Of a stretch of 59,253 nucleotides of DNA, positions 1 through 59,253 are shown piece after piece. The notes beneath the pieces are model-generated. The model was not told the origin of the DNA, ran no database searches, and saw nothing but the letters and a program-made list of their open reading frames with translations. The translations under genes were made by a program, and so were the position numbers. Where the stretch lies: the sequence record DRR378314_405. One strand, 5' to 3'. Every line of letters begins with the position of its first letter. The first letter of the stretch is position 1.

Positions 1-1488
1 AGGGTCAAAATCAACACTCCCTCTTTGCATGGCTCGATTTCGTTAAAAGGCGCACGGCTTGACGACCTGACCCTCATTAATTATCGCGAAGAAGTTGACC
101 CCAGCAGCCCGGAGATCAAATTGCTCTCTCCTGTTGGCGCGCCAAACCCTTACTACGCTGAATTTGGCTGGACCGGCGCTGCCGATAGCGACGTCAAGCT
201 GCCAAACTCTCAGACGATCTGGTCAACCGAGGCGACGACATTCACCCCGGAAAAACCACTAACCCTGACCTGGGACAATGGCGAGGGGCTGATCTTCAAG
301 CGCGTTTACACCCTTGATGACCATTATCTGTTCACCATTGAACAAACGGTCCAGAACACCACGGATCAGCCAATTACCCTGTTTCCCTATGGCCTGATTT
401 CCCGAACCGGCATTCCTGACACCCAAGGGTTCTACATCCTGCATGAAGGCCCGATCGGGGTGTTCAATGAAACGCTGGAAGAAGTCGATTACGACGACCT
501 GGTTGAAGAAGGCCCCCTGACGAACAGCTCCAAAGGTGGATGGATCGGCATTACCGATAAATTCTGGCTGACGGCGTTGGTCCCGGATCAAGATGCCGAC
601 CTGAAAAACCGGTTCACCTATATCAAACAGGGTGACCGTTTCCAGACTGATTATATCAATCAGAAGGGTGTGACCGTTGCCACCAACAGCTCGGCCTCCA
701 TTACAAACCACATGTTTGCCGGTGCAAAAGAAGCACATCTTCTGGACAAATATCAGGAAGAAAAAGGCATTGATCGCCTGGAATTGGCCATTGACTGGGG
801 TTGGTTCTATTTTCTGACACGCCCGATGTATGTCGCGCTTGAATGGCTGGATGGATTGATCGGCAATCTGGGTCTGGCCATTCTGGCACTCACCGTTGGC
901 ATCAAATTGATCCTGCTGCCCCTGGCGCATAAGTCTTATGTCTCCATGAGCAAGATGAAGAAACTACAGCCAGAAATGGTCAAACTTCGCGAGAAGTATG
1001 GTGAAGACCGGCAAAAGTTAAATCAGGAAATGATGGCGCTTTACAAGCGAGAGAAAGCCAACCCGGCGGCCGGTTGTCTGCCAATTCTGGTCCAGATTCC
1101 GATTTTCTTCTCGCTCTATAAAGTGCTATTTGTGACGCTTCTGATGCGCCATCAGCCTTTCTATGGCTGGATCCAGGATCTCTCCGCGCCGGACCCAACC
1201 TCCATTTTCAACCTGTTTGGCTTGATCCCATGGACCCCGCCTGAATTCCTGATGATCGGTGTCTTGCCGCTGCTGATGGGCCTGAGCATGTTCCTGCAAC
1301 AGAAGTTCAATCCGCAACCCGCGGATCCAATGCAGGCGAAAATCTTTATGTTCATGCCGATTTTCTTCACATTCCTGCTCGCAAGTTTCCCGGCAGGGCT
1401 GGTCATTTACTGGACCTGGAACAACATCTTAAGTATCGCCCAGCAATGGTATATCATGCGGCGCATGGGTGTTTCGGTAAACGGGTGA
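1..1488 (+). CDS. yidC: Membrane protein insertase YidC (5'-truncated by the window edge)
   Basis: Periplasmic domain, then IDWGWFYF, MKKLQP, GCLPILVQIPIFF, WIQDLSAPDP and PAGLVIYW motifs; followed by engB. Confidence 0.96.
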   Translation, partial: RVKINTPSLHGSISLKGARLDDLTLINYREEVDPSSPEIKLLSPVGAPNPYYAEFGWTGAADSDVKLPNSQTIWSTEATTFTPEKPLTLTWDNGEGLIFKRVYTLDDHYLFTIEQTVQNTTDQPITLFPYGLISRTGIPDTQGFYILHEGPIGVFNETLEEVDYDDLVEEGPLTNSSKGGWIGITDKFWLTALVPDQDADLKNRFTYIKQGDRFQTDYINQKGVTVATNSSASITNHMFAGAKEAHLLDKYQEEKGIDRLELAIDWGWFYFLTRPMYVALEWLDGLIGNLGLAILALTVGIKLILLPLAHKSYVSMSKMKKLQPEMVKLREKYGEDRQKLNQEMMALYKREKANPAAGCLPILVQIPIFFSLYKVLFVTLLMRHQPFYGWIQDLSAPDPTSIFNLFGLIPWTPPEFLMIGVLPLLMGLSMFLQQKFNPQPADPMQAKIFMFMPIFFTFLLASFPAGLVIYWTWNNILSIAQQWYIMRRMGVSVNG

Positions 1489-1504
1489 CGAAAGCTAAAT
1501 ACAC

Positions 1505-2149
1505 ATGAATGATCAAAGATCAGAAAATGAGGAGGCGGCGTTCATCGAAGAGGGCCGCCTTCTTTTTGCGAAGGAATGCAAGTTCGTTGCCGGTGCAGCG
1601 ACCCTTGACATGCTCCCTGACAGTGACCTGAACGAGGTTGCCTTTGCAGGCCGCTCAAATGTCGGGAAATCGAGCCTGATCAACGGCTTGACGGGCCGCA
1701 ACACACTGGCGCGAACCTCCAATACACCGGGCCGCACCCAACAGATCAATTTTTTCGAGCTGGACGGTCGGCTTTCCTTGGTGGATTTGCCAGGACATGG
1801 TTACGCAAAGGCGTCAAAAACCAAGATCGCAGCCTGGACCGATCTTGTGAACATCTATTTGAAAGGCCGCTTCAATCTGCGCCGGGTGTGCCTGCTGATC
1901 GACAGCCGGCACGGGATCAAGGATGTGGACCGGGACATCATGAACATGCTCGACACGGCGGCAGTGAACTACCAGATCGTGCTGACAAAGGTCGATAAAA
2001 GCAAAAAAACAGAACTCGATACCGTTGTCGAAAAAACCGAAAAAGAACTTTCCAAGCGGCCTGCGGCCCATCCCGAAGTCTTTCTGACCAGTTCTGCAAA
2101 AGGAACAGGTATTGAACAGCTTCGGGCAGAATTGGCCACGCTTGTATAG
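1505..2149 (+). CDS. engB: Ribosome biogenesis GTP-binding protein YihA/YsxC
   Basis: G1 GRSNVGKS, G3 DLPG, G4 TKVD; TPGRTQQINFF. Confidence 0.96.
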   Translation: MNDQRSENEEAAFIEEGRLLFAKECKFVAGAATLDMLPDSDLNEVAFAGRSNVGKSSLINGLTGRNTLARTSNTPGRTQQINFFELDGRLSLVDLPGHGYAKASKTKIAAWTDLVNIYLKGRFNLRRVCLLIDSRHGIKDVDRDIMNMLDTAAVNYQIVLTKVDKSKKTELDTVVEKTEKELSKRPAAHPEVFLTSSAKGTGIEQLRAELATLV

Positions 2150-2171
2150 TTGAATGATTAAGGATGGGGAC

Positions 2172-3083
2172 ATGACCAAAAATCAAATGCCGGTCGAAGA
2201 ACAACTTAAAAAGGCAAAAATCCTTTCCGAAGCCTTGCCCTATATGCATCAGTTCTCCGGCCAGACATTTGTCATCAAATATGGCGGACACGCCATGGGG
2301 GACAAAAGCCTCGCGCAGGATTTTGCTCAGGATGTTGCCCTTCTCAAGCAGGTTGGGATCAATCCGGTGATTGTCCATGGCGGCGGGCCCCAGATCGGCA
2401 GCATGCTGGATCGGCTGAAAATCCAAAGCTCATTTGTTGATGGGCTGCGCGTCACGGATAAAGCCACCGTCGAGATTGCGGAAATGGTGCTCAGCGGATC
2501 GCTGAACAAAAACATTGTTATGGATATAAATGCCGCTGGCGGCCTTGCTGTCGGATTGTCCGGTAAGGATGGCAATTTGATCGAGGTTCAGAAACTGACC
2601 CGCACAAAACGGGATCCCGATAGCAATATCGAGCGGATCCTCGATCTTGGATTTGTCGGTGAGCCCTGCCGCATTAACCCGGAACTGCTTCAAAGTCTGG
2701 AAGAAATTGACGTCATCCCGGTCATCGCCCCTATTGGGGTTGGTCCCAACGGGCAAACGTTCAATATCAATGCGGATACGGCTGCCGGCCATATTGCGGC
2801 CGCTATCGGGGCCAGCAAATTGATCATGATGACAGATGTGGAAGGCGTGCTGGATAAAGATAAAAAGCTGATCAATCGCCTGACACCGCGCCAGGTCGAA
2901 AAGCTTCAGGTGGATGGAACCATTGTTGGCGGCATGATCCCCAAACTGGAAACCTGTTTATTTGCCCTGGACAGCGGCGTGGAAGCGGCTCATATCCTGG
3001 ACGGACGGATCCCTCATGTGCTCCTTTTGGAAACCTTTACCGAACATGGTATCGGCACAATGATCCATCAACCCGACGACTAG
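2172..3083 (+). CDS. argB: Acetylglutamate kinase
   Basis: [37 protein letters not shown] 2172 chosen for the GGGGA SD (ORF open from 2154). Confidence 0.96.
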
Positions 3084-3104
3084 CCGCGATTAAGGCCAGC
3101 TCTT

Positions 3105-4361
3105 CTATTCATCCGTGAAGAAGGAGAGCTGCCAATCCAGCTCTTCCTGGCTGAACGGGTATTCCACCCCATCGCGGGCATTGATGATATCGCGACTGGA
3201 TACATGCGCAACTTCACTTTGAACCTTGATGGCCAGACGCATACTCAAACCGGCTTTCCAGCACAGCGATGTGACCACCTTGGCGTTTCTGGAATTTAAA
3301 ATCGCTTTGACTGTCTGAACCGGCAATCCCGACATCAGACCCAGTGCTTTGCGCGCAAAATGCGGCTCATTATCCAAAATGGCCTGCTGCAACAGCTCTT
3401 CGTTCAGCTGCCCCTTCTGCCATAAATCCTCTGCCCGGTTTTCCTGCTCGATCACAGCCGCCGCATCCAGATCACTGGTTTCATCAATTCGCTCGCGCAC
3501 CTGCCGTTTCAGCTCTGTTTCCACTTCGGATGACAGGTTATTTTTCTCGACCAGTTTTTCAACAAGAGATACCCCAACAAATCCGGCAATCCGTTTAATT
3601 GCCCGGATCGACAAATCCACCCGCATCACCAACGGCTCATGAAGCATTTCAATGCCTTCGGCCTGATTGATCAGTTGATCCAGTGTTTCTTCGCGAACAC
3701 GGGCCGATTTATTGGCCAATAACGCGGCTACCGCCGGCACATCCAGACTGGCTGCGACCGCTTCTGAAACATCTTCTGCCAGATTTTCACGCCGAGCGAT
3801 GGCCGGCAAACTGCCGCTTGCGACACCGCTTGCGATAATTTCCAGAAGATCAGCCTCAGACAATAGAGGAGAATATTCCAGCACGGGGGAAGCCACCATC
3901 TCTTCGGCATCTTTGGCTAGGCTCTTAATGACATGCTTGGGGGCAGTCAAACTGCTCTTCAGGGCTTCTGAAAGAATCGCACGAATGGAGGGCAATTGGT
4001 CAGAGGCCAAAACCTCCAAGGTCTCAATCGCCTGTTCGCGGATTTGCGCCGCCTCTTCCCCTGACAGGCTTGGCAATATTCGGCAGATTTTCCGCGCCAG
4101 TTCCTCGCGCACTTCATCATCTATATCTTTTGCCAGTATGTTATTCGCCTGAAAGGGCGTATTTTCATTGCGCGCAACACTCTGGCGCACCTGTGCAGAG
4201 CTGTCATCCGTCAGATAGTAGAGAACTTCCGGCTTGGTTGTCGGGTTTTCCGCCAATTTGACACGGACTTTCCGATCCTTGGCATTGGCAAGGACCTTAC
4301 TTTCTTCATAGGACACAGCCTTGTCTTTCTGCCGTCCAAACAACTTACTCAGCACCATCAT
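3105..4361 (-). CDS. DUF2336-family helical repeat protein
   Basis: LAxD..VR..VA repeats and VASPVLEYSPLLSEADL; start ATG 4361/4358 overlaps the end of the upstream cyclase. Confidence 0.75.
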   Translation of the reverse strand: MMVLSKLFGRQKDKAVSYEESKVLANAKDRKVRVKLAENPTTKPEVLYYLTDDSSAQVRQSVARNENTPFQANNILAKDIDDEVREELARKICRILPSLSGEEAAQIREQAIETLEVLASDQLPSIRAILSEALKSSLTAPKHVIKSLAKDAEEMVASPVLEYSPLLSEADLLEIIASGVASGSLPAIARRENLAEDVSEAVAASLDVPAVAALLANKSARVREETLDQLINQAEGIEMLHEPLVMRVDLSIRAIKRIAGFVGVSLVEKLVEKNNLSSEVETELKRQVRERIDETSDLDAAAVIEQENRAEDLWQKGQLNEELLQQAILDNEPHFARKALGLMSGLPVQTVKAILNSRNAKVVTSLCWKAGLSMRLAIKVQSEVAHVSSRDIINARDGVEYPFSQEELDWQLSFFTDE

Positions 4362-6117
4362 TCCCCCATTTTCCCGATTGGTCGCCCTTAACTGGCGTGG
4401 CGACACAATAGGATCCCTTTCCTTGTTCTTTGACCTGATACATGGCAGCGTCCGCCCGGTTTAATAACCCATCCAGATTTTCATCCGTCGCACCACGGCT
4501 ACAGGCAATTCCAATAGAAAACCCAAGCTCAGGTTCGGCGATATCCAATTCTTTGGAAACCTGTTTGCACCGTTCCTGCAACCAAATGGCTTTCTCTTCG
4601 GCTTCCTTAACCGGCATATTTTCATACCAGATGGCAAATTCATCTCCGCCAAGGCGCGCAACCAAATCGCCAATGCGGCTGTTCTCTGCCAATAAACCAC
4701 TAATCGCCTTTAGAACGTCGTCCCCTTTATCATGACCAAAGCGGTCATTCACCGGCTTGAAATTATCCAGATCCACATAAAACAGCGCATTGGCAATCCC
4801 GGTACGCTTGCCATGTTCAATCCGTTGGGCCACATCATGATGAAACGCCCGACGGTTCAAAAGACCGCTGAGCTCGTCGGTACGGGTCAGCTCTATCAAT
4901 TTCTCCCGCGCGAGGATTTGGATTAACGCCACCTCCAGATGATCTGCCAGATGATGCAGCAAATGCATTTCTTCAGCAGTGAGGTCCATTGCCGCCCCGT
5001 CGCGAATAACCGCGATATACCCGTTCAGCGTTCCCTTTACGTAGAAAGGGCTGATAAATAATTTGTTATCACCGTGGTAATCGATGATCAGGCTATGCTC
5101 CTGCTCAGACGAAGGTTTAGCATCCTCAAACCAGCTGCTGAGAAACTCCGAAATGTCGTCCGGAATATCTTGCGAATACTCGGTCACCAATTGACCATTG
5201 GTGTTCAGCCTTGCGATCTGCAGGCGCCGGGCTCCCAAAGCCTCAAGCGTTTTCTCACCGGCAAGCTGGAACAGTTTTTCCGGATCCACCTCATGACGAA
5301 TGGCGTCGACCACTGAACTCAGCAGTTTTTCCTGAGCCGCGCGCTTGTCCATCCACCCTTGATGTTCCATCTCCTGGGTCATGTCTTTTCCAGCGCCCCG
5401 GCACCCAATCCAGTTTCCGCTCTTATCGAATAACGGAATTGCCGCCACTTGCAGACAAACCGGCTTACCGATTTTGGTTCTGATCCAGATTTGCTGATTT
5501 GCAACCGGCGCCTGATTGACAAACGGGTTTTCATAATCGACATCATGGCCCTTGCCGGAACCCAGCAACAGGTCCTTGGCGATCAATCCATCCAATTCGG
5601 CAGAACTATAGCCGAACGCCCCCGCAGGAGAGACATATTTAAACTGCCCCTTCTCATCAGTTTCCCAGACAAATTCAGAGACACAATCGATGAGATCTTT
5701 AAACATCTGCCGGGAATTAATCAGGGCATTGGTCAGATTTCGATGCATGGAAGCATCCTGACCCAAGGCCAGAAACTGCCCTTCCATACGATCCAGCGGC
5801 AGAAAACTGAACTCATAAATTTCCGGCTCACCGCTGGAACGCTCAATTTTCAGGGTTTGAAAATTTGGGGCGATATCCGCGGTCGCTACTCGGAAACAAT
5901 CCGCAAGTTGGCTCCGAAAGGGTCCGGACAGGTTCTGCAAAAATGCACCAGCACGCTCGTTCACCTCCAGAATTTCCAAGTCCTTATTGATCACCAGCAC
6001 CAGTCCGGGAAAATCGGACAGCAACAAATCCCGCTCAACGGCATAGCAGGTGCTCTGCCGATTGGCAGCAGCCTGTTTCTCCAGCGACCTGGCGATCGGA
6101 TTTTTGAAAAGACCCAT
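4345..6117 (-). CDS. PAS-GAF sensor diguanylate cyclase
   Basis: PAS (WETDEKGQFKYVS), GAF-like segment, DLDNFKPVNDRFGHDKGD, intact GGDEF with RxxD I-site (RIGD) five residues upstream. Confidence 0.92.
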   Translation of the reverse strand: MGLFKNPIARSLEKQAAANRQSTCYAVERDLLLSDFPGLVLVINKDLEILEVNERAGAFLQNLSGPFRSQLADCFRVATADIAPNFQTLKIERSSGEPEIYEFSFLPLDRMEGQFLALGQDASMHRNLTNALINSRQMFKDLIDCVSEFVWETDEKGQFKYVSPAGAFGYSSAELDGLIAKDLLLGSGKGHDVDYENPFVNQAPVANQQIWIRTKIGKPVCLQVAAIPLFDKSGNWIGCRGAGKDMTQEMEHQGWMDKRAAQEKLLSSVVDAIRHEVDPEKLFQLAGEKTLEALGARRLQIARLNTNGQLVTEYSQDIPDDISEFLSSWFEDAKPSSEQEHSLIIDYHGDNKLFISPFYVKGTLNGYIAVIRDGAAMDLTAEEMHLLHHLADHLEVALIQILAREKLIELTRTDELSGLLNRRAFHHDVAQRIEHGKRTGIANALFYVDLDNFKPVNDRFGHDKGDDVLKAISGLLAENSRIGDLVARLGGDEFAIWYENMPVKEAEEKAIWLQERCKQVSKELDIAEPELGFSIGIACSRGATDENLDGLLNRADAAMYQVKEQGKGSYCVATPVKGDQSGKWGNDGAE

Positions 6118-6167
6118 GAGCAGAGATGCTTTCAACGCTTAAAAAAGCCAATCATAGGATTTTTTAC

Positions 6168-6182
6168 TTAACATGCCCTTAA
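6168..6182. promoter_or_regulatory. Candidate CtrA-binding box TTAA-N7-TTAA
   Basis: TTAAcatgcccTTAA about 50 bp upstream of the diguanylate cyclase start. Confidence 0.5.
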
Positions 6183-6256
6183 AAGGATGTTTCAGAAACC
6201 TTAAGAAAACCGCCAATAAGCCTTGCATCATTTCTATTCTCGCCCATAATTCCCGG

Positions 6257-6964
6257 ATGATAATAGAGAAACCCTCCTGGAAACATTTTGAAGATATCGA
6301 TGCCTGGATTTTTGATCTGGACAACACACTCTATCCAGCCAATTGCGACCTCTTTTCCCAAATGAGCGTCAAGATGGGGGAGTTTGTTTCCAACTTCCTG
6401 CAGGTTGAGTTGGAAGAGGCGAAACGAATTCAGAAACACTATTTTACGGAATATGGAACAACCCTGAACGGCCTCATGAAATGTCATGGGATCACCCCCC
6501 ACGACTATTTAACCTATGTCCATGATATTGACATCAGCCACATTGAACCGGACATCCGGCTCAGCGAAGCGCTGCAGGCCATCGACGGGCGAAAAATCAT
6601 TTTCACCAATGCATCTGAAGCTCACGCGCTGAACGTCGCTTCCAAGCTTGGCATCGATCATCATTTTGATGGAATTTACGATATTCACTGGGCCGAATTT
6701 AAACCCAAGCCTGAAATCTCCATTTATGAAAAAATGCTGGCCGACCTGAACATCCCGGCCAATCGATCTGTCTTCTTTGAAGACATGGCGAAGAATCTCA
6801 TACCCGCCCATGAACTGGGGATGAAAACGGTCTGGATTCCCGGTACCGCCGCCTGGTCACAAGAGGACTCTGGCGGGGATCATATCCACCACATCGCAGA
6901 AGACCTGAGCGAATGGCTCCATCTGTTGCTGGAAGACAGACAATCCATGCGTTCTGGCAGTTGA
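6257..6964 (+). CDS. Pyrimidine 5'-nucleotidase, HAD superfamily
   Basis: WIFDLDNTLYP, YGTTLNGL, IFTN, KP, FFEDMAKNL; usual neighbour of dapD in alphaproteobacteria. Confidence 0.9.
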   Translation: MIIEKPSWKHFEDIDAWIFDLDNTLYPANCDLFSQMSVKMGEFVSNFLQVELEEAKRIQKHYFTEYGTTLNGLMKCHGITPHDYLTYVHDIDISHIEPDIRLSEALQAIDGRKIIFTNASEAHALNVASKLGIDHHFDGIYDIHWAEFKPKPEISIYEKMLADLNIPANRSVFFEDMAKNLIPAHELGMKTVWIPGTAAWSQEDSGGDHIHHIAEDLSEWLHLLLEDRQSMRSGS

Positions 6965-7022
6965 CTTGCCGCTGTCTGTCGCTATGTTTTCTCAACACAT
7001 AATTTCTTACTGAGGATCAACA

Positions 7023-7868
7023 ATGAGTTTAGCTGACCTGCAGCCGGTTATCGATACCGCATGGGACAATCGGGACACTATTTCTCCTGCAACCACGGGA
7101 GAGACGAGAGAGGCCATTGAAGAAGCCCTGAACGCCCTCGATAGCGGGGCCGCACGGGTTGCTGAAAAAGTGAAGGACGAATGGCAAGTCAATCAATGGC
7201 TGAAAAAAGCTGTTCTGCTGTCCTTCCGCCTCAATGACATGACAGAAATTGCCGGTGGCCCCGGCACCAACACCAACTGGTGGGACAAGGTGCCCAGCAA
7301 GTTTGAAGGTTGGGGCAAGTCCGAATTCACCGATGCAGGCTTTCGGGCAGTTCCCGGAACCATTGTCCGGCGGAGCGCCTTTATCGCCCCCAACGTTGTA
7401 CTGATGCCCAGTTTCGTCAATCTGGGTGCCTATGTAGACGAGAGAACAATGGTAGACACCTGGGCAACCGTTGGCTCCTGCGCGCAGATCGGCAAAGACG
7501 TGCATCTGTCGGGTGGGGTTGGCATTGGCGGTGTTCTGGAGCCGCTTCAGGCCGGTCCCGTTATCATTGAAGATAACTGCTTCATTGGCGCCCGCTCCGA
7601 AGTTGTTGAAGGCGTGGTTGTTGAAACCGGCTCTGTTCTGTCCATGGGCGTTTTCATTGGCGCCTCAACCAAGATTGTTAATCGGGAAACTGGCGAAACC
7701 CATATCGGCCGCGTTCCTGCATATTCTGTGGTTGTTCCCGGCAATCTGCCCGGCAAACCCCTTCCGGATGGAACACCGGGCCCCAGCCTTTATTGTGCTG
7801 TGATTGTCAAAACGGTTGATGCACAGACCCGCTCCAAAACCTCGATTAACGACTTGCTCCGCACCTAG
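7023..7868 (+). CDS. dapD: Tetrahydrodipicolinate N-succinyltransferase
   Basis: [43 protein letters not shown]. Confidence 0.97.
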
Positions 7869-7890
7869 GCTTAAGTCAAACAGGTTCAGA

Positions 7891-8790
7891 TCAGGCCTGC
7901 TTCTTATCGGAAGCGGGCCTTTTTTTATTTTCCCGGTAAACCATATAAAGTCCGCTCAGGGCAATGACAGCCATACCGATCCACACATGCGGCAGCGGCA
8001 CTTCATCGAAAAAGAAGAACCCGAAGATCAGCGCCCAAACCAGACCAAAATATTCGAACGGCGTGATCGCACCGACCTCCCCTATTGTAAACGCCTTCAC
8101 GATAAAAACGTTGCCCGCCAATGACAGCAGCGCCATTGCACCCACCGCGACCAGATCGCCAAGCGCCATATCCCGCCAGACATATATACCCACTGGTGCA
8201 CTCAGGATCGTCACCCAGAAGGTGACGTAAAAGACGATGGTATAGGTCTTGTCGGTTCGACCAAGCCAGCGACTGCTCAGCATCAAAAACGTATAGGCCA
8301 GACTTGCCGCCAGAACCAAAAAGACAGCCGGATCAAAAATCTCACTGGTTGGCTGGACAACCCAAACCACACCACAAAAGCCGACGAAAATCGCACTCCA
8401 GCGATGAATGCCCACCTTCTCCTTGAACAACGGCACGGACAGCGCTGTCATAATAAAGGGGGAGACGAAGAAAATCACCGTTGCTTCGGCCAGTTGCAAT
8501 GTGCTCAGGGACGTAAAAAAACAGACCGGTGCCAGAAATCCAAAAAAACCCCTCACCCCATGAGCCCAGAAACGATTGGTCTTCACCAGTTTCAATCCAC
8601 CCAGAAACGGCATGGCCAGGGTCAGCAGGACCAGATTGATGCAGCCTCTCAAAAACAGGATTTGAAAACTGGAATAATCGGCTGTCACAAGACTTTTGGC
8701 AACGGAATCCATACTGGACAACATCAAAATCGCCAGGGATATATAAACAATACCCATTAAGTTATTATTTGAAGCGATTGGGGTTGTCAT
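7891..8790 (-). CDS. DMT/EamA-family transporter
   Basis: About 10 TM segments, two EamA repeats, LFKEKVGIHRW, PFEYFGLVWA. Confidence 0.9.
   Translation of the reverse strand: MTTPIASNNNLMGIVYISLAILMLSSMDSVAKSLVTADYSSFQILFLRGCINLVLLTLAMPFLGGLKLVKTNRFWAHGVRGFFGFLAPVCFFTSLSTLQLAEATVIFFVSPFIMTALSVPLFKEKVGIHRWSAIFVGFCGVVWVVQPTSEIFDPAVFLVLAASLAYTFLMLSSRWLGRTDKTYTIVFYVTFWVTILSAPVGIYVWRDMALGDLVAVGAMALLSLAGNVFIVKAFTIGEVGAITPFEYFGLVWALIFGFFFFDEVPLPHVWIGMAVIALSGLYMVYRENKKRPASDKKQA
7893..7926 (+). terminator. Intrinsic terminator after dapD, overlapping the 3' end of the convergent DMT gene
   Basis: aggcctgcttc-ttatcg-gaagcgggcct followed by a T run. Confidence 0.75.
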
Positions 8791-8939
8791 GGGACGCTCT
8801 TTGGCTTGCCAGATGTATCACTTGATACTCGGATGGGGAACCATCATTTGCAACTTTAACGAGGCGTGTCAAGCAAGTTATCCCACACCAACAGGTCAAG
8901 GTTATTGACCAGACTGGCAGACAAAGGTATTGCTCAGCT

Positions 8940-10112
8940 ATGAGTTATAAAACTGACATTGACGTAATCGAACTGACCCAAACCCTGATGCGGTGCCCCA
9001 GCGTAACCCCAAAAGACGCCGGCGCTCTGGATCGACTTCAGGAAAGCCTAGAAGTCATTGGGTTTAAATGCAGTCGACTGACCTTTTCCGACACAGACAC
9101 ACCTGATGTCGACAATCTTTATGCCCGCTTCGGAACAGAAGGTCCGAATTTCTGTTTTGCCGGTCATACGGATGTGGTGCCCCCCGGCGATGTGGATCAG
9201 TGGAGCGTCGATCCCTTTGCGCCGGAAATCCGGGACGGCATGCTGTATGGGCGAGGCGCAGCGGATATGAAGGCCGCAGTTGCCTGTTTTGCCGCCTCTG
9301 CCCAACGGCTGATAAAATCCAGAGACGGAACCCTCAATGGCTCCATCAGCTTGTTGATCACTGGCGATGAAGAAGGCCCGGCCATCAATGGAACCCGAAA
9401 GGTTCTGGAATGGATGCAACAGCAGGGGGAGACGATTGACCATTGCCTGGTGGGCGAGCCGACCAATCCCAACGCGCTGGGTGAAATGGTCAAAATCGGT
9501 CGCCGCGGCTCTTTTACCGGCTTTTTGACGGTTGAAGGGGTTCAAGGGCATGTTGCCTATCCCCATTTGGCTGACAATCCGGTGCCCCACATGGTTGCCA
9601 TGCTATCTGCCCTGGATCAGATGCCGCTAGATGACGGAAGCGAAAATTTCCAGCCCAGCAATCTTGAATTCACAACAGTGGATGTCGGCAATCCGGCAAC
9701 CAACGTGATCCCCAAAGAGGCCAAAGCCACTTTCAATATCCGCTTCAACACCCATCAAACCCTGGATGGTCTGGATGAGAAAATCCGCGGCATCCTGGAT
9801 CAGGTTGCGACGGACAGAAACTGCAAATACGGTTTAAGAGTGCTGAAAAATTCGGAACCCTTTTTGACCGCCGAAGGCGATTTCAGCGATCTGGTCGCTG
9901 GCTCCATCGAGCGGCATCTCGGCACCCGTCCAGATCTCTCAACAACCGGCGGCACCTCTGATGCGCGCTATATCAAAAATTACTGCCCGGTTGTTGAATT
10001 TGGCCTTGTCGGTCAAACCATGCATAAAATTGATGAATGTGTCGCCGTCGAAGATATCAAAACCCTTGCCGACATTTATACCAGCATTCTGGATGGCTAT
10101 TTTGCGAGCTGA
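8940..10112 (+). CDS. dapE: Succinyl-diaminopimelate desuccinylase
   Basis: FAGHTDVVP, GRGAADMK, GDEEGP, GEPT, GHVAYPH, TSDARY. Confidence 0.97.
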   Translation: MSYKTDIDVIELTQTLMRCPSVTPKDAGALDRLQESLEVIGFKCSRLTFSDTDTPDVDNLYARFGTEGPNFCFAGHTDVVPPGDVDQWSVDPFAPEIRDGMLYGRGAADMKAAVACFAASAQRLIKSRDGTLNGSISLLITGDEEGPAINGTRKVLEWMQQQGETIDHCLVGEPTNPNALGEMVKIGRRGSFTGFLTVEGVQGHVAYPHLADNPVPHMVAMLSALDQMPLDDGSENFQPSNLEFTTVDVGNPATNVIPKEAKATFNIRFNTHQTLDGLDEKIRGILDQVATDRNCKYGLRVLKNSEPFLTAEGDFSDLVAGSIERHLGTRPDLSTTGGTSDARYIKNYCPVVEFGLVGQTMHKIDECVAVEDIKTLADIYTSILDGYFAS

Positions 10113-10115
10113 TCG

Positions 10116-10694
10116 ATGAGCCTTCTTCAGGAACTGAGCAACTCCATTACCGGATGTTACCGGATCGCCAAGCGGGATCCGGACGCTTTATCCTACTTTA
10201 ATATTTCGGCCAGCGGTTTCTGGACATCCTTTATTGCGCTGCTGTTCAGTCTGCCGGTCTATCTCATCCACAGTTACATCATTTACAGTGTCTCCCCCGA
10301 TATCATTGAGCAGACGAATATCAATGTGGAAATGTCAGCGCGGGAATTTTCCATCTGGCCGTCCTTCAAACCCTTCATCGCCTGGCTGGCGTATCTGGGC
10401 ACGGTCCTTGTTGTTGCGAAAACGGCTGATTTTGCCAATCGGTTTAGTACCTTTGTAATCGTCTATAACTGGAGCCAGTTACTGATTAACCTGTTGTCTC
10501 TGCTGCTCTTTATCCTGCTCTATGGACTGGTTGGGGCAAGCTTGCTGACAGTGGCCTATTTCGGCTTCCTGTGCCTGGCCTATTTCTTCCTCTATATGGT
10601 GATTTCCCGAACGTTGGAGGTGCCGACAGGGATCGCCATAGGTCTGGTTATTTTGGAATTTATTCTCTCGACCGTTATCACCCTGTCCTTTTAA
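10116..10694 (+). CDS. Hypothetical multi-pass membrane protein
   Basis: About 5 hydrophobic segments, starts 3 bp after dapE; GFWTSF and VYNW motifs. Confidence 0.7.
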   Translation: MSLLQELSNSITGCYRIAKRDPDALSYFNISASGFWTSFIALLFSLPVYLIHSYIIYSVSPDIIEQTNINVEMSAREFSIWPSFKPFIAWLAYLGTVLVVAKTADFANRFSTFVIVYNWSQLLINLLSLLLFILLYGLVGASLLTVAYFGFLCLAYFFLYMVISRTLEVPTGIAIGLVILEFILSTVITLSF

Positions 10695-10715
10695 GAACAG
10701 CGCCAGCGCCCTCGG

Positions 10716-11453
10716 TCAATAGGTCACTTCTGAAAGATAGAGACCATAGGGCGGTGCATTTGGTCCTGCTTTTTGGCGATCTTTTGCTTCAAGGGCTGCT
10801 TTCACATCAGCCGGCGCCCATTGTCCGGTGCCAACCAGAAACAAAGTGCCGACCATCGCCCGAACCTGATTATGTAAAAAGGACGGCGCGGACACGTAAA
10901 ATTCAATCACGTCCCCCTCGCGAACCACATCCAGCTGGCTCAGGGATTTCACCGGGCTTTTCGCCTGACAGGCGGCAGCTCGAAAACTGGTAAAATCATG
11001 CTGTCCGATCAGGAATTTGGCCCCTTCCTGCATTTTTTGCTCATCCAGATCCCGCTTCACATGCCAGGCATAGCCGTTATCCAGCGCCAAACGGGACGGC
11101 CGATTGATAATCCGGTAAACATAACTGCGCGCCGTTGCCGAAAAGCGGGCGTTGAAATCCTCTGAAACCCGTTCGGTGTGCAAAATGGAAATGCGGGCGG
11201 GCAAAAGATGGAAGTTAATCGCATTGGTGACCGTTCGGGTTTCATGATCTTTGCTCAATTCAAAGCTGGCCACCTGTGCCAGGGCATGGACCCCTGCGTC
11301 GGTCCGCCCGGCCCCTTGAATTCGGATCTCTTCCCCTGAAAAAGCGAAAATGGCCTCTTCGATATGCTGTTGCACGGAAGGCGCATCTTTCTGCCGTTGC
11401 CAGCCGGCAAGGCCGCTTCCGTCATATTCTATGGTGATCCTGTATCGGGGCAT
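10716..11453 (-). CDS. truA: tRNA pseudouridine(38-40) synthase
   Basis: [31 protein letters not shown]. Confidence 0.97.
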
Positions 11454-12373
11454 TAGGCAAGCCTGGTCCCTTGAGGAAGCTGGTACCCGTTTAAAAAAGT
11501 CAGTGTATCCATCGGGGATTTTCCGGCCCGCTGCAGCAATGTCAGTTTCAACGCCCCTTGCCCGCAGGCAACGGTCAGAAAATCATCCAGAACCTCACCC
11601 GGCGCGCCGGACGCAGCCACATGTTCAACATTCAGAACCTTGATACGGGTTCCCTCAAATTCAAAAAAAGCACCGGGGAACGGGCTTAGTCCGCGAATAT
11701 GACAGCTTAGCTCATCCGCGGTGCGGCTCCAGTCGATCTGCGCTTCGCTCTTGTCAATTTTTTTAGCATAGGTCACGCCCTCTTCCGGCTGCACCATGGG
11801 CGTCAGGCTACCCATCCCCAGTTGAGAGAGTGTGTGCATCATCAATGCGGCCCCTGCATCCGCCAATTCATCATGCAGGCTCCCTGCTGTTGTGGTCGTG
11901 GAAATCGGGATTTTCAGTTCCGCCAGAACATCGCCGGTATCCAGGCCTTCCGCCATTTGCATGATCCCGACACCGGTCTGCTGATCCCCTGCCATAATCG
12001 CCCGCTGAATAGGGGCCGCCCCCCGCCAGCGGGGCAATAAAGACGCATGCAGGTTCAGGCAGCCAAATTTGGGAGCCTCTAAGATCGCTTTTGGGAGTAA
12101 GAGACCATAAGCAACCACAATCGCCACATCCAGATCCAGGGCGGCAAATTCATCCTGCGCCGCCGCCGATTTCAACGACACCGGTGTTCGAACCGGTATA
12201 TCATGGGTTTGGGCTAACTGATGAACGGGTGTTGGGCGCAAAGTCTTGCCGCGCCCGGCTTTTCGGGGCGGCTGGGAATAAACACAAACGATCTCATGAT
12301 CGCTTTCCAGCAAAGCCTTCAAAACAGTGCAGGAAAAATCAGGCGTTCCCATAAACGCGATGCGCAGGCTCAT
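11453..12373 (-). CDS. fmt: Methionyl-tRNA formyltransferase
   Basis: [37 protein letters not shown]. Confidence 0.97.
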
Positions 12374-12385
12374 ACGGGATAGCTC

Positions 12386-12907
12386 CTAACTGGCGAGTTT
12401 TTTCTGTTTCAGGAGTTTCCGAAGAATCATGTTCCGCTTGAGGGCGGAAAGATGGTCGACAAATAAAATGCCGTCCAAATGGTCGATCTCATGCTGAATG
12501 CAGGTTGCCAGAAGTTCACTGGCGTGAAGCTCCTGTGCCTCCCCCTGCTCATCCAGATAAGAGACTTTAATCTCTGCCGGGCGAACCACATCAGCGTAAT
12601 GGGCCGGAACGGAAAGGCATCCCTCTTCATAAACGCTGTCATGATCAGACACCCAGGTAATTTCCGGATTGATCAGCGCGAGGGGCTCTGGTTCCTGATC
12701 CTCATTGCCTTTACCCACGACATCAACAACCAAAAGCCGTTTTTGAACGCCAACCTGAATGGCCGCCAACCCGATGCCTGGTGCTTCATACATGGTTTCA
12801 AACATGTCTGACACCAACTGGCGGATTTCATCATCAACTTGCGCGACCGGTTCTGAGAGCGTTTTCAATCGCGGATCTGGAGCCGTAATAATGGGCAAAA
12901 GGGCCAT
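12386..12907 (-). CDS. def: Peptide deformylase
   Basis: GIGLAAIQ, EGCLS, QHEIDHLDG; probable start MALLPI at 12907. Confidence 0.97.
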   Translation of the reverse strand: MALLPIITAPDPRLKTLSEPVAQVDDEIRQLVSDMFETMYEAPGIGLAAIQVGVQKRLLVVDVVGKGNEDQEPEPLALINPEITWVSDHDSVYEEGCLSVPAHYADVVRPAEIKVSYLDEQGEAQELHASELLATCIQHEIDHLDGILFVDHLSALKRNMILRKLLKQKKLAS

Positions 12908-13030
12908 GGTTTTCCCTAACTCTTCCATCTACTATGTTAAGGGTGTAAATATCACCCTTTAGGTATTACGCTGTAGGCCGAACGTCAAGGTTTATGCAGA
13001 AAAACAGGGTTTGGAACAAGGGCACGGGGA

Positions 13031-14236
13031 ATGGAATATCTGTTAGTTGGAGTTGCCGCAGGACTGATCGTGACTGTGATTGCCGTGCTTCTGGTCGCAA
13101 TCAAGATTTCCCGATCCGAAAAAATGATCCAGACCGCTATGTCCAATAGCGAGGCCATGACCCGCCTGACCGAAAGCCTGCTCAATCAACAGTCCAAGTT
13201 GGAAGGGCAACTGGCGCAGATGTCCAATGACGGCGCGGCCAGCCAAAGCGAAATCCACAAAACCCTTTCCGACCGGTTGGATGCGGTCTCCAAACGCTTG
13301 GGCGATAGCTTGGCCCATACGACTGAAAACACGAATAAAACCGTGACCGAACGCCTCGATAAAGTCTCCAAGCTGCTGGGCGAAAGCCTTAACCAAACCA
13401 CTGAAAAAACGACAAAATCCTTAAGTGATCTGCAGCAACGGCTGGCGATTATCGACAAAGCGCAGGATAATCTGACCAACCTGTCCAGCCAGGTTGTCAG
13501 TTTGCAGGATATTCTGGCGAACAAACAGGCACGTGGTGCCTTTGGGGAAATCCAGTTGAACGATCTGGTCAAATCCGCCCTGCCGCCGTCTGCCTATGAA
13601 TTTCAGGTGACCCTTGGCAATTCAAAACGGGCCGACTGTCTGATCAAGCTGCCCAACCCGCCCGGATCCATCGTGGTGGATGCCAAGTTTCCGCTGGAAA
13701 GTTATCATCTGATGCGAAATGCAGAAACGGAAGGCGAGCTTCAAACGGCCCGGCGGGCGTTTACCACCGCCATGTCCAAACATATTTCAGATATCAGTGA
13801 GAAATACATTATCGCTGAGGAAACGGCCGAATCTGCCCTGTTATTCTTACCGTCCGAAGCGGTTTATGCAGAATTGCACACCAGTTTTCCGGATATCCTG
13901 CAACGCTCCTACGATGCGCGGGTATGGATTGTCTCTCCCACCACCTTGATGGCAACCCTCAACACGGTGCGGTCTGTTCTGAAAGACAGTCAAATGCGCG
14001 AACAGGCAGGCGTTATTCAAAAAGAAGTTGGCGTCCTGTTGAAAGATGTCGACCGACTTGATAAGCGGGTGGATAGCCTCTCCCGCCATTTTGCCCAGGC
14101 CTCAAAAGACATCACGGATATCGAAACCTCCAGCCGTAAAATCACCAGTCGGGGAGAGAAGATTGAAAGCCTGCAATTTGAAGAGGAAAATAGTGACGAA
14201 TTACTGTCCAACCCCTCAGAGCAGCTCATCCAGTAA
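13031..14236 (+). CDS. rmuC: DNA recombination protein RmuC
   Basis: N-terminal TM, coiled coil, RGAFGEIQL, VDAKFPL, FLPSEAVYAE, VSPTTL. Confidence 0.93.
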   Translation: MEYLLVGVAAGLIVTVIAVLLVAIKISRSEKMIQTAMSNSEAMTRLTESLLNQQSKLEGQLAQMSNDGAASQSEIHKTLSDRLDAVSKRLGDSLAHTTENTNKTVTERLDKVSKLLGESLNQTTEKTTKSLSDLQQRLAIIDKAQDNLTNLSSQVVSLQDILANKQARGAFGEIQLNDLVKSALPPSAYEFQVTLGNSKRADCLIKLPNPPGSIVVDAKFPLESYHLMRNAETEGELQTARRAFTTAMSKHISDISEKYIIAEETAESALLFLPSEAVYAELHTSFPDILQRSYDARVWIVSPTTLMATLNTVRSVLKDSQMREQAGVIQKEVGVLLKDVDRLDKRVDSLSRHFAQASKDITDIETSSRKITSRGEKIESLQFEEENSDELLSNPSEQLIQ

Positions 14237-14237
14237 C

Positions 14238-14834
14238 CTATCCCAAGGGACGGCGGGATTTTAACGCGGTTGCCAGGGTTCCATCATCCAGGTAATCCAG
14301 CTCACCGCCCACAGGCACACCATGGGCCAGATGGGTAACTTCAATCTCCAGATCGACAAGTCTTTCCGTCAGGTAATGAGCCGTCGTCTGCCCTTCTACC
14401 GTCGCGCTGAGGGCGATGACGGCTTCTGTCACACGCCCCTCTTTCACCCGGGAAATCAAACTTTCAATGCGCAAGTCTTCGGGGCCCACCCCATCCAGCG
14501 CTGACAGGATCCCGCCCAAAACATGATATTGGCCCTTAAAGACACCGGATCGCTCCAGCGCCCAAAGATCGGCAACATCCTCAACAACACAGAGCAAATC
14601 GTGATTTCGCTCCGTATCCGCACAGATCCCGCAAGGATCCGTTGTGTCCAGATTGGCGCAAATGGAGCAGGTTTTGACATTTTCAGCGGCTGTCGCCATG
14701 GCTGCTGACAGCGGCAGCAGCAGGGCTTCGCGATTTTGAATAAGGTGCAAAGTTGCCCGCCGGGCGGATCTGGCCCCCAGACCTGGCAGTTTAGACAGCA
14801 GCTTCACAAGCTGATCAATTTCAGATGTACTCAT
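14238..14834 (-). CDS. recR: Recombination mediator RecR
   Basis: LPGLGARSARR, C4 zinc finger, Toprim domain, GGELDYLDDGTL. Confidence 0.97.
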   Translation of the reverse strand: MSTSEIDQLVKLLSKLPGLGARSARRATLHLIQNREALLLPLSAAMATAAENVKTCSICANLDTTDPCGICADTERNHDLLCVVEDVADLWALERSGVFKGQYHVLGGILSALDGVGPEDLRIESLISRVKEGRVTEAVIALSATVEGQTTAHYLTERLVDLEIEVTHLAHGVPVGGELDYLDDGTLATALKSRRPLG

Positions 14835-14849
14835 TTACGCAAAAGCCAA

Positions 14850-15173
14850 TCAAAAAGGCAGGTTCATGCCAGGGGGAAGTTCCAAACCGCCTGTCATATC
14901 CTTCATTTTTTCCTGGCTATAGGCCTCAACCTTGACCTTGGCGTCTGCATGGGCCGCCTTGATCAGATCCTCCAGCATTTCCTTGTCCTGGGGATCAACA
15001 ATGCTGGGATCTAACGACAGGCTGCGCATATCGCCTTTCCCGTTCAGCGTCACCTTGACCATGCCGGCACCAGAAACACCTGTAATTTCATGGGTTTCCA
15101 GCTCGGCCTGCATCTCAGCCATCTTTGATTGCATTTCCTTGGCCTGCTTCATCAGGTTTCCAAGATTTTTCAT
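14850..15173 (-). CDS. ybaB: YbaB/EbfC nucleoid-associated protein
   Basis: MKQAKEMQ, SGAGMV, EMLEDLI; lies between dnaX and recR. Confidence 0.95.
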   Translation of the reverse strand: MKNLGNLMKQAKEMQSKMAEMQAELETHEITGVSGAGMVKVTLNGKGDMRSLSLDPSIVDPQDKEMLEDLIKAAHADAKVKVEAYSQEKMKDMTGGLELPPGMNLPF

Positions 15174-15186
15174 GCGTATTTCTCCA

Positions 15187-17040
15187 CTAATCTAGATCGT
15201 CTTCTTCGGATATACCGACATCATCCAGAATTTCAATATCTTCTCGCAAATCCCGAACCTCCCGAACGGAGGCGCCAGTGAACTGATCGCGAATTTTCTG
15301 GATAAGAGGATGCTTCTCTGCTTCTGCGATCAATGCCGCTTTACGGCTCATGCGCAGTTCCGCGATCGTCGGCCCGCCTTCCGCTTCCGAAACCAGGGAA
15401 ACCTGCCAATTTGTGGGGGTCAACTCGCGCAGTCGGCGCCCGAGTTTGGCGGCCAGATCGGCTGGGGTTCCGGGTGCCGGACTAAATTCCAGCAACCCAT
15501 TCCTGAACCGAACCGGGCGCACAAAATTAATCACCTGCCCTTTCAGCATCACATCACTTTTATCGCTCAACACCTCCAGCATCGACTCTAATGACGTAAT
15601 CTCTCCAGAGGATACCTGATCCTCAATGGGTTCAGTTTGCGGCTCAGTTTCTTGATCGGGCTGAATTTGCTGCGCCGGAACAGTCTCCTTTGCAACATCT
15701 GTTTTTGGAACCACCGACAAATGAGCCCGCGGCGCCCCTTCCGGCGGGGCAGAATGCTGCGGCGCAGCGTTAGAGACAGCCAATGACGCGTTTCCGGCCG
15801 CACTCATCCGGGGACGCGTATCGCCGCCGGAACCACCCGGCGCGGCGGGGCTCGACGGCGCGGCCTGCCCCTCGCCGGATCCGACCTGCTTTGCCAAATC
15901 CTGCGGCGTTGGCAAATGACTGGCATAAACCAGGCGCACCAATACCATTTCGGCAGCCGCGATCGCCATCGGGGCGGATCGCACCTCGTTCAACCCTTTT
16001 AGCAGCATCTGCCACGCACGGCTGAGAACGGGCATACTCAGATTACCCGCCATCTGCAAGCCGCGCTCCATTTCCATTTCATTCATGGAAACGTTATTCG
16101 CCGCATCTGGTGTCACCTTCAAGGAGGTCAGCCAATGAGTTAATTCGAGCAAATCCTGAATAACCACCACCGGATCTGCGCCCCGGTCATATTGGCCTCG
16201 CAAAATTCCCAATGCCTCTGCCACATCCCCCTTGAACAGGGTTTCCAGCAGATCCAGCATAATCGACCGATCTGCAAGGCCCAGCATATCCCGCGCCTGT
16301 TCGACAGATACGGTGCCGTCCCCATGCGCAATTGCCTGATCCAGAAGTGACAGACCGTCGCGCACGGATCCTTCGGCCGCTCTGGCGATCAGCCCAAGGG
16401 CGGCATCCTCCACGGAGGCGTTTTCCTTCTCGGCGATTTTGCCAAAATAAGTCTTCAATGTCTCCGCATCGACCCGCTTCAGATCGAACCGCTGACATCG
16501 GGACAGAACCGTGATGGGGATCTTTCGGATTTCGGTGGTGGCAAAGATGAACTTCACATGCTCCGGCGGCTCTTCCAGCGTCTTCAATAACGCATTGAAA
16601 GCGTTTTTGGACAACATATGCACTTCGTCGATGATGTAGATCTTGTAGCGGGCATTGATCGGCAGATACCGAACGCCATCAATCAGTTCCCGAATATCAT
16701 CGACACCTGTCCGGCTCGCCGCATCCATTTCCAGCACATCCTGATGCCGGTCTTCTGCAATCGCCTTACAGTTTTCGCAGACCCCGCAAGGATGAACGGT
16801 CGGGCCCCCATTTCCGTCAACCCCGGTGCAATTCAGGCCGCGGGCAATAATCCGGGCTGTTGTGGTCTTACCAATGCCCCGTGTTCCCGTCAGGACAAAG
16901 GCATGGGCAAGCCGCCCTGAATCCAATGCATTCGACAGGGTTCGAACCATAGCCTCATGACCGATCAGATCATCAAAATTGGATGGTCTGTATTTTCGGG
17001 CTAGGACGCGATAGGTGGTGTTTGAATTTTCATCTGACAT
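15187..17040 (-). CDS. dnaX: DNA polymerase III subunit gamma/tau
   Basis: YRVLARKYRP, GIGKTT, DAASRTGVDDIR, IDEVHML, SRC; Pro/Ala-rich linker. Confidence 0.97.
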   Translation of the reverse strand: MSDENSNTTYRVLARKYRPSNFDDLIGHEAMVRTLSNALDSGRLAHAFVLTGTRGIGKTTTARIIARGLNCTGVDGNGGPTVHPCGVCENCKAIAEDRHQDVLEMDAASRTGVDDIRELIDGVRYLPINARYKIYIIDEVHMLSKNAFNALLKTLEEPPEHVKFIFATTEIRKIPITVLSRCQRFDLKRVDAETLKTYFGKIAEKENASVEDAALGLIARAAEGSVRDGLSLLDQAIAHGDGTVSVEQARDMLGLADRSIMLDLLETLFKGDVAEALGILRGQYDRGADPVVVIQDLLELTHWLTSLKVTPDAANNVSMNEMEMERGLQMAGNLSMPVLSRAWQMLLKGLNEVRSAPMAIAAAEMVLVRLVYASHLPTPQDLAKQVGSGEGQAAPSSPAAPGGSGGDTRPRMSAAGNASLAVSNAAPQHSAPPEGAPRAHLSVVPKTDVAKETVPAQQIQPDQETEPQTEPIEDQVSSGEITSLESMLEVLSDKSDVMLKGQVINFVRPVRFRNGLLEFSPAPGTPADLAAKLGRRLRELTPTNWQVSLVSEAEGGPTIAELRMSRKAALIAEAEKHPLIQKIRDQFTGASVREVRDLREDIEILDDVGISEEDDLD

Positions 17041-17106
17041 GGCTGCAGCTTACCAGATGTCGGCTGAGGCAATCAAAAGATAAAGAGGGGGAAGTGAAGA
17101 AAATAA

Positions 17107-17200
17107 AGAAGACTGGCAATGACCCGCGCCGAAACTCGTTGCGGCTGCTTCCTTCCGGACCTGACCGGGTTCGCGAGGGGCACGCCCACGCCAGCCTTCC
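17107..17200 (-). ncRNA. ffs: Signal recognition particle RNA (4.5S)
   Basis: Minus strand contains the SRP core CCGGUCAGGUCCGGAAGGAAGCAGCC; ends pair (GGAAGGCUGGC / GCCAGUCUUCU); immediately upstream of dnaX. Confidence 0.95.
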
Positions 17201-17331
17201 AAGGCCTTATATCAGATATGTAACGGCAAGAAGCAACCTCTTTTTGGGAAAAATTTGCATCCCCTCAGTTTTTGCAGATACAGTACGCAAAAATTAAGAC
17301 AGAAAATAGGGCTCTCCAGAGAAGAACAATC

Positions 17332-18252
17332 ATGACGAAACCCCTCGTATTTACCGGAAACCGATTTGACAGAGCGGCGCAGGCCCGGAATGATCCGGCC
17401 TGGTTCGACCAGAAAATGGCAGATCCCTCCACCCGATTCCTGCCCATGCATCGACTTAAAGCCTTGATTGAACTTGGCGGCGATCCCTGCATTGACTGGC
17501 GCGGACTTGCGGATGTTCGGGCGTTTATTGATCAGGGCGCAACCCTTGTGCTGCTGGGGGTCGCAGACTTCGCCGCACATTTTGCGGTCGACGTGTCAAC
17601 CATTGACAACCCCAAGGCCCCTCCCAACCCTGACTGGGGTAAATTTATCGAAGTGCGCTCCATCTCGCCGCAGCTCAGACCGGGGGAAGCCGGTGCGCTA
17701 GCGCAGGCCCGCTCGATGCTGGCCTGGCATCAAAATCATCAATTCTGTTCCGTCTGCGGTGAAAAAACCGAAGTCAATGAATTGGGCTATTCCCGCAAAT
17801 GCATTCGCGAGAGTTGCAAGGCCCCTCATTTCCCGCGAACGGATCCGGTTGCGATCATGATGGTCACTCGCGGCGATAACTGTCTTCTTGGCACCGGTCA
17901 TAACTTCCCCAAACACCAATATTCCGCGCTGGCTGGCTTCATTGAACCCGGAGAGACAATCGAGCAAGGCGTCCGCCGGGAGGTTTTTGAGGAAACAGGC
18001 ATTAAAACGGGGGACGTCACCTATCACTCCTCGCAGCCCTGGCCATACCCCTCCTCCATCATGATCGGCTGCTTTGCCGAGGCCTTGTCGGAAGAGATTA
18101 CGCTGGATGAGGTCGAGCTGGCCGATGCCAAATGGTTCAGTAAAGAGGAGGTGCGGCAAATGCTGGCCCGCTCAGAGACGCCGGAAACACCCCGATTGGC
18201 ACCGCCATTGGCGATCGCCCACCAGCTTGCAAAGGCCTGGGTCGAAGATTAA
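17332..18252 (+). CDS. nudC: NAD(H) diphosphatase / NAD-cap decapping Nudix enzyme
   Basis: Zn ribbon FCSVCG..C..C, FPRTDP, Nudix box GFIEPGETIEQGVRREVFEETG, SQPWPYP. Confidence 0.95.
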   Translation: MTKPLVFTGNRFDRAAQARNDPAWFDQKMADPSTRFLPMHRLKALIELGGDPCIDWRGLADVRAFIDQGATLVLLGVADFAAHFAVDVSTIDNPKAPPNPDWGKFIEVRSISPQLRPGEAGALAQARSMLAWHQNHQFCSVCGEKTEVNELGYSRKCIRESCKAPHFPRTDPVAIMMVTRGDNCLLGTGHNFPKHQYSALAGFIEPGETIEQGVRREVFEETGIKTGDVTYHSSQPWPYPSSIMIGCFAEALSEEITLDEVELADAKWFSKEEVRQMLARSETPETPRLAPPLAIAHQLAKAWVED

Positions 18253-18279
18253 ACCTCTTTTGACGTCTTGATTCTCTTT

Positions 18280-18315
18280 AATATGAGCCGATCGATCGGC
18301 TCATATTTTCTTTTT
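18280..18315 (+). terminator. Intrinsic terminator after nudC (perfect 28-bp palindrome)
   Basis: aatatgagccgatc|gatcggctcatatt followed by ttcttttt. Confidence 0.7.
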
Positions 18316-18547
18316 GCGCCCCCCATAAGGTCGGGCCCGGACGCCCTTACTGAGCCCATAATTTTTGCTGCATTGCAATATTAGAAATTAGAATTCGCGC
18401 AAAACAAATTTGATGCCAAACAGTCTTCAAGCGTCAAATCAGATCGAATTTTTGCCCCTAGATTCGAAGAACTGTCACAAAAAATTAAGGAAAACCTAAC
18501 AAAAACGCCCGCTTTTCGGTCATTTTTCGCACATTAATTAATCACTC

Positions 18548-18564
18548 TGCACAAACAAAGTGCA
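18548..18564. promoter_or_regulatory. Candidate NtrC-type site TGCAC-N7-GTGCA
   Basis: TGCACaaacaaaGTGCA about 80-100 bp upstream of the sRNA. Confidence 0.5.
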
Positions 18565-18645
18565 CGCTCAAAAAAAATGCAAATTTCTGTAGAAAAAAGA
18601 AAAATTGCACTTGCGAATTGTTTTCGCAGGTGCAATATATGGGTT

Positions 18646-18730
18646 GTCAGCACACACACACTGACTGCTCTCGAGAGAGAGCGTTTCCTCCCTTACTTAG
18701 GGCCGGGTTTTTACTCGGCCCTCTTTTTTT
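18646..18730 (+). ncRNA. alpha-r8/SuhB/MmgR-like small RNA
   Basis: Two short hairpins (gtcag/ctgac, gctctc/gagagc), unpaired decamer UUUCCUCCCU (18684-18693), terminator agggccggg/ctcggccct plus U7; promoter-like CTTGCG..AATATAT upstream. Confidence 0.75.
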
Positions 18731-18736
18731 GGGATT

Positions 18737-19306
18737 TTACCTAGCCGTATTAGACAATGTCAATGGGTCTGTGTATTTCAGCAATCCACGGAACGGCAGG
18801 ATCAGCACGACAACCATCGCCAGCTTGACACCATAATCGCCCAGCGCCCATGTCTGCCAAGGAAGCCCGGTTCCGGCAAATGCCAGGGTGAAGAACAGCA
18901 ATGTATCCAGAAAAGACGCAATTACGGACGAAAAGATCGGCGCTTTCCACCAGGATGCCTGACGCAAGCGGTCAAACAGGAAGATGTCCAGAAGGTGCGA
19001 TAACAAAAATGCCGTTCCTGACGCCAATGCAATCCGTGGGTCGGCAAGGATCAGGGACATGGCAACAGCGGCAACAAAGCCCACATAGACAACTACACGC
19101 GCCCGCGAGGGGCCCAAGGCCCGGTTGGTCAGATCTGTGACCAGAAATGCAAAGGGATAACTGAGCGCGCCCCAGGTCAGCCAATCATTAATGGAAATTT
19201 CCACCAGAATGTTAGAGGCTGTCACGACGATCGCCATGGCGACAATCCCGACCAGCAGGAAAATCCGCTGCAGATTAGTCATGGATTTCAGAAATTCCAT
19301 CTTCAT
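18737..19306 (-). CDS. yhhQ: VUT-family queuosine precursor transporter
   Basis: SNILV, TWGALSYPFAFLVTDL, RIALASG, DTLLFF. Confidence 0.88.
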   Translation of the reverse strand: MKMEFLKSMTNLQRIFLLVGIVAMAIVVTASNILVEISINDWLTWGALSYPFAFLVTDLTNRALGPSRARVVVYVGFVAAVAMSLILADPRIALASGTAFLLSHLLDIFLFDRLRQASWWKAPIFSSVIASFLDTLLFFTLAFAGTGLPWQTWALGDYGVKLAMVVVLILPFRGLLKYTDPLTLSNTAR

Positions 19307-19401
19307 ACACCTTACAAATGGGCTGCTGAACAGAATTGCCCGTCAACAGCCACTTTAAATTTGCCGGTGCTTATATTGCGCTTTGGCCAAGAACGCAAGG
19401 C

Positions 19402-20262
19402 CTAGGCACCATATTGCCGCCGATAAGGATGCTGCGGATATACGCCGAGTATTTTCAGTTTCGCCGAAAAGAACTGCAGCTCTTCCATGGCAAGGGCCAT
19501 GGCGGCCTCTTCGGGGTGGCCCTCAACATCAATATAGAACTGGGCTGCTTCGAAACTCTCATCGGTAATATAGCTTTCCAGCTTGGTGACGTTCAGCCCG
19601 TTGGTTGCAAACCCGCCCAATGCTTTATAAAGAGCCGCAGGACGGCTTCTCACCTGAAAAACCAGGCTCGTCATGCAAGGATCGCCCTTGGCTCCTGGAT
19701 CCAGGCGCGTCCGCGACAGAATCAAAAACCGGGTCGTATTGCCAAGCCTGTCTTCAACCCGCTCGCGCAACACATCAAGACCGTAGATTTCACCGGCGAG
19801 ACTGGAGGCAATGGACGCCTGGCTTTTATCGCCCAGCTCCGCCACCATTTTGGCCGACCCTGCCGTATCTGCATGAATAACCGGCTCGATCCCCAACTCA
19901 CGGATAAAATTGCGGCATTGTGACAATGCCTGCTCGTGGCTATGAACGGCTTTAACGTCCGTCAGGATTGTGCCCGCAACACCAAGAAGCTGATGCTGAA
20001 CGGACTGGAAATGCTCCCCGATTGTATAAAGACCGCTTTCGGGCAGCAAATGATGAATATCTGCAACCCGCCCGCCGAGAGAATTTTCAATCGGGATCAT
20101 GGCGTAGAGGGCTTTCTCCTCGCGCACCATTTTAATGGCATCCAAAAATGTCTCACAGGGAATCGCCTCCATCTCTGGAAAGACTTTTTTGCAGGACAAA
20201 TGTCCGTACGCGCCGGGGACTCCCTGAAAGGCGATTGAATTTTCTGGATCTGCTGGTGCCAT
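19402..20262 (-). CDS. pheA: Prephenate dehydratase
   Basis: AFQGVPGAY, PIENSLGG, SHEQALSQC, NTTRF, ACT domain with LTKLES-like motif. Confidence 0.93.
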   Translation of the reverse strand: MAPADPENSIAFQGVPGAYGHLSCKKVFPEMEAIPCETFLDAIKMVREEKALYAMIPIENSLGGRVADIHHLLPESGLYTIGEHFQSVQHQLLGVAGTILTDVKAVHSHEQALSQCRNFIRELGIEPVIHADTAGSAKMVAELGDKSQASIASSLAGEIYGLDVLRERVEDRLGNTTRFLILSRTRLDPGAKGDPCMTSLVFQVRSRPAALYKALGGFATNGLNVTKLESYITDESFEAAQFYIDVEGHPEEAAMALAMEELQFFSAKLKILGVYPQHPYRRQYGA

Positions 20263-20317
20263 CTGATTTCAGTTCTCTATTGAAAGGTTATTATGTGGGT
20301 GGATCTGAAGCAAACGC

Positions 20318-21064
20318 TCACGCCTTTTCCATGAACGCTCTCATCCGCTCCAAATCCTGGGGAGTATCCACGCCTAGTGGAACTGTGTCAACGCGCGCGG
20401 CGTCAATCCGCATTCCCGCTTCCAGCGCCCTGAGCTGCTCCAGTTTCTCCCGTAATTCCAAAGGAGAGGGAGGCAACTCGATAAACGCTTTCAATGCGCG
20501 CCGTTGATACGCATAAATTCCAATGTGATGGTAATGGGGGCCTGCCCCCCATGGCGCCTTCAGCCTTGAAAACCAGACGGCCCTGCCGATCCGCTCTCCG
20601 TCGGCCAGGCTGACAACGGCTTTAACGGCATTTTCATCCTCCAGCTCATCAGGATCTTTGATTTCAGCCACCAGGGTTGCAATATCCGCCTGATTTTTTT
20701 GCAACGCCTCATAAGCTGCCACAACAGCGGATGGCTCCAGCGCCGGCAAATCCCCTTGCAGATTAATGACAGCGCTATGATGGCCAGCCGGATCAAAATT
20801 CTCCAGTGCTTCATAAACCCGATCTGAACCGGATGGATGATCGGCCCGCGTTAAAATGGCGGTGCCTCCAGCCTGTTGAACAACCTCTGCAATCTCTGTC
20901 TCGGCGCAGGCAACGATAACCGGGCCGATATCAGCTTCCAGTGCCCGATTCAGGACCTGCACAATCATCGGCAGGCCGGCTATTTCAGCCAGCGGCTTAC
21001 CGGGGAGACGGGTTGACGCCATCCGCGCGGGAATAACCACAACAGGTCCTCTACTATTGGACAT
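20318..21064 (-). CDS. kdsB: 3-deoxy-manno-octulosonate cytidylyltransferase
   Basis: IPARMASTRLPGKPL, SGSDR, NLQGD, HIGIYAY, EKLEQLRALE. Confidence 0.96.
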   Translation of the reverse strand: MSNSRGPVVVIPARMASTRLPGKPLAEIAGLPMIVQVLNRALEADIGPVIVACAETEIAEVVQQAGGTAILTRADHPSGSDRVYEALENFDPAGHHSAVINLQGDLPALEPSAVVAAYEALQKNQADIATLVAEIKDPDELEDENAVKAVVSLADGERIGRAVWFSRLKAPWGAGPHYHHIGIYAYQRRALKAFIELPPSPLELREKLEQLRALEAGMRIDAARVDTVPLGVDTPQDLERMRAFMEKA

Positions 21065-21225
21065 AAATTTTCGCTCCTGAATAGAAATCTGCATCCGAAA
21101 GTGTGTCAAAATCGCTTACTTTTTATACGCCTTGGACTTTCAAAGCAAAAGCCGTTAAATTCCCCTCGCTTTTTTCTGCCGTGTTTGGTAGAGCTACCCC
21201 CAGAATACAAGAGCTGAGGTAAGCA

Positions 21226-21771
21226 ATGAACAGTTTTGAGCTAAATAAAATTGCTGGAGCGGTACTCGGAAGTGCGCTTGCAATTGTAGCCATTAATGAA
21301 ATCGCCAATATCGCCGTTTCGCCAACGATCCCGGAAACCCCGTCTTATGTCATTGACACTGGCGCTGCAGAAGCACCGGCTGGTGGGGCTGCAGAAGAAA
21401 AAGAAACGGGTCCATCTCTGGCCGTTTTGATGGCCTCAGCCGATCCGGAAAAAGGCGAAAAGATCTTCAAAAAATGTGCGGCATGCCACACGGTTGAAGA
21501 AGGCGGCAAAAACAAAATCGGTCCAAACCTTTATGGTGTGCTGGGTAACAGCATGGGTGCACATAGCGACTTTTCCTATTCCGGCGCACTTGTTGAGAAG
21601 GGCGGAAACTGGGGCTATGAAGAGCTGAATGCCTTCCTGACCAAACCACGCGATTACATCAAAGGCACCAAGATGTCCTTCGCCGGCCTGAAAAAGGATG
21701 GTGACCGTGCTGATATGATTGCATATCTGCGGACACTGGGCTCCTCTGACGTGCCCCTGCCAACGGAATAA
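21226..21771 (+). CDS. cycM: Membrane-anchored cytochrome c (CycM/cy type)
   Basis: MNSFELNK N-terminus plus TM anchor, CAACH, GPNLYGV, GTKMSF. Confidence 0.88.
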
Positions 21772-21787
21772 GTGGCAGCCATAATAG

Positions 21788-22567
21788 ATGTCAAATCAGG
21801 TTCCTTCCGAGTTTATTGATCTCGCCAACAAGCTGGCGGATGCCGCAGGCGAGATCATTCGTCCCCTGTACCGGAAAAAAATTGAAATCGTCAGCAAGGA
21901 TGACTTTAGTCCTGTCACGATCGCTGATCAGAATGCTGAGATGGCCATGCGCAAAATCATCGAAGCGCATTATCCGGAACATGGAATTTATGGCGAAGAA
22001 CACGGACAGGTTCGAACCGATGCCGAATATGTCTGGGTTCTGGACCCGATTGACGGCACCCATTCTTTCATTTCCGGTGCCCCAACCTTCGCAATCCTCA
22101 TCGGCCTGACCCGCAACGGTAAACCGGTCATGGGGATCGTGGATCAGCCCATATCCGGGGAAAGATGGGTTGGTGCGAACGGTGAAACCACGTTCAATGG
22201 AACCAAAGTTCAAACCAGCTCGGATGTGACTGAGCTGGAAAAATCATCGCTTTTCTCCTACGGGATTGAACTGTTCAAAAGCGAAAAAGGCCCTCAATAT
22301 CAGGCCCTGACCGATCAGGTTCGCCGAATTCGCTTTGGCTATGACAGTTACGCCTACGCGCTTTTGGCCCAAGGGTTCGTGGATATCGTCGCCGATGCCG
22401 ATATGAAGCCGTTTGACTATTGCGCGCTTGTTCCGGTTGTTAAAAATGCAGGCGGACAGATTTCTGACTGGGATGGCAACCCGCTGACGCTGACAAATCC
22501 GGGTTACGTGTTGGCCACCGCCAACTCTGCTTTGCAGAATGCTGCCCTTGACGTCCTGAAAAGTTAA
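21788..22567 (+). CDS. hisN: Histidinol-phosphatase, inositol monophosphatase family
   Basis: SPVTIAD, GEE, WVLDPIDGT, AGG..SDW. Confidence 0.8.
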   Translation: MSNQVPSEFIDLANKLADAAGEIIRPLYRKKIEIVSKDDFSPVTIADQNAEMAMRKIIEAHYPEHGIYGEEHGQVRTDAEYVWVLDPIDGTHSFISGAPTFAILIGLTRNGKPVMGIVDQPISGERWVGANGETTFNGTKVQTSSDVTELEKSSLFSYGIELFKSEKGPQYQALTDQVRRIRFGYDSYAYALLAQGFVDIVADADMKPFDYCALVPVVKNAGGQISDWDGNPLTLTNPGYVLATANSALQNAALDVLKS

Positions 22568-22649
22568 GTCCTCCGTCCCCATTACCTCTTGATGTTAAAG
22601 TGATTTACCCCCATGTTGTTAAGCAATTAACACATGCGAACAGGGAAAA

Positions 22650-24509
22650 ATGAATTTACTCAAGTCTGTAGCCAGTTTGGCATTGTTATCTGTTCTTGTT
22701 GTTTCAGGTCCCGCTGCGGCCAGTGATGTCAAAACAACAACTTCTCACGGGCTATCGCTTGCTGGTCCTTTAAAATATTCAGCCGATTTTCCGCACCTCG
22801 AATATGTCAACCCTGACGCGCCCAAAGGCGGGGAAATCAGACTGTCGGCTTTGGGGGGCTTTGACAACCTGAACCCCTACATTTCAAAGGGAAATGGGGC
22901 CTCCGGACTGGGCCTGACCTTTGAAACCCTGATGACCCAACCCGCCGATTCCCCAAGCGCTGAATATGGATTGATCGCAGAAACTGTTGAGGTTGCAGAC
23001 GATCTCAGTTTTGCGATTTTCAATTTACGCCCCGAAGCCCGCTTCCATGATGGCACCCCCATAACCGCAGAAGATCTGGTCTTCAGCCTGCAAATGGTCA
23101 AGGAACACGGGCGGCCACTGTTTCGCTATTATTATGCGAATGTGAAAGAAGGCATCATCTTAGGCGATCACCGGATCAAATTCACTTTCACAGGCCCGCC
23201 CAATCGGGAATTGCCGCAAATTGTTGGCCAACTCCTGCCGGTTCTGTCCAAAAAGCATTTTGAAAACCGGGAATTTGCGGAAACAACCCTGGATCCAATC
23301 CTCGGCTCCGGTCCCTACAAAATCAAGGAATTTGAAGCCAATCGGTTTATTGTCTATGAGCGGGTTGACGACTATTGGGGCAAGGATCTACCGATCAACA
23401 AGGGCCGCTATAATTTCGATGAATATCGCTATGATTATTATCGGGACAGCTCTGTACTACTGGAGGCTTTTAAAGCGGGCGAGTATGATTTTCGGGCCGA
23501 GAACAGCGCGAAAAACTGGGCAACCGGCTATGATTTTCCAGCCTTGAAAAAAGGCCTCGTAATCAAGGAAAATATTCCAAGCGACACACCAGCCGGGCAA
23601 CAGGGATTTGTGTATAATCTGCGAAAAGAGAAGTTTCAGGATCCGGCCTTGCGCGAAGCGTTGATTTACGCCTTTGATTTTGAATGGCTGAACAAAAAAA
23701 TCTTTTATGATCAGTATGAGCGGACAAACAGCTTCTTTTACAATTCCGTCATGGCCGCCAAAGGCGAGCCGCAAGGCAAAGAGCTTGAAATCCTGAACGA
23801 ATACAAAGACCAAGTCCCGGAGCGGGTTTTCGGCCCCGCTTATCAACCTCCCGTCACAGATGGATCCGGCTTGGACCGAACACCTCTTCGCGCTGCAAAA
23901 GCGATCCTGAAAAAAGCCGGATGGAAAGTCAAAGACAGCAAACTGATTAATCCCAAAACAGGCAAGCCGCTGGAGATCGAATTTCTGCTTTATGATCCCA
24001 ACAGCCTTCGCATCATTGGCTCCTTCATCAAAAACCTGGAAAAACTGGGGGTTACGGCCACATCCCGGGTGGTGGACTCGGCTCAATACACAGAACGACT
24101 GCGCAATTACAACTTTGATATTGTGACCTCTGTCTTTGGCCAATCCATCAGTCCTGGCAATGAGCAACGTGAATTTTGGGGGAGTGCCGCGGGTAAGCGG
24201 CCGGGTAGTCGCAACCTGATGGGCATTGATAATCCGGTCGTTGATGAACTGATTGAACGGCTGATCGCAGCGCCTGATTATGAAAGCCTGAAACCGATTG
24301 TGCGGGCACTGGATCGGGTACTGACCTGGAACTTTTACGTTATTCCGCAATTCACCTCAGCATATGAGCGGATTGCCTATTGGAACAAGTTCGGAAAAAC
24401 CGATATTCACCCGTCCGAAGGGACCGATATTACAGCCTGGTGGATCGATCCACAGAAAAAAGAACGGCTGGAAAAAGGTCTGAAAAGCTTGAAAAAAGAG
24501 TCCGATTAA
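22650..24509 (+). CDS. yejA: ABC peptide-binding protein, YejA-like (copy 1)
   Basis: Signal peptide, [41 protein letters not shown]. Confidence 0.88.
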   Translation: MNLLKSVASLALLSVLVVSGPAAASDVKTTTSHGLSLAGPLKYSADFPHLEYVNPDAPKGGEIRLSALGGFDNLNPYISKGNGASGLGLTFETLMTQPADSPSAEYGLIAETVEVADDLSFAIFNLRPEARFHDGTPITAEDLVFSLQMVKEHGRPLFRYYYANVKEGIILGDHRIKFTFTGPPNRELPQIVGQLLPVLSKKHFENREFAETTLDPILGSGPYKIKEFEANRFIVYERVDDYWGKDLPINKGRYNFDEYRYDYYRDSSVLLEAFKAGEYDFRAENSAKNWATGYDFPALKKGLVIKENIPSDTPAGQQGFVYNLRKEKFQDPALREALIYAFDFEWLNKKIFYDQYERTNSFFYNSVMAAKGEPQGKELEILNEYKDQVPERVFGPAYQPPVTDGSGLDRTPLRAAKAILKKAGWKVKDSKLINPKTGKPLEIEFLLYDPNSLRIIGSFIKNLEKLGVTATSRVVDSAQYTERLRNYNFDIVTSVFGQSISPGNEQREFWGSAAGKRPGSRNLMGIDNPVVDELIERLIAAPDYESLKPIVRALDRVLTWNFYVIPQFTSAYERIAYWNKFGKTDIHPSEGTDITAWWIDPQKKERLEKGLKSLKKESD

Positions 24510-24524
24510 CGAAGGGAATAACAG

Positions 24525-26393
24525 ATGCGTCTCCTTCCGGCTCTTAAATCCTCAGCGCTTATTTTGATCTGCTGTGCCGGTCTGTCCTCTCTCTCCTCAG
24601 CCGAAGACGCTGTGCAGACCCATGGGCTTTCCAGCTTCGGTAATTTAAAATACGCCGCCGGATTTACCCATTTTGACTATGTCAATCCAGACGCCCCCAA
24701 GGGCGGCACCATCCGAATTCGCAACCTCAACAGTTTTGACAGTGTTAATCCTTTTATCCTCAAAGGGGTTGCGGAAGTTCTGAACGCCGACAAAGGCGGC
24801 GATCTGTTTTTCAACTTTGCCAGCCTGATGACGCGCGCGCATGACGAGCCGGACGCCGTTTACGGTCTGGTTGCCAAAGATGCCCTTTTGGATCCGAACG
24901 GAAAATGGGTCGAATTTCGGCTTCGCACCGGTCCCCAGTTTCATGACGGCACCCCGATCACGGCCGAAGACATCGTGTTCAGCTTCGAAACCTTGAAAAC
25001 AGAAGGACATCCCCGGTACCGACTCGCCTATAAAGATATTGAAACCGCAACTGTGACTGGCCCCGCCTCGGTCCGTTTTGACTTTAATAAGCAGGCTCTC
25101 ACCCGGGGATTGGCGTTGGAAGTTGCGACCATGCCGATCCTATCCAAAGCCTCTTTTGCCAATCGTCCCTTTGCCGAAACCACGTTGGAGCCCTTGCTCG
25201 GCTCCGGCCCCTACAAAATGGTAGAGGTGCAGCCCGGCCGCTCGGTCACGTATCAGCGGGTTGAAAATCATTGGGCGGAAAAGCTGCCGGTTCATGTCGG
25301 GCGCTTTAACTTTGAAACCATTCAAGTTGATTATTACCGGGACCGAACCATTGCATTGCAGGCCTTTTTTGCTGGTGAATATGACTTTCGCGAAGAATTC
25401 ACCTCGCGCAGTTGGGCCAGTGAATATGACGGCAAACCGGCTTTTGAAAACGGCTCTGTTATAAAAGCCACTCTTGAAGATGCCTCCATGACAGGCTTTC
25501 AGGCGTTTTTCTTTAACTCCCGCCTGGAAAAGTTCAAAGACATTCGGGTTCGCCGGGCCATTGCCCGAATGTTTGATTTTGAATGGACCAACAAGAACCT
25601 GTTTTATGGCAGTTATGAACGGCTCACTTCGGTTTTTGAAAATTCGGAAATGAAAGCGACCGGCCTGCCCAGCGACGCCGAACTGGCCCTTTTAAAGCCA
25701 TGGCAGGATGACATTCCAGCCGCAGTGTTTGGGGAGAGTTTCGTGCCGGAGGCATCCACGGGCGATAGCCACATGCGATCTGCCATTCACCAATCCCTGA
25801 AAGACCTGAAAGAGGCTGGCTGGACTATTCAGGACAAAAAGCTCCTCAACTCTGACGGACAAGCCTTCACCATCGAATTTCTGCTTTATAGCCGCTCCTT
25901 TGAGCGGATTATCAATCCGTTCATCCGTAATCTGGAACGCATCGGCATTGACGCCAAAATCCGTCTTCTGGATCTGGCAAGCTGGCAGAACAGAATGCAG
26001 GAATTTGACTTTGAAATGGCCACGCGGCGCATTGGTCAACCCGCCTATCCCGGGGTGGAACTGCGCAACTGGTGGGGCTCAAATTCGGCGAAAACAATTG
26101 GCGGCCTGAATGTCTCCGGCGTCCAAAGCCCGGCGATTGACAGCCTGATCGAAGCCATCATCAAGGCCGAGCGCAAAGATGAAGTGATTACCGCCGCAAC
26201 TGCCCTTGACCGGGTGATCATGCATTCGCATCTGACCATCCCGCAATGGTTCAAAGCCAGCCATTTTGTGGCCTATTGGGACAAATTTGGCCGGCCGCAG
26301 GCGGAAAAACCGGGTTATGACCGGGCGGCGTTGCATAGTTGGTGGTATGATCAGGCGAAAGCCGCTAGATTAACGCAGATTAAAGGTCAATAG
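24525..26393 (+). CDS. yejA: ABC peptide-binding protein, YejA-like (copy 2)
   Basis: Signal peptide, [37 protein letters not shown]. Confidence 0.85.
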
Positions 26394-26403
26394 GGGGCTC
26401 AGC

Positions 26404-27510
26404 TTGCTGGCATATATCTTCAGACGGCTGTTGTTAATGATCCCGACCCTTTTCGGGATCATGCTGCTGAACTTCGCGATTATTCAATTCGCGCCGGGCG
26501 GCCCGGTTGAACAGATCATCGCTGAAATTCAAGGAACCGCGATTGGCGCCACGGCCCGCATTGGCGGCTCCGGCGGCGGGGATCTGGGCGGCAGCTCCAC
26601 CGCCCCATCAGCGGGCAGCAATGACAGCAGTTACCGGGGCGCGCAAGGGCTAGATCCCGCCTTTATCAAGGAGCTGGAACAGCAGTTCGGCTTTGACAAG
26701 CCTGCCCATGAGCGCTTCTTTCTGATGATCAAGAATTATCTGGTTTTTGATTTCGGCAACAGTTATTTCCGCGATGAAAACGTCATCAATCTGGTGTTGG
26801 AGAAAATGCCCGTATCGATTTCGCTGGGGCTTTGGACCACCTTGCTGGTCTATGTCATTTCCATTCCTTTGGGCATTCGAAAAGCGGTCAAGGATGGAAC
26901 CCGGTTTGATGTCTGGACCAGCAGCTTGATCATTGTCGGCAACGCAATCCCAAGCTTCCTGTTTGCCGTTGCCTTGATCGTTTTCTTTGCTGGCGGCTCC
27001 TATCTTGACTGGTTTCCGCTGCGCGGTCTCACCTCTGAAAATTTTGATGAGCTCAGCCTGATTGGCAAGATTGTCGATTATTTCTGGCATATCGCCCTTC
27101 CGGTGACGGCCATGGTCATCGGCGGGTTTGCCGCCCTTACCCAATTGACGAAAAACTCCTTTCTGGATCAGATTAACCAGCAATATGTGCTCACGGCCCG
27201 GGCCAAGGGCTTGACCGAAAAACGGGTACTTTATGGCCATGTCTTTCGCAATGCCATGCTCATCGTCATTGCGGGCTTTCCCAGTGCATTTATCGGGATC
27301 CTATTTACCGGATCCTTGCTTATTGAAGTGATTTTCAGCCTGGACGGGCTGGGACTATTGGGATTTGAAGCTGCCATCAACCGGGACTATCCGGTTATTT
27401 TCGCGACCGTTTATATCTTCTCCCTTCTGGGGTTGATCATGAACCTGATCGGCGATCTGGCCTATACGATTATTGATCCGCGGATCGATTTTGAAGCGCG
27501 GGAGGCGTAA
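26404..27510 (+). CDS. yejB: ABC transporter permease YejB
   Basis: [35 protein letters not shown]. Confidence 0.93.
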
Positions 27511-27513
27511 CCC

Positions 27514-28542
27514 ATGGCCCTCTCCCCCCTCAACCAGCGACGGCTGGAAAATTTCAAGGCCAACCGGCGCGGCTACTATTCCATGATCCTGTTCCTCGGC
27601 CTGTTTGTGCTCTCCCTGTTTGCAGAGGTGATTGCCAATGACAAGCCCCTGCTCATCTCTTATCAGGATGAACTCTACACCCCGTTTCTGGTGACCTATC
27701 CGGAGACCACCTTTGGCGGGGATTTTGAAACAGAAGCCGACTATCGCGACCCGTTTGTCGCCAACCTGATTAAGGAGGCTGATGGCTGGGTTCTATGGCC
27801 CCTCATTCGATATAGCTACACCACCATCAATTATGATCTGAAATCCCCGGCCCCCAGCTCCCCGGACGGGGAAAACTGGCTGGGCACTGATGATCAGGGC
27901 CGCGATGTGCTTGCCCGTGTCATTTATGGATACCGAATATCTGTTGCCTTTGGCCTGATCCTCACCATCCTGAGCTCCATCATCGGCATTGCCGCCGGGG
28001 CCGTTCAGGGTTATTTCGGCGGTCTCACGGATCTTATTTTTCAGCGCCTTCTGGAAATCTGGGGCGGCATGCCCAGCCTCTATATCCTGATTATCCTGGC
28101 TGCCCTGATCGAGCCGAGCTTCCTGATCCTGCTGGTCCTGCTGCTGCTGTTCAGTTGGCCAAGCCTTGTCGGCGTGGTGCGCGCGGAATTCCTGCGCTCG
28201 CGCAATTTTGATTATGTCCGCGCGGCCCGGGCACTTGGGGTTCGCGATAGCGTGATCATGTTCAAACATCTGCTTCCCAATTCAATGGTGTCCGCCCTGA
28301 CCTTCATGCCGTTTATCCTGACCGGCTCCATCGTTAGTCTCACCTCACTGGATTTTCTGGGACTGGGGCTGCCGCCCGGCTCCCCATCCCTTGGCGAGCT
28401 GCTGGCCCAGGGCAAATCAAACCTGCAGGCCCCATGGCTTGGCATTACCGCCTTCATGGTTCTCTCTGTCATGCTGACACTTGCGTTTTTCATGCAAGAA
28501 GGAATTCGGGATGCCTTTGATCCCAGAAAGACGTTTAACTGA
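27514..28542 (+). CDS. yejE: ABC transporter permease YejE
   Basis: FKANRRGY, WLGTDDQGRDV, DYVRAARALG, HLLPN. Confidence 0.93.
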   Translation: MALSPLNQRRLENFKANRRGYYSMILFLGLFVLSLFAEVIANDKPLLISYQDELYTPFLVTYPETTFGGDFETEADYRDPFVANLIKEADGWVLWPLIRYSYTTINYDLKSPAPSSPDGENWLGTDDQGRDVLARVIYGYRISVAFGLILTILSSIIGIAAGAVQGYFGGLTDLIFQRLLEIWGGMPSLYILIILAALIEPSFLILLVLLLLFSWPSLVGVVRAEFLRSRNFDYVRAARALGVRDSVIMFKHLLPNSMVSALTFMPFILTGSIVSLTSLDFLGLGLPPGSPSLGELLAQGKSNLQAPWLGITAFMVLSVMLTLAFFMQEGIRDAFDPRKTFN

Positions 28543-30140
28543 TGGCCTTTGTCTCTGTTAAAGATCTGGCTATTTCCTTTCGGGTCAAAGGACAGGAAGT
28601 CCCTGCCGTTAAACATGTCTCGTTCGATATAGAACATGGCGAAACCCTCGCCCTTGTCGGGGAAAGCGGCTCGGGAAAATCCATCACTGCGCTTAGCCTG
28701 CTGCAACTGCTGCCCTATCCGGTTGCCTCTCATCCCCATGGGGAGATCCTCATTGACGGGAAAAATGTCATCGGCGCCCCGTTTCAGGATCTGCATAAAG
28801 TGCGCGGCAATAAAATCTCCATGATTTTTCAGGAGCCCATGACCTCCCTGAACCCGCTGCATACCATCGAAAAACAGATTAACGAGACGTTGCTGGTGCA
28901 TAAAGGCTACAGCAAAAGCGAAGCAGCGGCGCGGGTCAAAGAATTGCTGGATCTGGTCGGACTGCCTGCCACCGAAGATCGTTTGAACGCCTTTCCCCAT
29001 CAACTCTCCGGCGGTCAACGCCAGCGCGTGATGATTGCCATGGCGCTGGCCAACGAGCCGGACCTTTTGATCGCTGATGAGCCGACCACTGCACTGGATG
29101 TCACCATTCAGGCGCAAATCCTAGAACTTCTCAAAGATCTGCAAAAACGGCTCGGGATGGCCATATTGCTCATTACCCATGATCTTGGAATTGTCCGGAA
29201 AATGGCCCGGGAAGTCTGCATCATGACCAAAGGGGAGGTGGTTGAGAGCGGTCCGACAGAGAAAATTTTTACCAATCCTGAGCATCCCTACACCCAGATG
29301 CTGCTAGGCGCAGAGCCCAAAGGCCTTCCCTATCCCAAATCAGAAACCGCCAAATCGGTTATGCAAGGTCAGAACGTCAAAGTCTATTTCCCGATCAAAA
29401 AGGGGCTATTGAAACGCACCGTTGATTATGTGCGGGCCGTCGATGACATTTCGGTCAATGTGCGCGAAGGACATACCGTCGGCATTGTCGGGGAAAGCGG
29501 GTCGGGAAAATCCACCCTCGGCCTTGCGCTGCTGCGCCTATTGAAATCTGAAGGCGATATCCTCTATGACGGGAAATCCATACAGTCAAAACCCTGGAAG
29601 GAACTTCGCAGCCTCCGCTCACAAATTCAGATCGTGTTTCAGGATCCCTATTCCAGTCTCAGCCCCCGCCTGTCCGTCGGACAGATCATCGAAGAAGGCC
29701 TGCTGGTTCATCAGGGAAAAGGAGATACCAGCGAACGACGGGAGCGCATTGCCAAAACCCTCGAAGAAGTGGGCATTGATGGCAGCGCCCAGGATCGCTA
29801 TCCCCATGAATTTTCCGGCGGTCAGCGGCAACGGATCTCCATCGCCCGGGCGCTGATCCTGAAACCCCGCTTTATTGTTCTGGATGAACCAACATCGGCC
29901 CTGGATATGTCCGTGCAGGCGCAGATTGTCGATCTGTTGCGGGATCTGCAGAAAAAATATAATCTCGCCTACCTCTTCATCAGTCATGATCTGAAAGTCG
30001 TCAAGGCACTGGCCGACGAAGTTCTGGTGATGAAGGATGGCCAGGTGGTTGAACAGGGCACAGCCGAACAGATATTCGACAATCCAACAACAGATTACAC
30101 GCGAAAACTCATGAAAGCTGCCTTCGATCTGACAACATAA
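28542..30140 (+). CDS. yejF: ABC transporter ATP-binding protein with two NBDs, YejF
   Basis: Two GESGSGKS Walker A motifs, LSGGQ/FSGGQ, two DEPT. Confidence 0.92.
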
Positions 30141-30164
30141 ACAAAAAGAAACGGGAGTCCCCCC

Positions 30165-31094
30165 ATGGCACTTATATTCCACAGCTCCATCAAACGCGAT
30201 GATTGGTGGCGCGCCGAAATGGCCAAGCATGTTCCGGATCTGGAAATGCGATTTCATCCTGATGTCGGCGATCCCGACGACATTGAATTTGCCCTCTGCT
30301 TTAACATGCCCGAAGGCGAACTGGCCCGGTTTAAAAACCTGAAGGCGATTTTCTCGCTGGGCGCCGGGGTCGATCATTTTTTCAAAGATCCGACCTTCCC
30401 GAAACAGGTCCCGCTGGCCCGCGTCGTTGATGATGAATTAAGTGCCCGGATGACCGAATATGTGGCGCAGCAGGTTTTGAACCACCACCGGGATCAGCTG
30501 ACCTATGACCAGCAGCAGCGCCAGAAGGTCTGGAAAGTGCATCACCCGCCTGCCGCATCCGCCCGCAAGGTTGGTATTCTGGGCCTTGGGGCATTGGGCA
30601 ATCATGCGGCCCAAACCCTGTGTCATCTTGGATTTCAGGTATCCGGTTGGAGCCGGACCCGCAAGGACATCCCATCTGTAACCTGCTATGCCGGTGCAGA
30701 CGAGCTGGACACATTCCTGGCAGAGGTTGAAATTCTGGTATGCCTGCTTCCACTGACGGAGGAAACGGAAAATATCCTCAACGCCCATCTGTTTACCAAA
30801 CTGCCCGAAGGTGCATCGCTGATTAATCCGGGACGCGGGCCCCATCTGGTAGAGGAAGATCTTATCCAGGCATTGGATAGCGGTCAGATCTCTGCGGCGA
30901 CGCTCGATGTGTTTCGCGCTGAACCGCTGTCTGAAGACAGTCCGCTTTGGGATCATCCCCGCATCCGAATCACGCCTCATGTGGCCAGTATCGCCGCACC
31001 GGGGCGGGTGGCCGCCCTCGTCGCGCAAAACATCATTCGCGCCCGAAATGGGGAAAAACTGTTAAATCAGGTGAATGTGGAACGCGGCTATTAA
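30165..31094 (+). CDS. ghrA: Glyoxylate/hydroxypyruvate reductase A
   Basis: GAGVD, GILGLGALG, GWSRT, LLPLT, DVF..EPL, TPHVAS. Confidence 0.85.
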   Translation: MALIFHSSIKRDDWWRAEMAKHVPDLEMRFHPDVGDPDDIEFALCFNMPEGELARFKNLKAIFSLGAGVDHFFKDPTFPKQVPLARVVDDELSARMTEYVAQQVLNHHRDQLTYDQQQRQKVWKVHHPPAASARKVGILGLGALGNHAAQTLCHLGFQVSGWSRTRKDIPSVTCYAGADELDTFLAEVEILVCLLPLTEETENILNAHLFTKLPEGASLINPGRGPHLVEEDLIQALDSGQISAATLDVFRAEPLSEDSPLWDHPRIRITPHVASIAAPGRVAALVAQNIIRARNGEKLLNQVNVERGY

Positions 31095-31115
31095 GTGCCT
31101 TTGGGAAGATCTGGT

Positions 31116-31466
31116 CTAACCCAGGTTTTCCCACGCAGCCTTTTCAATAACCTCAGATATCTCGCTTAAATAAACGGAGCCTTTGACCGTGCGCACCACA
31201 TTGACGGAGCGCATGTCTTTTTCATCGGGTTTGCGTTTCAGAAGTTCCAATTTCCCAAGGCTGTCCAACGCGCGCGTCACCGCCGGTTTGGAGATTTTCA
31301 GGCGCGCCGCAAGTCCGCGTACGGTATGGGGTGGATCTTCCAGATAAACGATCAGCAAAATCGCCATTTGACGCGATGACAAATCCGGGCCCTGTCGGCT
31401 CACCAACTGGGAGAGGGCCTGTTTCCACATATTCAGAGTGGCTTGTGTTGTCGAGGTCGCTTGCAT
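31116..31466 (-). CDS. MarR-family transcriptional regulator
   Basis: DLSSRQMAILL..TVRGLA..KPAVTRALD..D.R winged helix. Confidence 0.85.
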   Translation of the reverse strand: MQATSTTQATLNMWKQALSQLVSRQGPDLSSRQMAILLIVYLEDPPHTVRGLAARLKISKPAVTRALDSLGKLELLKRKPDEKDMRSVNVVRTVKGSVYLSEISEVIEKAAWENLG

Positions 31467-31575
31467 GGGCAGAGTATTCCATAAAGCCGTTTATTTCGCA
31501 AGCGGAACAGAGTTGACAATCTCTGTCCCTTCCCGCCATCATATCCGCTTCGATACCCCATAAAGAGATCATCTC

Positions 31576-32193
31576 ATGTCGCCAGAATTTCTGTTCACCG
31601 CGCTCATCGTGGTTCTCGCGCCGGGCACCGGTGTCCTTTATACCCTCGCCATTGGCTTATCACGCGGTCATACCGCTGCCATCGCGGCGGCCTTTGGCTG
31701 CACCTTGGGAATTATCCCTCATCTTCTGGCCAGTATTCTGGGACTGGCGGCAATTTTACACACCAGCGCGGTGCTTTTTGAGGCCCTTAAATATGCAGGT
31801 GTTGCCTATCTTCTATATCTTGCCTGGCAAACCTTTCGGGGCAGCGGGACCCTATCCCTTCAATCTTCACAAAGCGAACAGAGAAAAAGCTACGGAAAAC
31901 TGATCACAACCGGGTTCCTGATCAATATTCTGAACCCCAAACTGTCCATTTTCTTTCTGGCCTTTTTGCCCCAGTTCGTTGCCCCGGCCACGCTTCATCC
32001 CGCCCAGGATATGGGACTATTAGGGCTGGTGTTCATGCTCCTGACCTTTGGGGTTTTTGTCCTCTATGGGCTGTTTGCAGCCAAACTCAGCCGCCATATC
32101 CTTGGCCAGCCGTGGGTCCTGAAATGGTTTAACAGGAGTCTGGCTGGCACCTTTGTCGCGTTGAGTGCGAAACTGGCTTTAACCGATCGATAG
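31576..32193 (+). CDS. LysE/RhtB-family amino-acid exporter
   Basis: PGTG motif, KYAGVAYLLYL, NILNPK, FLAFLPQF. Confidence 0.9.
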   Translation: MSPEFLFTALIVVLAPGTGVLYTLAIGLSRGHTAAIAAAFGCTLGIIPHLLASILGLAAILHTSAVLFEALKYAGVAYLLYLAWQTFRGSGTLSLQSSQSEQRKSYGKLITTGFLINILNPKLSIFFLAFLPQFVAPATLHPAQDMGLLGLVFMLLTFGVFVLYGLFAAKLSRHILGQPWVLKWFNRSLAGTFVALSAKLALTDR

Positions 32194-32194
32194 G

Positions 32195-33577
32195 CTACTT
32201 GCCAAACCGCTCACGAATGGTTTCAAACATGGTGCGAATTGCAAAAGCCTCCCCGCCTTGCGGGCGACCGGGCCGGTCCCGGTTGTTAAAGGCCATGATG
32301 TCAAAATGAACCCAGCTTTTGGCATTCTTGACAAAATCCTTGAGGAATAGGCCCGCTGTAATCGCACCTGCAAACGAAGACGTTCCCGAATTATTGATAT
32401 CTGCATTTGGACTGTCGATCAGGCTGCGATACTCATCCCAAAGCGGCAGGCGCCAAACCGGGTCTTTTTCCTCAACTGATTTCCGGTAAATCAGATCATA
32501 AAGCGCATCATCATCGGTAAAGGTTGCGGCAAGTTCGGTTCCAACCGCAACACGGGCCGCGCCGGTCAGGGTCGCAAAATCCACCAGCAGATCCGGCTCT
32601 TCCTCATCTGCGGCTGTCAATGCATCGGCAAGGACAAGCCGCCCTTCGGCATCGGTATTTCCAATTTCAACGGTCAGGCCTGCCCGGCTGGTCAGAATAT
32701 CCCCCGGCCGGAAGGCATTTCCAGAAACCGCGTTCTCCACAGCCGGGATCAGCACGCGAAGACGAACCGGCAGGTTGGCATGCATGATCATATGCGCCAG
32801 TCCAAGCGCCATCGCAGCACCGCCCATATCCTTCTTCATCAGCAGCATGGCTGCCGACGGCTTCAGATCCAATCCGCCACTGTCAAAACACACCCCTTTA
32901 CCAACGATGGTAACCTTCGGCGCGTCCGCATCACCCCACACCATATCCACTAGGCGCGGCGGCTGATCCGACGCCCGGCCAACGGCATGCACCATGGGGA
33001 AATGATAGGTCAAAAGATCATCGCCAATAATATTCATCTGGCGGGCTTCAAACTCCCCCGCGATTTGAGAGGCCGCCCCCTCCAATGCTTTGGGGCCCAT
33101 ATCGGCTGCCGGAATATTGATCAGATCCCGCGCCAGATTTGTCGCATATACGGATCGCTCCACATGGTCAAAATCCGCACCTGCCGGCAACATCAGGGTT
33201 GCAAATTTCTTGTCGCTTTTCTTATAACGATCAAAGCGGTAAGTGGCCAAAGACCACCCGATGGCCAGATCTGACGCCTGTTTCGGCGTGACCTTGCTAT
33301 CCAGATGATAGGCACCGGCCGGGATGGAACCTGGCAGGGCGGCCAGTGACCAGATATTCCAGTCATCCGCCGCATGGGTCAACAGGACAGAGCCAACCGC
33401 ACCGGTTTCGTCGGGAATGGCAATAAACTTGCCGTCTTTTGCTTCAAACTCCTGCTGATCAAGCCATTTCTTGACAAAATTCGACTGTTTTTTGAGCCAG
33501 CTTTCATATTTATCTGTCAGGACAGTCTGGATTGGCTTTGAGACGATTTCTTCAGAAGTTGAAATATAGGGGACCAC
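32195..33577 (-). CDS. Leucyl aminopeptidase, M17 family
   Basis: GKGVCFDSGGLDLK, MKKDMGG, NTDAEGRL, ATLTGA; GTG 33577 with AAGGAGA SD. Confidence 0.93.
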   Translation of the reverse strand: MVPYISTSEEIVSKPIQTVLTDKYESWLKKQSNFVKKWLDQQEFEAKDGKFIAIPDETGAVGSVLLTHAADDWNIWSLAALPGSIPAGAYHLDSKVTPKQASDLAIGWSLATYRFDRYKKSDKKFATLMLPAGADFDHVERSVYATNLARDLINIPAADMGPKALEGAASQIAGEFEARQMNIIGDDLLTYHFPMVHAVGRASDQPPRLVDMVWGDADAPKVTIVGKGVCFDSGGLDLKPSAAMLLMKKDMGGAAMALGLAHMIMHANLPVRLRVLIPAVENAVSGNAFRPGDILTSRAGLTVEIGNTDAEGRLVLADALTAADEEEPDLLVDFATLTGAARVAVGTELAATFTDDDALYDLIYRKSVEEKDPVWRLPLWDEYRSLIDSPNADINNSGTSSFAGAITAGLFLKDFVKNAKSWVHFDIMAFNNRDRPGRPQGGEAFAIRTMFETIRERFGK

Positions 33578-33668
33578 GGAATTCTCCTTGTTAATTGTCC
33601 GCAAGGTATCAAAGGATAGGGATCTCAACAACTGCTTTCACAGGCAGCTGCACTCTACATCCAAACCG

Positions 33669-34688
33669 TTATTCGGCTTCGCTATCTCTTTCATCATAGT
33701 AGGTCTTTGCGCCGGGATGCAGGGGAATGCCCACTCCCTGGCGCGAGGTTTTGTAGCGGATCAGTTTTCCTTTGACATGCCCGCTATCGAGCAAAACCCG
33801 ATTGCGCGGATGCCACAGGGATTTGGTCAACGCATAGGCCAGATCTTCTGACATGGATGCATCGACAATCCACTGGGTGCTGACCGCCAGTGTCTCGATC
33901 TTCTCAATACCTTCATAGGTGCCTTCGGGAATTTCAGAGACCGTAAAAAACTCATATAAATTGGTTATTTTGTCCGCCAAGGCGCCATCGATCGGCAAAA
34001 GATCCACCAGCCCCTGTTTGGACAGTTCAGAAACCGCATTCACCGGATAACCGGCAATGAAGAAAAAAGCATCTAGCTTCCCGGCCTGCAGCAAGATCAA
34101 GGCTTTATCGGCATTGGCATCGACAGCCTCATAATCCTCGCCGTCAATACCATGGGCTTTGAGGATGTTAATCGCGTTCAGCCGGGTGCCCGAACCCGGC
34201 AGATCAATTGAAATCCGTTTGCCGCGCAAATCGTCAAAGGTTTCAATGTTGGCGGCTTTACGGATAACCAGATGCACATCTTCAGGATAGAGATTGGCAA
34301 TCACCCGCAAGGATTTGCCCGAAGGTTTGAGTGACTTGAATGATCCGGTTCCATAATAAGCGGCATAGATCAGGTCAGACTGGGCCAGCGCGGATTCCAG
34401 TTGTCCCTTGAGCACAGAGCGAATATTGACAACCGAGCCGCGTGTTGTCTGGGCCGCAGCGATCAATCCCGGAACCCCGCAGGACCCCCCGCTGTCGCAA
34501 GGGCGGCTACCCGGCGGGCCGGTAATGGTCGATCCTATCAATGTCCCGATGGGAAAATAAGTGCCGGAGCTGGAGCCGGTACCGATCCGGAAAAAGGTCA
34601 GTTCCTGCGCCATGATCAACGGCACATTCAGCACTACAACCATTATCCCGCTCAACAGACACAGTTTCAAACGAGATAAATGGATCAT
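33669..34688 (-). CDS. TAXI-family solute-binding protein
   Basis: FFRIGTGSSSGTYFPIG, GSVVN, QSD, LYPE, GSGT, PLHPGA. Confidence 0.9.
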   Translation of the reverse strand: MIHLSRLKLCLLSGIMVVVLNVPLIMAQELTFFRIGTGSSSGTYFPIGTLIGSTITGPPGSRPCDSGGSCGVPGLIAAAQTTRGSVVNIRSVLKGQLESALAQSDLIYAAYYGTGSFKSLKPSGKSLRVIANLYPEDVHLVIRKAANIETFDDLRGKRISIDLPGSGTRLNAINILKAHGIDGEDYEAVDANADKALILLQAGKLDAFFFIAGYPVNAVSELSKQGLVDLLPIDGALADKITNLYEFFTVSEIPEGTYEGIEKIETLAVSTQWIVDASMSEDLAYALTKSLWHPRNRVLLDSGHVKGKLIRYKTSRQGVGIPLHPGAKTYYDERDSEAE

Positions 34689-34773
34689 GAAATTCCCTTT
34701 CGCGGCGCCAACACTGAAAACCCCTTATAGAGATACCCTTTCAGGATAAAAAGTAAAGGTGGCAAAGCTATGA

Positions 34774-35715
34774 CTAACCCGTTCCGGCTTTTCGAAGTTG
34801 CTGGGAAACCTGCTCGATATCAAAAGCAAGGCCGGCCGACTGGCGCACTTCCTTACAGGCCGTATGGATCGCAAAAGGGATTTGATACATCAATTCCTGA
34901 TCCCGCTCGGACAGCGGGGAGACCGATACCTGTATGCGAGATAACACATCGTGAAAGGCGCTAATCAGGGTTTCAATATGGGCGTATTCGGTCCCTGCGG
35001 TCACTTTTTGAAGGTTTGTATTCAGGGTGATCATCCGGCTGATCAAGTCCCGCCGGGCGTCAAAATCCTTTAGATCCGTCTCAAGTCCCATGACTTTGCT
35101 TGAAAGTCTGAGGAACTGTTCTGTGTAGATGGAAATCTGACGGTCTTTGACGGCTGACAAGGCCAATGCAATATTTTCGGGACTGGCATCAAACTCCGGG
35201 CGGTTTTCCACTTTCGCCTTCAGTGAGTTTGGCACGACCATCAATCCGGGTTGGGATAACCCGCGAACAATTTGCCGTCGCTCAGGACCAATATAGTCTT
35301 CCGTAACAATGAACGGTTTGCGGGCCGAAACCAGGCCCTGGACCCGATCCGATAGCTGGGTGGCGGACATGGGCCGGGATAGAATGTCATCGGCGCCAGC
35401 CTGAATCCCCTCGCTGACATGTTCGGGCGTTGTGTGCCACAAAGTCACAATAATATTGACGAACGGGTTGGCTCCCAGTTCCTGATGGCGCATTTTTTTG
35501 ATGATCTCATCAAGGCTACCCTCGCCGGAGATTAGATCCCCGACGATCAAATCATAGCTGTTTTTCTCCGCCATCTGGAGAAATTCTGACCAGTTTTGGA
35601 CAGCCTCAACCTCACCGAAACCCAGATCCAGCAAGGCAACACGTGTGTTATGCCGTAACGTGGACTGAGGATCAAAAAGTAAAACCGAAGATGTGCGAAA
35701 CCGCGGATCTGTCAT
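34774..35715 (-). CDS. Atypical response regulator, Cle-like receiver with c-di-GMP-binding motif and helical C-terminal extension
   Basis: REC domain (DLIVGD; conserved Lys replaced, LSRP) followed by FIVTEDYIGPERR. Confidence 0.75.
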   Translation of the reverse strand: MTDPRFRTSSVLLFDPQSTLRHNTRVALLDLGFGEVEAVQNWSEFLQMAEKNSYDLIVGDLISGEGSLDEIIKKMRHQELGANPFVNIIVTLWHTTPEHVSEGIQAGADDILSRPMSATQLSDRVQGLVSARKPFIVTEDYIGPERRQIVRGLSQPGLMVVPNSLKAKVENRPEFDASPENIALALSAVKDRQISIYTEQFLRLSSKVMGLETDLKDFDARRDLISRMITLNTNLQKVTAGTEYAHIETLISAFHDVLSRIQVSVSPLSERDQELMYQIPFAIHTACKEVRQSAGLAFDIEQVSQQLRKAGTG

Positions 35716-35728
35716 TCAACTGAACGCC

Positions 35729-36127
35729 TCACGCGTTGGGCAAAACCTTGATCAGGTGCTGAAAGACAACGTCTGGCGCGTCCTTGAACTGAATGCCGAC
35801 CTGGCGCTCTTTGCTCCACATGGTCTCGCACGGGAATTTGCCAAGTTTAGGGATCTCCAGGACCAGACCGACTTTTTCAACAATCGGCTGCTCAAGCTCC
35901 AGTTTCGCCCCATTGGCCGAGATATCGCGCACAATACCCGGGATTTCGCGCACTTCACTTTTCAGGGTGATGTCATTAAAAAAGACTTTTACCTGCGCTT
36001 CCCAAACCACGCGGCTTCGGCGAAACTTGCGATTTTCGGAATAGGTCTTGGGCGTCTCACCCAATTCACGCGCCCGCTGAATATCAAGTTCATTCAGCAT
36101 CTGATGAATATCTTTACCAATAATCAT
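35729..36127 (-). CDS. Single-domain PilZ protein
   Basis: RxxxR (RKFRR) and DxSxxG (DISANG) motifs; ends VGIQF. Confidence 0.88.
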   Translation of the reverse strand: MIIGKDIHQMLNELDIQRARELGETPKTYSENRKFRRSRVVWEAQVKVFFNDITLKSEVREIPGIVRDISANGAKLELEQPIVEKVGLVLEIPKLGKFPCETMWSKERQVGIQFKDAPDVVFQHLIKVLPNA

Positions 36128-36223
36128 AAAACGGCCTTCTCTTTCAAAAGGAACTCATACTGTCCATTCGAACATTGAAGGCCGATTAAAGCAGAGAGAC
36201 ATTAATAAAACACAAACGGCTTG

Positions 36224-36907
36224 CTACCATTTGGCGCATTGGCTGCGCACATTCTGATATCCGCGTGACGTGTCGATTTTCGCGTTCTCCAGACGGCGCT
36301 CCTGATAGAAGGCGTCCAGATATGGCCTTAGATTCTGTTGAATTTGGGCGCCAAACATCTGGGGGGCCTGCTCGGGGCTGGTTGTGTAAAAGGGTTTCAG
36401 GGCCACGACCATATTTGTCAGCGCCTGTTCGATCTTGGCGGCATGCTTTGTCTGGACTCGCAAATTAATATCCATATGCTGGTTTTCATGGCGCAGAATT
36501 GCCCGAAACGGGCAGCTTCCCGCTTTATACTGGCTGGCCACATAAACTTCGCTTCGTCGTTGACCAAATTTCATCTCGACGTTCGTCACCCAAACACAGT
36601 GGCGATCTTTCAATCGCTGAACTCGGGTTTGAATTCTAATGGGATGAACCATGTCTGTAAGTGCCAGGCCAAGCAAAACAGTCACATTGGGATGTTTGTA
36701 ATCACGGCGGCTATTGGCAATCTGGGTGATCTGCCGCGCCGACTTGCCGCGGATCAACTGTGTTTTCTCATTTTCATGAACGAATGACACGACGGGCCGA
36801 AAATTTGTCTCTTTGCACATGTCTATTTCGGCTTGCGCGGCGGTTGGCACCAGTGCCAGCAGGCAGATACAGATACTGCTGGCAAACGCCACACAGCTGA
36901 TGCTCAT
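36224..36907 (-). CDS. Secreted hypothetical protein with HExxH motif (possible zinc metalloprotease)
   Basis: Signal peptide ending TAAQA, ILRHENQH, four Cys in the mature part; start 36907 avoids overlap with the upstream gene. Confidence 0.6.
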   Translation of the reverse strand: MSISCVAFASSICICLLALVPTAAQAEIDMCKETNFRPVVSFVHENEKTQLIRGKSARQITQIANSRRDYKHPNVTVLLGLALTDMVHPIRIQTRVQRLKDRHCVWVTNVEMKFGQRRSEVYVASQYKAGSCPFRAILRHENQHMDINLRVQTKHAAKIEQALTNMVVALKPFYTTSPEQAPQMFGAQIQQNLRPYLDAFYQERRLENAKIDTSRGYQNVRSQCAKW

Positions 36908-36917
36908 CTGCTGCGCT

Positions 36918-37496
36918 TTAGTCAAACAGCGCATCAATATCTGACTGATCCAGCGTTCCGCCATCAGACACTTCCACAACGTTATTTTGACCGGTATCCG
37001 GTAATCCACGGCGCGAGGGTTTATCCGGGATTTTCTCTGGTCCTTCTAGCAGAAGCTGACCATTAATGATACCGCCCGCACGATCAATCAATTTTCGAAT
37101 GAGATTGCATTTAGCTTCCAAAAATGCGGATTTCTGACCTGCTTCAAGGGCCGCCCGATCCACAAGCAGCGCCTTTTGAAGCAACACAAGCTGTCGGTTA
37201 ACCTTGGCAACTGTACTGTCAAACGGGGCCCGATATTCAGTGGGACAATGGTCATAGGCGGCAATTGCAAGCTCTTTATCGGCGATGCCGCTGTCCAGAA
37301 AATGATCCTTGTAGAGCTTTGGCTCCCAGGCCGCAAACTCATCCGCAAGGTCGGGCATGTCGACAAGCATTTCAGCCAGCATTAAAGCTTCATTGAAATG
37401 ATTGAGGTAATCAGTCGCCAAAAGAGAGGTGGCATTTACATTCGTGCCAACCGCTTGTGCCCGGTATTTCTCTAGTTCAGTTAAATTTTCAGACAT
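36918..37496 (-). CDS. Hypothetical protein with CheZ-like C-terminal peptide
   Basis: Helical body (LATDYLNHFNE), disordered linker, C-terminus LDQSDIDALFD. Confidence 0.65.
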   Translation of the reverse strand: MSENLTELEKYRAQAVGTNVNATSLLATDYLNHFNEALMLAEMLVDMPDLADEFAAWEPKLYKDHFLDSGIADKELAIAAYDHCPTEYRAPFDSTVAKVNRQLVLLQKALLVDRAALEAGQKSAFLEAKCNLIRKLIDRAGGIINGQLLLEGPEKIPDKPSRRGLPDTGQNNVVEVSDGGTLDQSDIDALFD

Positions 37497-37623
37497 GTCG
37501 AAAGGGAGCGAGCCCAAAACCTTCTTCAATACATACTACTTACTAATTCTCTATTGTTTAGGCGAAAATCCTTAATGAAATGTTTGTTTTCTAATTTTGA
37601 GTTTTTCTAATACTCAAAACTGC

Positions 37624-37809
37624 TCAATTTACCTGGGAGGTTTGGCAGATCGGTGCCTTGGAGAGGATTTCATTGGCCGAAGTGAAGTCCAGCAGGTGAA
37701 AATATACAGCGCCGACCAAGAAGACGGCTGCGGCCATCACTGATGTGGCATTCAAGACCCGTGTATAAATACTTCTGACTCGTAACGCCGCCTGTAAATT
37801 CCTTTGCAT
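37624..37809 (-). CDS. Small single-TM hypothetical protein (61 aa)
   Basis: Strong SD GAGGAGG before ATG 37809; one hydrophobic helix VMAAAVFLVGAVYFHLL. Confidence 0.6.
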   Translation of the reverse strand: MQRNLQAALRVRSIYTRVLNATSVMAAAVFLVGAVYFHLLDFTSANEILSKAPICQTSQVN

Positions 37810-38051
37810 TCTCACCTCCTCAGTCTTTTAGGTTGACCCAGGAAGAGTAGGCACCAGAAGAGAAGCACTTCAAGCCGGTAAATAGATTTAAATGAAAAAA
37901 TAACACTTTAAAAGTTTAAATTGGCAATCGAATATGCCACCCAGGGGATCAATCCCCCATATCTAGTTGCTTATCCAAAAAGCACGCAAAATAGAAATGG
38001 AATTTTCAGACTACAACTTTAAGTAAATACGAATCGAGTGATCAGGTTTCG

Positions 38052-38525
38052 CTACAGCGTTTCCAGAAACTTTCGCAGCAGATTGATGAGCTGCTTGTGG
38101 TTGCGCGTGCCCATCCCCTTGATAAACAGCTGCTCCATCTCCTCGATTTTCACCCGCAGATCCGCCAGCTCTCTAGCACCCGCTTCGGTCAAGGAAACCG
38201 CATAGGCCCGCTTATCATTGGCGACCTGTTCCTTTTTGATAAACCCGTTCTTTTCAAACTGGTTGAGGATCGGAACCAGTGAGGAGCGGTCAAGACCGGC
38301 GGCCCAGGCGATTGCAGACTGAGTTCGGCCCGGGTTATTGGCAATAATTTCCATGACGGAATACTGCCCGGTCATCAATTTCACACCTGTTTCTTTTAAA
38401 AAACTACTCTGGGCTGCAAGGACAGCCTTCCTCATATAGTAACCCACGTTTTCTTCGAGGGCACCAAGGTCCATCGCGGCATGAGAATTCTCAACCGACT
38501 TAACTCCGCTCTTTTTTGATGGCAC
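38052..38525 (-). CDS. MarR-family transcriptional regulator
   Basis: NPGRTQSAIA..LDRSSLV..L..DKRAY; start uncertain (GTG 38525 with GGAGAG SD, or ATG 38474). Confidence 0.88.
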   Translation of the reverse strand: MPSKKSGVKSVENSHAAMDLGALEENVGYYMRKAVLAAQSSFLKETGVKLMTGQYSVMEIIANNPGRTQSAIAWAAGLDRSSLVPILNQFEKNGFIKKEQVANDKRAYAVSLTEAGARELADLRVKIEEMEQLFIKGMGTRNHKQLINLLRKFLETL

Positions 38526-38707
38526 GAAAAATCTCTCCCAATACTTTTCGTTCAATGTGCATTACGGCACACCTCTATTTTATAGGCTTTAGAAACGTTC
38601 ATAATCAAGACTTTTAACCGGCATAGCCAAAATTAGATAGGACGCTTCACAGCAGACCGAAAAAGCGGGAGGGATAACCCCTCCCTCCTGGAAGATGAAA
38701 TCGAATT

Positions 38708-40882
38708 CTACTTTTGCGATTTTTTCTCAATTCGCCGCGCATGTAAAATCGGCTCTGTATACCCACTGGGTTGCGATTTTCCTTCAAAAACCAGGTCCAT
38801 CGCAGCCTGAAAAGCGATCGATCGATCGAAGCCGGGTGCCATTGGCTGATATTCCGGATCGCCTGCATTCTGCTGATCCACAACTTCTGCCATCCGCTTC
38901 ATAACACTGGTCACCTCTTCTTCGCTGCAGACGCCATGATAAAGCCAGTTTGCGATATGTTGACTGGAAATCCGCAGTGTTGCCCGGTCTTCCATCAGCC
39001 CGACATTATGAATATCCGGCACCTTGGAGCAGCCAACCCCGTGATCGATCCAGCGAACAACATAGCCAAGAATCCCTTGCGCGTTATTTTCAAGCTCTGC
39101 CGTCACCTCTTCGGGCGACAGATTTTGCCCGGTCATTAACGGTGGTGTTAAAATGGCATCCAGGCTGGCCCGCTCCCGGGATTTCAATTGTGCCTGCCGC
39201 TCGGCCACGGACACCTGATGATAATGAATGGCATGCAACGTTGCCGCGGTTGGGGAGGGGACCCAGGCACAGTTGGCACCGGACATTGGGTGCCCTTTCT
39301 TGGCTGCCATCATTTCTGCCATTTCATCGGGCTTGGCCCACATCCCTTTGCCGATCTGGGCATGACCGGGCAGACCGACCTCCAGACCGATATCCACATT
39401 CCAGTCTTCATAGGCCGCGATCCACGGCTCTGCCTTGCAGTCATCTTTACGCAAGAAGGCACCGGCTTGCATGCTGGTGTGGATTTCATCGCCAGTCCTG
39501 TCCAAAAACCCGGTATTGATGAAGAAAATCCGCGCGGACACAGCCCGAATGCATTCTTTCAGATTAACCGTTGTCCGCCGCTCCTCGTCCATCACGCCAA
39601 CTTTGACCGTATGGCGCTGCAGGCCAAGCGCATCTTCAACGGCATTAAACAGATCGTTGGTGAAAGCGGCCTCTTCCGGTCCGTGCATTTTCGGTTTCAC
39701 AATATAGACGCTACCGGCCCGACTGTTTTTAAACTCGGTCGCTGACTGCAAATTATGCAAGGCACAGGCCGTGGTCATCAGGGCATCCAGAATACCTTCC
39801 GGGGCGTCGATCCCCTTGCCATAGCGAACCGCACCGGTTGTCATCAAATGCCCGACATTGCGCACCAGCAACAGGCTGCGGCCATGCAAACGGAGGTCTG
39901 AGCCGTCCAGGGCAGTGTAAATCCGATCTTTGGCCAAGGTCCGGGTGACGGTTTTACCGCCTTTTTCAAATCGATCTTCCAGATCCCCTTTCATCAGTCC
40001 CAACCAGTTGCTGTAAACCAGGGCCTTATCCTCTGCATCCACGGCCGCAACGGAATCCTCGCAATCCTGAATAGTCGACAGCGCAGATTCCATCAGCACA
40101 TCCTTGACGCCCGCCGGATGGTCCTTGCCAACGGGGTGGCTGGGATCAATCTGAAGATCCAGATAAAGACCGTTATTTTGCAGCAAAACAGAATTCAGTC
40201 GATCCTCATCACCCAGGTAACCTTTAAATTGCCCGGGCTTGGCAAGGGCGGTGACCCTGCCGTCCTGCAACACAATCTCCAGCTCCTTGCCCGCCTTAAG
40301 CTGATAGCGGCTCACCTCTTTATGGCGACCGCTTTGCAACGGGGCAATCTCATCCAGAATGGCAGAGGCTTCTTCAATGACCTTGGCCCCTCGCCCGGGG
40401 TTATAGGAGCTGCCTTTTTCAGCGCCGGCCTCTTCCGGGATCAGATCTGTCCCATAGAGCGCATCATACAAACTGCCCCAGCGCGCGTTGGCCGCGTTCA
40501 GCGCATAACGCGCATTCATCACAGGGACCACAAGCTGCGGCCCGGCAACCGATGAGATTTCCGGATCGACATTTTCTGTCGTCACAGTGAACGCAGGTCC
40601 TTGCGGCACCAGATAACCGATCTCCTGCAAAAAGGCTTTGTAGGCTGGCAGGTCAAGATCCTGACCCGCATGCTCCTGGCACCACTGATCCAGTTTTTCC
40701 TGAAACTCATCGCGGGTGACCAGCAGCTCCCGATTTCGCGGGCCAAAATCGGCCAGCAGTTTTTCCAGTGACGCCCAAAGCCGGTCAGCCGTCAGATCCA
40801 GTCCTGGCAGCAGCTTGTTATCGACGAAATCAACAAGTTCAGAAGCGACCAGCAATTGGCCGATGGAAATATATTTGGTCAC
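38708..40882 (-). CDS. glcB: Malate synthase G
   Basis: [61 protein letters not shown]. Confidence 0.97.
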
Positions 40883-40970
40883 GAGCTTCTCCTGTTCAGA
40901 AGGCTTTGGGCATCCACCCCTAAAATTTCAATCCCATATTGACATTCATGGGGGTTCAACAAAATAATAA

Positions 40971-40996
40971 ATGGAAACGTTTTCACATTATGGAAA
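40971..40996. promoter_or_regulatory. Candidate IclR-family operator (site 1)
   Basis: atggaaacgTTTTCACATTATGGAAA between divergent glcB and the regulator, just after TTGACA(40939)-N18-AATAAT. Confidence 0.6.
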
Positions 40997-41002
40997 TATC
41001 TA

Positions 41003-41815
41003 ATGAGCACGCCTCCCAAATCAAACGCGACCCGCACCGGGCAGGTGCAATCCCTGAACCGGGCCCTGTCAATTTTAAACACGGTCGCGGTGAGCAAAAG
41101 CGGCCTGAAATTAACAGAGGTATCGAAAACGCTGGGATTGGCCCCCTCCACAACCCACCGGCTCCTGACCACTCTTCAGGAGGAACGCTACGTTCAATAT
41201 GATCGCGATAGCTCCCGGTGGCAAATCGGGATCCAGGCTTTTGTGACGGGGAACGGTTTTCTTATTTCCCGCGATCTTGTGACGGTCGCCCGCCCCCATA
41301 TGCGGCGTCTGATGGAGGAGAGCGGAGAGACTGTAAATCTCGCCATTTCCGAGGGGGATGACGTGATTTACATGGCCCAGGTGGAAAGCCGGGAGATGAT
41401 GCGTGTCTATTCCAAGCCGGGCAACCGGGTTCCCCTTCACTGCTCCGGCGTGGGAAAAGCCATCCTGATGATGGCAACGGATGCGGAAATCCAAAGACTG
41501 ACAACAGAAAATGGTCTGGATCAGTTGACGGAGAAAACAATGCCGAGCGTAGAGGCGTTGATTTCGGAACTTCATGCCAGCCGCGCGCGGGGCTTTGCCA
41601 TTGACGATGAAGAACACGCCATTGGCCTCAGATGCGTTGCCAGCGTTATCTTCGATGAATATGCAGAACCCTATGCTGCCCTGTCCATTTCCGGACCGGC
41701 CGCTCGTGTTCCGCATGATCGACTGGCCACCCTCGGGACGCAGGTGCAAGCCGTCTCCCGCCAGATTACCGCCGCACTGGGCGGCAAGCTGCCAGCGGGG
41801 CTTCAGGCCGACTGA
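41003..41815 (+). CDS. IclR-family regulator (BhcR/AllR-like, probably glyoxylate-responsive)
   Basis: VQSLNRAL, STTHRLLTTL HTH, GETVNL, HCSGVGKA, DDEEHAIGLRCVA; divergent from glcB. Confidence 0.9.
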   Translation: MSTPPKSNATRTGQVQSLNRALSILNTVAVSKSGLKLTEVSKTLGLAPSTTHRLLTTLQEERYVQYDRDSSRWQIGIQAFVTGNGFLISRDLVTVARPHMRRLMEESGETVNLAISEGDDVIYMAQVESREMMRVYSKPGNRVPLHCSGVGKAILMMATDAEIQRLTTENGLDQLTEKTMPSVEALISELHASRARGFAIDDEEHAIGLRCVASVIFDEYAEPYAALSISGPAARVPHDRLATLGTQVQAVSRQITAALGGKLPAGLQAD

Positions 41816-43146
41816 AGGTGATCGGCAAACTGTACCTGCCCGCCGCTGCGTTCCATCAGGCAGTTGCCCGCGATGTAGGTGGCCTTAATGCTTTGCGGTT
41901 CCGCCAGTACCATCACCGCAAACAGCAGATCATGCAGATTGTCCGCATGGGACAACCGATACTCCAGCATCGGGGTTGCTTTCAAGTCAATAACCGTTAA
42001 ATCGGCATCCAGCCCCGGCTCAATACTGCCGATCTGATCTTGCAGATACAAAGCCTCAGCCGCACCTCGCGTGGCCATATAAAAAGCCTGAAACGCCCGC
42101 AGGGAAGAGCCGCGCATCTGCGCCACCTTATAGGCCTCCAGCATGGTCGCCAGTTGAGAGAAACTGGTCCCGCCGCCGACATCTGTCGCCAAGCCGCAGG
42201 TAACCGGCCGTTTGGCATCATAGGCTTTTTCATAACTGAACAGGCCGCTGCCCAAAAACAGGTTGGAGGTTGGACAATGTGCCAGCGTGGTACCCGTTTC
42301 GTGCATGCGGGCAAACTCCCGCTCGCTCAGATGAATGCCATGCCCGTAAATGGCCCGCTCCCCCAATTGTCCATATCGATCATAAACATCCAGATAATCG
42401 GTGCAGTCGGGAAACAGCTCTTTGACCCAGGCAATCTCACCAGCATTTTCCGACAGGTGGGACTGCAGGTAAGTCCCCGGAAACTCCTGCCATAACGCGC
42501 CTGTCATTTCCATCTGCCCGGGCGTGCTGGTCGGTGCAAAACGGGGCGTAATGCTATACAGGCTTCGCCCTTTTCTGTGCCATTTTTCAATCAGCGCTTT
42601 TGACTGGTCATATCCGCTTTGCGCTGTATCCAGCAGGCCTGCAGGCGCATTTCGATCCATCAGCACCTTCCCCGCCAGATTAAGCATCCCGAATTTTTCC
42701 GACACCTCAAAAAAAGCGTCAACCGACTGCGGGGCTACCGTACAAAATACGGATGCAGACGTGGTGCCGGAGCGGAGCAATTCGCGCAAAAACAGATCTG
42801 CCGCCCGTTTTGCATAATCTGGATCGGTGAATTTCTGCTCGGCGACGAAGGTATATTCGTTCAGCCAATCGATAAGCTGCTTGCCATAGGCGCCAATGAC
42901 TTCAATTTGCGGATAATGAACATGGCAATCGATAAATCCCGGCAGGATCAGCCCGTCCTTGTAATGGGTGACCTCAACCCCGGGGTTTAAATCCGGCAGC
43001 AGACTGGCCGCCGCGCCGACTTTGTGGATCTTGCCATCGGCGATGACAACAAGTCCGTCTTCCTCATAGAGGTAACAATCCTCTTCGGGCGCCAAAAAGG
43101 GATTATCTGTGAAGGTGAGAACGGATCCCCGAAGCGCACGTTCCAT
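41803..43146 (-). CDS. guaD: Guanine deaminase
   Basis: PGFIDCHVHYPQ, TPRFAPTST, QSHLSEN, HCPTSNLFLGSG, ATDVGGGTS. Confidence 0.96.
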   Translation of the reverse strand: MERALRGSVLTFTDNPFLAPEEDCYLYEEDGLVVIADGKIHKVGAAASLLPDLNPGVEVTHYKDGLILPGFIDCHVHYPQIEVIGAYGKQLIDWLNEYTFVAEQKFTDPDYAKRAADLFLRELLRSGTTSASVFCTVAPQSVDAFFEVSEKFGMLNLAGKVLMDRNAPAGLLDTAQSGYDQSKALIEKWHRKGRSLYSITPRFAPTSTPGQMEMTGALWQEFPGTYLQSHLSENAGEIAWVKELFPDCTDYLDVYDRYGQLGERAIYGHGIHLSEREFARMHETGTTLAHCPTSNLFLGSGLFSYEKAYDAKRPVTCGLATDVGGGTSFSQLATMLEAYKVAQMRGSSLRAFQAFYMATRGAAEALYLQDQIGSIEPGLDADLTVIDLKATPMLEYRLSHADNLHDLLFAVMVLAEPQSIKATYIAGNCLMERSGGQVQFADHLQSA

Positions 43147-43259
43147 AACTTATCCTTTAATAATGAGGGTCTCAAGAATTCGGCAAACGGCGAAATCTAG
43201 CAGATCTAAAACCCAACGCAGAGTCTTTTCCATTATTGACAGGCATATGTGAATGTGTT

Positions 43260-43276
43260 TTTTCACTTTATGGAAA
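43260..43276. promoter_or_regulatory. Candidate IclR-family operator (site 2)
   Basis: TTTTCACTTTATGGAAA, 16/17 identical to 40980-40996, just downstream of TTGACA at 43236. Confidence 0.6.
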
Positions 43277-43327
43277 GAGTTCATGAAACTCTTCATCACA
43301 ACGAAAAACAATAAAAAGAGTAGCCAA

Positions 43328-44533
43328 ATGGACCTCAACCTCACTGACAAGCATATTGCCTTCCAGACGGAAGTTCGCGACTTTATCGATCAGAGCCTGT
43401 CTGACCGCCTGAAACAAGACACGGTCATCCAGGCGTCGATCCGCACCGATCCGGACACGGCCAATGAATGGGGTCGTATCCTCGGCCAAAAAGGATGGCT
43501 TGCCTATAACTGGCCAACCTCTATGGGGGGTCCGGGCTGGGACGTGGTCCAGCGCTATATCTTTGAATATGAATGTGCCAAGGCGGGGGCACCAGCCATC
43601 AATTCCATGGGCTATCGGATGATCGGCCCGCTGATCGGTAAATTTGGCACAGATGCGCAGAAAGAATTTTACCTGCCGCGCATCCGCAGGCATGAGGATA
43701 GCTGGTGCCAGGGCTATTCAGAGCCCGGCGCAGGTTCCGACCTGGCATCCCTGCAGACAAAAGCCGTTCTGGATGGGGATGCGTATGTCATTAACGGCAC
43801 CAAGATCTGGACCACTGGTGCGCATTACGCCACTCACTGTTTTTGCCTCGTTCGCACCTCATCAGAGGGGAAGAAACAGCAGGGGATCTCCTTCTTGCTC
43901 ATCGATATGAACACGCCCGGCATTGACATAAAGCCGATCATTTCCATTTCCGGTGATCATGAACTGAACCAGGTTTTCTTTGATGATGTGCGTGTCCCGA
44001 AGGAAAATCTGATCGGTGAGGAAAATGACGGCTGGACCGTTGCCAAATACCTGTTGGAATTTGAACGCGGCGGCGTTGCCTATACACCGGGCTTGAAAGC
44101 CGGTCTCGATAATGTGCGGGAAATTGCCAAACTGGAAAAAGACAATGGCGGTGCACCGCTCATTGACGATCCGGATTTCAATCGAAAACTGACGCAACTG
44201 GATGTCCGCCTGCAAGCCGCCGAATTCACGGAAAAACGCTATATGTCTGCCTTAAGCCAGGGTCAAAACCCCGGCGCGGCTTCCTCTATGTTCAAACTAA
44301 CCGGATCAGAACTGCTACAGGATATCGGTGAACTTCGCATGGAAGCCACAGCCTATTACGCCTTGCCCTACCTGCCGCAATCACGCGAACCGGGCAGCAA
44401 CGTGACCTTCCCCGGCCCGCAACATGCCATGACCGCGACAGCCAAGTATCTGAACGGTCGGGCCTCCACAATTTATGCAGGCTCCAGCGAAGTGCAAAGA
44501 ACCGTTCTCTCTAAACAGGTGCTCGGCCTCTAA
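43328..44533 (+). CDS. Acyl-CoA dehydrogenase (PimC/FadE-like)
   Basis: WCQGYSEPGAGSDLASL, NGTKIWTT, NQVFFDDVRVP, LEFER, TIYAGSSEVQR. Confidence 0.93.
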   Translation: MDLNLTDKHIAFQTEVRDFIDQSLSDRLKQDTVIQASIRTDPDTANEWGRILGQKGWLAYNWPTSMGGPGWDVVQRYIFEYECAKAGAPAINSMGYRMIGPLIGKFGTDAQKEFYLPRIRRHEDSWCQGYSEPGAGSDLASLQTKAVLDGDAYVINGTKIWTTGAHYATHCFCLVRTSSEGKKQQGISFLLIDMNTPGIDIKPIISISGDHELNQVFFDDVRVPKENLIGEENDGWTVAKYLLEFERGGVAYTPGLKAGLDNVREIAKLEKDNGGAPLIDDPDFNRKLTQLDVRLQAAEFTEKRYMSALSQGQNPGAASSMFKLTGSELLQDIGELRMEATAYYALPYLPQSREPGSNVTFPGPQHAMTATAKYLNGRASTIYAGSSEVQRTVLSKQVLGL

Positions 44534-44550
44534 ACGCTTCTGATCTCTTG

Positions 44551-44840
44551 AAATAGCCCGCGGCCAAGCACACGGCTTTGCCCCGGGCATTCTGGACTGT
44601 CTTCACCCCTGAATTATGACGGTTGCGTGACGATTTGTGCCTGTCATCACGTTTACCGCTATTCTGACTTGCTGTTCGCCGGGCAACTGTTAGAAGTAAA
44701 AGGAGGGCTGGGTGACTTCGGCCAGCGTAACGCTGCTTGGTTCAAACGGCGCCGAGTATACCCCCATATACCGGCAGCCTAAGCCGAAGCCCCCATCTCG
44801 ATAAAAGTGAAAGACACTTTAAATCCCGATTTTGAATAGT
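44551..44840 (-). ncRNA. Candidate structured non-coding RNA of about 290 nt (family not recognised)
   Basis: Downstream of a near-consensus sigma70 promoter; long stem 44709-44723/44782-44795 enclosing smaller hairpins; CCCUCCUUUU tract; terminal GC hairpin 44556-44588; no ORF of 60 aa or more. Confidence 0.5.
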
Positions 44841-44845
44841 AGCGA

Positions 44846-44874
44846 ACTATAGGTTTGTATTTATTGAGCGTCAA
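44846..44874 (-). promoter_or_regulatory. Sigma70-type promoter TTGACG-N17-TATAGT
   Basis: 5/6 match at both hexamers with exact 17-bp spacer; lies downstream of the MCP terminator. Confidence 0.7.
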
Positions 44875-44911
44875 TACAGTTTCTAAGTTCAACTATTTGG
44901 TGCTAAAACAT

Positions 44912-44941
44912 AAAAAAAGCTGGCCTTAAGCCAGCTTTTTT
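44912..44941 (-). terminator. Intrinsic terminator after the MCP gene (bidirectional form)
   Basis: aaaaaaagctggc-ctta-agccagctttttt. Confidence 0.85.
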
Positions 44942-44958
44942 CTTGAGCTTTATAGGTC

Positions 44959-46728
44959 CTACAAAGCTTTCACATTCTCCAGGAAGCCGCTGATATCAGT
45001 TTTCAGAACATGATTGTTCTGATCCAGGCTACCCACGACCTCCCGCTGATTTCCGGCCAGCTTCTCAGTCTCCAGCGCAGCACTGGCAACTTCACTGACC
45101 ACCCTTGCAACCTCGGCTGTTCCTTGAGAGGCTCTCTCCACATTCTGGGCAATTTCATTTGTCGCCGCGCCCTGTTCCTCAACCGCGCTTGCAACGGCAG
45201 CGGTCAGTTCATCAATTTTGCCAATAATATCCCCGATCCCAAGAACAGATGTTGCTGCGGCAGATGTCTCGCTTTGAATTTCGGCAATCTTGTTGGCGAT
45301 ATCTTCTGTCGCCTTGCTGGTCTGTGTCGCCAGGTTTTTCACCTCACTGGCCACCACCGCAAAGCCTTTACCCGCTTCACCTGCACGGGCAGACTCAATC
45401 GTGGCATTCAGCGCCAGCAAGTTTGTCTGATTGGCGATGTCGCTAATGATCTGGATAACCTGACCAATACTTTCCGCCGCTTCGTTCAGCGCTTCAACGC
45501 GGGTATTGGTTGTTTTAATTTCAGAGACAGCCGTTTGCGATACTTCGGATGCCTTGCTCATCTGGCGGGAAATTTCACTGATTGAAGACGACAACTCAGT
45601 CGTCGCCGCAGAGACGGTTTGAATATTTCCAGAGGCCGAATCAATACTGGAGGACGCATCTTGAGACAACCCTTGCGTCTTCTCGGCATTGCTGAACATG
45701 GTGGATGCCGACTGGCTCACCGCACTGACCGATTCCGCCACAACCCCAAGGCCGGACTTCATCTTCTCATCGAACTCTCTCATAAGCTCTTCCAGCTTAC
45801 TGGCTTTCGCCCGTTCTTGAACCTGCTGAGCGTGCTCACGTTCAGTCGCTTCGCGCTGTTCAATCTCTTTCTGCTTCAGGCTTTCCATCGTCCGCGCCAG
45901 CGCCTGCTTTTCTTCTTTTTCACTCTCTTGCAAGCGGCGCTGTTCAATTCCGTTATCCTTGAACACCGCTACCGATCTTGCCATTTCGCCAATTTCATCT
46001 TTGCGATCCGTGCCTCTCACCTCAATATCCAGATTGCCGTCCGCCAAATCGGTCATCAAATCTGTAATTCGGCCAATCGGGGTCGCAATTGACCGGGTCA
46101 AGACATAGCCTGCCGCCAGGGCAACAACAATCATGATCACCAGGCCAGAGACAACCGCAGTAAAGAAGCGGTTATTTGCCGATGCCTTCAAACTGGCGGC
46201 GTTTGCAGAAATAGCGCCCAGTTCTTCTGAAAGTTTGGTGGCCGCCGCATTAAACTGCCCAATCACAAGGCCCGGCTCACCGGAAACTTCAATGGCCCGG
46301 GCCTGGTTCACGGTCAGATAATTCCGCATCAGTTGAATTTGCACTTCGGAATATTGCGTCAACCATTTCTGATACGCGTCTTCCATTGTCGTGATCGTGG
46401 GTACCAGTCCTTCATGATCTTTTGCCAGCCCGACAAGACCCTGATGAAATTTGCTCACCATCTCGCCTGTTGTCTTATAGGCGCTTAACTCTTTACGGTC
46501 ACCGGTCAGCAAAAAGGACGTTAAATGCTGACGCTGCGATGCGAACCCGCGTTGATATTGAAGATAGGCAACACCCAGATCCCGAACAGATTTATTTTCA
46601 CTGTCAGCACGCTGAATATCATTCATGGAGGTCAGGGAAATCGCCGACATGATGACAACAATGCCAATCAGTACAGCAAAACAGACAGTTAGTTTTTTCC
46701 CAATTTTCAGATTTGCGAGAAAATTCAT
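44959..46728 (-). CDS. Methyl-accepting chemotaxis protein
   Basis: Two TMs, CHASE3/4HB-like periplasmic domain, HAMP (RKDEIGEMA), [34 protein letters not shown]. Confidence 0.95.
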
Positions 46729-46754
46729 CTCAGCCTCACTTCTTATACGTTAAA

Positions 46755-47369
46755 CTAATTTGCTGACTTGCGGCGCTGCAACTCCGTCAGGTTATATTCA
46801 ACAGTCACCGCGCCGATTGGCTGATTGTTTTTGTCAGTCAGGCTCATGTTGATCTGGGTCCGCCAGGTTTTACTCGCGTCATGATACTCTGGCTCATCAA
46901 TGAAAACGGCTGTGGCGCCCACCGGGAAGGTTTTTTGAAACTTTCCTTCATCGCCCTGCCAAAAATCAGAGGTAATCGCGCTTTGCCCGACATTCAGCCC
47001 ATTGGCGTCCATCACAAAAATCTCGGTAAACAAACCGCTGGAAGCCGCTTGAATTTGGGTCAGATAACTGGATAAGGGACTGCTGAGGGTGGTTGCGATC
47101 AACGGCTGATCCTCTGCCTCCCGTTCTGCCCGCCACTGCTTGTCAAGGCGATCAATATCCTCTTGAGAGACGTCTTTGTAAACGCGGTTTTGCGAAGATA
47201 CCGAAATTTCAACAACCGGATTTTCCATCCATTTGCGAATTTCAGTCAGCTCTGTCTCTGCGATGATTGAGGTACTTGGCGCCGCCTCTTTTGCATGCGC
47301 AATCACTGGCAATCCAAAAATAAACAGAAGCCCCACACCAGCCAACTGCTTCAAAAACCCATGCTTCAT
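46755..47369 (-). CDS. Stand-alone periplasmic Cache/PDC-like sensor protein
   Basis: Signal peptide (..IAHA), EIFVMDANGLNV, SDFWQGDE, PIGAVTV; no TM; 26 bp upstream of the MCP. Confidence 0.65.
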   Translation of the reverse strand: MKHGFLKQLAGVGLLFIFGLPVIAHAKEAAPSTSIIAETELTEIRKWMENPVVEISVSSQNRVYKDVSQEDIDRLDKQWRAEREAEDQPLIATTLSSPLSSYLTQIQAASSGLFTEIFVMDANGLNVGQSAITSDFWQGDEGKFQKTFPVGATAVFIDEPEYHDASKTWRTQINMSLTDKNNQPIGAVTVEYNLTELQRRKSAN

Positions 47370-47512
47370 CTCGGTACTCCAAATATTGTTTGAAGTAAAC
47401 GTAATGAAAAAGAGTTAATTTTGTTATAATCAAACCTACTAATATAGTTATAGACTAACAGAGTAAGAAACCATTGGCCAAAATTAAAGTCTTCAGCCAA
47501 TGATCGTTGTCT

Positions 47513-47938
47513 TTATTGAAGGCCAACCATTCTTTGTAGTTGGCGAATATATGTGGTGATGGCCTTGGCTTGGGCTTCGCTCACCGCTGGCTGCGGGGGC
47601 ATATCCCCAAAGGTCCAGTGATGAGCCCTGACACCCCTTTTTACCGCCAACAAAAAGGCCTCATCTGAATGATGAGAGGGCACATAAACCCGATGCAGAA
47701 AAGGCGGTCCGGTCTCTGTTCCATTAGCTGTCAACCCGTGGCAGGACGCACAATTATCTTGATACAGCCCCTTGCCATTTAACGGCCCGCTGCCTTTGGA
47801 CGATGCCATCTGCGGGGGTGCGCCCTCTTCAGATGTAGACCTATCCGCATCGTTCCATTGATCCCAGCCGGTTACCGCAATGACCACCAACGCGGTTGCA
47901 GCACCGCTAACCAGAATACTGGATTTCCAGAATTTCAT
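47513..47938 (-). CDS. Monoheme cytochrome c, exported
   Basis: N-terminal hydrophobic segment, CASCH, HHSDEAF, HHWTFGDMPP. Confidence 0.88.
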   Translation of the reverse strand: MKFWKSSILVSGAATALVVIAVTGWDQWNDADRSTSEEGAPPQMASSKGSGPLNGKGLYQDNCASCHGLTANGTETGPPFLHRVYVPSHHSDEAFLLAVKRGVRAHHWTFGDMPPQPAVSEAQAKAITTYIRQLQRMVGLQ

Positions 47939-48015
47939 TTTCAGTCCTCTCCGGGTCCTGAAAAGCTTTCGGGACCCCTAAAATTTAACTCGAAACTGCC
48001 TTTCAACAGCAGCGT

Positions 48016-48357
48016 TTAAGCAGGAGAGAAATTATTCGGCGGCCTACCCGGTAGGCTTGCCCTAAAACTGACCGCCACATCATGTGTCAATCGGAATGGC
48101 TCCGATCCAGTCAAAAACCAATGGGCTTCAGGGAACAGGCTGGCGAACAGGGCAAATGACTGGATATGCAGGCAATAACCGCCCGTCAGCCCCTCACAAG
48201 TAACAAGTTGGGCGTGAGGATCCGTTTCGCAATTCGAAGTGATCCCCTCGCAGTCTTCACAAATGTGGGGTTCATCCGCAGCCGCAAGCCCGGCGGGGAG
48301 TAAAGGCCCTAAAAGGGTCATCAAAACTATGATGAATGACAATATGGATCTAATCAC
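48016..48357 (-). CDS. Small exported Cys/His-rich protein (DUF2946/CopL-like architecture)
   Basis: GTG 48357 with AGGA SD; signal-like segment, HICEDC plus three further Cys, C-terminal LPGRPP. Confidence 0.55.
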   Translation of the reverse strand: MIRSILSFIIVLMTLLGPLLPAGLAAADEPHICEDCEGITSNCETDPHAQLVTCEGLTGGYCLHIQSFALFASLFPEAHWFLTGSEPFRLTHDVAVSFRASLPGRPPNNFSPA

Positions 48358-48421
48358 GGTCTTCCTGATCGGGCTAGAGGGAATTGACCAGATCGGCTTA
48401 CCATAAAGGTAATCGATTTGA

Positions 48422-50077
48422 CTAGCATTTTGCCTGCAGCAATCCCCGGCCGTATAATCGGTCCTGACCCTCAGTCCCAAGCCGCAATGCTGTTTGGCTC
48501 AGGATCCGATCCAGAACCTGTCCAGACAGATTTGGATTTCGCGCCACATATAAGGCGGCGATGGCCAAGGCATATGGCGCCGCAAAAGACGTTCCGGTTT
48601 TATACGCCCCGCCGCCATCCGGGGTTGCCATCCAGATATCCACCCCCGGCGCTGCGTAAGCGATGTAATCGCCCACATTCGCATTTGGATATAATTGTTT
48701 GGCGGCATCAATGGCGGTGACCGCAAAAATCCCTGGATAAGCTGCGGGATAGGCTGCACCTGCATCCGGTCCGCTGTTCCCCGCGGCGGCAAATAAAATC
48801 ATGCCTTGGCCCAACGCCAACCGGGAACTGCGTTCCAGAACCCGGTTTTGACTTAAAGTCGCCAGGGAAATGCTGACAAGCCGCACCTGTTCAGAGGCCA
48901 GCCAGTTCAAGCCCCGGACAATCGCCGTTACCCTTGCCAAAGGCCCGCTTTGTCCGCGTCTTAAAACAACCGCATTATAAAGGTTCGCTTTTGGTAATAA
49001 TCCGAAAATCCCCAGATCCGGGGCATCGCCAACAAGAAGGCTGGCGATTGCGGTCCCATGCCCCTGATCCGGTGCCACCGTCCCGATGAACGCGCTTTGG
49101 CGGATGGTGGCGGATTTAAACGCCGGATGCGCTGTCTTTATGGTGCCGTCCAGTAATCCCAGCTTGATCTTCGCTTCAACCTGATCACAGGCCGTTTTGG
49201 CGGGCCATTTCACCAGTGCATTTGCAAATAACCGGGGCGCCGGAGCGGAAGCGGCCTGCAGATTTGCATTCAGATCAATGCTGACATTGGGAAACAGGGC
49301 TCTGAATTCAGTGATAAAGGACTGAACATCTGTTGCGGTGATCACCAGCAAAAACTGCTCCAGCCCTTGCAGATTATAGCTTTCTGAAATCGGGATATTC
49401 CGGGCGGTCAGTTCGGCGGTCACGGCTGGCAATTCCGCCGGTGCGCCCATTAACAGAATCTCAGCGCTTTGTGCGCCCGCCCGGTCAGTACAGGGACGAA
49501 GGCTCAAACCAGTGTTGATATCCGAACCGGGCTTCAAGGACGCCAAGATCACCTCATAGCGCTGACTTTGAAGATCGGCAGTCGCCGCCAGTTGCAGGGC
49601 TATTTGCCCCGCGCTCACCCCGACGATCCTGACCTTGAGCTTCTGGGAGGAGGACAGCAGAAAGGCAGAAGTGATATCCAGTTGATCAAAGCCCTGCCCC
49701 TGCAGCAAAAAAGTTTGTCCCGGTGCAACACATCCCGGCACCAGCCGCGCAAAATTCAGGCGCGGTGCCGGCCGGTCCGCTCCGTTGGCAGATGGCTGCG
49801 CTGCAGGCCCCCCAGATGTTTGCCCTTCTCTTCGTCTGTCATTTTTTGGCGCCCCTGTTGGATCCCGCTGCGGCTCAGTCGCCCGGATCGGCGCGCTGGA
49901 TGAGGGGCGCGACGGCGCGGTGGGCGCCGTGCCGGGGACGGTTTGGGATGCGGATCCGGTCCCAGTGCCGTGCCCAGTGCCAGGGATTGAGCCCGGGATT
50001 GAACCCGGGCGCGTCTGGGCTGTTGCCACTCCGCCAAGGAGAAGCAAACAGATCATCACAATTGCGGTTCGCATCAC
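48422..50077 (-). CDS. Secreted S8 subtilase-family serine peptidase
   Basis: Signal peptide; triad LLDG, HGTAIA, GTSFAAP; oxyanion AAAGN; Pro/Gly/Ser-rich N-terminus and an Ig-like segment. Confidence 0.9.
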   Translation of the reverse strand: MMRTAIVMICLLLLGGVATAQTRPGSIPGSIPGTGHGTGTGSASQTVPGTAPTAPSRPSSSAPIRATEPQRDPTGAPKNDRRREGQTSGGPAAQPSANGADRPAPRLNFARLVPGCVAPGQTFLLQGQGFDQLDITSAFLLSSSQKLKVRIVGVSAGQIALQLAATADLQSQRYEVILASLKPGSDINTGLSLRPCTDRAGAQSAEILLMGAPAELPAVTAELTARNIPISESYNLQGLEQFLLVITATDVQSFITEFRALFPNVSIDLNANLQAASAPAPRLFANALVKWPAKTACDQVEAKIKLGLLDGTIKTAHPAFKSATIRQSAFIGTVAPDQGHGTAIASLLVGDAPDLGIFGLLPKANLYNAVVLRRGQSGPLARVTAIVRGLNWLASEQVRLVSISLATLSQNRVLERSSRLALGQGMILFAAAGNSGPDAGAAYPAAYPGIFAVTAIDAAKQLYPNANVGDYIAYAAPGVDIWMATPDGGGAYKTGTSFAAPYALAIAALYVARNPNLSGQVLDRILSQTALRLGTEGQDRLYGRGLLQAKC

Positions 50078-50703
50078 TTGCTCTGCTGACTGGCGCTTTC
50101 GGCCTGAACCGTATCGATCAGATTGCGCCGGGCTTTCAGCTTTTTAAGTGCCGGGGCCGGCTCGCCGGGGATGGAAACCTGATACACACCGATCGCTGAC
50201 GGGCCGTTGACGATCCGTCCCTTGACCGACAGAAGCAGGGCGCGAATGTCTTCTTCCTTGGCCGTGGGAATAAAGGTGACGCTATAAAGCGGACCCTGCA
50301 GCGCCATCATCTGCTGACCGCTTGCGGCAACCAGATCCTCATCTGACAGATTGCTTTGCTGCACCATGAAGAAGCTTTGCACGGCCAGTAAAAGACAGGC
50401 GGCAACGGCGGCCGTCTTCCAGCCCCATTTCATCACGTTGTCATTGGCCCCGCCGGTCAACTGGCTGAACTCACTCTCCTTCTGCTCGGAGGCGAGGGAT
50501 TTTTGAAGGCGCTTGAGTCCCAATTCACCGGGCGAGCTTTCCATCTGCATGTCTTGCATTTCTGCGCGCAAAGCCTGCAGCATCTCTACTTCCGCTTGCA
50601 GCTCTTTGCTTTTTGCCAGCGCGGCTTCAACCGTTGCCACTTCCGCCTCAGATAAGGTTCCGTTCACATAAAACGGCAATAGCTGTTCAATTTCTTTGCT
50701 CAT
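50074..50703 (-). CDS. Single-TM anti-sigma factor
   Basis: LLPFYVNGTLS N-terminal anti-sigma domain, TM AAVAACLLLAVQ, C-terminal alpha/beta domain; ATGA overlap with the sigma gene. Confidence 0.8.
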   Translation of the reverse strand: MSKEIEQLLPFYVNGTLSEAEVATVEAALAKSKELQAEVEMLQALRAEMQDMQMESSPGELGLKRLQKSLASEQKESEFSQLTGGANDNVMKWGWKTAAVAACLLLAVQSFFMVQQSNLSDEDLVAASGQQMMALQGPLYSVTFIPTAKEEDIRALLLSVKGRIVNGPSAIGVYQVSIPGEPAPALKKLKARRNLIDTVQAESASQQSK

Positions 50704-51251
50704 ACTGTCCCTCCTAAACGGTTGGACAAACAGTTTTTCATCAACTGTTTTGCATGGAATATACGGGTTTTGACCGTATTTTCCGGACACTCGACGACTG
50801 AGGCAATTTCCCCATATGCCATGTCCTGCAGGAAGGCCAGTTCGATGACTGTTCGATGGGGCAGCTTCAGCTGTTCAAGACAGAACTGAATATGGGCCCC
50901 ATTTTCCTTGGATGCAAGACAGGCCATTGCATCCGCACTGTCATCGGCGATTTCCGGGATGCTATCACTATCCACGATCACTTTGCCATTCTTGCGCATA
51001 CGATCCACCGTTTTGAAATAGGCTATTCCAAATAGCCAGGTTGACACTTTCGACCGCCCCTCGAAAGTCTCGGCTTTTCGCCAGACTTCCAGGAACGTCT
51101 CATTAAGTATGTCGGCCGCTTCAAACGGATCGTTCAATTTTTGTTTGATAAAATGATAAAGCCGCTTTTCAAACAAGCGGTAAAAATCAGCAAAGGCCGC
51201 TTCATCGCCCTTGCTGATTTTGGTGAGTAAGTCTTGCTCAATATCGCTCAT
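50700..51251 (-). CDS. ECF RNA polymerase sigma factor
   Basis: GDEAAFADFY, ETFLEVW, STWLFGIA (region 2); YGEIA..PENTVKTRIFHAK (region 4.2). Confidence 0.95.
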   Translation of the reverse strand: MSDIEQDLLTKISKGDEAAFADFYRLFEKRLYHFIKQKLNDPFEAADILNETFLEVWRKAETFEGRSKVSTWLFGIAYFKTVDRMRKNGKVIVDSDSIPEIADDSADAMACLASKENGAHIQFCLEQLKLPHRTVIELAFLQDMAYGEIASVVECPENTVKTRIFHAKQLMKNCLSNRLGGTV

Positions 51252-51262
51252 AGCCTGTCAGC

Positions 51263-52357
51263 TCACGGTACATAAAGGCTTTTGCGCGGGGATACACCGA
51301 TCACCTGACCACTGGCCCCGATGGCCCGTAAACGCCAGTCATAGACTTTGCCCGGCTGCAGATGTTCTACGGAAAAGGCGGCCAGGGACAGACTTAAATC
51401 CTTGGCTTTCACCAGCTTGCCACTGACAACATCCGGCAGGCCCTTTTCCAGAATTTCAACCTGATAGGCATAGGCGTTGGGCACCACCGGCCAGGAGAAA
51501 ACCGTATCGCCACTGACTGCGGCCCCTTCGGCAGGTGTATAGGTTTGCAGATTTTCCTCGGCAACGCCCTGCTGCCCCTGCAGAACAAAATATCGCAGGA
51601 CCGGAAATTCCAGACTATCCGTGTCGTCTTCGGCCACAAATGTCACCAGATAGAGCCCGATTTTATCTGTTGGCAAGGCTGGGCTGACAATCCGCGTCTG
51701 CCCCTGTCCGGCGCTGACCAGTTGCTGGCGCACCACCTGCAAGACCCGATACCGCCCGGATCCATAGCTGCTGGACGGATCCACAAGACGCCATTCCCCT
51801 TTTAACAGACCACTGCTGCGAAAGCGGATGTCCGCAACCGCCCGTTGCCGTTCCTTTTGGCGCACCACATCCGTTCTGGAGTTATTCTCAAAAGACAGTT
51901 CAATTCGCCGCAGCGATAAATCACCTGTATTGCCCGCGCCCGCCGCCACATTCAGCGAGCCGATAACCGTGTTTTCCGTATCCGTGAAAATCCGGCGAAT
52001 TGTGATACTGCCCGCCCCTGCTTTTGCGATCGTGGCGGTTTGGGATGGCGACAGGACAAATGTTTCTGTAAAGCGGATCAGATCTGTCCCGGCAATGCCA
52101 ACGGTGGAGGTTTCGCTTAATGTTCCGCCCAGATTTGTCAGCAAGGTTCCGCCGCTCCGCAACTCCGCATTGGCGGAACTGACTGTAACCGGCCCGCCGG
52201 TTGCTGAAATTCGGTTGATGATCCAGGTCACGGTAATCCGCGCACTTCCGGTGACGGGAACGGCAACACTGGCCGGGCTGGTCGTCACCGATGTGATCGT
52301 TGCACTGGCAAGACCCGGGGCCAGGCACAGCATCAGCAGAACCAGATATTTAATCAT
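51263..52357 (-). CDS. Secreted beta-rich protein with C-terminal FN3-like domain
   Basis: Signal peptide MIKYLVLLMLCLAPGLASA; Thr/Ser-rich beta strands; FSWPVV..AY.VE..LQPGKVYDWRLRA; overlaps the upstream stop codon. Confidence 0.7.
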   Translation of the reverse strand: MIKYLVLLMLCLAPGLASATITSVTTSPASVAVPVTGSARITVTWIINRISATGGPVTVSSANAELRSGGTLLTNLGGTLSETSTVGIAGTDLIRFTETFVLSPSQTATIAKAGAGSITIRRIFTDTENTVIGSLNVAAGAGNTGDLSLRRIELSFENNSRTDVVRQKERQRAVADIRFRSSGLLKGEWRLVDPSSSYGSGRYRVLQVVRQQLVSAGQGQTRIVSPALPTDKIGLYLVTFVAEDDTDSLEFPVLRYFVLQGQQGVAEENLQTYTPAEGAAVSGDTVFSWPVVPNAYAYQVEILEKGLPDVVSGKLVKAKDLSLSLAAFSVEHLQPGKVYDWRLRAIGASGQVIGVSPRKSLYVP

Positions 52358-54449
52358 AATAGCCAAAAGGAGCTTTAACCCTGAAGATAAAGAAGGCCTG
52401 ATAAACCGTCTCGTCATCTGAACTGATTGCATTGTCATTTGTAGTCTCCATTGAGCCGCCTAACGCCAGCGCCAACCCAGGTTGATTGAGTTCGGGCTGC
52501 AAAAACGTCCATTCGACTTCACCATTTACAAGATGTGTATCAGGTTGGTCGTCCGAACCGGCTGCAAGGTTCAAATTATAATCCAAATTAAGATCGAGCG
52601 TATCCTTGATCACCTCGGCGGAGATATCCACCAAGAAATTCGTTCCGTAACCGATCTTATCGGTATCCTGATCTTCGAACACGTTGAACTGAAGACCGCC
52701 GCCAATGGAAAAGCGGTCAAAATCAGACCAGTTCACATTAATCGCCGTGCCGTTATTCAGGGTATCACTGCTCAGCCCCGTTCGATCCTCATAAGTTGAC
52801 ACCGAATGAGAGAGACCCCAGCTCCAGTTTCCATAGCTGGTATTGGCCCCCAGCGTGATCGACGTTGACGTATTGTCCGTATCCGGCCCCAAATATCCAA
52901 CGGGCGTTTCCACCCGGTCCATATCGGCCAGAAATCCCGCCAGATATAAATTGGGCGTGCCCAGCCATGCCAGTCCTTCTGATTGCGGCAGGAACGTATA
53001 ATTTAACCCAAAACTTAAACTGTGCAGGCGGTCGGTCGGCAACGAGGCCAGATCATCAACATTGTTGGTTTCATACACATATTGAAGATTGCTCGCCAAG
53101 GCTCCCCAGTTCAGATTACCATAGGCTGAATAGGCGTCCCGGTCTCCGGCCAGCCCGATATTTCCCAGGCTTTGAAAATAGGTTCCGACCCGGTCATACC
53201 GGGCGCCGAGGAATATATCTGTGCTATTGCCCAGTAAAATCGGGCTTTCGGCAAAGGGTCGGCCTTCCACCACAACCGATAGGGCCGTACTGTCTTCTTC
53301 TGGGGCAGTTCCTTCATCCCCGTCCTGATCATAGCGGCTTTCGGCAAACTCACCTCTTAAGGTAAACTGCTGATTAGCAAAGCCTTTTTCGATAATGGCG
53401 CCCCAGCCCCGCCCTTCTGCAACCGGTTCGGTAATCATGATGCCATCGCCATACCCGGCACCTTTGCCTTCGTAATAAAGACCGGTGATTTTCAAGGCAT
53501 CAATATCATTGGAAAAAGGCTGGACCGTTACCAATCCCCCGGTCAGCCGCTCATCCTCATCATTCAGGCCCGTCAGATTATCCCCGCCGGTCAGGGATTC
53601 TGTGCCAAAGGAAAATCCCCGCGCAGTCACATGCTGCCCGGCATCCCCCAAACGCACCGACATTCCGCGGCGATAGAACCCATCCATCAACAAGGACCGC
53701 TGCCCAATATCATGATGGCCCAGAACCGCGCCGCCCTGCAGGGTCTCTCCCGTATAATCAAGGCGCAGATCATATTCACCAATATCCAGCGCATTTCCGG
53801 TCATCGACAGATCGTTATCGCTTTGCAGCAGATAATTTCCACGCGAGGAAAACCGCCAGTTGCCGCTTTCAAGATTTCCGCTCATATCACCGGCACCGCC
53901 CAGAATGGCCCGGTCCGGCCGATTGGTTAGCCGCTCATCCGTGAAGCGATAGCTCACCTCCGTCAGCGTATCCGCCCGGAAGCTGGCCCGCGTCAACGCC
54001 TGTTCCGCCCTGGCCAGTTCCGCCTCCGACGGCATTTCATCGGTTGGGGCGCCCGCAACGGTACTCGCACTGGCACTCGCACCCGATTGCCCGGCCACGG
54101 TAAATGTCCATTGGCCCATAACCACCGGATTGGCCGGATCGGATAAACTTAAAAGCCGGACTTCATGGCTGCCGGCCGCCAACGGCTCTGGCGGCTGATA
54201 CAGAAAATCCTGACCATCAAGGGATAAAAGAGCAGTGATGTCCACCTGATCCAGTTCCACCGACAAGGTGGTTAGCACCAGCAGGTCCAGATCATCAGGC
54301 AGTTCAATTTTGAGGGGGTCAGTCGATCTTTCAGGCGCAATCAGCGCTGCTGCGATGGGATATGTTTCTGCTTGTGCAAAACTACACATGGCCAAGTATA
54401 GCGCCAACAATGCCCCGATTAACTTATGCACGTTTGATTTCCCCAACAT
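52350..54449 (-). CDS. Predicted outer-membrane beta-barrel protein with N-terminal Ig-like domain
   Basis: Signal peptide (..SFAQA), YQPPEPLAAGSHEVRL..WTFTV Ig-like module, about 500 aa of amphipathic Gly/aromatic strands, terminal strand YQAFFIFRVKAPF. Confidence 0.7.
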   Translation of the reverse strand: MLGKSNVHKLIGALLALYLAMCSFAQAETYPIAAALIAPERSTDPLKIELPDDLDLLVLTTLSVELDQVDITALLSLDGQDFLYQPPEPLAAGSHEVRLLSLSDPANPVVMGQWTFTVAGQSGASASASTVAGAPTDEMPSEAELARAEQALTRASFRADTLTEVSYRFTDERLTNRPDRAILGGAGDMSGNLESGNWRFSSRGNYLLQSDNDLSMTGNALDIGEYDLRLDYTGETLQGGAVLGHHDIGQRSLLMDGFYRRGMSVRLGDAGQHVTARGFSFGTESLTGGDNLTGLNDEDERLTGGLVTVQPFSNDIDALKITGLYYEGKGAGYGDGIMITEPVAEGRGWGAIIEKGFANQQFTLRGEFAESRYDQDGDEGTAPEEDSTALSVVVEGRPFAESPILLGNSTDIFLGARYDRVGTYFQSLGNIGLAGDRDAYSAYGNLNWGALASNLQYVYETNNVDDLASLPTDRLHSLSFGLNYTFLPQSEGLAWLGTPNLYLAGFLADMDRVETPVGYLGPDTDNTSTSITLGANTSYGNWSWGLSHSVSTYEDRTGLSSDTLNNGTAINVNWSDFDRFSIGGGLQFNVFEDQDTDKIGYGTNFLVDISAEVIKDTLDLNLDYNLNLAAGSDDQPDTHLVNGEVEWTFLQPELNQPGLALALGGSMETTNDNAISSDDETVYQAFFIFRVKAPFGYYD

Positions 54450-54630
54450 CCCAACGCTCGCCTTATTAGACCTTTAAAATAAAACTGCATATTTCCTGAG
54501 TCTAATTTACCCATTCTTTGCCCGGTGAGTGCTATTCACAACAACCTGTTGCCCATTCTCCACACCCGGCACAAAAGCATTAGCCCACCTGTTCTAAATC
54601 CAGCAGGCTTGAAAGACTGCGTATAGCTAT

Positions 54631-54656
54631 GTCGGACCAACCCAGAAAAAGGTTCA
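54631..54656 (-). promoter_or_regulatory. Candidate ECF-type promoter TGAACC-N16-CGAC
   Basis: Minus strand tgaacctttttctgggttggtccgac about 180 bp upstream of the beta-barrel gene. Confidence 0.35.
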
Positions 54657-54760
54657 ATTGCACCGGTAAAAAAAGCAGCTGACATATATTTGTCATGGTA
54701 TCTAAATACTGCTGATCAGATGATATACCCAGATCCAAACCTTCAGAACGGCCCCAATTC

Positions 54761-56065
54761 ATGAGCTTTGCCCCCTCTCAAACCGACCCTCAGCCCTCCT
54801 TCAGGGATCAATGGCTTGTCTTCGGTCAGATCGGGCTGCAGTCGTTTGGCGGTCCAGCCGCGCAGATCTCACTGATGCACAAGCTGCTTGTGGATGACCG
54901 CAAATGGCTAACTGAAAACCAGTTTCTGAACGCCCTGAATTACTGCATGTTGCTGCCCGGCCCCGAAGCCATGCAACTGGCGACTTACGCGGGCTGGCGG
55001 GTTGCCGGGATTGCCGGTGGATTGATCGCCGGGCTTTTATTTGTGCTGCCCGGCGCCGCTTTCATGCTGGCCCTGGCCTTGATCTACAGTTTCTATGGAA
55101 CCCTGCCGCTGATCACGACGCTGTTTATGGGAGTTAAGGCCGCCGTTCTGGTCATTGTGCTGGAAGCCCTCGTCAAAGTTTCCCGAAAAGCGCTGAAATC
55201 TATCGCCAGTTGGGGGCTGGCCTTGGCCGCCTTTGTGGCGATCTTTTTTCTGCAGGTGCCCTTTCCCTTCATCATTTTGGCAGCGGCCCTTTTTGGTTTT
55301 GTCCTGTTTCGCAATGCCAATCCAACCGAAGGGGACGCGCATACCCCGAAAATTTCCAGATTTTACAGCCTGAAAATCATCGCCCTGGGTCTGTTGATCT
55401 GGTTGGGACCACTTTTACTAATCAGTCTGGCGCCGGGGACAGAGCTGCTGAGCGAAATTGGCATCTTTTTCTCCAAACTGGCGGTGGTGACATTTGGCGG
55501 TGCCTATGCTGTTCTGGCCTATATGAGCCAGGACGTTGTCAGTGGTTTTGGATGGTTGACAACCGGCGAAATGATGGACGGGCTCGGATTGGCTGAAACC
55601 ACGCCCGGGCCATTGATCCTGGTGACTGAATTTGTCGCCTTTCTATCCGCCTTTAAAGCCGAAGGTCTACTCAGCGCCTTTCTGGCAGCGTCCATCTGCC
55701 TTTGGGTCACCTTCGTGCCCTGCTTCATCTGGATTTTTGCAGGCGCGCCCTATCTGGAAAAAATCACGTCCCGCCCGCGCCTGAACGGGGCGTTCGCCGG
55801 GGTCACGGCCGCAGTGGTCGGGGTGATCCTTAACCTGTCCGTCTGGTTTGCACTTCATGTCCTGTTTCAGCAGGTTCAGTCGACTGATTTAGGCTTCATC
55901 ACCCTATTGCAGCCGCAACTGAACAGCCTGCAACTGGATATCGTGTTTCTGGTGTTGCTCAATGTTATTCTGCTGCTGATCCTCAAATGGAAAATCGGCA
56001 CAATCCTTGGCATATCCGCTGGCGCGGCCTGGCTACTGGCGACCCTTCCCAATCTGCTCTCCTGA
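54761..56065 (+). CDS. chrA: Chromate efflux transporter, long-chain CHR family
   Basis: SFGGPAAQI, LPGPEAMQLA, TFGGAYAVL, ETTPGPLI. Confidence 0.93.
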   Translation: MSFAPSQTDPQPSFRDQWLVFGQIGLQSFGGPAAQISLMHKLLVDDRKWLTENQFLNALNYCMLLPGPEAMQLATYAGWRVAGIAGGLIAGLLFVLPGAAFMLALALIYSFYGTLPLITTLFMGVKAAVLVIVLEALVKVSRKALKSIASWGLALAAFVAIFFLQVPFPFIILAAALFGFVLFRNANPTEGDAHTPKISRFYSLKIIALGLLIWLGPLLLISLAPGTELLSEIGIFFSKLAVVTFGGAYAVLAYMSQDVVSGFGWLTTGEMMDGLGLAETTPGPLILVTEFVAFLSAFKAEGLLSAFLAASICLWVTFVPCFIWIFAGAPYLEKITSRPRLNGAFAGVTAAVVGVILNLSVWFALHVLFQQVQSTDLGFITLLQPQLNSLQLDIVFLVLLNVILLLILKWKIGTILGISAGAAWLLATLPNLLS

Positions 56066-56256
56066 TTCCAAGCCTCCAGCTGCGCACGATTCTCTTTTTC
56101 ACTGAATAAGCTGCATTTATGACAGAAAATAGTTTCAATTGAAAAAATCAGGCCCACCAGTTTAAGCGCAAAAGCCCGTTATGGTTAATTCTAATGTGAG
56201 AATTTGACTATAAAACCCTGGATTCCCAACAGCGTCAAAATACCAATGTCGAACGA

Positions 56257-56285
56257 AATTAACCTTTATTAACAAAAGGTTAATT
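56257..56285. promoter_or_regulatory. 11-bp inverted repeat containing a CtrA-type TTAA-N7-TTAA box
   Basis: aattaaccttt-N7-aaaggttaatt; TTAAcaaaaggTTAA at 56269-56283; upstream of the histidine kinase. Confidence 0.55.
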
Positions 56286-56402
56286 CGTAACAATAAGTTC
56301 ACATTTCTGCAATTGACACTCGCGGTCGGTGCGTCAATCGTCTGCGGGTTCAATAGCTGATTTTTTGGCTCTGTCGCGTATGAGTAAAGAGGGGGACCGA
56401 TA

Positions 56403-57626
56403 TTGAATTATATATCGGATACGGAAATCCATCAGGTGACGATGGCCAGTCTACTGGAAAATGCACCACCGGTTTCAGACAGCACCACCTGCCATCAGGC
56501 GGCGGAGCTTTTCCGGCAAATGGAAGGCACTGCCGGTTTTGCCGTTATTAAGGACAGAAAGCCTATTGGCATCATTGCCAGGGACCAACTCACCATTCGC
56601 CTGGCGACCCAGTTTGGGCATGCCGTTTATGGCAAACGTTTGGTCACCGACATGATGATCCAGAACCCGTTGATTGTGGACATTACCGAAAGTATCGATC
56701 GGGTGGAACAATTGATCACAAACGGCTTTGAAAGTGCGCTGTCTGCCGGGTTCATTGTCACCTCTGATCAGCAATATGTGGGCATGGGAAATGTGCTCGC
56801 CCTCATGCGCGAAAGCGTTAATCGCACCCGGCTGCAAAATCAGAAGCTGGAAATCAGCACCCAGCTTGCCCGCCATTCAAATGAAGTCAAATCCCAGTTT
56901 CTGGCCGGCATGAGCCATGAGCTGCGAACCCCTTTAAATGCCATTATCGGGTTTTCTGAACTGATCGTGCAAGAGTCTTTCGGGCCGATTTCACCGCCGA
57001 AATATGGCCAGTATGTCGAAGATATTCTGGAAAGTGGCCGCCATCTACTGAACATGATCAGTGATATCCTGGACATGAGCAAAATTGAGGCGGGCCGCTA
57101 TGAGTTGAACGAGCAGCCGGTTGAATTACACGGCGTGGCCCGACATGCCGTTAAAATGTGCCAGGTACTGGCAGATGGAAAAGCGATTTCCCTGGACTAT
57201 GAAATTTCAAACCCGTCGCCTGTCGTGCTTGGCGATCCGCGGGCCATGAAACAGATCCTGCTGAACCTCATCTCCAACGGGATCAAATATACGGAAACGA
57301 ACGGCACCGTGAAACTGCACATATCCGAAGATCGCAATCACACCGTGCGAATTGCCGTCAGCGATAACGGTCCCGGCATCGCCGCAGAGGAACTGAGCCG
57401 GATCACCGAACCGTTTGTGCAGGTATCCTCCGGGCATAGCGACAAGACAGACGGCACCGGTCTGGGCTTGGCGATTGTCAAATCCTTAACGGAATTGCAC
57501 GAGGCCAATTTTGAAATGACGAGCGAAGTGGATGTGGGAACAACTGTCAGCATCGCCTTTCCCCAGCACCGAAACCACCTCAGATCCGCCGCCTTAGCCG
57601 ACGCTCAGTTATATTCCTGCCGCTGA
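56403..57626 (+). CDS. Cytoplasmic histidine kinase with N-terminal CBS pair
   Basis: CBS-like repeats, H-box MSHELRTPLNAIIGFSE, N box NLISNGIKY, DNGPGI, GTGLGL; no TM. Confidence 0.9.
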   Translation: MNYISDTEIHQVTMASLLENAPPVSDSTTCHQAAELFRQMEGTAGFAVIKDRKPIGIIARDQLTIRLATQFGHAVYGKRLVTDMMIQNPLIVDITESIDRVEQLITNGFESALSAGFIVTSDQQYVGMGNVLALMRESVNRTRLQNQKLEISTQLARHSNEVKSQFLAGMSHELRTPLNAIIGFSELIVQESFGPISPPKYGQYVEDILESGRHLLNMISDILDMSKIEAGRYELNEQPVELHGVARHAVKMCQVLADGKAISLDYEISNPSPVVLGDPRAMKQILLNLISNGIKYTETNGTVKLHISEDRNHTVRIAVSDNGPGIAAEELSRITEPFVQVSSGHSDKTDGTGLGLAIVKSLTELHEANFEMTSEVDVGTTVSIAFPQHRNHLRSAALADAQLYSCR

Positions 57627-57919
57627 CGATCGATCAGCGCAAATTTTCGAACCATGCTGTCCAGCCCATCCCGATAGACCGGTTGGCGGATCATGGCGAA
57701 GACGAACATGAACTGATGGGTTTGATCTTTCACGGATGTGCTATGGCGAAACACTTCAAGGCGATGCTCATGGGCCAGCAATGCTTTGTTATGGGAGCGT
57801 TGATCCTGGCGCACCGCTTCCAGATACACATAATCTGACGCGTCCCGATACAGTCTTGCCCGCACCCAGTCATGGGTAATCAGGGAATAAACTGTTCCAA
57901 TTGGATCCGTTTCAATCAT
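57605..57919 (-). CDS. Hypothetical protein (about 104 aa)
   Basis: Open frame filling the gap; no recognised motif; start uncertain. Confidence 0.4.
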   Translation of the reverse strand: MIETDPIGTVYSLITHDWVRARLYRDASDYVYLEAVRQDQRSHNKALLAHEHRLEVFRHSTSVKDQTHQFMFVFAMIRQPVYRDGLDSMVRKFALIDRQRQEYN

Positions 57920-58309
57920 CGAATTGCCGTTTCGAGTATGCCCGGTTTTCGGGCCGTCGGCCCTGCCCCCAGCGCCTTGAGGCAGAACTCTAGTCAAAAC
58001 ACCGGGACAAGTAAAACGCCGATCGGCGGCAACTTGAAAAGCGCTTTATTTTCAATAAGCCAAATTCCCGAATCTGAAAAAAAGACAATAAACAAGAGTC
58101 GAATCTTCAAAAAATGAAGAGAATCAGGCGAAATGACGCCTCTTTTTGCGCCCGTGTAATCCTCAGCTCTTGCCGGCAATTTGCACATCCCACTTGATTA
58201 GTCGAAATCTCGCTTTAGGATACTGGAGGAAATAACGGGACCACTGCGGCGATGCCCGTATTGAAACCCCGGCGCTTTATGATCCGCTCCTTAACAGAGA
58301 CTGTTTATC

Positions 58310-58714
58310 ATGGTCACGCTCAAACGCACTCAATATGCCTTTGGCACTCTGGACGCCTCGCCAGCGGAATGGGCGCTGATCAAGACCCTGCTTCGCTACG
58401 CCGAAAGCCATTATTTCAGCCTCGAACTACTTTATTCCATTCGCGGCCCGGAAGAGCAGCGGCGCAGAAAACTGCAGGATTTAATTGAAGTCATGGCCGA
58501 GGTTTGCACGGGAACGCCCGTTGAAATGCACAAAAACGACCTGTTCCTGATGTTCACCTGTCTGAGAAAACTGGACGGCGAAGAGATCCCCGGTGTGCCG
58601 GAGGCCGAAAAAGACACCTTAATTGACGGGCTGAGGGAGTTGGATGTTTATCATATTTTTGACGATGACCAGGTCACCGATGCGGACCGGGATCGCTGGG
58701 CAGAGGATAGCTGA
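58310..58714 (+). CDS. Hypothetical acidic protein
   Basis: 134-aa ORF whose stop abuts the next ATG; no recognised motif. Confidence 0.6.
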   Translation: MVTLKRTQYAFGTLDASPAEWALIKTLLRYAESHYFSLELLYSIRGPEEQRRRKLQDLIEVMAEVCTGTPVEMHKNDLFLMFTCLRKLDGEEIPGVPEAEKDTLIDGLRELDVYHIFDDDQVTDADRDRWAEDS

Positions 58715-59206
58715 ATGACCCATGTGGATATTGACACAACAATCGCCTGGGTTCGCGAGCTGCATGCCGGTCAAACCGACAAATCGGGCGCGCCCTATAT
58801 CGGGCATGTCCTTCGGGTTTACCAGCGGCTCTGCGATCTGTTTCCAACCGCCAGCGAAGAGACCCGGCACGCCGCCCTGCTCCACGATACCCTTGAAGAC
58901 TGCGACGTAACACCCGCCGATCTGCGCGCCCGAGGGTATAACGAGGACACCATTACCCTTGTCCAGTGGGTCACCAAAAACCCGGATGACGGGCTCACCT
59001 ATCTGCAGCGGATCGAACATCTGGCCGCCGCCGGTCCCATCGGGGCCATGCAGGTCAAATTGGCCGATCTAACCGATAACAGCGACCCCGATCGCCTTGC
59101 CGCACTGCCCGCCGACAAAGCCCGCTCCCTCGCCAAACGCTACCACCACGCACTTGAGATTTTACACTCAAAACTGGCCCAAAACCCGGCACATGCCCCT
59201 GAATAA
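58715..59206 (+). CDS. Stand-alone HD-domain protein, small alarmone hydrolase (RelA/SpoT hydrolase/Mesh1)-like
   Basis: H.GQ.D.SG.PYIGH, AALLHDTLED, VKLADLTDN. Confidence 0.85.
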   Translation: MTHVDIDTTIAWVRELHAGQTDKSGAPYIGHVLRVYQRLCDLFPTASEETRHAALLHDTLEDCDVTPADLRARGYNEDTITLVQWVTKNPDDGLTYLQRIEHLAAAGPIGAMQVKLADLTDNSDPDRLAALPADKARSLAKRYHHALEILHSKLAQNPAHAPE

Positions 59207-59253
59207 ATAATATAATTGAACGGTTTTTGAGAAAATTCTTGAAATACGGGTTT

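Follow-up and report, generated by a model that had tools for sequence, protein, structure and literature searches.

The 59,253-nucleotide stretch of DNA analysed here (sequence record DRR378314_405, in the following called the window) carries on its minus strand a putative structured RNA which, judged by sequence comparison, belongs to none of the described families; among the genomes sampled, it is limited to a small Sneathiella-like clade. The original prediction had proposed a structured RNA of approximately 290 nt; the promoter and a core of approximately 95 nt proved to be conserved in the relatives, the leader and the 3' approximately 150 nt did not. Promoter plus core is the selected unit, and the length of approximately 290 nt is a guess for the window genome alone. 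Conservation starts at the -35 element and stops just past the closing helix P1, with unlike genes on both sides, which is the signature of a discrete module consisting of promoter and core. The conserved product is most likely a three-way junction of approximately 95 nt, built from the helices P1, P2 and P3.

The RNA element is located in a spacer of 425 nt (44534-44958). Upstream of it and on the same strand lies a gene for a methyl-accepting chemotaxis protein (MCP; 44959-46728, minus strand, Pfam MCPsignal and HAMP), and the other side is taken by a convergent acyl-CoA dehydrogenase gene (43253-44533, plus strand, Pfam Acyl-CoA_dh_N, _M and _1). The MCP gene is followed by an intrinsic terminator found in the terminator scan (44912-44942, minus strand), a 14-bp stem and then a T run, which is kept in the relatives G011 and G027. 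G011 is the closest relative of the window: the proteins encoded next to the element are mostly 81-90% identical between the two (59-90% over all shared proteins), with 90% amino acid identity for the dehydrogenase. As predicted, the spacer is devoid of long reading frames, since the ORF list contains none of at least 60 amino acids wholly within it.

A sigma-70-type promoter, TTGACG-N17-TATAGT, was found by scan at 44846-44874 on the minus strand, with the -35 hexamer at 44874-44869 and the -10 hexamer at 44851-44846. The match taken alone is no better than chance, since the scan of this region of the window gave one site in 1.4 kb and shuffled sequences gave 1.1 +/- 1.3. The near-consensus hexamers, which had already been described in the original prediction, and their distance of 17 nt are shared without change by all six complete copies of the element (the window and five relatives), the sequence of the spacer between them varies, and in each relative this same site is the match returned by the scan. 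The invariance of hexamers and spacing supports the view that TTGACG-N17-TATAGT is a real promoter, from which transcription would start near 44839. It is placed after the terminator of the upstream gene and is separate from the neighbouring genes, as would be expected for the promoter of a stand-alone small RNA. The palindrome TATTGA-CGC-TCAATA overlies the -35 hexamer of the window just as predicted; among the relatives it is retained in G011 alone, where it has a longer centre.

The core begins 45-54 nt downstream of the conserved promoter. In the window, the sequence in between is a variable 5' leader of 45 nt (44801-44845, minus strand), and the 5' hairpin AAAGUG/CACUUU that had been predicted there is present in the folds (44820-44804) and lineage-specific. 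The leader is 66.7% identical to that of G011 and unalignable to the more distant copies. Its minimum free energy (MFE) fold contains a hairpin right before the core in four of the six copies (window, G011, G035 and G005); in the other two, G010 and G027, the hairpin is located earlier in the leader.

The conserved RNA core occupies 44706-44800 (minus strand, as are all its parts) and contains, in this order, CGAGAU, the P1 5' strand, P2, the variable P3 region, the P1 3' strand and AGCC. P1 is the long stem GGGGGCUUCGGCU / GGCCGAAGUCACCC (44794-44782 / 44723-44710), which had been recognised from the window sequence before and is present in the fold together with the predicted GUAUA/UAUAC helix. 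Its 5' strand, GGGGGCUUCGGCU (44782-44794), forms 13 pairs with the 3' strand, GGCCGAAGUC-A-CCC (44710-44723), and the A bulged at 44713 is invariant in the alignment; all P1 cells (100%) are paired, with three pairs changed on both sides. P2 is a hairpin (44748-44779) also with 13 pairs, 97.4% of its cells paired and three pairs changed on both sides. The P2 apex UAUAU-GGGG-GUAUA is invariant, including all four columns of the GGGG loop (44765-44762). The P3 region (44724-44747) consists of one or two short hairpins, and its sequences differ among three subgroups; separate MFE folds of the six cores gave at least one hairpin in this region each, and P3 is without usable covariation.

Folded singly, the six cores show the same overall architecture. 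The fold of the window core (106 nt) has an MFE of -47.6 kcal/mol and a z-score of -2.97, with none of 200 shuffles as good, and the fold of 306 nt has a z-score of -2.82, with one of 100 shuffles as good; both z-scores are moderate. In three of the six MFE folds, the foot of P2 pairs in a competing way (GGCU with AGCY, plus GCCG/CGGC). This alternative was dropped because it cannot form in G035 or G005, the most distant of the copies, and the model that fits all six sequences was kept. By eye, two further contacts could be added to this model: the flanks CG(A/G)(G/A)AU and (A/G)CC could extend P1 by a few pairs, which would involve invariant bases without covariation, and the GGGG loop could pair with a pyrimidine tract past P1 in some copies, not in G010, to form a pseudoknot. 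A small-protein reading of the core was rejected, since indels break the frame among the copies (by eye). An AUG in the P2 loop is followed by a stop after four codons in G010 (by eye), and the core is without a conserved ORF.

The pairing was evaluated in alignment A4, which holds six distinct core sequences, with P1 and P2 as the modelled helices; a seventh copy, cut by a contig end, is additional. Standard pairs are formed in 98.7% of the 156 P1/P2 cells, and in 34-43% when the partners are slid by one to three columns. Six P1/P2 pairs are changed on both sides, compared with zero to two for slid partners. None of 500 shuffles matched the observed P1/P2 values in four of five measures, and 47 of 500 did so for further pair types. 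The check for covariation that had been proposed with the original prediction thus came out in favour of P1 and P2 (98.7% pairing, six pairs changed on both sides), with statistics that are thin, since the six distinct sequences are all fairly close relatives. Between the window and G011, three substitutions are located in P1/P2, all of them pairing-neutral and one a change from G-C to A-U (by eye). Of the paired columns, 35 of 52 never vary. Among the unpaired columns 13 of 45 are invariant; over the six sequences these are the GGGG loop, the A bulge, the flanking CG..AU and CC and two columns of the P3 region, and the junction strands vary. The alignment also points to the strand: 22 of the 156 P1/P2 cells are G·U, and pairing on the opposite strand would drop to 84.6%. 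Thus, the minus strand is the folded strand.

The core ends the conserved part of the predicted RNA. Its identity to G011 is 87.6%; the leader reaches 66.7%, and the two downstream segments of the 3' approximately 150 nt reach 58.9% and 49.5%. This non-conserved 3' tail (44556-44705, minus strand) contains a C/U tract, an 8-bp hairpin (44651-44626) and a GC hairpin (44588-44556) abutting the convergent dehydrogenase gene, and both hairpins were found where they had been predicted. A short CGUGAYG block in the tail is common to four copies. The CCCUCCUUUU tract was found in the window only, not in the relatives. It had been taken for an exposed anti-SD-like feature and was the basis for the idea of a sponge RNA; neither claim is supported, as the tract is specific to the window and not conserved. 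The proposed gcugc/gcagc helix did not hold either, since G011 has GCAGC and GCGGC at these places (by eye). Because the leader, CCCUCCUUUU, the gcugc/gcagc helix and the 3' approximately 150 nt are all unconserved, the length of approximately 290 nt is only a single-genome prediction, and most of the 290-nt model is not under selection.

In none of the six copies did a simple scan of the RNA strand reveal a terminator-like site 3' of the core. Some weaker hairpins that have short U runs are present past the core, and the defined 3' end expected of a stand-alone small RNA was not found by the scan. A missing terminator is unusual for such an RNA where the neighbouring MCP gene has a textbook one.

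The family had been described as unrecognised, and comparison with the known families bears this out. At the gathering threshold, Rfam 15 (4227 models) gave no match at the element. When E-values up to 10 were admitted over 44400-45000, 24 weak matches appeared, which score 13-27 bits where their families require 40-114; all 24 touch the MCP terminator, and the core contains none of them. The matches at gathering score in the window are an SRP RNA (17107-17197) and mmgR (RF00519, suhB family; 18660-18736). ARAGORN found no tRNA or tmRNA gene in the whole window. In a full-text literature search on Sneathiella together with small or noncoding RNA, no paper on such an RNA turned up among the matches listed, which were off-topic, and a broader search gave generic ncRNA papers only.

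A BLAST search with the spacer DNA against 39 genomes of the order gave matches in six genomes, and the part common to them is 44800-44706, the core. One of these, a DNA match in G005 that was weak at first, was later confirmed as a real copy. The covariance model of the core, R1, scores the window copy with 102.6 bits (E = 3.2e-25) as a single copy, and its search of the 39 genomes returned the same six, with one copy each. The core is not repeated elsewhere in the window, the plasmid collection contained no match, and the motif pattern had no matches in viral contigs. A repeat or mobile element (REP, MITE), which would have multiple copies per genome, does not fit the one copy in each carrier genome. 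Two wider searches of the class gave G011 as the sole match: the motif pattern, with up to three mismatches allowed, was run on a sample of 401 genomes, and R1 on one of 151. The scan of metagenomes with the pattern gave nine loci. The cores of two of them (L102 and L106) are the same as in G035 and G005. An unrelated AT-rich repeat accounts for L099-L105 except L102, and L107 matched by chance; R1 rejected L099, L101, L103 and L107, and L100, L104 and L105 were judged by eye.

Further loci were searched as well. In 80 loci around relatives of the dehydrogenase (70-73% identity, Sneathiella-like genomes), no similar DNA was detected with blastn or nhmmer (best E 0.66). R1 was run unfiltered on 16 loci from other genomes of the order with a gene homologous to the upstream 16x-aa gene, and the best hit (17.5 bits, E = 0.019, 47 nt) was not accepted. 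The identity of the upstream 16x-aa protein is 39-54% in the six carriers and 29-37% in the rest of the order. On the basis of these protein comparisons, the six carriers look like one sub-clade of Sneathiella-like marine alphaproteobacteria.

The genes around the element differ between the carriers (described here with the RNA on the top strand). In the window and in G011, it is preceded by genes for a cytochrome c, a protein of approximately 200 amino acids and the MCP and followed by the convergent acyl-CoA dehydrogenase gene, an amidohydrolase gene, a divergent IclR gene and a malate synthase gene. G027 has the 16x-aa protein, the approximately 200-aa protein and an MCP upstream, and G010 a cytochrome c and the 16x-aa protein; in both, IclR and then an SDR and further genes are located downstream. 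In G035, the upstream genes are again those for a cytochrome c and the 16x-aa protein, and in G005 those for a 117-aa protein and an MCP; both have an enoyl-CoA hydratase (ECH), IclR, SDR and acyl-CoA dehydrogenase gene downstream. An MCP gene upstream of the RNA is thus shared by the window, G011, G027 and G005 and is not found in G010 or G035. Further upstream, an S8 peptidase gene is present in the window, G011, G010 and G027. IclR genes are located nearby in all six genomes, and the neighbours have an acyl-CoA theme in all six.

For the function of the element, we see an even chance that it is an independent, trans-acting small RNA whose P2 apex, invariant and G-rich, would be offered to a partner. 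Minus-strand transcription from its own near-consensus sigma-70 promoter would yield a discrete small RNA, in which a rigid P1/P2 scaffold would display the apex UAUAU-GGGG-GUAUA. This partner could be a C/U-rich RNA, a tentative assignment, or, with lower probability still, a protein. We infer transcription, both ends of the RNA, the part played by the P2 apex and an effect in trans; the very stable, GC-rich P1 of 13 bp would be less suited to switching than to serving as a static scaffold. Sites complementary to the P2 apex are not enriched in the five relatives, with 8-19 matches per genome compared to 8-12 for the control. Four exact extra sites complementary to the apex are located in unrelated contexts, and the neighbouring 12 kb do not contain a consistent site.

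The element persists independently of a particular downstream gene: in the window and G011 a convergent gene comes next, and the genes that follow differ among the other genomes. Since the window and G011 keep the core with no co-oriented gene behind it and since the first downstream gene varies elsewhere, the reading as a stand-alone RNA is favoured. It is likewise favoured by the lack of a conserved expression platform, together with conservation that, over the six sequences, lies in the helices and the P2 apex and leaves the junction strands variable.

A serious rival reading, with a lower probability, is that the element is instead a cis-acting 5' leader, riboswitch-like, protein-binding or acting as a 5' stabiliser, of an acyl-CoA operon (ECH)-IclR-SDR-(ACAD). 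In four of the six genomes, a co-oriented gene starts 90-165 nt past the core, IclR in G010 and G027 and ECH followed by IclR-SDR-ACAD in G035 and G005, and in simple scans the stretch from the core to these genes showed no terminator and no additional same-strand promoter; these scans for promoters and terminators are, however, crude. The acyl-CoA theme of all six neighbourhoods, including the convergent dehydrogenase of the window, would also fit such a leader. In the window and G011, the operon would then have been replaced, and the leader would either overlap the 3' end of the dehydrogenase gene as an antisense transcript or be a recent orphan; the predicted window transcript would reach this 3' end approximately 170 nt past the core. 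Against a leader speaks that promoter and core are still kept under structure-preserving change in these two genomes, which have no co-oriented downstream gene. The IclR following the RNA in the other four genomes, 61-64% identical among them, has a best match in G011 with just 28% identity, thus G011 is without an orthologue of that IclR. In addition, the first downstream gene varies (ECH or IclR), and no expression platform (terminator/antiterminator or SD sequestration) was detected, the sequence past P1 being unalignable between the subgroups. Conservation is concentrated in the helices and the P2 apex and not in the junction (13 of 45 unpaired columns invariant), and P1 appears to be too stable for a typical switching helix.

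That the core is the sensor domain of a metabolite-responsive, acyl-CoA-linked leader, and therefore a candidate riboswitch for an acyl-CoA-related ligand, is in our estimation improbable. Such a riboswitch would gate the (ECH)-IclR-SDR-(ACAD) genes in four relatives and, in the window and G011, an antisense transcript into the convergent dehydrogenase gene. The proposal is derived from the acyl-CoA genes beside all six copies, from the co-oriented genes preceded by neither a terminator nor a second promoter, and from the lack of a match to a known class. We know of no riboswitch class for an acyl-CoA-related ligand in nature, and a ligand-sensing leader for acyl-CoA genes would, if true, be of wide interest.

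A DNA-level element, for instance an operator or a promoter-region site for a neighbouring regulator such as IclR, is very unlikely. The block GTATAT-GGGG-GTATAC and P1 are conserved as sequence, with 35 of the 52 paired columns unvarying, and the IclR genes near all six copies would supply a regulator. However, 22 of the 156 paired cells are G·U, which would read as A·C mismatches on the complementary strand and make no sense for duplex DNA, and six pairs are changed on both sides. Furthermore, the conserved sequence is located 45-54 nt downstream of the promoter and not over it, and the two P1 strands are approximately 60 nt apart, unlike in an operator. An element without function, that is, a chance promoter-like site with hairpins or the remnant of a decaying gene, would agree with a promoter match that, taken singly, this region could yield by chance and with the 80 dehydrogenase-relative loci devoid of similar DNA, yet it is extremely unlikely given that the element is kept in six genomes with flanks diverged beyond alignment, that the core of the closest pair is far better conserved than its flanks, and that the pairing survives substitutions with no conserved ORF present.

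With these results, a marine lineage of the alphaproteobacteria that has been little studied gains a well-delimited RNA gene with support from covariation. With its invariant promoter, its core of 95 nt and its invariant G-rich apex, the element is compact, amenable to experiments and provides a clean case for distinguishing a trans-acting RNA from a leader. If it is an ordinary lineage-specific riboregulator, it would be a useful and modest addition.

The element has some similarities to known RNAs. With tRNA and tmRNA, the element shares a closing stem GGG...CCC followed by RCC and a multi-branch junction, but the stem has 13 bp instead of 7, and neither T-loop nor D-loop motifs were seen (by eye). 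Scaffold RNAs like 6S RNA, Y RNA/YrlA and SRP RNA resemble it in their long stable closing helix, conserved bulge and apex, strong promoter and conservation of helices. The models for 6S, Y RNA-like and SRP RNAs do not match it, and the SRP RNA of the window is located elsewhere. 6S RNA is longer and has a central bubble, whereas the element is much shorter (approximately 95 nt) and without such a bubble. Its presence in just six of the 39 genomes from the order shows that it is no housekeeping RNA.

With riboswitches and other leader RNAs, the element has in common a conserved multi-helix junction directly past the promoter and, in four of six genomes, co-oriented metabolic or regulator genes downstream. 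Some riboswitch and leader RNAs control antisense transcripts, and the window element, which faces a convergent gene, is similar to riboswitches of this type. It differs from riboswitches in that neither a match to an Rfam riboswitch nor a conserved junction nor an expression platform was found, and in that it persists in the window and G011 without a co-oriented downstream gene.

Stand-alone small RNAs of alphaproteobacteria such as mmgR (RF00519) are similar in being intergenic, single-copy, approximately 80-100 nt long and lineage-restricted, with their own promoter and conserved stem-loops. In contrast to these, the element has neither an Rfam match nor a detected terminator, and instead of a row of hairpins it forms a three-way junction with a closing stem of 13 bp. 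C/U-rich anti-SD loops are typical of many alphaproteobacterial small RNAs, and the conserved loop of the element is the opposite, namely G-rich. Overall, the kind of RNA is a familiar one, that of bacterial small or leader RNAs, and the family within it is new.

Directly after the stop codon of the acyl-CoA dehydrogenase gene, which converges with the RNA, lies a GC-rich hairpin (window 44556-44588), and another GC-rich hairpin, of different sequence, occupies the matching place in G011, the related genome closest to the window. This hairpin may be a bidirectional terminator that is common to the dehydrogenase gene and the RNA; in both the window and G011 it fails the U-run rule of the terminator scan.

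The leader of the G035-type copy (L092 and the metagenomic L102, whose core is identical to that in genome G035) contains a second TATAGTTCG located 36 nt downstream of the -10 element of the promoter. This additional copy seems to have arisen when the -10 and the start region were duplicated locally.

An exact complement of the P2 apex of the RNA, ATACCCCCATATACCCCCAC, was found in an intergenic region of the related genome G010 (L124, G010:C12:1266623-1266634), where it directly follows a terminator-like hairpin and precedes an ATG by some 45 nt. The search turned up this site in G010 only.

The pattern matches L099-L105 from the metagenome scan are surrounded by an AT-rich stretch of about 250 nt that is near-identical on seven contigs from three related samples. 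It contains GCTTCGGGTATACGCTATATATGGGGGTATAG, with the boxes GGGGGGTC and GGTGGGTGG upstream. The stretch is unrelated to the RNA, as the covariance model of the core (R1) rejects L099, L101 and L103, the three tested of the seven; its pattern of occurrence suggests an element that is either repeated or very abundant.

Upstream of the RNA, the S8 peptidase / cytochrome c block includes minus-strand ORFs without a Pfam match (46755-47369, 48016-48480, 50074-50790 and 51263-51949). Among these, the 204-amino-acid ORF adjoining the MCP gene shows 82% identity in G011 and 68% in the related genome G027.

Two known RNA families are encoded elsewhere in the window: the bacterial small SRP RNA (17107-17197, minus strand; Rfam RF00169, 57.2 bits) and an mmgR / suhB-family small RNA (18660-18736, plus strand; RF00519, 46.2 bits). 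The latter match is consistent with an alphaproteobacterial origin of the window.
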